The notes under the pieces were generated by a model that saw only the letters and a list, made by a program, of their open reading frames with translations, was not told the DNA's origin and did not search any database. The position numbers and the translations under genes are program-made. This document shows positions 1-64,000 of a DNA stretch of 64,000 nt, one piece after another. The stretch spans positions 16,678,001 through 16,742,000 of the forward strand of contig OZ059896.1 in assembly GCA_964057225.1 (NCBI GenBank), given 5' to 3'. Source of the stretch: Auanema rhodensis (lineage: Eukaryota; Animalia; Nematoda). Numbering within the stretch: position 1 is the first letter of the stretch; the number at the start of each line of letters is the position of its first letter.

Positions 1-1470
1 TTTGTTAAATAATATAATTAGAGTTTATTTGGGATAGATTTTTAACTTAGTCGATTAAGAATCATATTTTGTTTTTGAATTTTTCAACAAAAATTTTATT
101 TTTCAATCTTTTTTTCAGCTTCTCACCTTATTCACACATATATATTATATATGTATGTAACATCTAAATTTTCATTTAAATTATGATCATTGATGTAGAT
201 GACGCTTACATCACAGTTGGTGAACTTTACGAGGTTAAAACAGTAGGTCAGAATATGTGATCAAAAGTAATAATATAATAACCTTGATCCTGGAAAGTCC
301 CTCTCTTCTTTTTAGTCATTGGTCTTTATGTCCTCCCCCTCGTCCCGTTGAGTAGAATACTTCGGTATTCTAAACACTCTCATTACATATCGATTTGCTT
401 ACGCCTAATGAGATGACTTGGAAACACGTCGGAATGTCTAAAGGCATTCTTTTGTATTCTGAAGGATATGCTAAGAATCACATGGAAGCTCAAGCAATGC
501 TGGTGAATATGGAAATCATATTTCAAGTGAATGCTGTCCGCTGTTAAACACTGCTTTAGAGTAAAGATAAAGTAGAATATGAGAGAGTCATATGGCCGTA
601 AAGAGATATAAGCTAGCCTTTTCAAAGTTCAATGTGAACACGTGGTACATGGTACATGTATTCGTATACTCAAAGAAGGCCACGTACTACGTAGGAGGAT
701 AAGGATGTAAAGCTTCTAAAGGGATTTTTTTGAATTTTGAGATGTGTTAGCTTAAACTATGTGATGATTCGTTAACAAAACAAAATAGAAAAACAAGCTT
801 TTCATTCTACCTCAAAAGTTGTTGTGTTATTTCATACTCATGACATCAACTTCGTTATTTTCTCGTAGGTATCACGTGAAGAAATCAGAATATTTTCTCA
901 CGTAAAGTTCGTGTAAACGTTTGTATTCATTTGCTGAATATGATGACGAACAGAGAGGTTGCATTTATTTGAGAAAAAGCTCGAAGGTTATTATTTCAAG
1001 TTAATGAAAAAAACGACAAAATGACGTAAGTAACATCAGGTTTTGCTTAGCTTCAACATCCGAATCAAGATTCAGTCTGCTCTTATATTGTGTCCCATAT
1101 AATGCCTTTTACCTCTCTCTCTCTTTCTTGCTCCTCTCGTTCTCTCTCTATCTTTCTGTATTTCCTTTGTTGGAGTTGTTTGAATGGTTTATATTTTTCT
1201 GCAAAAAAACATGTTATATGAGAGGTAATCACTCCCTTTCCTCTTATCCATAGTAGTCTTCAGTCGAAAAAAAAAAGAATGTTTATTTGTTTAATTAAAA
1301 AATTAGAAAAAAAGTTGAACTGATTATTAATTCACCATTTTCTTTATTCGGTACCCCCTCTCTCTCTATTCTCTTTGTCCCTCTGTAATTCCTACTTCTT
1401 GGCTCTGTCTATCCCTCTTCATCTTTTTGGAGTACAAGTCCCGCCTCTAACCGCCTACTCTTCTTAACCA

Positions 1471-1477
1471 TATAAAA
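1471..1477 (+). promoter_or_regulatory. Candidate TATA box upstream of the neuropeptide precursor
   Basis: TATAAAA after a CT-rich/CCGCC region about 350 bp before the ATG at 1824. An acceptor-like TTTAAG lies just before that ATG. Confidence 0.35.
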
Positions 1478-1823
1478 GGTTTGAGCTCGACGAGGTTCAG
1501 ATGAGTTTCACCTATTTACATAAATCTGACTTACGATTTTTATTTATATCCCTAATCTTGACTACAACTTGCTGTTATCCTGCCATATTAACATCTACAG
1601 ATTAATGATCAAAAACATAATTCTATTAACTGATTCATAAGAGCATTTTCTTTGTTTTTTCGAGTCAAATCACACATTTCAAATTTATTTTATCCTTCAT
1701 CATGTTTATACTTGTTTATTCTCAGATTAACTCATGCATAAATAAGTTAAATATATGTATTTTAAATGATATTATATGCATCTCATTCACAATTAAAAAA
1801 TTATATATTCTTTAAGGGTCGAC

Positions 1824-2287
1824 ATGAAGGTGCTCTTCGTTCTGTTAGCTATTTGCTTGGTTATCTCTTATGCTCTTCCGCAGTACAATCAGCCACGATT
1901 CCGGAAAAGCCAATCTCGTCAGTCTTCTATTCAATTCTTATTAAAAAATAATACAAAAATGCAAATAAATGGTAAAACAGCTAGCAATTCACAAATTATA
2001 ATATTAATTTTTTGATGTTGCTTACCAGTGTCGATGTGTAGGTGTTATCAAAACAATTTTTATGCGCTAAGTTTGACAACAAAACTTGAAACACTTAAGC
2101 CTAGCAGAAATGGCCCATGTTAGCTGTTTTTTAACACAAAATGCTTGAAATATTTTTTCCACGTTCTATTTTTATTTTTAAATAATGAATTATAGAAGTT
2201 GCAGAAGATACGAACATCCAGCCATTCATCCGGTTCCGTAAAGCATTGTATGACAGTTGGAATCAACATTATGCTCTGGAACAATAA
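1824..2287 (+). CDS. Two-exon neuropeptide precursor with FLP-like RF peptides
   Basis: Exons 1824-1917 and 2196-2287 (GTCAGT...TATAG) splice in frame to MKVLFVLLAICLVISYA-LPQYNQPRF-RK-SQSQVAEDTNIQPFIRF-RK-ALYDSWNQHYALEQ*. This gives a signal peptide, two RF-ending peptides and dibasic cleavage sites. Confidence 0.8.
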
Positions 2288-3046
2288 CGATGGTATTGAA
2301 GTGACGGATATACATTACAAGTTGAAATTCTCTTCCAATATTTTCGTATTTACATATTTCTCTTTTCTTTAATTTTAATTGTAATCTTCTATTTGTTGAA
2401 ATGGCTTTAACCTGTTTGAAATGTTTTTTTGAATAGAAGTATAACAGATGAAGTTGCTACTTTTAACACATAAAAACTTAATTTATAACTTGGTAATGTC
2501 GATGAATGTGATTTGATGATGTTCCTGATGATGCTACTCCTCCTGATGAACTGACTGATGAAAAGATGCGATGATTCTTCTTTGATTACGACCATTTTTG
2601 TGGATATTGATGTGACAGAGATTGAGAAAATAAATGTTGACGAAATGTGATTTTTTAAAAAAAAAAACTTTTGAAATAACAGATATATGATGTTGGAGGA
2701 AAATAATAAAAAATTACGCCAATCACGATATCGAACTGATGATTGTCATCCACATCTTCAAGAAATTGAACTGAAACTTCAATATTTTTGGGTCTTTTAC
2801 TTACCAGTTTTCCGGAAATTTTCTGATAGTCGTTTTTCTTATTTTCTGTTTGTGAATGATGTTCAATTATCAGATATTAATCTAGATCATCATTTAACAA
2901 TTGGTTCATTTTCTTCTTTATATTTTATATTTGAAAGATCAGATGGTTATTTCTATCCATTCAAATAAATTCGCAAACTTCTTCAGCCGTTTTACAAAGA
3001 TAAAAAAGATAGAAGTAGATAGAGTGTAAGTGCTAAAGAAAGAGAG

Positions 3047-3050
<4 letters not shown>

Positions 3051-3086
<36 letters not shown>
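3051..3086. repeat. (GA)n microsatellite
   Basis: Direct AG dinucleotide run. Similar GA/CT runs occur at about 5025-5090, 37710-37790 and 57315-57372. Confidence 0.9.
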
Positions 3087-3088
<2 letters not shown>

Positions 3089-5498
3089 CACGCGAGCATA
3101 AACCTTCTTCAAAGTTCTCAGCAATACAATATATTGCTCCAAACCTGTTTCTGATGAAAATATCATTTAGAAATCCAAACAATTAACATTTCCATTTTGA
3201 TTTACTGCTATTCCCAAGTGAGAGAATGAGAAATATAACCGTCTAGAGAATGTTGATAATATTTTCAGCAATATTGTAATAAACAGCAAATACTGAAAAT
3301 CAATATAATATATTATAATTTGTGAAATCTATATAAATATATATAACTATATAGATATATCTATCACATATGAGAAAACATAAGTACTTCTCCTGTATGG
3401 TGATTTTGATATTTCATTGAAAATGAAATGTTTAAGATGAATCCCCGATGGTAATCTAAAATTCTGACAATTAGCTCATTTATTTTTAAGATTTTTGAAG
3501 ATCAAGATGAAGTAAAAGTAATAGATATTATATTGTTTTCTTTGATACTCTGAGATTCGATAATTTTCAATGTAGTTATCAGTAGAGAGAGAAAAGTAGA
3601 TAGACAAGACGTTTCCGAAGTGTTCAACCTTTTCAAGCTTGTGATCCATGACTATAGTTGAATATCATGATTATCTCATGATCATGATGTTATACGCTTC
3701 CGAACATATAATAGAATATGAAGTAACAATGAGTAATAAGCTAGAATTCTAAAGTATGAGTAGGATATGACGTTATGTGTAAGATTCTGAATATGAAAGT
3801 ATTAGAAGTAAATATGAAGAAAATGGTTAGGATGATGTTCATTTGCTATATTGGATGAAATGATTAGAAATTCAGAATTTAAAAAGTCGCATGACGTGAT
3901 CAAAAGAAAAAATTCTATTTATATTTAGGAAAATTGGATTGCTAAACTCAAATTTTTTCTTCCAAGTTAGGCTAAGTTCGATTAGGTTTATACATTGCTT
4001 CAATAACATACTATCCATTATCGTAGAAGGAGATATAAGAACAATTTCTTTATTGAACATTCGGAAAGATCATGAACGCACATGAGAAATAGTAAAATTA
4101 TCAGAAACAAGGAAGAAGAAAGGTACAAAAAGATAAAGAGATAGTATGTAAAAAAGGAGAAAATTTTTATATAGATATAGATATAAATAGAGAAAGAGAG
4201 AAAAAGAGAAAAAAAAGAGAGAGAGAGAGTTAGAGAGAAAAAGAGAGAAAGAGAGAAAAAAAGAAAAAAAGAGAGAGAGAAAGAGAAAAAGATGAGTACA
4301 AATCAGGATGTTGATGTGAAAAAAAAGAAAAACATTCGAAGAAAAATTTTCATTTTATTTTAGTTGGATTATAACAATAGATATATGTATATATTTATAT
4401 AAATATACATCTAATAAATGATTAAACTTGTTACTTCTTTTGTCTAGAAACTTTGGCTTCAAACATAAAAAAAATGAGAAAAAAAGGAAAACATTTTGAA
4501 AAAACAGTTCACATTGTTCTTATTATGTTTCTTTTCATCTTAAAGAGAAATATTAACTTGATTTTATTAATGAACAAGAAGAATGATGTCATTTCTGTTT
4601 GGGAAATGAATGTGAATAGTAATTTTTTGTGCTTTTTCGCATTTAATTTTTTTTAATATGACGAAGATTGTTAAAAATTGAATAAACTGGCAATATCACA
4701 GATCACATCTTTAGAATTTGGTGAAAAGGTTAGATAGTTGTGCCAGATGATACCATGGGTGTTGAAGACAAGAATGAATTATCGGCCGAATTCAGTGGGA
4801 TAACCTGATAGAGATGAAGACTATTTAAGTTGTGGGAAAACCACGAATACAGCACTCGGATGCCAATAATCTCGTCGTTACCATCCGAATGATTCTCAAC
4901 ACATCGACATCTTGCAGTATTTTCTTATTTCATCTGAAGACACCATACGATCAGTCTTTCTTCATGACTGTCACCGTTCTTTGAATTGTTATTATTCTGC
5001 CAGAATTTGGTATTTCACCTTCTGTCTCTCTCTTTCTCTCTCTATCTCTCTCTCTCTTTCTCTATCTCTTTCTCTCTCTCTCTATCTCTCTTCCCGTACT
5101 TTCACTCTTTTATTTAAATTTGACATAATTTCAACTGTGCTTCCTTGTTTAGAACAAGTTGATATCAGTATTCTTGTTAGCTGTCGGCATGAACTTGACC
5201 TTTTTTTTCTCGTCTCATCTAAAAATGCCCAAGGAAATTCTTTTTTCAAAGAAAATCAGTTTTGAAGATCAAATGATGATACTTTATGAAAAACGTTATG
5301 TATTTGAAAGGACATTATTTAAAGTTCTTTATCCTTTCAACAAAGAAAATTCAAGGACATTTACAGCTGACATTTCTTATATAAATACTCTTAAAATTTC
5401 ATAAAATTTTGACCATCATCATATTATCATTTTCATTTTATTTCCGCTGTTCATTTTCTTACTTCCTATAAGTTATAATAAACGGTTTTGCAGAAGAA

Positions 5499-5807
5499 AT
5501 GATGAAGGTTGCCCTTATTTTGGTTCTTTGCTTTGTTGCTGTCCTCCAAATCGCTTCTGCTTATCCAAGCTATCACTCATGGGGATACGGACACCCATCT
5601 CCATACTACTATGCTAGACCAGGATACGGAGGGTTTGTCTACTTCTTTTCTTGAATTGAACATTTTCTGATATTCTAAGTATTCACTTCTTAATCATGAG
5701 TTTACAGATACGGATACAGAGGATACCCAGGATACGGATATCACCCAGTCGGAGGAGCTATTCGTGGAGCCGTCGCTGGAGCCCTTATCGGAGGAGTCCA
5801 TGGTTAA
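5499..5807 (+). CDS. Secreted Gly/Tyr-rich peptide (caenacin/nlp-29/fipr-like antimicrobial or cuticle peptide)
   Basis: Exons 5499-5632 and 5708-5807 give MMKVALILVLCFVAVLQIASA-YPSYHSWGYGHPSPYYYARPGYGGYGYRGYPGYGYHPVGGAIRGAVAGALIGGVHG*. TATATAAA at 5378, TTTTGCAG acceptor at 5493 and AATAAA near 5901 frame it. The ORF track missed it. Confidence 0.85.
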
Positions 5808-6077
5808 TTGCGTCCACTTTCCCAAGATTGAAAACCAATCTCTCATCTACATTACCGGTTTTCGTAGTCTGACAGTACATTCTGTTGTATAAATTACAAA
5901 AATAAATGATACAATTTAATTTTTCTTTTTTTTTCTGTCATGTAAAAAGAAAAAAAATTTATTTGACAATTAACATGATTAATTCTTTTTTTATTTGTTT
6001 AGTAATTTAGTATACAAATATATATAGTATGAACAAAGTCAAAAGATGTAAAAGAATTTCATTATGATTGTGACCCT

Positions 6078-8461
6078 TTAAATCCAAATATCAGAAGTAC
6101 AATCACCACCTGGATATCTCATTTCATGAGCCAAGTACGGACCACCTTCGACTGTTGTAAAGTCAATTAAAAAGTTTTCGTTCAATTGCATTCCGGTATC
6201 TGTGATATCTATTTGCAGAAGTTTAGCTCCTTTTCTGAAATAATTGACACTCAATGAACTACAAACTACATGTTTTGCAATATTACTTAGCCATATTTGG
6301 ATAGAATTGGTGATCCCAGGCAGCGTAAAGGGACGTGGTGACGTAGAGTCTCTTGCCGTCCAAGCTGAGTTGAAGCATCTGTGGTCCACCTTCAACTTTT
6401 TGATTTTTCACATAAAGAGCTTTAGGAATCTCCTGAAAAGTTATGAATTTTAGATTTTTCGTGGGAGGGAAATTCCAAGGGAAGCTTTTCTTGTTTTCTT
6501 TTTCTCGTACCGCATTTTCGGGATCGTTAATAATCTTGACGTCAGTCTCGTTATGAAGACTTCCTCCAATGAATACCTTGAACAACATTTCATTTTAAAA
6601 TTTACGGAGAAAAAAATTTAATTACCGAAGAAACAAAGACAGGTTTAGTTGGGTCAGAGATGTCGTACTGCCTGATATCTCCATGAAGCCAACAAGAGAA
6701 ATACAGGAAGCGATCATCCATAGAGATCAAAATATCAGTGACCAAGGCAGGCATTTTTGGAAGAATCCAGCCACTAACCTTAAGAAATGAATTAGTCTTA
6801 CTTCCATGATAAATCTAAAATATTACTTCTTTATCGGGAACATCAATTATTTCTGTAGCTTGGTATTCCTTGCTGCCCTACAATTTTGATAAATATTATA
6901 ATGATATCATTGCTATTCTCTTATTTACTGAAGTTTTTGGATGCAGATGATAAACAGCGGAGCCTAAGCCTGTTCCAACAAAAGCATCGGTACTATTGGG
7001 ATCATGTTTGAATCTAAAAAATATAAACAAGCTTAGAATTCGTTAAAAACAAAAAAATGATTACGGACCTGACTTCCAAGGGCAAAGCTCCATTTGGCAT
7101 TGGTAATTCGATCGATTGTAGTCGTTCATGTGTCGACCATTGAAACACATGAATGGAATGACCATATAAGCCTGCAAAATACTTAGAAAATTAAGAATTC
7201 TCAATGATCTTTTATATCTATTTGAAAACTTTAATTATTACATCTACATACCTTCAGCAACATGAAGAGGATTGAAATTTTTTTTGATCACATGAGGTGA
7301 TCCCCATTCGGTTGACATCATGACATCGTGTCTGGGCTGATACCAGAAGTCATAGTTGAAAGCAACTGAGTTAGGAGTCCATGTTCCGATCGGATCAAAT
7401 GTTTGACCATTGAGTAACAAGAAATTGCCCTTTGCTTTATCTTCAGCATCACCCAATGTACTAATCATAATCTGGCCATTAGCCAAACAATGAGAAGTAT
7501 GTGGGAATGTGACATCCAAAGCTTTCAATGCAGAAGGCTCAATTGTCTATAATATTGAAAAATATGTATTTAATGAAAGAACTCATTTCAAATTCTTTAT
7601 ACCTTCTCCAATTTAATATTATTTTGTTCTTCTACATTGACGACATAAATTCTGCTTGAATTTAGACAAGGTACAATTAGATGAGATCTGAGAAAATGAA
7701 ATTCATGTATTAATTTAATTGTGATAAAAATAATTTTGATGTATTTTCTGTGGTGTATGACGCGAAACTAAAGTAAGTTTCATCTACGGCTTTTCAAACT
7801 AAGGAAACTCTCAGATCTTGTATCAGATAGGCTAAAAGAGGAGGCATAACTGAACATCTGACTTGGAACCATTCCAAAAAGTTTGTCGAACCAATAACCA
7901 AGGTATGTTAGAACACATGTGGAACGTAGCAAAAATGAAGTTTAGAAAAATTTGGGGAGTTTCTAGTTGTTTTCAAAAATCAAAAAAAAGAAGAATTAAA
8001 ATTATCTAATTATTTGATATACTTTTACTTTATAATATATTTTTTTTTATTTTATTGGCCGCTAAAAAAAATGTTTCTTCTATAATAGAGGTGGCAACAA
8101 ATGCAGAAGAGCCCTAATTTTTTTATAAATTAAATTAATTTTTGAAATGAATGTAAATTTAAAGTACCTTCTCTTCTCGGGATTATCGTAGCAAGAAGAA
8201 CAAGCATTCCAACCGGTATGATGAATTTCATCTCCTTGATGTGGGAGGATAATCTTGGACACAATCTAAAGAGGTAGTTAAGAAGTTAACATTAACATGT
8301 CATACTTTACAATAATCTGGACTCTCAGGATTTACATTAACCGTAGCAACCATATCATGACCGCCTTGAGCATGTGGACATGTTACGAACAACACTTCTT
8401 CACGTCGAGACTTTGTGATAGCCTCGATAGGGCTGACATATCCAGGTCCACAACACGGCAT
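6078..8461 (-). CDS. semo-1: Selenium-binding protein SBP56 / methanethiol oxidase (SELENBP1 family), multi-exon
   Basis: N-terminal [14 protein letters not shown], plus [60 protein letters not shown] and C-terminal [18 protein letters not shown]. Family is certain. Orthology to semo-1 versus its paralog is not resolved. Confidence 0.93.
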
Positions 8462-9224
8462 CAGTAAGAAAGCAATCTGACCAATAAAAAAATTATTAAA
8501 ATAAATGTTTATTGAAGAATCTACAAGTGAAGAAATAATATTCAAACATGATTGAAAAACGATGAAATGAACGTTTCTTCATACTTAATTCTAACTGCAA
8601 ATGTGAAATTGGATAGCATGTAACAGGGACAAGAACCTGTTGCCTGATAAAATCGGTTTATCGGGGGAAATGTACACCAAATTAAAACTATAATATGCAG
8701 CAATTAGTGCAAGAAAAGTTCTTGTAGACAATTTTTTTGTAGAATTAAACATTATTATTATAAATTTGTCTTGTACGTACATGATACAAACTATGAAACT
8801 TCTGCTCATACAATAGCAGTAGATCTATTTTAGGTGGAGAGAGAACGAGAGGGAAAAATCTGCTGAAATATATTTATTTTCATTATAGAAAATAAGTAGA
8901 TTGCCTGCAAGCATGTGGGCATGACTATCTGTACGATGTTTGAAATCAACAATATATGGGAAAATATTTTAGTAGATCTCTAAATTTATAAGACAGCTAT
9001 AGCATCGTAGCCGATGCTATTACTATGGAGTGACAGGGAGACAGAGCTTTTAGGATGGTTGTTCGTTATCTAATCATCGTCAAGCTCAGGTCACTCCTTA
9101 AATAGGGAACGAAAAACAATTAGAAGCATGTGAGAAAACTTCTTATATACAATTTGAAGTGGTTTTTGCTTCTTTGATTTTGGGTAGTTATCGCTTACAG
9201 AGAAGAAACACGACAAATCAAGTT

Positions 9225-9247
9225 TGTCACGTAAACTGTACGTGACA
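9225..9247. promoter_or_regulatory. Palindromic pair of HRE-like (TACGTG) sites upstream of the SELENBP1 gene
   Basis: TGTCACGTA-aactg-TACGTGACA, perfect 9-bp arms with a 5-bp spacer, about 770 bp upstream of the ATG at 8461. Confidence 0.45.
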
Positions 9248-9395
9248 TGCTAGGGAACAAGTGAGAGGGTAAATGACAACTTCATTGCATTAGATAAAAG
9301 AACGGAGCATGTCAACGTAGCTTGCTCCGTCAGCTTTATAAGGCAAAAGAGGGATGGATACTCGAACCGAAAGTACTTTTCTTACATCAGAGCAG

Positions 9396-10036
9396 AGTAG
9401 TAGTGTATAATAAGTTGAGTCTAGACCAACTTTTAGCCCATTTTCCATTTTCAGCATTTTCATGCCAATATTATACATTCACAAACTTGAAACATTATTT
9501 AACTGATCAAAAACCTGTCATTTTTGAAAAAAGCCGTTTTTGGACAATTTGGGTAAAAGATTTTGGCAGACCGTTCTGTCCACTTGCCCCGGAGTCACGC
9601 TTTTAAATAATCTCCAAAAAATACCAAAATGATATCTACAAGTGGACAAAACGCAAAAAAATAAGCGTCTCTCCTGGGAGAGCTGGGTAGATAGCGGAAA
9701 AATCTTCCTACGAACGAGAGTGCCTCCATGACGAAGAAATGGTAAAGAGAGAAAGAAACCCGGATTGCGGTAGGAGGAACACGACTCCTAAGTGGGATCT
9801 GTTCTCTTTTTGTTTTGTTATTATTTTCGTTTTTACAGTCGCACTAACTCAAAATAAATTGAAAATAAATTAATTTTTGAGTTCTTTTACTCGACTTTTA
9901 AAACTTTGTTAGTTCTTAAATGATAAATTTCCATAAAAATCTCCCCACGTTCACTAATGTATAAAAATGACATAAAAATGCTAAAAATAAAAAATAGGCT
10001 AAAAGTTGGTCTATACCCAACCTATCATATACTACT
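9396..10036. mobile_element. Non-autonomous element with Maverick/Polinton-type termini (641 bp)
   Basis: Starts AGTAGTAGT and ends ACTACT. Imperfect TIRs of about 80 bp (67/80 identical by hand alignment). Flanked by the exact 6-bp duplication GAGCAG (9390-9395 and 10037-10042). No credible ORF inside. Confidence 0.75.
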
Positions 10037-10136
10037 GAGCAGCTTTCTAATCTTGTTATCTTCTTATGCCTCAAACCCAAAATTAAATTTGGCAAATGCA
10101 AACGAAATCTTTATTTTACTGACACAATTCATTTAG

Positions 10137-11651
10137 TTAATATCTATCTAGTTGTTCATCTGATGCACTCGTAACTCTATCCTGTCGTTTAGGTTTTAAA
10201 GCATCTCTGAATGGCGGTAATAGAAAAATAGCTGGACCTAAGATAGATAAGGTTGTGAACGAAAACTTATGAGCCAAGTGCGATTCCACATTTCGGAAGC
10301 TTCTTGCTAAACCCTCAAGATCTTGTTCGAATCCATGTATACCATATAAGGGAAAGAACAGCATAAACAGCACAACTGCAATTTCCACACTTTACACTTA
10401 GTATACTCATTTTGAATTCAAAATCATTAAGTTTTAAGTTTTTTTTCATTTGTAGTGATTTTTGTCAGATTATTGGAATCAAACTCACGAGTTTCATATA
10501 TATAAAGCATGCCAGGAATAAAAAAATAAAAGAAAATCCAGAGAGGAGAAAATCCTTTTTCTTGTTCTTTATCAGACGTTCTTCTCATAGCCAAAAATGG
10601 TGTCTAATAGTGATAATTATATGTTTTGTAGGAAAAAAATGTTCTTGTTTCTTCCAATTTTTCTTCGAACTTACAGTTATCCAAGTTATGAATAACACTA
10701 TCATCAGTAAAAATTGAAGCACAACAAGTATCATAGTTGGATAAAAATTAAGAACTTCACTCAAATTCTCCATAATAAATGCCAGTGTAAATGATATAAT
10801 AACAAGAGATATATAAATTTTTCTATAGATAAACAACATGAAGGTTGTAATTTTATATTATTTTGATTTCTTTTCTCTTTTTTTTTCATTTTTCTTGTTT
10901 ATCAGCTTACCTAAACATCTGTTTTTCAGGGAACACGGTTGTGCGCAGCTTGCAGATCATAGCCAAAATGACAATTTCTGTCAAGTTATGTAGCCACGAT
11001 AAAGCACGGTGTATTGTATATTCAGACATAAGAAACCAACAAAAGATTGCACTGAATTGTAATTTTGAATTAGATGAAAATGAGATAAAAGACAATATTT
11101 TTTATTGTAAAATTAAATTAAATTTCAAATATATTTGGATAATGAGCATTGAAAAAGAGCATTGACTATAGCAAAGAAAATATCTTCTATATAACAATAC
11201 CTATAAGATTTCTAGTTTTTTTTTTAAGAAAAAACTGAATTTTGGTTACATTTAATTCGACTAAATGGGTCAGACTAAAATGTTAATTAAAACATGAAAT
11301 GAATTAAAGATCAATTACTTTTTTTTTCTAATTTGCAAAGCAATTTGTTTAAATGTTCTTTTGATAACTATCAAAAAAGAAAAAGGAGAAGAAATATTAT
11401 TTTTAAACTCACTATTCTTCAACATCCAAGGGATCAATAAGCGTAAGTAAAATTTTAAGAATTCTTATGGTTAACAGTAATGTTATAACACATAATAAGG
11501 TTAAAAAATGTGTTTTAATGCCAATCCATGGAAGACGATATACAATAACCCAACATAATATTGTAATTATAATATCAGTTAATACTATCCAACACCTATC
11601 TGAATCAATTATTGACATTTTATGGGAGGAAACCCAGCAATTGGTAGCCAT
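10137..11651 (-). CDS. Orphan multi-pass (about 7TM) membrane protein, probable divergent nematode GPCR
   Basis: Five phase-compatible GT-AG exons (11651-11413, 11051-10911, ~10822-10675, ~10603-10489, ~10375-10137) give about 290 aa with roughly seven hydrophobic segments, ending GPAIFLLPPFRDALKPKRQ...DRY*. Confidence 0.7.
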
Positions 11652-12996
11652 TGTTTTAAGAAAAACATAATATTTGATGTTTAAAGAAGACTCATTTTAT
11701 GACTCTTTACTTCAAGCAATACAAATAGTGTCTAGAACAAAGAATAAAACATACCATTTCCGAATATTAGATATTCAAAATCTTCAAATCTACCGCAAAA
11801 TTCGAACATTAGCAAGTATCAGAAGAGAAGGGAGACTATTTTAATGAAATTATAATTTTTTTACCCTCATAGTTACCACGACAACTCATGTTTCACCTGA
11901 ACATGAGCGATTAAGCGAAAACTATAGGAAATTTAATTAAACACAGATTTGTAAAATAAAATGATCAGTTAAATAATTGATAGATTCATATTTATATTAC
12001 GTATGTTATAAGTTTTATTGAGAATGAGTTCTTTAATGAGCAAAAAAAATACAACGATTGATTTAAAGAGAAGACGGTAGTCAAATTCTAGTGAGTCGAG
12101 GCCGGTACTCAGCGTATTCTGTAGAGACTTGTCTTGCTTGCTGCTCGGTGTACAATATTTTATAAACAAAATTTTCATCAAAAACAGCCTACGACAGGGG
12201 AGAGAATATCTAATTGTTGATAATATTTTGTATAGAGAGTGAATTTCTATGCTCTGATGCTCAAACTGTATCGAAATGACTTATTTATCAAGACAATGTC
12301 ATGAGATGCCGTGGCTTTTGCTGTGACATTTTTTTATCATTTTACACTGAGAAATACATCGACAATGGTACAAGCAAACGAAAACATACTGAAGAAATGC
12401 TTAAATAAGTATTTTATATAGTTCATCGGATTTGAGTATATAAATTTGGAATACATACTGCACTTTTGATATTTTTTTAAACTTCCTATAACAACTTACA
12501 ATATTATACAAAATATAAACATACATTAAAAATATTGCATTTTTCATCAAATATATTAAGATTATTAATTTTTATTATATAACCACATTTTAAATTATTT
12601 ATATAAAACCTGTTGCACAGAACCATTCTTGAATTTCATTTGAACTTTGCTTTTTGCTTTTAGATTAGACTAGATGGTAATTTTTCTGTTTGAAACATGA
12701 CCTAATGCGAAAATTTATTTGGTCCTGGTGCGAGCGAATTGGTCTTCATATGCCATGAAGGCCGCTGCTTGATTATTGGTCTCTATTTGTCGATATTTTC
12801 ATGCTAAGTTTCATATAACTTTGTGCTGATACCGTAAATTTCAGTTTTATTTCACTCTTCTCATTGCATACTTTGTGTGCAGAAAGCTCACATCAGTTAC
12901 TTTAAAATAATATTCATTCTCATCCTCTTTCTGAGTTACATCGATATTCTATTCAACATTTATTTCTAGGTTTTTTTCCTCCTTGACTAGTCTACA

Positions 12997-13967
12997 ATGG
13001 GAATCTCTGACAATGATGTCCAAAAGCAGCTCCGCCACATGATGGCTTTCATCGAGCAAGGTATATTATATATATATATAAAATTGAGATACATAATACA
13101 AATCTACAGAAGCCAACGAGAAGGCTGAAGAGATTGAGGCCAAGTCTGAGGAAGAATTCAACATCGAAAAGGTTTTTTTTAATTTTTAGTTTATATAGTT
13201 TTTAAACAAATAAATCATAGGGACGCCTCGTTCAAAACCAACGCCAAAAGATTATGGAGATGTACGAGAAAAAGGAAAAGCAAGTAGAGTTGACCAGAAA
13301 GATTCAGGCCTCTAACTCTTTCAACGCTGGACGTCTGAAGTGCTTGAAGGTATATATTCTTCACTAAAACTTTTAATCACGTTTCATTTTTCTAGGCTCG
13401 CGAAGAGCACCTCGAGAACGTTCTCGCTGAAGCCAAGAACAACTTATCTAAAATTTCTGGCGATGCTCAGCGTTACCCAACCATCCTCAAGGGGCTTATC
13501 CTTCAGGTATAAATGTTTTTCATATTTAAGTGGTTTTTAATCTCACTTTATATAGGCTCTCCTCCAATTGCTCGAAAAGGAAGTTGTTCTCACATGCAGA
13601 GAAAAGGACCTCAGCCTTGTAGAGGGTCTTCTTCCAGATTGCCTTGATGCTCTCCAGAAAGAGTGGGGAAGCAAGAGCAAGGTTAGTGTAACAGTACAAG
13701 ATATCTATATATCTTAAATATTTATAGATCACCATAGACACTAAACATTTCCTTCCATCACACTCAGCTGGAGGAATTGAACTCTCTGCTAAGGGAGGAA
13801 AAATTATGGTTTCTTCTACTCTCGAAAGTAGATTAGATCTTATTGCTCGCCAGGTGAATATATAAATTACTTCTGAAGCTATCTAATTCTCTAATGCTTT
13901 TCAGATTATCCCACAAGTTCGTACAGCTCTCTTCGGCCCTAACCAAAACAGAAAATTCTTCGATTAA
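12997..13967 (+). CDS. vha-8: V-type H+-ATPase V1 subunit E
   Basis: [47 protein letters not shown]...[33 protein letters not shown] across seven short exons, matching nematode VHA-8. Confidence 0.97.
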
Positions 13968-14347
13968 GTTCTCGTAAAAATTGTATATTCGTCTCACTTT
14001 AATTTTTGGTAACGATTAAATATCCCGTTCCCTTTCGGGAGAGGCGATCGAAACATTCCAAGTGTGATTGTGATAGCAGGATTAACCTTTTTTCATTGTA
14101 ACATATAGAGCAATTTCTTACATTTTTTTACATTATTATCACTTACTAGCTGTAGTACTGTAGGTATGCTTGAGTTAAATTAAACTTCTGTTTACTGAAA
14201 AGACTATATAAGCAATAAAAGTAGCAATTATACAGAGATTAAACATTATTAAATCAATCTTCTTCTTTTTGCATAGAAACTGTTTGATGTATTGATTCAC
14301 GGTTGGTAAATTTTGTTTCGGAATTTGATATCATTTTTAAAGTGTTC

Positions 14348-14829
14348 TTAGATCCGTATGATTTGATCATTGATCTTAGGATAAAATGCTTTGATAACCC
14401 AAATATAAAAGATGATATTCATGATTTGAGTTATGAGAGGTATTATCTATTTTATAATACAGCATGTTATATATTCATAGGATCATATATTCAATATCTT
14501 TTGTATTGGAAACATACTTGAAGTAAGTCTAGAAAAATCTTTTTATTGAAATCATCATTTCCATAAATATTCAAAACTAAAACAACTATTGTTCATTTTT
14601 GTGAAGATTTTCCTAGTTATCTATATGAGTATATGATCAAATAAAAGAAGAATATTATATTACGTTATACTATATGTTCTAATCTTAAATTTTAAATAAA
14701 AATTGGTATGCAACTCATATATACATGCTAAACGTAGTTTTCTAATCTTACCACAAATTCCTCAAAAATTGTTCACAGGTTTTAAATAAAAAGGAAGACA
14801 TGTGTACCTGGATGAAATACTTGCTTTAT
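14348..14829 (-). pseudogene. Possible decayed GPCR 3' remnant
   Basis: Splice-flanked pieces read SRYTCLPFY and VLVLNIYGNDDFNKKIFLDLLQ|IIPLITQIMNIIFYIWVIKAFY (TM7-like), with stops and frameshifts. It sits next to the transposon nest. Confidence 0.3.
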
Positions 14830-15427
14830 CTGTCAAAGTTGATCATATTTTATTTATTTTACATAAGAAGTATAAAGCTAATTTGTTCAATTACAATTGT
14901 AATTTATTGTGTTGTTCATAGAGAAAGGTTACCATACTCAAAATATATTTTATTATGATTTTAGAAATTTGGAGAAATCCTATTCGAACTGATCGATCAA
15001 TTCTACACTAGTTATACGAGGGTTGATATGTACTCGGATATGATCCTTTGTTCTTTTGTTAAGAAGAATGTTTCGAAGATGAGGAAAATTATTAAGAAGA
15101 GGATACAGAGGAACAACGAGCTCTCTCTCAACAAACTAAATTTGAGCATCAATATTTCAAGAAGGAGAGTTCAGAGGATATTCAAAAATGAAATTGAGCT
15201 TCGCAGTTATTGTATAACTCGCTCACAGCATTTGACTGAAAGTGGCATGAAGAATAGGCTGGAAAAGGCGAAGAAACTGCTTCAGGAGATCAGCAATGTG
15301 TTGATCGTCAATAAAATTTAGTGGTAATTTATTTATTTTTGAACAACTGATGATTGAAATTATTTGCGAACACTAGTATAGGATTGAGGGATTATAATAC
15401 CACTTTTGACATTTTGCTCTTTTGAAC

Positions 15428-16865
15428 ATAATAATCTTCCCTACGTATAAAATAATCAATGCAATCATAATTGAATTGCAACATTCTCAACTCAGAATCA
15501 TCGTACACACTTCATGTAATTTGAATTGGTATGTTTTGCTTAACCTTTTTCGTTTTCTTAACCACTTCATATGTTCCATCATATTCTTCAGCATCATAGT
15601 AAAAATAATCATTTTTAGCTCTATTGAACTGTATTTCATTACTCATTTTCACCTTTCTATGTTTATTCTTATTCATACCAGTTACTCCAAAGGCAGAATT
15701 TCCGACTAATTTAGCTCCTTCAGAAATAATAGCGTACTTTTGGTCAACATCTCCTTCACGTCTTTCATCAGATACCCAATTCATAAAATCTTTAAAAATT
15801 CTTCCTCGTTTAGCTTATATGACGCCATCTAATTTCGTAACAATGCAACCATGTTCCAATATCCACCTCAATCTTGTAGATTTAATAAAAAATTTTTTCA
15901 GCTTTCAAAGTTGTAACAAGCTTTTTCCTTTTAGAAGGTTTTCTATCCAACGATTTTATCTTCTTTATCCAACAACTTTATTAGTATATTCACCACAAAC
16001 ACCTTTCATCATACTCTTTATATACTAATATAGGACATAATTCACCAAAATAATCCCATTTATTTTCTGGCACTTCTCTATCTACTTCTAAAAATCCGCA
16101 AAATGGGGATGTATTACTCATAAACCTTTTTTGATAAATTGAAAAATCATTATTTTCTTCAAAATACAGATTTACACAAGGCATTTCTTCACCAAGACAC
16201 CATAAATATAATGCATTAGCATCAAATCCAACTATTTTTTTTGATAATTTTACCTTCTTTATCGTAATACCATTCTTTTTTCCCTAGGTCGTAGTGTACT
16301 TTAGTAATTTGTGTTTTATCTTTTTCATGATATTTATGAAATACTATTGAAGCTCCACCAGTTATATTACTCTTAAATTTATAAAATGCTTCTTTGTTTT
16401 CTTCTCCAAATAACCAGATCATAGGATGATCTTTTCCCCATCTTTATAGAGCTTTATGTCTGTAAAACTCTTTGATTAATTTCTTGTATCTTGCTCTATT
16501 GCAAGTGATACAACATGCAACACAATTATCTTTTGTATAACTCTTGGAACAATCAAGTCAATCTAGTGACAAAGTATCTTCCTTCAAACAAAACAAACAA
16601 TAGACACATTTATTATTTTCTATTTTCGAGATGTCAACGATGACTTCAACTTGTAAAATATAATCTGTCGATCTATTTGATTCCTTATCTTGCTTATAAT
16701 AGTTATAAATTCTTTTTTCAAGAATATATTTGTGAGTATTTAAACTGTAAGAAGCTTTAGCAGATCTTTTCTTTAGGTATTCTTCAAAACCTTGAATTTG
16801 GAATTGATATAAAATCACTCAATCCTGGTAGAGAAACTGCATCTTTATACATATCTAACTTGAAA
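15428..16865 (-). pseudogene. Protein-primed family-B DNA polymerase fragment (Maverick/Polinton type) with an internal HNH-like segment
   Basis: Collinear motifs across frameshifts and stops: LDMYKDAVSLPGLS, CVYC...LSLD*LDCSKSYTKDNCVACCITCN, NITGGASIVFHKYHE, VGFDANALYLWCLGEEMP (motif A), KLVGNSAFG (motif B), PIQIT*SVYDDSELRMLQFNYDCID. It is cut off at the TIR just before the expected DTDS motif C. No introns. Confidence 0.9.
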
Positions 16866-16908
16866 TAAACACAGTTTATTTTTATAATTCTCAATTTTAT
16901 GATTTTAG

Positions 16909-17353
16909 ATTGGTTATGCCAACGACATCGTACACTTGTCTTCCGGCGCGTTCTATTCACCAGCGATTTCAGTTTCTGCTGGAATTCATGGCCCTAACAT
17001 TCGATATATGGTGCCGCTTGTTTGCCAGCGTGCAGGTAGGAGTTTATGTGTGATAAATCAGCTGCATTAATTTTTTTTTGCAGGAAGGCCCGATTCAAAA
17101 GCCATCAACATTTGGTTTCTTGTCGATAGTGGTTCACCGTTCACTTGTTTATCGGTGAAGTCATTGGAAGCGTTACTAGGCTCGGAAAATGCCACGCTTA
17201 CCTTGTACAATCTTGCAATTCAGGTTTGTTTTCTCTTTTATGTGTTGTTTAAAATTATATGTTCAGGACGAGAAGAGCAGAATCGAGTGTCAAGTTTCTA
17301 AAGCACATTACCAAGAAGTCAACATTCTTGGGGCTGATTCCATGTTTGTCTAA
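16909..17353 (+). pseudogene. Three-exon retropepsin-like (clan AA) aspartic protease gene fragment, 5'-truncated
   Basis: Exons 16909-17035, 17084-17223 and 17267-17353 with GT-AG introns splice in frame to ...RYMVPLVCQRAGRPDSKAINIWFLVDSGSPFTCLSVKSLEALLG...YQEVNILGADSMFV*. The D-S-G catalytic motif and ILGxD motif are present. It begins at a splice acceptor and the upstream exon is absent. Confidence 0.8.
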
Positions 17354-18224
17354 CTTTGTCATTTATTCAGCATTATTTTTATAATATCATTTTTTAAAGA
17401 AATCAACATCCACTGATTTTTTAAAAAGTGTGAAAATGACATGAAAATAGAGCATTTAAATATAAAAATTGGAAATAAAAAATAAAATCAACATCTCAAC
17501 AAAAAATTGATTGAAAATGTATAAAAACTATTGGAAATAAGCACTTTTTAGTGCTTTTATTCACTCATTTCATACTTTTTTTTAAAAAGTGTTGTAAATG
17601 AGTTGATTCTCTGACATCAGAGAATGAAAAACGTTCGAAAGAGCAAAATGTCGAAAGTGGTATGATAATCCCTCAATCCTATAATAGTGCGAACATACTT
17701 ATGCGTCACCCTGTAGAAAAAAGAGTGTTCGACGTTTATCGCACAAGAATATATACATATGTCATGCTATCTTCTATTACTACATACAATCCTGTCTTAT
17801 ATTTGAATTTTACATCAACTATTCCACGTAAAGCGTGAAATTTTTACTGTTTGTTTCATTTTAAATAAATAGGAACGTATGAATCGGTTGCATTATAAAG
17901 TTAATAACACTTAATATTACGTAAACGAATGTTCAATTGAATTATCAAACGCTTGAATCATGCTTTCATCTTTATTGCATTTTGAACTAAAATTAGCAGA
18001 AAATAAAAATAAATTGATATAAGTAGAATGAAGTTCCTTAAATGCCGGTTGCATTCATCATATTCTAATAGATGTCTTTAACCATCTTATTATCTAGTAA
18101 AAAGTGATGAAGTGATCATATTGATATAGAAATTAAAACTCAAATTTTCTCAACTATGAATTATATTTGAAAGTTAATGAGATGTTACTAAAGTTTCGAA
18201 ATATTATGAGACGACAGCAGTTTG

Positions 18225-18621
18225 TTACTCAGATGACGAGGTAGCATCTTCGGATTTGTTTTTGGTTTCTTCACGTTTCTTCTGTTCTTCTTCTTGTTGA
18301 AGTTTCATCATTTGCATTGGTGGCTGAAAAAAAATTATTTTTATGCACAAAATTTAGTATATCCTACACAGAAGTTTAGTTCTTTTGTTGCTTTGAGCAG
18401 CTCTGGAAATAATTCTGGAGATTTCTGTAACATGACCATCAATTCCATTCTGGAAACAGTAGATAAAATATGTTTTTTCAAACATTTTGCTCGAATTTTT
18501 GAAAATATGTCTCTAAACCATATAAGTAAACAAATTACCTGTCTTGATTTGATTTAGCATTCTTTATACGTGTAGTTAAGTCCTTAAGTTGTTCAGCAGC
18601 TTTCTCACCATCAACAACCAT
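18225..18621 (-). CDS. 87-aa three-exon protein resembling a stand-alone CBP/p300 NCBD domain
   Basis: Exons 18621-18539, 18449-18368 and 18323-18225 (GT-AG, phases 2 and 0) give MVVDGEKAAEQLKDLTTRIKNAKSNQDRMELMVMLQKSPELFPELLKATKELNFCPPMQMMKLQQEEEQKKREETKNKSEDATSSSE*. The gene model is good. The domain call is inference. Confidence 0.7.
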
Positions 18622-19711
18622 ATTAACTATTAGCAAATTTTATAAAGAGGCTTATGTTACAAAAGTATCCAAGAACAAATATATTCTAAGAAACGAGAGA
18701 AGAAGAATTTGAATATAAACTAAAACATTTTCAATAACTGCAAGCTTTATATACCCTTGGCGATTTAATATATATTCCTTATTTAGCCATATGGTTAGTA
18801 AATGAGGTAAGCATTGCGTGTTCATTATTCATTAAACAGCATCGTGACCCTATTCAGGTGTAATATATAACTAAAAGCTTCATCTTCAACGAATTAACCA
18901 TTTAATTATTCAAATTTTTGTGCCTAATAATCATAATAATCATTTCATACTATACGAATGCTCTCTGCTTTCAAATATAATAATTTCGAACTCAATACCT
19001 TTTAAGATATAAATATATGCATAGTAATACATAACTTGAATAAAAACGTTTTATTTCTTGTAGTAAATCTTTAAAACTAATGTTCTTATTAGAACAACGA
19101 TGATAAGATGATAAGAACAAACATTTAGATCAGGATATCTGTTCATTATAAATACATTTGCAAGTACTAACATCAGTGATGTATGAGCCAAAAACACAAA
19201 AGAAAAAAAAACTTTATTCACCTGATATGATCCTGATGGTTGTATTTCTTAGTCTAAGTTTACTTAGTTCATCAGTATTGTTTAAACCTGACATTTGTCT
19301 TGCTTATTGTAAGAAGCTTAAATGCTAAAAATAAAAATTGTAGCTAGTAACTATAATAATATAGTAGAATATCAACTAGATAATTTCTGATTTCATGATT
19401 CATATAGTTTTTGAAGATAATCTGTAATGTTTTATTACGTCTTCATATTTTATTCTTCTTCTTTTTATTATAAAATATATTTGCTTTAAATAATCTTGAA
19501 ACTTTTATTATATTATTTTCATTTAAAGTTTATAAAATAATTACTAACTATATAAGATATACATTGTTAATTAACTTATTTGATTGAATTTTCATATGTT
19601 ATTATACTTGATATATTTTGTTTTTATTATTTAATTATTATTAATACAATAGTAATTGATTCTACAAAACATATATGTTTCTTATATTTGTTTTTATTTA
19701 GGATTAATCAG

Positions 19712-21044
19712 ATGTCAGAGACAAGTAATGTAATTCGTTCCTTTGCTGGTTCTGTACAAGGCTTGGTATAATTTTTTTTCTTTTTGATTCAGATCACATA
19801 ATAAACGAACTTTTTATATAATATTATAAAGTTATATTATTTCAGACAGCTATAATAGGCATAGTTGCAAATGCATTATGTGTATATTCCAGTATTTATA
19901 CTACTAAAACAACATTTCGGATGTTATGTTTAGTGAAACATTCTATTAATATGTATATATGTTGCCAATATTTATTATTTCAAGTTCCTATGACATTTGG
20001 GTATAGCTTTTATTTCTTTTTATACTTTTTCAAATATTAATTTTTAAGAAATTTTACTTATGATAATATTTCTATGAATAATATTTTAACAGTTTTACAA
20101 AATAATCTTTATATATCTCTGGAATACATTGGTATATTGATAGCAGTAAATCGTTTTATTTCTCTATATTTCCCTTTAAAATTCAATTCATTTGACGGCC
20201 GATATGTTACTCTGGTTTGTAAACCTGTTTATTATATGTTACAACTTGATCTCTTATTACGTTTCTCTTAGAAAAATTAAAAAAATGAAATGTATTGTAT
20301 GTAGTTAAGAATATTTTAGATATGTCTATTTGGCATCTTCATGGAAAGAGGTTGGGCCTCTGTTACTCATGTTTTATGTTTGTTTATAAATAAGTTTAAA
20401 AATATTTAATTAATGTTATATATAGATGCTTGTCCTTTGATTTATGATGGAACACTTATGACATGGAATAGGGTTTTAAGTTCAAAATGTAATGAGAAGG
20501 AATTCGAGTTCAGTGGTGTTCTGAGCCTTACCGTGATGACATTGGGTGCAGGAATAGGAATTAATATTTTAACAATTATTAAAGTTATTCATTTTTATGT
20601 ATGTTATAATACAAATATAATAATTATAATAAATATATTTGTTTAGTTAACTAATAGTATGAGTAGTCGGACCCAATCCTACGCTGCTATTAATAAGAAT
20701 TGTAAATTATTCATACAGGTTTGCTTACTTTCAATACGTTTTTTAAAAGAAAAATTTAAATGTTTCAGACTTTTATACAAGATTCTTTATTTGTTTTTGA
20801 TTTGCTTTGTATCAATAATGCGGTTTATTTAATAGATCATCCTTTATGGATATTTCTGTGTATTACTTTAGCTGGTCAATTAGTTCACGTACTTGATGGG
20901 TAAGAACAATAGTAAAATATGTTCTTAATAATTATATAAATTCATTTAACTAAAAAATTATATTTCAGAATAATTATGCTTGCTTATCAACCATTCAAAA
21001 TTGAATATAAAGCTCGGAGCTCAAAGATGATTTTTACAGTTTAA
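19712..21044 (+). CDS. Serpentine chemoreceptor, srx-type (copy 1)
   Basis: Multi-exon 7TM with FQVPMTF, IAVNRFISLYFP, LFIQTFIQDSLFVFD and LVHVLDGIIML, which are srx-family motifs. Confidence 0.85.
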
Positions 21045-22251
21045 CAAGCTTTCGTTATGTTATTGCGTATAAGACACGTATGATAATATTAAGAACATAC
21101 ACAATATATTTTTATTATTTAAATATATGTACATAAATAAATTAAATATTAAAAAGAAAAAAATTTATATATAAACATATAACTGTTTCTATTTATCATT
21201 TGTTTCCATTTTCATCAACTTATATCTCAACTTAGATCTATAAAAACAATATTATTAAGATTATTATAACCTTATTGTTTATATTTATATATTATATATA
21301 AGGTTATAATAGATATATAAATAGATATACGTGGTAAAAGATCAATTAAATCATTTTCTTTATAATTTTTCCTTTATTAAAATAATTTTTGTATCTTCTA
21401 ATATCTTCAAGTTGTGTAAATCTACAGTAAACTTTATTGCTAGTCTAAGTAAAATCTTGTTCTCTTTATAAAATTTTTTTCAATTTTCTGAAGTATTATA
21501 TGAAAAGTGAATATTCTATTTTCAGTTGTTTCCTTGTTACAAACATACTTGTTTTGATTTTGTTAATAAATCTTATAACTATTCTTTATATGAATATGAT
21601 GTAATAAATTAGAAAATCTCTATTGAAATCTTTGCACTTTCTGCTATTTTCTACATCAAATACATTAATTGAACTTATTCAAAAGATCGTATACATATAC
21701 CTGTGATAGCAGATTCCATTTCCATAAAAGAATTTTGTGATCGTCGACCAAGTTAATTTATGCTTTAATTTGTTTTTTTTTGTAAAAAAATATAAAAATT
21801 CCATCAGAGATTAGAGGAAGGCTAAAGCAAAAGACGGATAAAAGGGAAGAGAGGAAGAGAGATGTGAGCATAGAAGACAATTCGATTTGTGGACTCGTTG
21901 TACTATCTTCGATTCAATGATGATCAGAATATACTTACATTTTCGGTTAGTATTTAATAATTTGTAGTTTTTCATATTGCTCTCTTCATATGATATTCTT
22001 AATAATATATATGTGGAAGTTATTCATTTATTTCCAAAATATAAAAAATTCTCGTTTATCTCATAAAGTTATATGTTTATATGTTTATATATACTATATA
22101 CATACATATATTAAATAGAAAAGTAATTATTTATTGTATATTATATTGTTTTTTGGTTTTACATATATGTATATTATTCTAATTTATTAACTATATTCTA
22201 TTATATATTTCATACATTTTGTATTTTAAATTTCAGAAATTACCTGGTAAT

Positions 22252-23893
22252 ATGAACAAGGAAGAAGATAATATGACAACTATAGAATCGAATATAACTT
22301 CCAATCAGAATAATAAAATTGTGATAGCTTTATCAGAAAGACTAATATGTAGCTTTTTTCATATAACTGTAAGTTTAAATATATAAAACCTATTATATAA
22401 GATGTATAATTAACATTGAATTATAAATTAACTGTTTTAGATTCCCTTAATTGGTATCATAGTCACAGGGTTGATTGTGTTTTCCATATTTCGTTCCAAA
22501 TCAAAAATATCTCCATTCAATATTATATGTGTTTCTAAATCGGTTATTAACCTTTATGTATGCTGCTCATTTCTCTTTTTCCAAGCTCCAATGACACTTG
22601 GGTATGTTCGTAATTCTCTTAGGTCAACTGGAAATATATATTATAGAAATTTTATTTATGATAATTTTCTTTTAAATGATATTATATCTGCTATTCAAAA
22701 TAATTTCTATACTTATCTTCAATATGTCAATGTGGTTTTAGCTTTGAATCGTTTTACAGCCATTTTTTTTCCAACAATGTATAGTAGAATCTTTACAACA
22801 AAAACTGTTTTTATATTATTATCTATTGGACTTTTGGAAAGAATTAAGAATACATACGATCATTTTGCTTGTAATAATTAATTTATTATACTATATATAT
22901 TAATTATTATTTATTTTAAGATGAATGTATGTTTGTATATAATGGAGCAACTATGCAGTGGCAATTACTTGAAAATATTCCTGTCGGATGCAAAGAATGG
23001 TCAACCTTACTACCATTAAATCTTAGCTTCTCATTCTTTGTTGCTAGCTTAACACTAAATATTCCTACATTCATACGAGTATTTCTATTTTATGTATGTT
23101 TATGATATCATGATAAATTATCAAAAATTATATTTTAGATAATGCAACAGGGCACCACTCAAGGAGGATCAGTTGGTAAAAATAGTAAGCTATTCCTTCA
23201 GGTAATAACAAACCTTTTTCTGATTTTTATCATGTACTCAAATAACTATATTTCAATTAATTCTCTATTCAGACTGTTTTACAAGATTTCACATTCACAA
23301 TGGATATGATATTCATGAATTATTTAAGTGACATGTCTGATAATACTTTATGGTCTTTCTTTTGCTATACTATATCTGGTACACTTGTTCATGTACTTGA
23401 TGGGTAAATAATATATATATCTTCTTTCAATAAATACGTGGCCATACAATTCCTTGTCAAAAAATTCAAAAAAAAAAAAAAAAAACAGTTGAAAGAGAAA
23501 AAAAATTGAATATATTGTCTCCCCCTCCCTCGATCTTGATCACTTTCTCTCATCTCATTTCCAAATTTTTATTCCGTTCCTGAAAAATAATTTAGATTTA
23601 GAATCAAAAATATATTTTTAATTTTTTTAAATTCTAGTCGATGGCCACATATTTGTTGACACATCTAATATTATCATTATTATAAGATGTTTAAGAACTT
23701 TTTTCATTTTTTATGTTTTCAGAATACTAACTTTGATTTTTCAACCATGGATAGTATCTCCAATTTGCAAATCCAAACGATCAGAACAAAGAGCAACAAT
23801 AATTAAAGTAATAACTTGATTTTAATTTTATGAATAGTTATAAAATGTTTTTTTAATTTTATGATTTTTTTTCAGAGCACTTCAACTCAATAG
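22252..23893 (+). CDS. Serpentine chemoreceptor, srx-type (copy 2, tandem paralog)
   Basis: FQAPMTL, LALNRFTAIFFP, LFLQTVLQDFTFTMD and LVHVLDGILTL. Most intron positions are shared with copy 1. Confidence 0.85.
23427..23659. mobile_element. Possible old MITE remnant in an srx intron
   Basis: TCAATAAATACGTGGCCAT ... ATGGCCACATATTTGTTGA, a 17/19 inverted match that enlarges an intron which is short in the paralog. No clear TSD. Confidence 0.4.
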
Positions 23894-25379
23894 ACAGAAG
23901 TAAGAAGTTATTCTATGTTTAGTCTTAAAATAGAAGAAATATTCTCTTTTCTCTTAATTATATACAAGATTACATTAAAATAAAATAGGAATTTTCTCTT
24001 TTACGGTTTTTATTAAGAATAGAAAAAGTCTTCTACATTTTCAATTTCAATTTAATTATTTTAAAAAAAGTATATCGACATCATATAAGATACACAATTG
24101 TTCAGATATTGTTATAATTATGGATTACATACATATAACATATTATGTATTATATAGTTTAAATATATATATATTTGTTTAATATATAATTTATAATAAT
24201 AAATAATATTTAATTAATGATTAATATAAATAAATAAATAATATATACTATATATACATTGTATATTCAGTTAAACAGTTAAATTACGATTATTCTAGAT
24301 TAGTTTTTTTCCTTTGTTTTTTTTGTCACAACAGATGACAGATACTATGGTATGAATATCTAATTTTTATAGTTTAAGTTATAAAAAGAAAGAGTTTTGA
24401 CTGAAAACAGGTTATAAAATTTGAAAAAAAAAACTGAAAACAAATTATTGAATTTTTTTTGTCCAAAAAAGTTGAATTCTAATCATTGAAATAATATGTT
24501 CATTGAGATTATTAAACTAAACACGAATAAATAAAAATATATAATTAGAGTTATAGAATATTTAATATATTTAAAAGAATATAAATAATAATAAATTAAA
24601 TTTTAAAATATTTAATTAAATTCTAAAAAACGAAAATGTTATTTTCAAATCTTCAATTTGTTATTATATTTTTTTCAAATATCTTGTTTAACAATACATA
24701 ATTCTGTACATAATGATGTATACACGTCATCTTATCTATTTTACATTTGTGATTAATTAAAATTATCAATAAAAATTTATATAAAAATAAATTTAAAAAA
24801 ATAATTTTTTCTTTTTAAAAGTAGTAAAATATTTTCTAAACGCTAAAACTTTTTTTTATTGAGTTTGTTAAAATAGAGCATTTTCCTTATTTTAAAGATC
24901 TTCTGCACTATTGTTTTCTTTCGATAAGAAGATCATTCTTATCATCTTTTGGACAAGAAAGATAGTTTAGTTTTGGTTTGCAAGATTCATAAGGAAGAAT
25001 ACTACTTTGAACAATAGAATATGGAATAGAGAAATGTAAGGAAATATAAAGAGAGAACAGATAGATAGAAAGGAAGAGTCGAGTGTTAAGATCTAACATC
25101 ACTTTAATCAATCAATTGACTTGATAATCAGTTGAATTCATTATATTTATAAATCATTAGCAGCTTATTTCTATCTATATCATAATTGTCATTATAATAG
25201 ATCTCAATTATTTTACAAATTGAATTTGGAATTTTTAAAATTTAAACGAAATCTTTCTAATTTCTTTTTGGAAATTTCAATTATCGTTCAATATGTAAAG
25301 ATATTCATAAATATCACATAGTTTATTGCCGTTTTTATCATTTTGTAAATAATTTTACCATTTTAGAAAAAAAAAAACT

Positions 25380-27235
25380 ATGAGCGAAAAAGATACGTTA
25401 ATTAATGATAAAAATTCGGAAAATAGTAAAAATAAATTAAAATACTATTCAAATGATAAAGTTGGCTGTATTGCTCGGCGGAAACGTTCTAAATTGCTGA
25501 ACAAGGTTAGTAATTCATAACTGATATCTAATAATAAAATTTTAATATATAGTATATCGAGGAAAAGGAATCTTTAGAAAAGCATTATGAGCTAGATAAG
25601 TTGTTACTGCAAGGTCAGATGCTCGAAGATCCTACGGTATTTCTAATACAATAAAAATTTCAGCATTATTTAAAACTTGAAATGTTTGTAGGAAGAACGT
25701 AGGCCTGATCGAATACTAGCTAAAATTGCCTTAATTCTAAATTGTTTTCTTTTGGTTGTTAATCTAGGTGCATCAGTTATTTCGGGATCTTTAGCTATTA
25801 TCAGGTAAAAAAAGAAATAAAAATGTAAAGAAATCATTATGTATTCTCTGTTATTTAGTACATTTGTTGATGCGTTTATGGATATTACTAGTAGTGCTAT
25901 TATTGCTTTATGTCTTGGACTTATTCATAGAACTAATGCTTATAAATATCCTCGTGGCCGTGCTAAGTAAGCTGACTTGATATTCAATATGATACAACTA
26001 CGATAAAACTTTAGATTAGAAGTAGTGGGAGTTATGTTTTGCTCAGTTATTATGGGTTTCTCTAATATGGTTCTGTTCTTAACAGCTATTCGCAGTATAA
26101 TAGATGGAGGAGGTGTAAGTTGGTATTTGTTTGAGAAGATTTGAAAATTTTTATTTTATTAGGAAGAAGAAGTCAATTTTATTGTTCTTGCCATTATGCT
26201 TGGTGGATCATTTCTTAAAGGAGTCATGATGATCGCATGCTATAAACGAGGAACACCATCTTCTCTTGTAATTAAATCAATTTGAAACAATAATAATCTG
26301 TAAGAATCATATCATAGGTATTAGCTATGGATATGAGAAATGATACTGCAACAGCTCTGGTAGCTACTGCATGTGCCTTCATTGGCGCTAACTATTGGAA
26401 GTACGCTGATCCAGTTGGAGCAATTATTGTCTGGTAAGTGATTGAAACGCAAATGTTCTTCATGAGTATTGAATAACAATTCAGAATTCAATTATTATTA
26501 AGTTAATTATATATATATATATATATATTTCATTTCAGTGGTCTGATATCCATAAGTTGGTTCCGTCATGCTTTAGAGAATGTACCACAATTGGTTGGCA
26601 TACGTGCAGACAAAGAGAACATGAGTCGAATTCTCAAAGTTGCTATTGAACATGATGAAAGAATTAGGTATTTTATGCATAAATTGAGAAATATTCTTGA
26701 AAATACTTTTTTTTCAACTTTTTCTAGTTTTTTTCACTTGTTTTGGTTTTTGGTTCAGAAAAAAAAAGAAAGACAACTGATCATTTAGCTTCAAATATAC
26801 GAAAACATAATCAACCAGGCACGTGTAAAACATGCTCGGTTCATATTTAACCATACAGTAGTCTATTATATTATATTATTTATAATTATAACAATATCTC
26901 TGAAAACCTAATATTAGATTTTTTTTGAGATCGCAAATTTCAGAGGCATTGACTATATTCAAGTATATCATACAGGCGCAACAACAATTGTTGAACTTCA
27001 CATAATAATGGATGAAAATTTACCATTAAAGGTTTGTAAGACTTCTAGTTTTGTTTTTGTTTTGAATTATAAATTATTTTCTATGACATGAAATGAATTT
27101 TTATAATATTTCCAGGTAACTCATGACATATCACATCCATTGGAAAGGAAATTAATGAAACTTCCATTTGTGGAACGTGCTTTTGTACATTGTGATTATC
27201 GTGCTGATGGTGAAGGAGATGATTTTTTAATTTAA
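25380..27235 (+). CDS. Cation diffusion facilitator, Mn-CDF (MTP8-11-like) clade
   Basis: SGSLAIISTFVDAFMD (TM2 DxxxD), YPRGRAKLE, LAMDMRND (TM5 DxxxD), ADPVGAI, and C-terminal VELHIIMDENLPLKVTHDISHPLERKLMKLPFVERAFVHCDY. Confidence 0.92.
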
Positions 27236-27592
27236 AAAATAATACTGGTAATATGAATAATATTGATTAATCCCATTTATTCATTATTGAGATAAGATAC
27301 AACAACTAAATTATACAACAAAAGTATAATTATTTATACAAACAGTTATGTTGTTATAAAAAAAAATTAACTAAATATATAGTAGTATTAGTAGATATTT
27401 ATTATACTAATATAGTAAAGCTTATTTAGTTTGATGCGCCTATGTCTTAGTCTCTAGTCACTAGTACTCGTGTTTCAGATTCTCTATAAACAAAAACAAT
27501 ATTATGATAAGATCATAGTTTATATTTATAGTCAATATAAAGTTAATAAAAATTTCTATTTGGAAACCTTATTGATGATTAAAAAATGAATT

Positions 27593-30500
27593 TCAATCAA
27601 ACCTTGGCGATGTATTGTTATCTGATTCTCTAGGTTGATGATGAGCCATGTGGTCTAATGGTATCACACCTTTCAGGTAAATATGATTCAATGCTTCTCG
27701 TAACTATAATTTTATAGTTATTATAATAATATATTTGAAATATATAGTTATATTGAAGTAAATGATACCTCCTTAACTGATACAACTCCAACAAGACGTC
27801 CACGCTCAGTTACATATGCATGATTCAGAGCAAGCAATGAGAATAGTGTATGAACCTAAAATCATAATATATAACTTATTCTATGTTATATCTACAATTT
27901 ACTTAATCTTATATTATATATTTTTTTCTTTTCACTACAAACCTTGTATAAAGATGTGTTTCTTATCAGTTGGAATGGAGCTGAATCAATTGCAAATTCA
28001 TCCAAATTAATTTTTGTAGCCAGCACAGAAGCTTGATGAGCAAGGTCAGACTATAAAACTATATAATAGTTTGCAATGTAATCAAATATATTTTATAAAA
28101 TGGAAGGACCAAACTACAATTATGTATAATTTTACATCTTCATCCCATCATTTATATTATTATCAAAGTTTTTTTTTGGTTAGATGATAGCATGATTACA
28201 AATTTCATTCTCATCTTCACTCTATAGAATTATTTAAGATCTAAAAATGCTTTTCACTATCAGACTACAAGTCAAAGTATAAGATTCTATGTTTTTTTTG
28301 TTCTTTTCTGTTGAGAAGCTTAAAGTATTTGCTAATACATGATTAAAAATTATGAAATTTCTTCTAAAAAAAACTTTAAAATCTTAAGTAAATCAAATTA
28401 GTTTTTAAGCTGATTTTTCTTTATTCATTTCATATCTACTTTTTTTTCATTTTTTCTTTCTCTCTCCCCCCTCTCTCTCCCTCTTATTTTTATGTCTTAG
28501 ATCTTCTTATGATTTTCTTCCATAGTTGGTGCTTTATACGCGGGTCAACCCTCTGAAGATTTTCTTAACCTTCTTATACACTGCAATTTATCAACATTCT
28601 CTGGGATTCCCCGCATTCTTTTAATCTTTTCAATATAATGCTTGATTACCGCCTCTGGCATTTCTGTTGTAAATGGTAGGGACACAACGTCTTCATGCAG
28701 AGGTGATTGAGCCAACAAAGTATTTCCTCGGTCAGCAATCAGACTTCCTTGCGTCAGATTTCGTTCCATTTGCTCAGTACGTCGTCTGAAACATCAATGA
28801 AATTACATTCTCTTTGTTAGAAATACCTATTCAATGTCATGAATGTTTCACTAACGGATGCTCTCTTCTTACTGAAGGAAGCTCGTTTCCCAAGTTTTTG
28901 ATTCAGAAGGAATGTTAAATATCGTCTACCTACACTACCTAACAGATGCATTGAATCTATAACATTAAAATATACTTATTGAGTTAAGCAAAAAACCTTA
29001 CATCTATCTGTAACAACAGGGAAAGCTCTCAAATTTGGTGCAAGTAACAATAACTCATGTAAATCACGATATGTCATATCACTTGAAATATAAATGACAT
29101 CTCGAACCATAACGTTATCAACTTTCATTGTATGTACACTAAAAGTTAAAACATAAGTTTTAAAAATATTGGCTTTACTATTCAAAACCTGATTCTACTG
29201 GGTGGTAGTTCTGTTAAGTATGGATAATTATTAATTGTAATTAAACTTTCATAAAATGATGGTTGTAAGAAGCTAGCAAGAGCATTTCCAACCATAAGAG
29301 CAATCTAGAATTTGAAATAAAATATTACAAATATTAAATATTACTTACTAATACTGGTAACAAGCCGCATAGTTGGCCGGTAGTCTCACAGACAATCAAA
29401 GCAACAGATAATGATCGAGTAACTGAGCCAGTAAAAGATGCAGCTCCTGAAGATAATTAGATTTCTTTTTGAAATAATATAAATATAATTTTCAATTTTG
29501 TTTGTAATCAACCGCTTCAGATCTGAAATTTCTAAGAAATAAAATATTACATCGTATTCGATGTACGTCAACTTTACGTCAGAGAAGCGTGGGATAATAT
29601 ACAAATTTTTCGACATTAGACCAGAAAACATGCTTTCACCCATTATGTGTAAAGTTTAATTTTATAATTTCAAAAAGCTTTTATTTCAATTTTCCTCCCT
29701 CATTGTTATTTAAACACTCACCGACAACAGCATATAATCCTGGATATATTAAAGGACCACCAAGACCACGAATTCCTTCTGGGAATATATTAGCAACAAA
29801 CTAAAATTTTGAATCTCAAATAAAGTTTTTTTGATACACTTATACTTCTCCTAACAATCGTCCTCCACTGGCTCCAACAACAAATGCTGGAACAAATATA
29901 CCAGCTGGATAATAAAGTGATACGAATAAGGATAGAACTAGGTACTGAAATAATAATTAATGATTGATTAAACTTTAGTTTCATAGGTGTTTCAATCAAT
30001 TAAAGAGATATTTCAATATCCATTATGATATAAGTTTTCTTTGACTAACATATGTTATGCCATATATAGCAACACTGTATAAAGGATTCTCAGTTCCGGT
30101 CGTCCAATGTGACATGATTGTATCTGGACAGCTGATACTGCTATTGCGAATTGAAAAAGTACAGTTTGATATGAAATCAGCCAAGGTCTCACGGAAAACA
30201 TACTATAAGAAAAATATTTTTAATGCTTAAATTAGTTATATGTATAATTATGTAAGATATACATATATGCTTACTCACCTGACCGGCAATGTAACGTCCG
30301 CTCCAGTCTGGGAATGTTAATAATGCAAAAAATCCAGCCATTAATATCGAAAACGCTACAGGACTAAAAACATTCAGATGATGAGGGTCATCTCAAACAA
30401 CTCTGACCGTTTTCCAAAAAATTTCTGATATATTCTATTCTTTTTTCTAAATAAAGCAATTTGACGATGAATCCATATCCATAAAGCTCCAGCGAGGCCG

Positions 30501-31861
30501 GATACAATTCTGAATAAGTAAACAATCTATGTTGCTATGTTTAATCAAAAACACAGTTTTCAATGTGTTTTTTTCCAAACATTACCCTATTACTACGAAA
30601 AGTGGCAATTCCTCAATCACAAAAACTTCATTTGGAAAGCTTGTTTGGTAGTATGCCACAATGGTTCCAACTAAATAAACTTGTAAAGATCAGGAACAAA
30701 ATGTTTTTTTTCTGCCAAAATGCCTCAGAATAATCTGATAAGTAAAAAAACAAGTCGTACCCATATGTGTTGGAACCATGGTATTTATTGCAAATCGGAA
30801 GATTAGAGCAGCACAGGTTGTTGCAAAAAACTGTCTCCAATAATTTTTGACGGCGAAATATTTAGAAGTTGATTCAATTCCGTATAATACCGCTAAATTT
30901 CGAATTATATTTATAAAAATGATTCCGAATCATGTACCTCCTGCAGGAGATGAGAAAGTACAAGCAATTCCTACAGCACATCCTGTGCTTAATAATTCCA
31001 TTTTTCTGCCTTCATTAGTGAAGAAATCATTAAAATGACAGTCCCTGGTTGCTTTACGAAGTAATTCAGCTACTATTGCTCCAATATGTACAAATGGTCC
31101 CTAATGTGAGCCAGATGATAAGAGAATTATTTGTTTGTTAGCAAGGGAAAACCTCTTTTCCGGTCGGCATTCCAGTTCCCAGAGCTATGGTTAAGCCAAC
31201 ACACTTTGCTATCAAAGTACGCAAAGAAAGATAGTTTTTCAATGTAAATCCTTGAATAATTACTTTCATTTCAGGAATACCCGAACCTATAACATGGATG
31301 AATATATACTTATATATCAACAAATAGATTATATTAAGATCACGATTGTCATACCAACTGCCTGTTTTGAAACTAAATAGCAAAAGCCTGATGCCAAGCC
31401 AACAGATGACGAGATGAATGTCACCCAGCACAAGCAAGCAACAGGATCACTGAACTGTTTTCCGAAAAGATAAAACATTTTTCGATCTAAAAATAGACAG
31501 AAAATAAGAAGAAAATTTGAATAATAATGATATTCATCATCAGCTTTTCAGCTTAAAGCCTTACAATGTAAAATATATTCTAAGACTACATCCATAAAAA
31601 TTGAAATGAAGACTGTAATGAGTGCTAGAGCAGCACTCAATATCCAATCCTCGAAGAAAAAATGCATAAAGTTATAATAATGTCCTTAAAGATAAATTAA
31701 TTATTCGAATTAATAGCAATAGAATTACTGTATACGAATTCTAATATGGTTTCTCCGGCTAAACGACGCTCGTCGCTGTAAACACCCCGTTTAGGTTGTG
31801 TTTCAGCTCTTCCATTTTCATAAAGTTCCGGAGAATCTATTATCAAAGTTTCAGATTCCAT
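27593..31861 (-). CDS. ClC chloride channel (ClC-2-like, clh-1..4 group) with CBS domains
   Basis: [64 protein letters not shown] and CBS motif [12 protein letters not shown]. The start is uncertain and extra 5' exons near 32300-32640 are possible. The specific clh paralog was not assigned. Confidence 0.92.
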
Positions 31862-33650
31862 CCTACCTACAAATATTTTTATTTATTAGAATTTGTATAA
31901 AAAGAAAAAGAAAGTATTGAAACATGTATTGGAAAGATCTGTATGTACTTATACAAAAAGGAAAAAAAAAGATATCTGATCGTGCGCAAATTAAAGAGAT
32001 GAAAAATCAAGTTTAGAATTAGAAAAGTTCAGACAGAAATTATAGCAGAAACAAAAATATATATACACCTAATATGATCCTATATTTTGACTACATTAAA
32101 AGAAAAAAATGTAAAAAAAACAATAATTGAAGTGATTAACATTACATAATCGGATCTTTTGTCATGAGAACATAGATAGGTAGTTTCATGTAACTGGTGT
32201 ACATGATAGAAGAGGTGCAAGTTCATTCAATTCAACAAGTGATGTGAATGAGAATTAAAAGAATAGCGATGAGATGAAATTCTTTTTATTTTGGAAAAGG
32301 GACTGATTATCATGTATCACATGAATTCATCACACTATATATGTATGCATGATAGTTGAACTTTTGTCGGTAGTCAACGAACGATGGACAACCAAGCCGA
32401 TGAAAGTGGACGATCATCAACCTGTTTCCTATCAAATAGTTATAAGGAGCTACCGGAAATGATAAAAATAGATTTTGATATATGGAAGTGAACATGACGG
32501 TGATGCTGATGATGATGATGATGGTGAAGGAAAACTTTTTCATTTATATACATATATGTACATATAAGTAGATAGAAGATGCGTATAGATTGTTCATATT
32601 GATAATCTGTGTATATACTTCTTCTCGTACCTCTTCTCATTTGAAAAATTTCCTATTTCATTAATCTTTCATATTATCGGTATAATTTTAAGTATAATAA
32701 CCATATTATAAGCTATCTTGATCTTGACAAAAAAACGTATTTGTATAGAAACTTTGGGTTTTATTGGTTATAAGCTAGAGGAACAAATATTATAATTTCT
32801 ATTTTATATCTTATTTCATGTGACATTTTGAATTAAAATTGTAAACAAATAAACAGAGTATGTAATCTATTTTATTCTATCTATTATTCATTTTCTTTTT
32901 TTTTTATAAAAAAATGACAACTTTCCCGTTTTAAATCGACATGATAGAAGATGCTCGTTGTTGATTTTTCTAGTGTATGAGCATAGAAAAATAATTGAAA
33001 AGGCTAAAAAGTGATCCTAGGAATGCATATAATCGATTTGAAGAAAAATAAAACAAGAATATAACAAGAATATATGAAAAAAAAACAAAATAAAAATGGT
33101 AAATATGATTAATCAATCTAGATGTGTGTAATATACTAATAGAAAACCTTTTTTCAAGTACATGGAGATAGCAATGTTCTGAACGAAAATATCCAAATGA
33201 TTCAGTTGCTTTGGCTATTACCAAAAAGATTCGAAACATTGATGTCATTTGATGTTTCTCGACTCATATTTAGGCCTGACGTTCATCTCAAAAATCGATT
33301 CAGAATCTATCGTTGAAACCATAGAGAGGAGAAAGAACATCCTGTTTCACACTTACATACGCACACATACAGACATACTACATACTATCTTTCAGAAAAT
33401 TGACCTCCAAAATACTAAAAAAGGCAAGAGAAATGATCTATTTGTTAATTTAAAAATAGATATAGATGAGATAAAATAGAGGAAAATTAATTGAATATAT
33501 TTATGAAATATGGAAGTGGGAGAAGGTGGGGGGGGGGGTTGGAGGGGAGATAAGAGAAAGAGGAAGAACTTGAATATGATGATGATAATGATGATGATGA
33601 TTAGGAGAATAATGTTTTTAAATGATAATATTCAATATGATAAAAATAAA

Positions 33651-36600
33651 TTAATGTTGTTCTAGTGTTGGAATATTAACATTAAAATATTTGACAAGAA
33701 TCGTAAATGATGTTATAAGTAAGACAGCTCCAATCAAATCACCAATAGCTGTTAGAATAGGTATGGCGGAGTTATCAGGATCTATACGCATCTTCCACAT
33801 GGCGCGAACGACGAACTGGCAGAGGTAAAGCAAGAATGAAACCTATAACAAATGAATGTTTCAATGATGTTTTAGCCATTCAATCATCATTTTTAATCTT
33901 TTTTTTCAACTTTTTCTGTACTTAATCCAACTTTTTTTGATGAAAATTATTGTTAAACACATATTAATGTTTAATTAATATCAATTAAAGTAAAAAAAAG
34001 AAGCTTACTTGTATCAGACCAACAAGTAAAAAGGCAATACTGAATGATGGACTATTATCAAATCCGCAACCAATTATAAAAATTATAGAAATGAATAAGA
34101 AATTTCCCGGAACTGATATGGCAATTAGTATTCTCGCAGTTATTGAATCCTCATCTGCAAAAATTTTAGTTTTGGTTATAAATTCTAGATAATTTCTCAT
34201 AATCACTTCAATCTATCGATTAATGAATAGTTTTTCAATATATTTTTCAATATTTTATTGTAATAACTTACTATTTTGTACAAAAGCATGCCAAGGACTA
34301 GCATGAACCCATAGGCTACTTGTTTCTTTGGATTTGTTTTTGCGAGCTCGGTGTAGACCTGTACTTATACGGCTAGCTTGCACTCCAACCAAATTTCCAC
34401 CAACGCCTAAAATAATGAAAAAAATGTTTTAAATAAAAAATAATGTTTCAAAATACCGTTTACAAGTGGTTGAAAAGCTGCTATTGGAGGGAATTTATGC
34501 ATCGAAGATTTCAGAACAAAACCACTTCCAAGCGTAATCAGCATAGCTGCTAGAACGGCCCACCAGCCGTGACGTAAAACCTGAAAAACAAATGGTTTTT
34601 AAAGTTTTTAGGAGAAAATGAGCTCAAAAAGCATAAGGCATAGTTTACAAGCAGGGATGCCATACCTCCGAAGCGAATTGATCTTGAGATGCTCGCAAAG
34701 CGCCCACAATAGCAATTCCATAAAATACAATCAGAATTAAGACCAGTAACCATGTATGTGTATGACGAATATCTAGTAAAAATGTGCCGACAAAAAGCTG
34801 AAATATGAATTTCACAAAACGTTTAAGCATATTGAGTGCAAGATGTACCAGAATTCCAAGAGTTACCACATCTCCAAGAGATGCCGCCACGGGTGTAACG
34901 ATGTTATCAGGATTGATCTGCAAAAGAATAAGAAAAAACTAATATGAAACCAAAATATAAGATAAACATGAATACAGAATAAACGATAAAAAAAAAATAT
35001 GTCTGCATAGCATATAGCTAACCTTATATCTTTTTGAGATTATGACAACCATTATCATGACGGTTCCAAGTAAAAATGCGGCAATTGATGCTGTTGATAC
35101 AGATGAGAGCAACAAACAAACAAAATCATCGAAATCGAACTGAAAGAACAATTTTGATTGTAGATGGATATTTCCATTTTCAAGCAAATTATATGAATAT
35201 ACTTTTTTCTCTCCGAACATAGCAGCTGGTAACACGGATATAGATGATACAACAATAGCTTGACATTGGATTAATGCCAAATTAGCTATGGCTACGGAAA
35301 TTTTCTGTGAACTCGTATCCATAAATCCGAGGTTTGCCTTAAAACATATATTGATATGCTTGAGATGTTAATCTATTGGTTTACAAGAGTTGAAAGCCGA
35401 GACCCTAGCGTCATCTCCAGATTTCCTTTTAATCCCAAAAGGGTAGGTACCAATGTGACAACGTCTGGAATTGACGCAAAGAAGCGCATGGTTTCTGCTT
35501 TTTCCAATAAGAGACCAGCAGCAATCAAGCCTAATCCAGCAGCCAAGAAAGGCAATAAAGCCTGAAAAACATTGAAAATTTCAGATAATATAACACAGAA
35601 CCAATACTATATTATGAATGTTAGATGAATAAAAAAAGATACTAAAAATACCTGAAGGAAGAAAGCTGTCTTGGTTTCATTAGCTTCATGTAGCTGCGGT
35701 GGCTTCTTCATTGTCATCTTCTGAATCGTGACAGCGATTGGAGCAAATATCCACGGCTCACTAGGACTATGTGATAATGTTTGATTTTCTGATGATAAAC
35801 AGCTGAAATTAACAATCAGAAACATTGTATTCAGAAGATAAAAACAACACACACACACACACACACACAAACATACGCATACAAGTCAATAGTATATTGA
35901 TAATAAATTGAAATGATGGGAAATTTAATAATCACTGTGATATATTATAGAATATGAATTGATAATTAATAATAATTTTGTTTATTTTTGGCAAACAATC
36001 AAGAATATCCAAGTGCATTTACGTCATCAACATGTCTGATAAGCGGACATTGTGACGACTTAATACGAATAAATCTATAAGAATATCAGAAAAGACATAG
36101 CTTATCGATAATATGAAAGAAAGGATAAACCACAAATTGATCTTGGCCTTGGTATTTTTCAATCAACTTTTAAAAACTTAAGTCTCTATACACATGTCTC
36201 TATACATATCCATCACACGTATTATTCATTTTGAAATTAACATTCAATACATTCAAATGCATATTTGTTCTTTCAGTTTTTCCATATTTCCTATATAAAA
36301 AAACTTTATCTTGCCAACTTTAGTCTCATTACTGAGAAAAAAAAGATCAAAAAATCATAATTTTTATATATAAGAGTAGATAAGACTATTTGACGACAAT
36401 TTTTTTGAATCATAGCTCTATTTTTCTATGTTTGAACATAGAAAATCATCAAAAAAATCAATATGAGAGAAATGAACTATTTGGGCAAGGTTATTCAGTT
36501 CAAATAGAAAATTATTTTGGAAAAATCGATTATAAGTGATTCTTTTCAAAATTTTTATTACGTTTTCAAATGCATTTATTTGCATGATATTGAGGTATAA

Positions 36601-36913
36601 GCTGTTGATTTTTATTGGAACTTAAGTTGTTGCAGCTGATTGAAAGCTAGAAAAAAACCTTTAACGGCTGATGTATAGCATTCATTTCTACATTAATGAT
36701 TTTTCTTTTGTTTGTCATTCAAGGAATTTAATTTCAAAAAAAAAAAAGATTTTTAACGTGAATTACGTGAACGCTCACTGTCTTCATTTGTCAGCTTATT
36801 CCTGTGTTTGAGATTGGCAGAGGCTGGTTGCATTCAACTCACTTGTCGTCTGGTAAGTTGAGGGGAGGAATCTCGATTCCGCTCACAATGATTTTTTGCT
36901 CCGTTGATGTCAT
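33651..36913 (-). CDS. SLC41/MgtE-family divalent cation transporter
   Basis: LLGLKGNLEMTLGSRLST, INPDNIVTPVAASLGD, FQPLVNGVGGNLVGVQASRIST and IDPDNSAIPILTAIGD. The first exon MTSTEQKIIVSGIEIPPLNLPDD (from 36913) is phase-compatible but less certain. Confidence 0.92.
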
Positions 36914-37705
36914 CTTGATTCTGTATAGCCTGATAAAGGAATTATTAATCTTTGCATATATTTATAGTTTATAATATATAATATTATTAATAGAAATATT
37001 TACCTATCAGCAAGCAATATTAATCTATCCCATTTATGTGATTTCGAAAAGCTATTTTCGACACAAAAAGTTCGAAATCTTTTTTGCTGAAAGTATAACA
37101 CATGTCATAAGTATCAAAAAAATAAGAACAAAACCAAAAAAATACTTAAAGTAGTTTGAAAAACGAATAAGAAAAAAATTGCTGAAAAAGCGATGACACA
37201 CGTTTGAAAAGAAAAACATGAAGCCAATCTCAAACAAATTTTAAAGAAACTCATGGTGATATGATTTGGATTAAGAATTCTAATTACAGTGCGATTCAAA
37301 AAAAGAATAAATCGAATACATGAACTTTATGAAATTAAATTTAATATTTTCTTTTTTTTTACTTTCGCTCAATAAAAAAAAATTCTCAATGGACTGTATA
37401 TTATTGAATCAAAAATGAAAATATTCTGTGGGAATGTGTAAATGAAAACTTTGTAAAGATGATGAGTTTGTAAAGATCTTAATTTTAAAAAGCAAATAAG
37501 AGCTCAAGAATTTTTGTCAAGCCAGGATTTTTCAATTTTTTTCCAGTTCGATAGGTGGGAATTTTAAAGATAAAGAAGAGAATTTCTCTAGAAAGACTTG
37601 AATCATCAATCAGTTTGTTCTTTAGTTTATAGAAGAAGTAGTTAGTATGATCACATGTAAGTATATTTTGAACCAAATAATGAGTTGAAATATAGGTTTC
37701 ACTAC

Positions 37706-37763
<58 letters not shown>

Positions 37764-40700
37764 TCTTTCTTTCTCTCTCTCTTTCTCTCTTTCTTATAAA
37801 TGAGTATGAACATGTATCTCATTATTTAAAAATAATTTCACGGTGATATTCGGGATAACCAGATCAACCATAGAAGGAATCCCGAAGTTGCTGGTGAAAC
37901 GAACATCTGATAAAAATCCAAATGAAGCCCGAAATCACGTAAATAATTATAAAAACTATTTTTTGCTTGGTTTATTGAGACAAAAACGTTTATATATAAT
38001 CTATAGTGAAGTATGAAAATAGGAAGAAAATAAAGTGATGAAAAGAGTAACGAGAGGCGAGACTGAAATGAATTTTTCACGGAAACTTTGCCAATTTTTC
38101 ATTAACTTTGCTGAGAACAACGGGATGAAAGGATGAAGTGAGTTGAAGAAAATAAAAAAAAAATAAAGGAATACACATGAAAAAGTCAAAAGGAGAAATG
38201 GAGAAAAGGAAAAATAACGACAAATGCATGGAAAGACAGAAGAAAATGCTGATTGAGTGCAATGTGTGACAGAAGAAAGAATGGTCTTAAAATCTTCTAG
38301 TGGCTTCGGTGTGCTGGATAAGAAGGAGGGGAAAAGTAAAAAAAAGGCTTGTGAAAGTGAATAGAAAAAGGAATAAAAAAAGAAAAAAAGGAAGGAAGGA
38401 AGACGAAGAAGAAGGAAACCTGATGTCGAAAGGAAAATGAGGATGACTGATTTCGAAAAAGTGCGAGAAGCTGCTAGATGAAGAAACATCGAGCTAGACT
38501 GGGAGAGAGGCAGGGCTAGCAAGTGAAGAAGAAGAAAACGGCAATTTTTGGTTCACACGCGATGTTGTAATGGGAACAGACGACACAAGAGCAGGGAGAG
38601 AAGATGAAGAAGATGAAGAAGAGAAAGAGATTCAAATCAGAATCTATCTCGCTCTTCTTCGTCTTGAAGTTCATATCATGGACTCCAAGCGATGCCATAA
38701 TTCTGAAGATTGAATTGTGAGAAGACGATTTGTGGTCAATGGTTGACGAAGAGTTCTCAGAATGGGAGCATGATGAGTTATTCAGGAAAAATGCGTTCAA
38801 ACTCAGTCATCAGGTGATCTGATCTGACTATATAGACTCGTTCGAGCACATGATTAGAAGAAATACAGCAATTTCAGATTGAAAGATGTACATAGATGAG
38901 AATGTAAAAGCAAATCAAAGAATATGGGAATGGAAATGGGAGTTGTGAAGAATGGTCAAAAGAAGAAAAAAACGGAAAATCTAGACGTTTGAAATGATTT
39001 ATAAAGATGATATGAATGCCTTTCGGGTCTTTATCTATTTATCATAGGCAATTATCAATGGTTGAACATTGCCGTTAAGATTGTAATTTTTAATTTTTGA
39101 AGCAAAAACTATCAACAGTGAGTATTTTTACAGAAAATAGGATATAATCTTTGAAGCATTGATGCTTTCATGGGATGACAGAGCATAAAGTGTGAACGGT
39201 TCATCTTACTATCTCCTCCTCTCCATCATTCCTTCTTCCTCTTCTTCTTCTCGTTTTTGTCAATTTTGCTCGTCTTCGCTTGTCATTTTCCAATTGTAAT
39301 CAGAATCAAGAGTCATAAATATGACTCAGTTTCATATTTTATATTCTTGTACCAATTAGAGATTCTATATCAAATGATTTTGACATAAAATCAAAACAAA
39401 ACATATTGGTATTATGACACAAGTATGAGTAAACGATAACAGATTAACTAAGAGACAATATGAAGGTGATATCGCTTGACACAACTAAATAGCAGCTTGA
39501 TGACTGACAGACAGAAACACAGACAGAGCTGAGTATGAAACTCCAAAAACAGACTAACGCCCACGTTGACTTCCTAGCTAGGAGATGGCACAGCTGTCGT
39601 TAGAAAAGAGATTAAACTTGTTTCGAAGCCAACTTGTGAAGCTAATAGATTTGATCTAAAAGGGTGGTGGTTAGAAAGAGAAATAAAAGCCATGAGAATG
39701 GATGTTATGCATCTGCCTTGCATACATGTTGTTTCAAAAAAATGTTGTCTTTTGATCTCTCTCATTCTCCTCTTTTTTCGTTTTTTTCTAATAGTCGTTC
39801 GGGAAAAGGGATCAAAGTGTGAGTACGTGTTGTTTGAACATAATGAATTTTTTTTCATTAAAAATGATCTGAGTCAACGTTTATCCATAATCGTTAGTAA
39901 AATTATATAAATAATAGAATAAAATAATTACTTCTGCAACTGTAATCAGTGTTTTTAAGAAGATTAAGAAATAAAACAAAAAGAGGAGAAGAAAACTGAG
40001 AGATCAAGAGATATAACAAGAGCTCAGCTTGAAAGTGAGAATCAGAAGTACGAGACAGGGAAACAGCTGAGTTGTTGGTGGGAAACGATTTCCCGATACC
40101 TTTTTGATCAAATAGCAACTAAAGATAAAGCAATCATAACTTGTGAATAGATTTCATATTATGCTATTGAATAAAACGCAAATCTTGTGATTGTTGACGA
40201 ACGTATCAAATGTCCAGATGTTTCATACCTCGGAAGTGCTTGTATTCTATTCAATTTCATTGGCTTTGCTGCTATTGCTGCCTCATCATCAGCAGCAACA
40301 ACGTCATGATCATCATCCGCAAAAGCAATAGCAGCATCATCAACATCAGAAAAAAAGAAAAGAAAAAAGTAACGACAAATCAACATAATCAGTGTGCGGA
40401 TGTTCTTCCTTTTGTGAACTTTTCACGCCTGCATGCGTATTCTAATTGATGTTATGCAAACCTTGCAGAGCGGTTGTTCTCAGTTTCAACTTTTATTTTC
40501 TCCAATTATAATTTTTTTTGATTTATTATCGTTTCACAGCGAAATATATAAATAAATGTTTTAGTTTTATCATTCAATTGAATTTCAGCTTTAGGTGAAA
40601 AAAACATAAAAAATAAGAAAAGGGGGTGGATGTTTAAGATTCTTCTCAAAATGTGAAATATAACGAAATTTATATTGAAGTACATGAAGAATGTTTAAGG

Positions 40701-43700
40701 CTAGCTTAGATGAGTTTTTAAAAGAAGCAGAAGTCAAATATCGTCTATCTAATATGAGGAGGCGAAATAAGATAGAGAGAAGCGAATTAAGAGAAATGAT
40801 TTAGGAAAAAAGGGAGTGTACACGAGAGAGGACAGAGATAAAGCTTTGAATTCTTATACTGAAAGCCTGATAATAAACTAAATAGGAAAACGTAGCCATA
40901 CAATTCGAAATAGATTAATACTTGGATTATGATATGCGTTGAAGGTAGATGAAGAAATGTTGATGAGAAACATACTTAGTTATAAATAATATGATGAAAT
41001 ATATTGATGATAACGTTGAAAAGAATGAGAACGAAGTTGCGATGACAACAGTTTACAGGAAATTCAAGATGTCTGAGTATAGATGTGTGGATGGGTGTGC
41101 TTACTTGAATATTCCAAAAAAAAAGGAAATTAGAGAAGAGATACTTCCTCTTGGCAAAACAAGGCATATCACGTGGCAGAAGATTTGTTGGATCAGGAAA
41201 TATTGAGAGATTGTTGAGGCTAACGTAAGGAGGGAATCGGGAATCAAACAAAAATAGAAACAGCATGCGTAACTAGAGAGGAACAGCTAGTCAGAAAGAA
41301 CGAAATAAAGAGAGGGAGGAGAAGATCAGCAGGGGGATACTAGCTGATATCCATGTATGCTTCATGCTAGATGAGAATGTGATGAATGTGTTGATGAGAC
41401 GGATTGGTGAAGTTGACAAATAATCTGCCAAAACTACAAGAATCCTTTACATCTTCAAGATAAATATTTGAGAAAAAAAAAAGAAAAAAAGAAGAGAAAA
41501 CACGAATTGCCGAAAAGCATAATAGAAGGATGTTTAGTTGCCAAGTTTCGGCTTTTGTGAAGAAAATAAAAAGTGTCGAAAACTGAGGACTTTTTCGGGT
41601 AGACATAGCTCGATTTGAAAGAGAGATGAAGCACAGACCGGGGTTATGGAGTTGAATGGGATGTCTTTCTTTCTGTGACAAAAGAGAGGAAGGAATGACT
41701 AGGGGTGGGATGTGAATAGACGAAATAGAGTCAGAAATATGGAGAGCAAAGAGATAAAATAGAGAGAAAGAAATATCTAGTAGAGAAATGAGGAAATAGT
41801 GTGATTAGAACGAGAGAAAAGAAATATTTTATGAAAGTGTATAAGATTAAAAGAGGGATTGTGAGAGAAAAAGATTAATGACATGAGAGATAATATATAT
41901 GATAGAGTGAAAGAGGAAGTGAGAATGTGAGACAAGAAAAGATAGATAAAGGCCTAGTAGAGCTAGGAGGGCAAAAGGTTGAACGGAAAAAGCTAGACAT
42001 TGCTGGACTCACACAATGAAGTTGAAAATGGTGGACAGTGACAGACCACGACGGATATACACATGAAAAATGAAGAGTCAATAGGCTGGGGTGGTGCAAA
42101 GAGAAAGTTAGCTGTCATGTTGTCCATGAGCTCCAAAAAAAGTTCTATTATTTGAGTGTTTTTGACAAAAATGTGGTGAATTGAGAAAATAGAAATGCAG
42201 AAAAATGAAGGAGAGGATGTGGTTGTAGAAAGATAAAAGAAAGAGAGGGTAAGAGCGAGCGAGAAAAAATAGAGAGAGAGAGAGAAAGAAAGAGAGAAAT
42301 TTGTAAAAAGATTAATGAAAAGTAATAGTAAATCGTCCTCATCATAACGCAACACGAGAGGATTCGCGTGCTCAAGCATCTGATCGAAATCTGCAAAATT
42401 GGCTGACAAAAACGAGGAGGGCAGAGAAGACATATTGGTAATATTTCAAATGAATTATTTAGAAAATGAGAAAAAATTCCTGAATTTCTTTTGGTTGTGC
42501 AGTAGCAAACAATGCAAATTTCTTATTCTATTAGAAATAATAAATTGTAGTATTAAGCATGTATATATTGAGATATAATATAGATAGTTTTTCACAATAA
42601 AATCAAATAATCTTTTTTTGATGCAATGTAAAAGTTTGTAAGCTTGTATTTTACGTTTAATTATCGAAAAAAAACCATTATTTTCAGAGTGCAAACTAAG
42701 AACAAATGAGCAAAATTTCAAAGATTATAATGAACGACATACATAGAATATACAATTCGTTAGGTCTTGTCGTCGTTGCTGTTGTCAGCAACGGTTGTAC
42801 TAAAATGGTTATGAATTCAGTGTATAGGGACACATACATACATACATATATACTATTTTCTTCAATCGCATATCAAAATTTTTTCTGAACTTTTCTAAAC
42901 ATTTGCGGTCTCTCCTTCTCTCTATCTCTCTTTCTGTCTCGTTAACTTTCGCTCTATCGCACCCTTCTCTCCTCCCTTCTCTCACTTCCTCTATTTCAAG
43001 TTGTTGCAAAACCTGACATTGAAGCTTGATCTTTTTTTTACTTTTTCTTAAATAAACTGAATAATGTTGTAGACAAAGTTAGTCATGAAATAACATAAAC
43101 AAAAGAAAAGTATGATTGTTTATTGAAAACTTTCTTTGAAAAAAAAGAAAATCAAAAGAAAACGCAAATATGTGTTTTGCAGCATCTTAATCATAATATA
43201 CGAGAGCTTCAATCCATAAAAATTTTAAACAAAGAATATTGCTGTTTAAATTTTAATTTCAAAAAAAAATCAAAAAAAAAAGCGGAAGTTAATAATATCA
43301 AAATGTCCATATAAAATAAATTTTATTATATAATTAATGGACACAAATTTGAATAAAAACGCATGAATTGATTCAAGTGAGAATGTATGGAGCGTTGAAT
43401 TAGAGACATATGCCTATGTATATATATATATTTATATATACATATGTTTATGATTAATAAGCGATTTATAATATAAAAATGTTAAGATGTTGATTCAAAT
43501 ATAGAAGATTATGATATAAATTAACTATAAACATAATTATAAACTGAATTATAATCAATATGAATATATTATATTATATTTCATCAATTTTATAAATCTC
43601 CAATTTACTTCATATATCATGTTCTATTCTAACATAAAAATATAAATACATATATGTATATATGTATTTTCTTCATATTAATTGGAAGCAAACATTTGAG

Positions 43701-45785
43701 TTAAAACAAGAAAATATGCATTTTAAATCTTAAAATAGACAATATTTCAAGTTATATTATGCTGAAATGAGATTATTTGTTTTCTGTTGATTTGCTGCAA
43801 TGAGTCCAGCCTGACAAACAGTTTAGTTAACATGGAAAAAGAAATTTTTTTTCAAATTATCAGATTTCATGTGGTAATATCTAAAAAAATATTATTTTTT
43901 CCTTGAATAAGCATTAGAAAATAAGGAAATTGATTGAAAAAATAAATATATTTTATAGAAATAGTGTTATATTTCATATGAATATTATAAGTTGGTTTAG
44001 GTGAAAGATTTTCAAATCAACAATGTTAAACTATGCGAGTTCATTTAGAGTGCTGAACATCGATGAGAAGCGGTTGCATTTGCAATATAATTAGTATTTA
44101 TTTGAAATAAAATAAAATATATATACATATCTAAAGAAAAACATAAAAGTAATAATAAAAAATAAATGTAAATATATAGGATAATAGACATTTATAATAT
44201 GAAAATAATATATTTTTTTATATTTTAAATATACATATGTATATATATATATGTTCTGAAATAGAGATATACACGCACATATAAATCCATATGTATCACA
44301 TGAATATATATAATATATATATATTAAATATGTATGTATATACATATCATTAGCTTTCATTGAAAAAAATATAAAAAAGTTTTTCCTTCCCTTAAAACTT
44401 TTGCAAAAGAAAGAGTTTTCGATTTTCAAAAACGTACTCCTTGTTACGTTTACATTTGAGATTAGCTCAAGTAGTTCACTTTATATAATATTTTCAAAAA
44501 TCTTGGCAAAGAACGACGAAACAACAAAAAAATTTTTCTTTAAGCTATTTTTCATTCTTTTTATTTTATTTTAATTTTATCAAATTTTATTAAATAATAC
44601 AATGAAAAATGATTGTTATTGTAGTATTGAAATAAAAAAAAAGCTAAAAATAATACATATTTTGCTATATTATATATTACTATATATCGTATAAATAATT
44701 AGAATTAAAAGTTAAATTAGTATAATCGTTCGAAAATAAAGTGAATGTCATTTATCCATTTCCCCTTTTGGATATAAGGATAATCAAAATCATTTTATAA
44801 TCTGAGCTATTGATAGTTTTTTTTTCTCAGATCATCAAGTTTTTATATTAAAAAAAAACAAATTATATGATATCATTTTATAATATAATATATAATACTT
44901 TAACATCATTTTACAATGTTTGAAATACGTCTCAAATCATCTGAAAAAAATGAAAACTGCAAATGTTGAATGTGTTAGAACAGATGAAAAAGGTCAATCG
45001 TTTTGAGAGGAAAAAAAGTTTGGCAGCTGGTATAAGTTCATTCAGATCTGATATGTCTTTGCATACTTTTTTTTCCTTCCAAGTTTTAGTTCGAAGATAC
45101 ATTTCAAAATATTCTGAAGGACATTTGTCTTTTTTTGTTTTGTTCTCAAAGAATTCTTTTCATTTGTTGAAATTAGGTGCAGATGAACGAGAACGTTTTT
45201 GACATTCCATCGTATGTATTATATGGCTCTAATAGATCAATGGCTTCAAAAGTACAATAGTACAATTTGAGTTCAAATGTTTCATTTTTAAATTTAAAAT
45301 CTTGGAATGAAATTTTTTATTTTGATAGGATACGTTTGAATAGAACAAACAATACCAACATTAGGAAGAAGATAGGGAAAAAAACATTTGTATGTATAAA
45401 TTAGATCATCTTTTTGTACAGACAATTATGAAAAAAAGTATTAACTATAACATATAGTTAATACTTTCTTTAAAAAAAATGAAACAACTTTCATGCTATT
45501 TGATAACGAAAATGTCTAATTCAGAAAAAAACGAATTCAACTGGAATGAGCAAAAAGGTTAGAAAATGGACGAAAAAAAAACAAAAAATCTAAGCTACTA
45601 CTGAGAACATGCAATGGAGAAGAAGAAAAAGAGATGACGTGTAAGATTTTTCAAAATGAAAAATGCTTCTGTTTGTCTATATAAAATGAATAACTGAACA
45701 AAGGAGAGGTGTGTGTGTGTGTGTATGTAAGCTACTTCAACGGAGTGAGAAAGAGGGAGATTATGCTAACTAATGCTTCAAAAAC

Positions 45786-48700
45786 TTAGAGTTTGTATGG
45801 AGCGTCAGTCTTCTCTTCCTTGACTGGCTCTGGCTGAATATCATCGTAATGAGCTTCTTCTTCGCTGTAGTCGCTGCCTTGATGGTTGTAGTTTTCAGTG
45901 GCAGCTGGAACCTGTTGAGGAGCGGGGGTAATGGCTGGAAGTGGAGCTGGTACTTCAGGTTCGTCATGGATTGGTTGTTCCTCTTCGTGCTCTTCCTCAG
46001 GTTGTTCCTCAGGTTGTTCTTCATGCTCTTCTTCGTGTTCGTTGTTGTATCCTTCTTCCTCTTCTTCCTGTTCTTGCTCTTGCTCTTGTTCTTGTTCTGG
46101 CTCTTGTTCTTGCTCTTGTTCCTCTTCATGATGTTCCTCTTCATGATGTTCCTCTTCATGATGTTCCTCTTCGATGTGCTCTTCCTCAATTTCTTCTGGT
46201 AATTCCTCGTGGTGTTCTGGGTCAGGGTGGTATGGAATAATTGGGGTTGGTTCAGCAGGGTGGACTGGCTCAATTGGGTGAACTGGCTCAACTGGTCGAG
46301 TTGGGTGAACTGGCTCAACTGGTCGAGTTGGATGAACTGGAGCAATAGGGTCAACGAGTTCATACTCCTCAATAACTGGGATTGGATCACTTGGATGTGG
46401 CTCGGCTGGTCCTACTGGTTCTGGGTGACCGGTACCTGGTTGAATTGGGTGTGGGATTTCGTATGGGATCTCACGGGGGTTGCTTGGCTAAAGATAAATA
46501 ATTTATTTACTATACTAGAAAATATTAGGCTACCTCTTTGACTGGCTGGAATGGAGCTGGTCCTTCGTTCTAAAAAAATTAAATGAGATTCATATATCAA
46601 TAGAAAACACATAACATATAGTTAGAGAACAAAATTATAGTTTATTAGTATAGCTTTGAAATTGCAGTTAGTATAAGAATGCTTGTTATAATCCAAAAGC
46701 TTCATCTCCATGAGTCATTTCTAGCTCAAATCCCATATTCCTTTCCGGACAACCTATTGTATACTTACGTATGGAGCCAATGTGGCAGGTTCAACATGAA
46801 TCTGTTGTTGACGGTTAGCTGTTGAAGTTGATGGTACGAAGAAAGCTTCAGGATTCAATAGCTCTGGCTCAACAATCTTAGACTCCGTTACATCAACTCT
46901 CTCTTCAGGATTTGGGGCTACCTGTCTTGATTCGCCATGAGTATTTGTGATAATTTGAATGTTATTAGAACCAGAATTAGAAGTTTCTGAGTCAATGTCT
47001 TCAATTTCATGACCATCAATATGTTTTGGTTTAATATTAAATTCTTCAGGAACTGGCTTAGTTTCAGCAGATGTGGTTACAACTATAGTTGTTGGTCTTG
47101 AAATTTTAGAAACAGTTTCAACAACATCTACATGCTTTTGAACGACTGGCTGAGCAGTAGCCACAAATACTTTTGATTGAGAGGTTTGAATTAACGGAGT
47201 TTCGGTTGCAATATTGTGTGAGCCAGAGGGTAACGTAGCAGGAGCTACCGTATTCTCAGTGATTATTGTAGCTCGGTTAGCGGTTACTGTAGTCCGAGAT
47301 GGTTGTGCAAAAGGTGCGACCTGTGAGAAGATTACGAAGTAATAAGAGAAGAAAACTGGTGCAATTAAAAGTTTTGTAATAATTTTTGTTAAAATTTGTA
47401 AATTAATAAAGAAAAGTGTAATTTTACAAATAATTTAAATATTATATATGAAATGGTTGAAGTTATATCACGGTGGTTACTATTTGATCATGCTATATAT
47501 CTATTTGTGAATAATACTCTGAATTATAAGTGAATTGATGTTTTTTGGTTACAAATGCTGTGAATTTTGTAAATTATTAAATTAAATTTGAATTAGTTAA
47601 AAGTTAAATGTAAAACTCACTCCTGGTACTGGTTGAGGAACGGTCTTATCTTCATATCCTTAAAAATTTTTGATTAGAATCAATTGTCTTAACAGGTAAT
47701 ATCTTACCTTCCTCAATGACGTGACCGGGTCCGACTGGGGTTGGGACAACAACTAAAAAAAAATTAATTTAAATTATTTTCTATATTTAAAACGTTGAAA
47801 CATACTTGTTGGGTGTACAATTACTTCTGGAACAGTTACTGTTGGTTGGACAACTTGGACATCATCTCCTCCGGTGGGGTGAACAACAGGTTGTGGAAGT
47901 TGACCTTCGTTGTATCCTCCTGGAGTATCGTGGTGTGGTTCAGGTTGTTGAGGTTGTACTGGGTGTTGTGGAATAATTTGGTTGTATCCAGCATCAGCAT
48001 AGTTTCCACCGAAACCGGCAGCAACTGGTCCCCCAACTTGTACTACAGATGGAGCAGCAAAACCTCCTGGAGCAGCGTATCCCCCAACAACTGGGGCAGC
48101 GCCGAAAGATGGTCCCTGAGCGTAACCTCCGACAACTGGGGCAGCTCCGAAAGATGGTCCCTGAGCATATGCTCCGGCAGCTGGAGCAGCTCCGAAAGAT
48201 GGTGCCTGAGCATAACCTCCGGCGGCTGGGGCAGCTCCGAAAGATGGAGCCTGAACATATCCAGAAGCAGGGGCAGCAGCGAAAGTTGGTGCTTGAGCAT
48301 ATTCACCAGCTGGGGCAGCAGCAATAGGTGGAGCTTGAGCATATCCAATTGGAGCACGGGGATAAGCAGCTCCTGGAGCTGCGTATGAACTAAAAATAGT
48401 AACATAAATAAAAGGATCTAAGAATAATTCCAGTTTTTTGGACTAAATCTAATTTGTAGCGAAATCATTAAAAGGAGAAGAGAAACAGAAAAGGATATCA
48501 CAATGTCCTTGAATTTAACACTTCGAAAATCATAAATGTTCGAACATTTATAGCTCGTAATCCGGATGTAATAGAAAGAACGTTTCAGAAGTCCAGAATA
48601 AGTTTTTGTTCAGAGTTTTAAATCTTTAGGGCGACATCTCAATGATTCAAAACTATTTCAGATATTTTTCAGCGAGTTGAAAAAAAACGGAATTTTAAAA

Positions 48701-48987
48701 AACTTACGGTGCGCAAGATGGAGCTCCGCATCCTCCTCCTCCTCCTCCTACGAGGCCTCCGAGGCTTCCGAGACCTCCGAAGCAAGCCAAAGAGGGTGAC
48801 GCTAATAAAGCGATAGCAAGAATCTAAAACAAAAATAAATTGAAATATAATTGAATGAATAGTTTTAGTTATAAAATAAATATTCTTCTAAATGATTAAT
48901 TCAATAGAAAAAAAAAAGAATATTTTTCTTCAAATTAGAAGAAAAAATATAAATGAAAGAGATATAAGAAATGCTTACCGCTGCCAT
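45786..48987 (-). CDS. Secreted Pro/Ala/Tyr-rich, acidic-tailed cuticle-like protein (paralog A)
   Basis: MAA|ILAIALLASPSLA-CFGGLGSLGGLVGGGGGCGAPSCAP, then YAQ(G/A)PSFGAAP repeats, P(V/I)EPV repeats, EEEH/EQEQ runs and the end AHYDDIQPEPVKEEKTDAPYKL*. Canonical splice sites throughout. Confidence 0.85.
48095..48300. repeat. 45-bp coding tandem repeat (about 4.5 copies)
   Basis: The unit CCGAAAGATGG(T/A)(C/G)CCTGA...GCAGC recurs every 45 nt and encodes GGYAQGPSFGAAPVV-like 15-mers on the minus strand. Confidence 0.85.
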
Positions 48988-51900
48988 AGGTTGTAGTGGA
49001 TGTGAATGAGCTGAGATGAGACCGGCTCTGCCTTAAGTAGTCGTGGGCGGAGGGGCTAGCTGATGTTGAAATCGAAATTAGGGAAAGAAGCTGGAAATGG
49101 ATGAAAAAGATACAGAAGAAGCGGTGAAATGATGTTGAAGAAGCTAGTTCTTTTGATATCCGACAGCCACCTGTTAGTTATAGATAGCATGCGAAAAGGT
49201 AGAGATTTGTTGGATGTTCTCCCCCCCCCCACTTGCTATACCCCCACTACCATGCCACCAAGCAAATCTTCTTTCTCTTTCTTTCTCTCTCCTCTCTCAA
49301 AATATCGTTCTCACTAGTAGCCACTAACCCCTCCCAACTGTATAAGACACTCCTGAGAAAGTGAAATATACAGATACAGAAAGAGGAGGAGTAATGAATG
49401 ATGTATAATGAATATACGGAGAATAATGAGAGAAAAAAGTGCGGGAGATTAAGAATGAAATAGCACAAGGATCGACTGTGATCATCGGAGAGATGATGAG
49501 TAGAAGCTGGCTTATTGCTGATTTTGGTAGAACAGCAGGTAAGAACTATCCAATTTACATGTAAAATCGAATGAGAAACAGACAACTGATCAGGATGCTA
49601 TAGATTCACGACAGATTAATTATCGAAAAATCATGCTTTTTGACAACTTTCTTTCACTAACTGAATAAATTTCATGATGGCTATATACAGTTGTTGCAGA
49701 TATGTATAAGAAACCGGATTCAAATATTATTTTTACTTATGATTTGCAGATATGATAGCATATCAAATGTTTTTTCTTTCATTAGGAGATTTATCATCGC
49801 TTTTTCTTGGAAATTTCATCCTTTTTCTTTCCATTTCACTGACATTGTAACTTTTCTGAATAGGTTTTCAATCCTACTGTATAAGTTTCGTTTTCTCTTT
49901 CTCTCTATCTCTCCCTTATTCATTTAATTCTGACATTAGCATGTTCAAAACTAAATATTTTAATTTAAATTATATTTTTAAACTGTTTCAATCTCAAAAG
50001 GAAATCTAATTAAAGCTGTAGAGGCAATTTTTCTCGGATTGATGCATGTTAGCCCGCAGATGATCATTATCTTCATGCTATATTAGCTATGATTTCAGGT
50101 ATAAAGTTTCAGGATAATGTTCAGGAGAGGGGCATTGTGTAGTGAAAAACTGGTTAATCTGTGATCTACAAAGCAAAAAAAACTATTTTTGAATAATAAA
50201 CCTCATAATAGATCATTCAACACCTAATGATATAGGTACATCTAAGGTGTTGGTCAGTTTTTTTTCAAACAAAAAAAAGAAGTTTTTTGTTTGTTTTGAA
50301 AACATATGATTCATTCTACCTTCTGAGATAATACAGCTTTGCACACCGTTAGTATCCATGCATATCCTCTTTTCGTTGTCAATATGGTGAATCAACCTCT
50401 CTCTCTATCCTTATCTTTCTCTCTCCCTCTCTAAATCTCTCTTTTTCTTTCTCTTGTTATCTTTCGCTATTCAGGCTTGGTCGTCTTGTATTCATCAATA
50501 GCATCTTGAGAATTCTGAAGAATTTCTTAGAATTTCAAAGTGATGAACATGCAAATTTTATGGATCATTCCATGAGATTTAGATTTTGATTTGAAGAAAA
50601 ACGATGATGTAATCGTATCATCCATTTTATTCTTCAATTCTTATACAAACGAACTTTCAAAATATGTTTCTGAAACATTTCAGAAATAGTTTTCAATGTA
50701 TTTCCTATAGCTTCAATGTTTAATTAAGTATCATATAAAATAAAAAAATAAAATTAGCAATTATCCAAACATAGTAAACTGATAGTGAGAGAGTTGAGAA
50801 AAGGTATAAAAACTTTTTTTTAGTGATTTCTTGTTTCTTACGAGCTAAAGCAAAGAGGCTTTTCGTAATATGTTCTCTTTTCCTCTTCTCTCTCTCTCTT
50901 TCTTTTTTATTTGCCCTTGATAGTAAAAACCGAATAAAATGCTTGTAGCAATATCTGGAATTATGATAAATTTTCCCAAACCATTTGATTCGAATATCAT
51001 TTTGTCCGTTATTGACATGATACTATCGATATATGGCACAGATGTATGTAGATATGTGCATAAACTGTATAAAACAATTGCAGAAAACTTAAATGATAAT
51101 CCATTAATAGTTAAGAAATGAAAAGTCAATTATTCAGTCCTCTTCTATCATTTTCTCTTTCTTTCTCTTATACATACATGTACATACAAACAATTTCTTT
51201 CTAATTCTATGCTTTATCGGAGATAGCTTAACGGTACATCATTAAAAGCTTTGCAGTTTGAGTTTTTCTTCCATTAAGAATTCTAATAGTTTTTACAATT
51301 GAAATGATATAATAAGATTCATTGAAATGAGGAATTTAACTATTTAATTTGGTTATCACTATCACATTTCGATTAAATTTAAAAAGAAAATCGTCTAAAT
51401 ATTTATTATATGAATATAATATGTTTCATCAGGAATCTACAACAATATCTCTATTTATCTATATAATTATATAATAAATAAATTGATTTAATCGTTTATT
51501 ATACATTTAAAATAAAAAAATAATCATTTTCAATAGTTTGAAGTGTATTATTGTTATTTAAAGTGAAATTTAAAATTACATGTTGAGCTATGTCTTACAC
51601 TAATTAAGCTAAATTTCCGAATATTCCTGTTAATTGTTTTATTTTCTTGAGCGATGGTTACGTGGTTCCTTGTAGCATATCCATCGCATTTTCATGTTTC
51701 ATCCTAAACAGGTCTTGCCAAGATCCTCATCCGCTCGCAGTGATGCAATTTCTTATTTCGATCAGGTGAACAAGCCTAGTTCCAGATCATGTTCAGTTGA
51801 AAACACAAATTCTCTATATAAGGTGGGAGGGGGGGGGCAGGAAATAAAAAAATGAGAAGGATATAGTGATGAATTGGAGATGAAATAGACGGAAAGCCTA

Positions 51901-53669
51901 TGTTTCCGAAGAAAGAAAAGAAGAAAAAACAGCAGAAACTAGGGGGATTTGATCAAGTCATCTGATGAAAAATGTTGAAAAGAAGTCGTTATCACCTATC
52001 CTTTTCTTTTTTATTCCCTTTTTGTTTATAAAAATCGGGAAAGCTCATAGAAGAATATTCTGAAAGATTTGTTAAAAATTATTTTTTGTTTAATTTAATA
52101 ATAAAACCAAAAAAAACTTTATTTTGAATCAGTGAAAACGAAATAAAATAAAAACAAAATAAAATAAAATCGGATCATTGATCATACATTATTGAATTCA
52201 TTCCGACTAAACAATTTCTAAAAAAATGTGTGCATGTGTAGGTGAGTTGGTATATGTGAAGTGCTGTGATCTGATAGATAGGTGTGTAAGTAAGGATAAG
52301 TAAGTATTAAATTACTTGTAAATAATAAAAGTAAAATTAAATTAATTTCAATATGTACAGACAATATATGAGAAAATAAAAATAAAAACAATAATTGCTA
52401 TTTGTTTTGTTTTGTTTATATATATACACCTGATATGGCGATATTCGAAGTTGTTCATTCAAGATTTTAAAAGCATATTCAAGCTTTAATTAATCTTTTT
52501 TTTCTTAATGCATAACTTTAAGAATATAGATTCTTCCCATTCCGATTGGATTATTTCTCTCAAGTTGAATAGTTCCAGCGGCCTGAATGTAAAATAATTT
52601 TTAAACATTTCCTTAACTTAAATTTTTAAAAAAGAAAAATTATTTTGAATACTTTCGATAATTTTTGAAAAAAGAAAAAACCTTTTTGATTCCGATATAA
52701 GACTGATGATGCTCTTCTTTATCAGTTGTAACAATCATCTGAAACGGTTGCGTAATGAAGAGAAACTCGTGCATCTAGATAACAATCAAATTGCTTAAAC
52801 GGTTCTAAGCTCTTAAGTTTCGAACATCCCCGTTGAAAATCGATTTGATTAAGAAGTTTTTCGTTCTTCTTTAGATTTTGACTTGGATTTGGATTAACAT
52901 CTGGTCTAGTAAGCTTATATGCATGTATAAACTTTACAAGATATTTTCTTATGTTATATTTTTTTGAATAAATAAATAATAGAAAAGTAAAAAACAGAAA
53001 GATATTATATTGTTAAAAATTGAAAAAGTAAACAATAAAGTCGAATCCAGTCAAATAAATTTTGAAAAAGAAAGTAATTTTCTTTCGTATTTTCAGATCG
53101 TTTTTTCAATAAATTTCAAACTTTTTCTCTGGTTTCGATACTTCAGGTTATATTATAAGAGAGAAGAGCTTTCCTATTGTTTGGATTAAAATAATTTATT
53201 GGCATTTTATTAACGTGTGTGTCACAATTATATGAAAATAGTGTAATATTAGATAATATTAATGATAGAATAAGGTGGCGGGTTTTTTCAAAATTTACAG
53301 ACATGGTGTTGGCAAGCTCAGAAATGCTTTTCTGAGATTTGCCGTTCGTGTTGTTGCATACGACAACAGAGTACTCGAGATTGCTCATGAGAACACAATC
53401 TTCAAAGTGCGACGATTTTGTTTAGTTGGAACGGTGTTGGTGTTGGACGTTATAGGACTACTACAAACACTAATTAGTCAGAAAGATGATACTAAATAAC
53501 TAAGAAGAAACTATAAACTGAAGAATTGGTCGGATGTCAAAAAGAATTTGACCATTAGTAGTGGCCAGTGTAATATAGACAGACTTAAACATAGAGAAAA
53601 ACAGATTTTGATATGACTGTAGAACAGAAGACGTTTAGAAGACCGTGCAAGTTAGTTTTAGGAAGAAAC

Positions 53670-56429
53670 TTAGAAGAGTCTCACAACCTTTCCGTCATTT
53701 GGAATATCATCGTAGTTGGCTCCATCATCATCTCCGTAGTCGAATCCTTCAGTAGCGGCATCAACTCCTTCAACAGCGTTGGTCTTCTGAAAATGATTAA
53801 GAATTAGAAAATGGCCGTTATTAAGTTGAATTACAGGTTTTGGTGTAGTGACTTGAACAGTTGGAACAACAGTTGGAGCTGGTTGTTCGGAACTTGAGGT
53901 ATGCTCTATAGTTGGTTCAACATGAGCGGATGGAACAATTTCGTTCTTAAAAGTTGGAGCAACTGGGACTTCTGGACGATCCTCGTTCAAACTGTCGTAA
54001 TCATCACCATCAACCTCCTCAATCTAAATTTCGTATTATAATATAATAAATCAGCTGATTATCCTACAGTTTCAGTAGTGCTTTCTGGGGCGAATGGTTG
54101 AATCGTCTGAGCTGGAGCGGAGGTAGTGGTGGTGCCAATAGCTTGAACTTCTTGATGAACAGAATGGAAATCTAATCCTCCGCTCTTTTCTCCAACAGTG
54201 GATGGAGTTGGTACTTCCTCTTCCTCCTCTTCCTCATCTTCATCTTCGACATTTTCTGGAGATTCTTGGCTAACGATAGTCTTGATAACTCCGGAATGTC
54301 CGTTGTTATGCTGTCCTTGATCAACATTAGTAGATTCATTAATGGTTACTGGTCCTGGGACTGGAACAACTGGAGCGCTTGGATGGCTGACGGTAGTTGG
54401 TACAACATGAACAGTGTTAGTTGGGGCTGGAGCAACTGGAGCAACTGGAGCAATTGGAGCAACTGGGGCTACAGGCTCGACTCCTACAGGTTGGACAGTG
54501 ATAGATCCAGTAGTGATTGACTTGACTACGGATGGGACGGGTGGAGCAGGAGCAGCAATTGGAGCTGGGTCTACGACAGTAACTGGGATAACTGGGGCTG
54601 GTCTGACTGGTTCAGTAACAACAGTGACAATTTCAGTCTTGTGGGTTACTGGAATGTGAGGTACACGAGCTGGAACAACTGGAGCAACATGGGAAGCTGG
54701 CACAAGAGTCTTTACAACTGGTCTCTGAAAAATATTTTCTCTTATTCAAAACGGAAAAATGACACTTACAAGTCCTCCGGTTTGTTGAGCTGGATTGTAT
54801 CCTTCGAAATCATCATAGTTAGCTCCTCCCTCCTCATCATACTTTCCTTGATGTCCGTTCTTTCCTCGAATCTTTTGCTCCTTGATGTTTCCGAGAACAC
54901 CCTTGTAATCAGTTGGAATTGGCTAAAAATGTGACCAGTTATTGATGGAATAGTGAAATACGATTTACCTCTTCTCCGACGTTAACAGCAGTATGAGTAT
55001 TACCTTGAACACCAGAAGATGGAACAACAACTTCAGTTGGAACAACTTGTACAGATGGTACAGAAACATCTCCACCGGTTGTAATAACTTGTGGATGAAT
55101 AACATTCTGAAAATTAATTATAACTTGATGAAATTGATTGTTCGCTGTTGTTTTAAGAGATACGTTTATCGTTCTCAACAGAGATTTAGCTATTTTTCAA
55201 ATGTATCTCGTTTTTGACTTAAGAAATAATAGTCTTGTTAGCATTGCGCAAGTTATAAAAACATCTTTGTTTTAAGTGATGAGATTAGAAACCGGATAAA
55301 AATGACTTTTTTTGATTTTAAATTTCGGATATGGATTCAGATAAAAAGTAGTTTTGAATGATTTAAGATCATCTTGATAATGACATTATCATTTTATAAA
55401 TGCTTACGGTTTGTCCAGATGGTACTTCAATCACAGTGGTTCCATGTGGCTCGAAAGTTGGCTGTTGTGGACCTTGTGGAACAACATAGACAGATTGTTG
55501 TTGTTCTTGTTGTCCTCCGATAACTCCTGGGGTAATGTACTGTAAATTAATTGAAATTATGGTTTGACATAGTGGTAGACATACTCCTCCAGATGGTTGT
55601 TGTGGAATGTATGATGGCTGTTGTTGTGGAATGTATGATGGCTGCTGTTGGGGAATGAAAGCTGGTTGTTGCTGAACAACTTGTTGCTGTTGCACGCCAC
55701 CATCAAAGGCTGGAGTTGGATACTGTAAGTAAAGGTTATAGTATCACTGGTGTTTGGTAGTCCTTACTCCTCCGAGGCTTGGTTGTCCTCCTCCAACTTG
55801 TGGAAGAAGATTCAATGGAGCTTGTTGTGGTACAGCTGAAAAAGATTTAATCATAAAATTAATTTACTATTGATATTTATTCATTGAAGACCATTATTTA
55901 ATATGATTAAAAAACGAACTTGGCATAACGTAAGCGTTGTTTGGAATCTGGGCTTGAGGTGGAGCAGCGAATGGCTTAAAATAATTAATTTAATATCTCA
56001 ATTTTAATGATCAAATCTTACAAGCACAGGAGCAGCTTGGAATGCTCCAGCAGGAGCAGTGACATAAGCTCCGGCTGCTGGTGGGGCAGCAGCACTAAAA
56101 TTAGAATATAAATAGATTACAGTGATAATTGTTATAATAATTAAATAATTGTTTAAATACTTACGCTTGAGCAGCACCACATGGGTTAGAGCATGATGGA
56201 GCTGCTGGATGGCAGCAACCTCCAGAAGAACCTCCGAAAAGGCCTCCGATGCAAGCCAATGAAGGGGTAGCAAGAGCCAATAATATCTGAATCATGAATC
56301 ATGGCGATAATGATAGTTCAAAATTCCATTTAATTAATTTAATTAGCTTAATTAATATAATAATAGGAATTACAAAAAATAATTTAAGCATATTTCATGA
56401 AATACACGTACCAGAACAGATTTAGCCAT
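53670..56429 (-). CDS. Secreted Pro/Val/Gln-rich cuticle-like protein (paralog B)
   Basis: MAKSVL|ILLALATPSLA-CIGGLFGGSSGGCCHPAAPSCSNPCGAAQA, then AAPPAAGAY, (PSYIPQQQ)n, (VAP)n, an acidic run and the end ANYDDIPNDGKVVRLF*. An alternative last exon near 53457-53422 is possible. TATA-like sequence at 56535-56543. Confidence 0.85.
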
Positions 56430-57315
56430 TATTCAGTCGAAAGCTGCTAATACACACTGATGTTCAGATGCTATTGAATAGGTTGACTACTGCTTCTGTA
56501 GGTAGCTTCCTAACGAAAATGATCAGCTTGTTTGATATATATAGTGATGGCTAGGCGCGAACTTGAAAATCGCTTAGCTGGCCAAGGCAAAAGAAATAAT
56601 GAAAGAGGAAAAAAGGTGGTCCATGCTAGTCAGAGATTCCCATCCTCGCTATAGGTAGGTTCGAACTACTTTTTTGGCTGCAAATCTCATGATACGCTAG
56701 TTGCGCTACCAGATTTCGTGAAGTGAAACGATGATCTAATGGATATCTGAAAGAAAAGACAGATGTGAGAGATGAACAAAAATTATCAGAATCAAAAGAG
56801 AGCCGAAAAAAGATTGAAATTTTGAATAAAAAAACAGATTTTAACTGATAAAAGAAACAAGATAGAGAAAAAGAGAAACAGAGAGAGAAATTGTTTACAA
56901 GAGGACTTGTAGTCTATCTGTGTATATTGAAGAAAGGGAGTAAGAGAGAAACATAAAGAAAAAGAAAAGAATAAGAGAAATTAATATTAAGAAAAAGAGA
57001 GAGAAAGAGATGATTCTGCATAATAAGGTATTGGAGAGAATTGATGAAAATATTAGGAAAATGTAGGCTTTGCAAGATATTTCGCCGTTCACTTCAGTTT
57101 CCGCTTTTTTCGAGCTTTTCCTTCTTTTCGTTAAACTTTTCTACATATTTTCAAACATTATCTTGATCATATCCAATCATCATTTGAATCATTTACTATA
57201 AAGATATTCATAAATTCCAAAGACTTTTTGATATATATATCTGTATGTATGTATATTCATTTTCTGCAAAATAGTCTTATACATCCATCTATACCTTTTT
57301 CACACTTTATCTTTC

Positions 57316-57375
<60 letters not shown>

Positions 57376-60300
57376 GATTGAAGAAGAGCGTTTTTGCTTC
57401 TGGCTGTTTTCACCTCATACTTGCTGCATGAATCTACACTAGAATCGTTATAGATTTCGTTTTTACTTCTTCTCCACTTTCGTTTCGTTTCACAGACCGT
57501 TTCCGAATCGTTTTCATCGTGTACGGCCATGAAACATTCATCTAATAAACTTTAAAGAGTGAGGACACAAAAGTATGATGGATGTTGGCTAGTTTTGAGG
57601 AGACAAAACCATATATCATCAGTTACAAATCGTATTTTCTTGCCTTGTTTGTCTTTGACCTTTCAGTTTAGTCACACATCTTCATATTCACATATGCAAG
57701 TTATAGCCTACCGTCGTCAAAGCCTCATTAATTTCATTGCAATAGATGTAAAATGTACAATTTTTGCTTTTACTTTTATAATTTATACTGTGGGGTCTTT
57801 TCTTCCCTGCCCCTCCATCCACTTATTATACAAATCTTCAGAATAGACAAAATTTTCTTATTAGTGTGCTAAGAAGTACTACCAGTCAGAATGATAAAAA
57901 TTTCAGCCAATGATAAGCTCATACAAATATGGTTTTTGAGTTGTTACCAGTACAATTTGTAAAGCTGTAAGTTGATAGAATCATAGAGTTTTAAGTATAA
58001 GTATAGATATATATTTTTAAAAAAATTATATACTTTGAAATCGATACATACATATTACAATATATTTATTTACATATATGCAAACCATCTACCATCTACC
58101 ATATACCATATGTTTTGGACTTATTTTCCTAATCAACTATTCAAAAATAAGCCAACTATATTTAGCATATTTGATATGATATCACATATAGCATAGTATT
58201 CACGTGAAATTACGTGACACATGGTAAGTTCATTGTCAGACAATCAAAAGCATAGAACGGTTGCATATGTTATGCATAGACATTAAAAGCACAACAATCT
58301 TTACTCATCATACCGATGATGTGTGCGAATATGATTCCTTGCAGCTTTTTATGATTTTCTGTCTGTTTTCTTTGATAAATATTAAAAACAATATAGATAT
58401 TTGTTCTATTTATAGATTTTACTTTCTTGTTGATGCATGAATAGTTCATGTCAAATAATTTACTTCCTCATAGAAATTCAACGGAAGTTTTTTGAACAGT
58501 TAAAGTTTACTTTATGATGTTATATAAGAGGAAATTAGAGGTTTTGACTTCTTTTCAATGAGCTTCAAATTAGCTAAATTAATGAAGATAATAAATAATA
58601 TTATGTATTTAAGCGTTATATATATGTGTGTATGTATGTATATCTAAAAGATTCACAACATACACATACACACAGAGAGACAACACAGTCGTAATCTCAA
58701 TTATAAGTTGATTCTGAAGAAATAAATTAAAATTCTGAGAATGATTATACATAAGCATGAACATACATACATATACATACATATGTAGTACATGACGTTA
58801 TGTATAGATACTATGTACATATCTCTTATTTCACTTTCATTTATACATATTATATTAAATATCAAAGTGATTTATACACATCAATATAAAATTTCTTTCA
58901 ATTTTTTTATTAAAAATTCAAAATATTGATCAGACAAGTAATAAAATTTTAGATCATTTGATTGTATATAAATGATCAAAAATTATACATAATATATAAA
59001 TATATTTAAATATAGATATATTGATAGAAAAAGGTTCAATATCACTAATTCTGTGAAAAATAATACAAAAAGATTAAAATTAAAAGTTTTATAGAACATT
59101 TTTACTTTTATTAAGTTTCAAATCATAATCATTGATTTCTAAAAACAAGAACATGTTCATATGAACATCAGTTAGTGGATGTTCTTAAGTCCATTTTAGT
59201 ATTTTCTATATGAAAATATCATTCCAAATCTTATTACTTCCTTCTGAGTACAAATCCATTTAAACGAACATTCATTTATAAATCCACATAGTTAAAATAA
59301 TTTATTTTTACTGGACGTTTATAGTTCAGTATCACAGTATGAGGTCAAAAGAAAAAAAAAGCAAAGAAACTGAGAACTATTGCATGCGATGCAGATATAG
59401 TATGTACATTTTATTTTAATTTTTTAAATTAAAATATTGCTCCAAGTTGGTAATAAGATTTTTGTTAAGTTCAATCATAATGTTTCTTATTCTTCAAGTT
59501 TGTCAGTTATCATAATTATGTGTTATTTCGTATAACTTTGATGTAAAGTATTTTTTTTTAATATTATCTTCAATGTTGTATACATAATTAAAAAAATATA
59601 TAAAATTATTCATTTAATAATTTACAAATTTTTGTACATAAGCTATGTATAAGTATAATAATATGTATATATATAGTAGTATGTTTATAAAAATATGTTT
59701 AACTATCGATTAAGAATTCTAAATTACTATAATAATAAAAGAAAAATGATTCTGAGTTTTTTTTTATAATATAGACGACAAGCCTTTTCACTTTTCCATC
59801 ACATATAAGATCATTATAAGATATATATATATATACTATATCATAAAATACCTGATATAGATTTTTATAAGAAAGAAATTCTATTATATGATATAGATAC
59901 ATATTCTCATATATGATTTTCATAACAGTTAGCGAAGTAAAAAAAATGGAAGAAAAGTATATGTATATTTCATGGGAATAGCCATGATATGAGATCACAA
60001 AGCATAAAACGGGTTCAAAACCTGACTGTGAGAATTCGTGAATTGAAAGGTTAATCATATATTATATGTAATTATCAAAGAATGGATAGATATACATAGA
60101 GATAGAGATAGAGATAGAGAGAGATAGAGAGAGTATGGGAGGAGCATACAAACGATTTTCTTGGGATAGCAGAATAGAAAGTTATCGTACATGTTGAAGT
60201 ATAAAAAAGTAAAATAGAACATTCAGTGAATTATGAATATAGCGAGGTTGCAAGGATATGACTTTTTTTCCGGAAACATCATATCACATTAGGCAATTCA

Positions 60301-60637
60301 GTACGTTTTCCAAGGCTTTTCTCAAGGTATGTACGGCACACAAGCTTCAGAAATTACGAGGAAAAAAACATTGAAAACATGAGATAGTTTGTAGATGAGA
60401 ACCGAAAAATCTCTTGAGACATAATGATTTTTAAATATATATATATATAGTATATGTATGTAATGGGTAGATAGATCTACGGCATTTTTTCAAAAAAAAA
60501 ACAAAATGACAACAGCTGAAATGGCGATTCAGTATAACGATGAAGCCACTACAAACGACTAAAAAAATTTGATAAGGCTAATAAACAGGAGGAATACAAT
60601 GGCTTTATATGATCTGCCTATCTATTGCCTTAACATG

Positions 60638-61619
60638 TTAGACTGTGTTTGAGAAAATGGGCTGTTGACGCATGGCCAACAGCGTTTTCAGGAGGTCGTC
60701 TGAAGCGGCTGAGGTAAGAGACATATGGTCTGGTTGGGTTGTAATATACAGGGGATGCTGAGGCTGCGGTGGTGGAGCCTGATGTTGAGCTTGATTTTGT
60801 TGATGTAGCTGCTGCTGATTACGGAGTATGGCCAATAAGTCCGGCTGGTTATGAACTGGAACTGGAACTTGCTGTTGCTGTTGAGGCAACTGTGTTGCTT
60901 GATTTGCGGTCAGAATGCTAAGTAGCTGTTGAAGACAAGCATTTTGTTGCTGAGCTTGTTGTTGTTGTTGTTGTTGTTGCTGCTGTTGGAGCAATGAAGT
61001 TTGAAGCAAAATCTGGGGGTTAAGTAGGCTGACCAATTGATCAGCTGACATCATTGAGGCCGTTGTTGTTGGCTGAGGAAGACTCATATTAACGTTGTTA
61101 CGTTGGAGCTGATTATGATTCATCAAGAATGGAGAAGAGATTCCAGTAGCCGGTACTGTCATGGAAGCAGCTGATGTCATTGAAGTAATTGGTACTTGGC
61201 TGACAGTAGGCTGTGTTGGAAGGAAGTTCATTCCGGTGGTTACTGTAGGGAATGAAGATACGGTAAGCATTGGAGAAGCTGTAGCTGGAATGGATGGAAT
61301 AGTTGTGGATGAAGCAGAGGCGGTGATTGGAAATGGTGTAGGAGTAGATGTAGATGGAAGAACAGATGGATTTGGAATAGGGGTTGATGATGTAGTTGTT
61401 GCAACATCAGATGAAGTGGATGTGGTGGTTGTAGAACTAGCAGGATTTTCGTTAGATTCCTGGAAACAAGCATAAATAGTTAAAAATCAAGAATCATAAC
61501 GAAAACTTACATCATCCACGAAAAATTTCAAGGCAGGAATAGTTGGAAGTAAAATGTATCGGCCTTTCTTCTCTTTTACATTTGGTGGGGAAATCTTAGG
61601 AATATCTCTGTATGGTTCC
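60638..61619 (-). CDS. 3' exons of a Ser/Thr/Gln-rich low-complexity protein (5'-partial)
   Basis: Exon 61619-61511 (EPYRDIPKISPPNVKEKKGRYILLPTIPALKFFVDD) splices to a long terminal exon (~61460-60638) with polyQ and Q/P-rich tracts ending LLAMRQQPIFSNTV*. Upstream exons were not confidently found in the window. Confidence 0.75.
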
Positions 61620-64000
61620 TGAAAAATGATAAAAATGAATTTTTCTTATATTAATTGATATTAGAAATGATTTTTGATTGTTTAAGTGATTGAAAACATT
61701 AATCTGATGCTTTTTTGCAAATTTTATAATCAAGTATGGGTTACGACTAAATCTTTCATAAAAGATATACACATAGTATATGTATGTACTATGACTCGAA
61801 CGTTTAAAATAGTTAATTTGAAAAAATTACTCTGCGACTCTCACAAGCATATCATCAAGACAAAGTTTTATAAAGAGAAAAAAGCCTTCCCCCTTCATTC
61901 CTCATATTCCCTTTTTTCTTTCTCAACATTCAGTCTTATTATTGAATCGAAATATTTTTTATTCTGGTCCCATAGCTTAAGAGATAACGTTGAACTCCAG
62001 AAGAGTGCTATACACATTCAAAGGTTCAACGGAATCATCAAAACATGTTATTGCCAAGTCAGGATACGAGCCGAACGACGAGCGTTTTGAGGGAAAGCCA
62101 GTGCAACTGAATGATATAGAACAGAGAACATAGAGAAATAGTGAGTAAGGAAGTAAGTGATAGGAACAGATAGAGGAAACAAGAGAGAGAGAAAAAACGA
62201 AGAGAGAGGAAGGAGAGTAAGAGATGGGAGCTCAGACGATCATTTGAAACAGAGAAAGAGTTCCTGTAAGCTGACATAACTGAAGAGAAAAGGGGAAAAT
62301 AGGGAAATATCAGAGAATACATAGAGAAAAGACCTTTTGATATTTCAGTATAAACAAGCTCTTTACTAATGATCAGAGAGACCATTGGACAAGTTGAAAG
62401 TTGCCCTTCTACAACGGATTAGGCTTCTCGCCATTAATTCTCAAAACCTCATCTATTTTTCCAGCAGTTTGCACTGAATGAACGTATTATATCTGAACAG
62501 TATTTTCAATAATAGATATATATCTAATACTGCTCTTTAACTATTATTAAAGAATAAAATTCAAAAATAATATAGTGAAAAGGTACAGATAAGCGTTTTT
62601 ATTATTTTCTGATTTCCCTCTAGTCACTGTTTTTTTCAAAAAAAAATTTTAAGGAATAGCTGAAGCATGTATGAACCGGATACAAAAATGTTTTTTCCGG
62701 ATAAAATTTTTTTTTATTTCGTTATTATTTTCTAGCTCAGCTCATAAGATGCATCAAAAATGAAAGTTTTTCAAACTTTTCTATATTTTCTCAAACATTA
62801 TTTGACCAAAGACTATGACTATATTGAGTAACAAATCAGAACAAAATTATGATCTCAAATATGATTTTTAATTATATTTTCTAATTTTATCATATAAAAC
62901 CACTATAAGAGCAAGAAAACATTTCACATGTCCTATCTTTAATTATATTTATATACATATATGTATATAATATTTGAAAAAATATTAATTTAAACTAGAA
63001 ATACATATATGTATGTATATAAGTGTTTCAGGTGAACAAGCTTCAATTCAATAGCATTTTAGATTTCTCAGACTTAGTTGAATATGTCTGAGAAAGATAA
63101 TCCTTTTTACTATATATGAAAACAGGTATTTTTAGTTCATAATCAATTATAGACAGAGAATTACTTCAAAATGTCTCAAATAATTATAAAACAATTGAGA
63201 AATGAAGAGATTTCATCTCTATATATAAACTAAATATATATAGTTTAAACATTATTTATTAATTTGTTTAACTTTTTTTTCTTTGTAATTGAATCTGAAT
63301 ACTTTATATACTCAAGACATATTATCCTCAGAGTTACAGCAGATTTTTCTGATAGATTGTAAGATAAGAAAATAGAATTAAAAAGTTCAAATTGAACAAA
63401 TAAAATCAAAAAACTACAAGACTAATCTATTGATGTATACGGTGGCCTTATCTTCTTCTATCATTCACTTTCTTTTATTAAGAAGTATATTAAGAATTTG
63501 ATATTTTTTTTCTCATTCAAATCAGCATTTGCTAAGTTTTTAATCTATATTTGGACTGATTGACGTATTGAGCTGTACAAAAGTCTTCTAGACGTTTATC
63601 ATCAATAATAGGTTATACAATAATATGTTTCCGTCAGATCTTTCATCAGCCTTCGTGAGTACAGATCAAACATGAATACATGCAAACTGTGTGGGTGGAT
63701 GAATATGAGTCAAGTATTCTATCCCTTTAGCTTATGGCGTCACTATTTTTGTATATGTTGCGAGAATAAGCTCTTAAAAAGCTAAAAGGAACCAGTTATC
63801 TTTAGAAAAGTGCTGAAGAACCTTGTAACAGCTGCTGGTTGTTTTTATCAGTTTTTACCGCTAGTATATTTCATTAAGTCTTCAGTAGCAGCAGCAGTTT
63901 CCCGCAGTCTCATATGATTTTCATCAAAAATTATTTTCTTCTTCAAAAATTCACCATTTTCTCATTACTATCTGGGCTATATTCTGTTCGAATTGCTAAA

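What the first reader, a model, noticed from the sequence alone, without database searches (positions are those of the whole stretch)
15371..17689. Pack-type CACTA/Chapaev-like element carrying a Maverick polymerase fragment and an intron-containing protease fragment
Seen: 57-bp TIRs (53/57) with CACTA...TAGTG ends, an exact 4-bp TSD (CGAA), no transposase, and an interior made of a decayed pPolB fragment (minus strand) abutting a three-exon aspartic protease fragment (plus strand). Known: CAC...GTG ends with 4-bp TSDs typify Chapaev (CMC) transposons, Pack-type gene capture is mainly described in plants, and nematode Mavericks carry and horizontally move cargo genes. Inference: a cut-and-paste element has captured Maverick DNA, possibly with its cargo, and moved it as a unit, which would be a relay route between two transposon classes.
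Basis: partly seen in the sequence, partly recalled or inferred. Interest (0 to 1): 0.8.

Follow-up and report, generated by a model that had tools for sequence, protein, structure and literature searches.

The report
Shrunken Maverick relic with passenger gene
A 2.3-kb insertion in a nematode genome, bounded by inverted repeats, holds a decayed piece of a Maverick virus-like polymerase gene and part of a retropepsin-like worm gene; it is more likely the shrunken remains of a Maverick and its passenger gene than a different kind of transposon that captured Maverick DNA.

Summary
There are 57-nt inverted repeats (53/57), no transposase, a decayed protein-primed polymerase (pPolB) fragment on the minus strand, and three intact exons of a retropepsin-like gene on the plus strand. 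One correction: the flanking direct repeat is 8 bp (TGCGAACA), not 4. It overlaps the inverted repeat, so the target duplication may be 4, 6 or 8 bp, and the CAC...GTG ends are only one possible reading.

A relative in Caenorhabditis angaria changes the interpretation. There, homologous terminal repeats and the same right subterminal region enclose the complete five-exon gene, inside an rpb-2 intron, with no pPolB. The three outer bases differ there on both sides. So the gene belongs to this repeat family and was not captured together with the pPolB.

Both genes point their 3' ends at the terminal repeats. This is the layout published for nematode Mavericks (pPolB at one end, intron-bearing cargo at the other). 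My best reading (0.5) is a heavily deleted Maverick, or a shortened derivative of one. A relay from Maverick cargo to a cut-and-paste element is already published (a MULE in C. briggsae). Copy number could not be tested. Interest is moderate.

The parts
15365..15372 (.). Left copy of the flanking direct repeat TGCGAACA.
   Evidence: Read. The identical 8-mer lies at 17688-17695. It overlaps the inverted repeat by 2 nt.
15371..15427 (+). Left terminal inverted repeat, 57 nt.
   Evidence: It is homologous to both ends of the C. angaria unit, L001 5693-5725 and 7196-7250.
15428..16818 (-). Fragment of a protein-primed family B DNA polymerase gene (Maverick/Polinton type). It is truncated at both ends and broken by at least five in-frame stops and at least two frameshifts. 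Its C-terminal side faces the left repeat.
   Evidence: Relatives match Pfam PF03175. A KxxxNSxxG-type motif B is present. No motif C is seen before the repeat.
16811..16826 (-). Third, internal copy of the repeat core (14 of 16 nt), in right-end orientation, at the junction between the two fragments.
   Evidence: I7, D7; expected 0.05 per 64 kb. An extended alignment adds little (3% of random segments score as high).
16884..17353 (+). Fragment of a retropepsin-like nematode gene. It holds the last 25 nt of intron 2, exon 3 (16909-17035), an intron, exon 4 (17084-17223), an intron, and exon 5 cut short (homology ends at 17344, followed by two foreign codons and a stop). The 114 retained codons have no stop or frameshift. 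The gene is truncated at both ends.
   Evidence: DNA identity to the C. angaria gene (L001 6351-6810) is 83%, introns included. Exon boundaries are shared with annotated orthologues. Fold.
17354..17632 (+). Right subterminal non-coding region, A+T-rich, with several small hairpins.
   Evidence: From about 17395 on it is homologous to L001 7009-7229 (68% over 284 nt including the repeat). Folding z-score is -4.0.
17633..17689 (-). Right terminal inverted repeat, 57 nt.
17688..17695 (.). Right copy of the flanking direct repeat TGCGAACA. CGAA lies at 17690-17693 and GCGAAC at 17689-17694.
   Evidence: Read.

Best explanation
The unit is one insertion, bounded by 57-nt inverted repeats and an exact duplication of the target. 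What lies between the repeats is what remains of the two ends of a nematode Maverick (Polinton).

- **Left end:** a decayed, doubly truncated piece of the element's own protein-primed polymerase gene, with its 3' side facing the terminal repeat.
- **Right end:** exons 3 to 5 of an intron-bearing passenger ('cargo') gene, a conserved nematode retropepsin-like gene, with its 3' side facing the other terminal repeat, followed by about 280 nt of subterminal sequence.
- **Middle:** the integrase, capsid, ATPase and protease genes are gone.

Either a full element inserted here and shrank in place by deletions, or a shortened derivative was copied and inserted by the enzymes of complete elements. Today it can encode nothing functional.

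**Shown:** the repeats, the duplication, the identity of both fragments, their orientation, and a related repeat-bounded unit carrying the whole gene in C. angaria.

**Inferred:** that the repeats are Maverick ends, and the order of the deletions.
For: 1. The pPolB identity is established.
2. The orientation matches the literature. Widen et al. [quoted passage not shown] Here both genes point outward at the repeats.
3. The flanking repeat can be read as 6 bp. This is the usual Maverick duplication: 6 bp in PMC8097293 and 5-8 bp in PMC10748475.
4. In C. angaria (L001) homologous repeats and the same right subterminal region enclose the complete gene inside an rpb-2 intron. So the gene travels with these repeats, as cargo would.
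5. The left end of that unit reads AGTAGT, the (AGT)2 end motif reported for vertebrate Mavericks. The three bases that would make CAC...GTG are not conserved there.
6. Orthologues in C. briggsae, C. sp. 36 and other nematodes sit in ordinary host contexts without these repeats. This fits a host gene taken up as cargo in one lineage.
7. A TIR-bounded unit that contains pPolB is most simply a Maverick remnant.
Against: - The inverted repeat is only 57 nt, against the 100-1500 nt quoted for Polintons.
- The ends in the window read ACTAGT / ACTATT or CACTA, not an AG-type motif.
- The pPolB piece stops before motif C, right at the inner edge of the repeat. That needs an extra deletion.
- The C. 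angaria unit holds no Maverick gene at all.
- The left repeat is short in both units, which suggests a small mobile ancestor rather than two independent decays.
- A third repeat core sits at the fragment junction, which fits nested cut-and-paste events better.
- No full-length Maverick with these ends was compared, because that step was left out.
- Copy number in the source genome is unknown.
Confidence: 0.5

Rival explanations
1. This is a non-autonomous Chapaev/CMC-type cut-and-paste element (CAC...GTG ends, 4-bp duplication). Like a Pack element, it carries captured DNA: first the retropepsin-like gene, later a piece of a decayed Maverick polymerase gene. It would be moved by a transposase encoded elsewhere.
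For: - CAC...GTG ends with a 3-4-bp duplication are the stated hallmarks of Chapaev (PMC4079192), and one reading of the ends fits them.
- The repeats are short, the unit is small and there is no transposase.
- Chapaev families exist in Caenorhabditis.
- Both inner fragments are truncated at their junction, as in filler or capture events.
- A third repeat core lies at the junction.
Against: - The direct repeat is 8 bp, so the 4-bp reading needs four further chance matches between flank and element ends.
- In the C. angaria relative, five of the six bases that would form CAC...GTG differ, while the next 21 nt are well kept.
- The outward orientation of both genes would be a coincidence of about 1 in 4.
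- Capture of Maverick DNA by such an element is a priori rare.
- No transposase or autonomous partner was seen in the window or in any fetched locus.
Confidence: 0.2
2. This is a non-autonomous cut-and-paste element of another superfamily with an 8-bp duplication (hAT, MULE, Merlin or P-like). Its ancestor carried the whole retropepsin-like gene, as in C. angaria. The left third was later replaced by polymerase DNA. This could have happened by gap repair that copied from a decayed Maverick, or by a nested insertion of a related element followed by movement from the inner left end to the outer right end.
For: - The exact repeat is 8 bp.
- Homology with the C. angaria unit ends one base outside TAG...CTA, which fits the 8-bp reading best.
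- The window unit equals the right two thirds of the C. angaria unit plus foreign DNA on the left.
- An internal right-end-like repeat core lies exactly at the junction.
- There is a published precedent of a MULE that took up Maverick cargo.
Against: - The ends CTAG... do not match the usual end motifs of hAT, Merlin or P. This rests on my own knowledge and was not tested.
- No transposase is present.
- The internal core match is short, and an extended alignment is not significant.
- The gene orientation would again be a coincidence.
Confidence: 0.2
3. This is not an element. It is a chance inverted repeat or an assembly join of unrelated pieces.
For: Only one copy lies in the window. Junctions could not be checked against reads.
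Against: - 53 of 57 nt are complementary, and there is an exact 8-bp flanking repeat.
- An independent genome, C. angaria, holds a homologous repeat-bounded unit with the same right subterminal region.
Confidence: 0.03

Closest known systems
Nematode Mavericks/Polintons carrying cargo genes (Widen et al., bioRxiv 10.1101/2022.07.12.499685; Jeong et al., PMC10748475)
   Same: - A protein-primed polymerase gene sits at one end, with its 3' side at the terminal repeat.
- An intron-bearing non-viral gene sits at the other end, with its 3' side at the other repeat.
- The target duplication is compatible with 6 bp.
- The unit is pseudogenised, as most copies are.
   Different: - It is 2.3 kb instead of 13-25 kb, with no integrase, capsid, ATPase or protease gene.
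- The inverted repeat is 57 nt rather than 100-1500 nt.
- The passenger is a retropepsin-like gene, not one of the wasp or krma families described as cargo.
- The ends were not compared with those of a full-length element.
MULE-borne msft-1/tlpr-1 element of C. briggsae (same paper)
   Same: It is a TIR-bounded unit that moves a gene that had been Maverick cargo. This is a published link between Mavericks and a cut-and-paste element.
   Different: - That element has 870-bp TIRs, its own MULE transposase and intact genes.
- It contains no Maverick core-gene DNA.
- Here there is no transposase, and polymerase DNA itself lies inside the repeats.
Chapaev / CMC non-autonomous elements and Pack-type elements (Pack-MULE, Pack-CACTA)
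   Same: - Short TIRs, no transposase, and internal gene fragments that keep their introns.
- One reading of the ends gives CAC...GTG with a 4-bp duplication.
   Different: - The duplication is ambiguous (4, 6 or 8 bp).
- CAC...GTG is not conserved in the one relative found.
- No CMC transposase is linked to these ends.
- One of the 'captured' pieces is the hallmark gene of another mobile element, and it lies in that element's native orientation.
Retropepsin-like proteins (Rickettsia APRc, DDI1 RVP domain, retroviral proteases)
   Same: - The predicted fold of the C. angaria family member matches them (Foldseek probability 1.0, TM 0.5-0.6 by target length).
- A D-S/T-G motif is present in the window copy and in most family members.
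   Different: - Sequence matches to the Pfam retropepsin models are below threshold.
- The Asp is not invariant in the family. It is Asn in the C. angaria protein.
- The proteins are about 174 aa, with a conserved N-terminal extension.
- Protease activity is untested.

Membership tests
Maverick / Polinton | Protein-primed family B DNA polymerase gene | tested here: met
   Only a fragment is present. Its relatives pass PF03175, and the pieces are colinear on them. It is broken and truncated.
Maverick / Polinton | Retroviral-type integrase and capsid, ATPase and protease genes | tested here: not met
   None lies inside the unit, and no pPolB-like match or Pfam match to a mobile-element gene was found elsewhere in the window. 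This is expected for a deleted relic, but the unit is not a complete member.
Maverick / Polinton | Terminal inverted repeats of 100-1500 bp | tested here: not met
   Only 57 nt are inverted. The range is quoted from PMC10748475.
Maverick / Polinton | Target duplication of 6 bp (5-8) | tested here: inconclusive
   The 8-bp direct repeat overlaps the inverted repeat. Readings of 4, 6 and 8 bp all fit.
Maverick / Polinton | Reiterated end motif such as (AGT)2...(ACT)2 | tested here: inconclusive
   The window ends read ACTAGT and, reverse-complemented, ACTATT. The left end of the C. angaria unit reads AGTAGT. The motif is documented for vertebrate elements only.
Maverick / Polinton | Nematode layout: pPolB 3' end at one TIR and intron-bearing cargo 3' end at the other | tested here: met
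Maverick / Polinton | Same terminal sequence as full-length Mavericks of the same or a related genome | not tested
   This step was left out. Fetching virus-like elements of animals is barred.
Chapaev (CMC superfamily) | Invariable 5'-CAC...GTG-3' termini | tested here: inconclusive
   They are present in the window under one reading. They are not conserved in the C. angaria relative, which has GAG...TGC.
Chapaev (CMC superfamily) | 3-4-bp target duplication | tested here: inconclusive
   CGAA is exact, but the repeat runs to 8 bp.
Chapaev (CMC superfamily) | DDE transposase with CMC signature, in this copy or in an autonomous partner with the same ends | not testable with these tools
   There is none in the unit or the window. 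No tool searches nematode genomes by DNA.
Pack-type (gene-fragment-carrying non-autonomous TIR element) | TIRs plus duplication, no transposase, and internal fragments of genes that exist elsewhere with the same introns | tested here: met
   The description fits in form whichever enzyme moved the unit. It does not show capture by a cut-and-paste element.
Pack-type (gene-fragment-carrying non-autonomous TIR element) | Parental gene at another locus of the same genome, and several copies with different flanks | not testable with these tools
   The source genome cannot be searched. One related unit with unrelated flanks was found in C. angaria.
Retropepsin-like aspartic protease fold | Retropepsin fold with a D-T/S-G active-site loop | tested here: met
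   The AlphaFold2 model of P0033 has pLDDT 86. The top Foldseek hits are APRc, HTLV-1 protease and DDI1. DSG is present in window exon 4. Pfam scores are below cut-off.

The most novel reading that the evidence does not exclude
The 57-nt repeats define a small non-autonomous element family of the C. angaria lineage. It ferries a conserved retropepsin-like gene to new loci: whole in an rpb-2 intron of C. angaria, partial here. In this copy it has also taken up Maverick polymerase DNA. That would be a second, independent link between Mavericks and small TIR elements, or the first described mobile 'mini-Maverick' with cargo in nematodes.
Probability: 0.25. Interest if true: 0.6.

Novelty: new member of a known kind. 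Interest (0 to 1): 0.4.

Why it matters
- If the repeats are Maverick ends, this adds a retropepsin-like gene to the short list of nematode Maverick cargo families.
- It also shows what a Maverick looks like after nearly everything but its ends has been deleted. That helps in annotating such relics, which otherwise look like Pack-type transposons.
- In C. angaria the only family member my search returned is the repeat-bounded copy, nested in an intron of rpb-2. A conserved gene may have been relocated, or replaced, through a mobile element.
- If the repeats instead belong to a cut-and-paste family, this would be a second case of traffic between Mavericks and such elements, after the published MULE case.

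Tried and rejected
- **Pfam and PDB sequence searches with single open stretches of the pPolB fragment:** nothing usable. Identity came only from the word search.
- **Word search with exon 4 alone:** no candidates, because of the length limit. The large search then found the family.
- **Exact look-up of the 97-aa open frame left of the insertion,** hoping for empty-site alleles or the species: not on record.
- **Scan of metagenome contigs for the repeat core:** 29 single matches, none extending beyond 22 nt, so all are chance. These loci were not used further.
- **Full-text search of papers for the terminal letters:** only primers and unrelated genomes.
- **Kapitonov and Jurka 2006:** not held. 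No supplement is held for Jeong et al..
- **Search for rpb-2 or other L001 flank coding sequence in the window:** none, so the two loci are not homologous.
- **Search for pPolB remnants next to family members in seven fetched host loci and three further contigs:** none.
- **Argument from the length of the flanking repeat:** I first thought it favoured 6 bp over 4 bp. Worked through, the same pre-insertion site gives the same sequence under each reading. It does not discriminate, so I dropped it.
- **Extended alignment of the inner junction with the right end:** not significant beyond the 16-nt core.
Full report
**What is there.** The window is nematode DNA.
- It is 31% G+C and holds an Srx chemoreceptor exon at 22441-22878.
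- The introns in the feature are 43-48 nt long with TTTTCAG-like acceptors.
- A 20-nt end motif occurs only there in 64 kb, against a chance expectation of 0.01. No further copy of any part of the unit lies in the window.

**The flanking repeat.** CGAA is exact on both sides, but the direct repeat is longer: TGCGAACA at 15365-15372 and again at 17688-17695 (read).
- The repeat overlaps the inverted repeat. The same sequence can therefore be parsed three ways:
  - a 4-bp duplication with ends CAC...GTG;
  - a 6-bp duplication with ends ACTAGT...;
  - an 8-bp duplication with ends CTAG....
- All three parsings give the same empty site. One copy cannot decide between them.
- An exact 8-mer at both junctions shows that the unit arrived as one piece.

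**The polymerase fragment.** The minus strand from 15428 to 16818 is a chain of open stretches in three frames.
- Pfam and PDB sequence searches with single stretches found nothing.
- The word search with the longest stretch found five short relatives at 49-77% identity.
  - One passes the Pfam cut-off for DNA_pol_B_2 (PF03175). Two more match it just below the cut-off, as does a sixth relative, P0031, found through a cluster look-up.
  - The polymerase motif B (K...NS..G) is invariant in their alignment.
- Neighbouring stretches in other frames map colinearly on the same relatives.
- The gene piece is truncated at both ends. No motif C is seen before the left repeat, and it spans at most about 460 codons.
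- It carries at least five in-frame stops and at least two frameshifts.
- In a nematode, this kind of polymerase points to a Maverick/Polinton. That is an inference from PMC10748475 and Widen et al.

**The protease fragment.** I searched the exons one by one by reference and did not join them.
- Exon 4 alone found 24 representatives in the large search. A profile search then found 32 proteins of about 174 aa. They come from many nematodes:
  - C. briggsae (CBG15215), C. angaria and C. sp. 36;
  - Aphelenchoides, Acrobeloides, Auanema, Halicephalobus, Diploscapter and Ditylenchus.
- The three window exons map contiguously on these proteins. On the closest one, C. angaria P0033, they cover residues 39-153 of 173, at 71, 85 and 88% identity.
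- Their boundaries are exactly the exon 3/4/5 boundaries of the annotated genes in C. angaria, C. briggsae and C. sp. 36. The introns are therefore shared by relatives.
- The fragment lacks exons 1-2 and the last 20 codons. The 114 retained codons have no stop or frameshift.
- Pfam retropepsin models match only below threshold.
- An AlphaFold2 model of P0033 (pLDDT 86) matches retropepsin-like proteases first: Rickettsia APRc, HTLV-1 protease and DDI1.
- The window copy keeps D-S-G. The C. angaria protein has Asn at that position, and the Asp is not invariant in the family.

**The relative that changes the picture.** I fetched the C. angaria gene locus as L001.
- The gene (6001-6873) lies between two gene calls on the opposite strand. 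Together these make up rpb-2: domains Rpb2_1-2 on one side and Rpb2_2-7 on the other. The gene is therefore nested in an rpb-2 intron.
- It is flanked by an inverted pair, 5693-5713 and 7230-7250 (21 nt, 95%), that is homologous to the window repeats.
- Three stretches of the window unit match L001:

| Window | L001 | Identity |
|---|---|---|
| 16884-17344 (exons and introns) | 6351-6810 | 83% |
| 17407-17686 (subterminal region and right repeat) | 7009-7250 | 68% |
| left repeat | both L001 ends | 71-75% |

- The same repeat family therefore encloses the complete gene, with its native upstream region and without any polymerase DNA.
- The window unit equals the right two thirds of such a unit, with the left third replaced by the polymerase piece and a further loss at the 3' end of the gene.
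- The wider flanks of the two units share no coding sequence, so these are different insertion sites.
- Orthologues in C. briggsae, C. sp. 36, Aphelenchoides besseyi and three further contigs have no such repeats.
- Homology between the window and L001 ends at TAGTATAGG and CCTATA(A/C)TA. The three outer bases that would give CAC...GTG are GAG and TGC in L001.
- With those bases, the L001 left end reads AGTAGT.

**Selection.** Between the window fragment and the C. angaria gene, exon differences fall 15, 8 and 37 on codon positions 1, 2 and 3. Most of the divergence therefore happened under purifying selection, and the truncation is young relative to the split of the two copies. Introns are more alike (99/114) than exons (285/345), which I cannot explain.

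**Interpretation.** Widen et al. describe nematode Mavericks with an intron-bearing cargo region next to one TIR. They also describe a circular copy in which one TIR connects the 3' end of pPolB with the 3' end of the cargo gene.
- That is the arrangement here. The polymerase piece runs toward the left repeat, and the retropepsin-like gene runs toward the right repeat.
- Three more points fit Maverick ends: a duplication compatible with 6 bp, the AGTAGT end in C. angaria (one search gives the motif for vertebrate elements), and the fact that the gene travels with these repeats.
- I take the unit to be a heavily deleted Maverick, or a copy of a shortened derivative, with part of its cargo (confidence 0.5).
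- Several points count against this:
  - the 57-nt repeat is short;
  - the ends in the window are not of the AG type;
  - the polymerase is cut right at the edge of the repeat;
  - the C. angaria unit has no Maverick gene;
  - the left repeat is short in both units;
  - a third repeat core lies at the inner junction.
- The hallmarks of Chapaev are CAC...GTG ends and a 3-4-bp duplication (PMC4079192). They are met only under one reading.

**Novelty.** The idea of a relay between Mavericks and cut-and-paste elements is published: a C. briggsae MULE captured Maverick cargo. What may be new is the retropepsin-like gene as cargo, and the repeat-bounded whole gene in the rpb-2 intron of C. angaria.

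**Limits.**
- No tool searches nematode genomes by DNA. Copy number, an autonomous partner and empty sites are therefore untested.
- The source species is unknown. The closest available relative is C. angaria.

- To search the polymerase pieces apart, my script printed the bounds and translations of the open stretches. The tool output does the same.
- I counted the breaks from those bounds.
- These implicitly mark where breaks lie.

Noticed in passing
L001:5527-7315 (C. angaria GCA_947459285.1, CANHGI010000003.1): The annotation splits rpb-2 into two gene calls. One is fused to an enoyl-CoA hydratase gene. The split occurs around the repeat-bounded unit that holds the 173-aa retropepsin-like gene on the opposite strand. 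This is the only C. angaria family member my search returned.
   Followed up: partly
L033:1568-7052 (C. sp. 36); L034:1-4590 (Aphelenchoides besseyi; second gene copy fetched as L035): In C. sp. 36, two family genes sit head to head in the arms of a large, nearly perfect inverted duplication (2.65-kb arms, 99.1%). Aphelenchoides besseyi has two identical gene copies in opposite orientation about 6 kb apart, on either side of a 4.6-kb near-perfect palindrome (99.3%). A tyrosine-recombinase (Phage_integrase) gene lies 4 kb from the C. sp. 36 pair.
   Followed up: partly
window:15314-15373 versus L001:5633-5692: The 60 nt left of the insertion resemble the 60 nt left of the C. angaria unit (31/60 ungapped, anchored at the repeat; about 2 in 10,000 random positions do as well). 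The right flanks are unrelated. This could be target preference, a longer old left end, or chance. It is unexplained.
   Followed up: partly
window:15028-15321 (+): A 97-aa open frame ends 49 nt before the insertion. By eye its sequence looks like the N-terminal DNA-binding part of a Tc1/mariner-type transposase. Pfam gave no match, and the exact protein is not on record.
   Followed up: partly
P0033 residue in the D-T/S-G loop; alignment A8: The presumed catalytic Asp of the retropepsin-like family is Asn in C. angaria and varies in several other members. Arg70, Trp91, Thr101, Gly113 and Gln127 are invariant. The family may not be an active protease in every species.
   Followed up: no
P0016 / P0030 (Ditylenchus destructor): Two annotated proteins fuse the retropepsin-like domain to short pieces of Hsp70 or an HSP90-like ATPase. 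These are either mis-joined gene models or chimeric loci.
   Followed up: no
window, open stretches of 85 aa or more; Srx at 22441-22878: Other genes in the window include four open stretches matching the 56-kDa selenium-binding protein, one voltage-gated chloride channel, one MgtE-like transporter and one Srx chemoreceptor. No Maverick core gene and no transposase domain was found outside the unit.
   Followed up: no
window:17354-17632: The right subterminal region folds into several small hairpins (z = -4.0). Some of them are kept in the C. angaria unit. Weak matches to a stretch of this region also occur kilobases from the gene in C. briggsae (L002) and, for the equivalent C. angaria stretch, in L037.
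   Followed up: no
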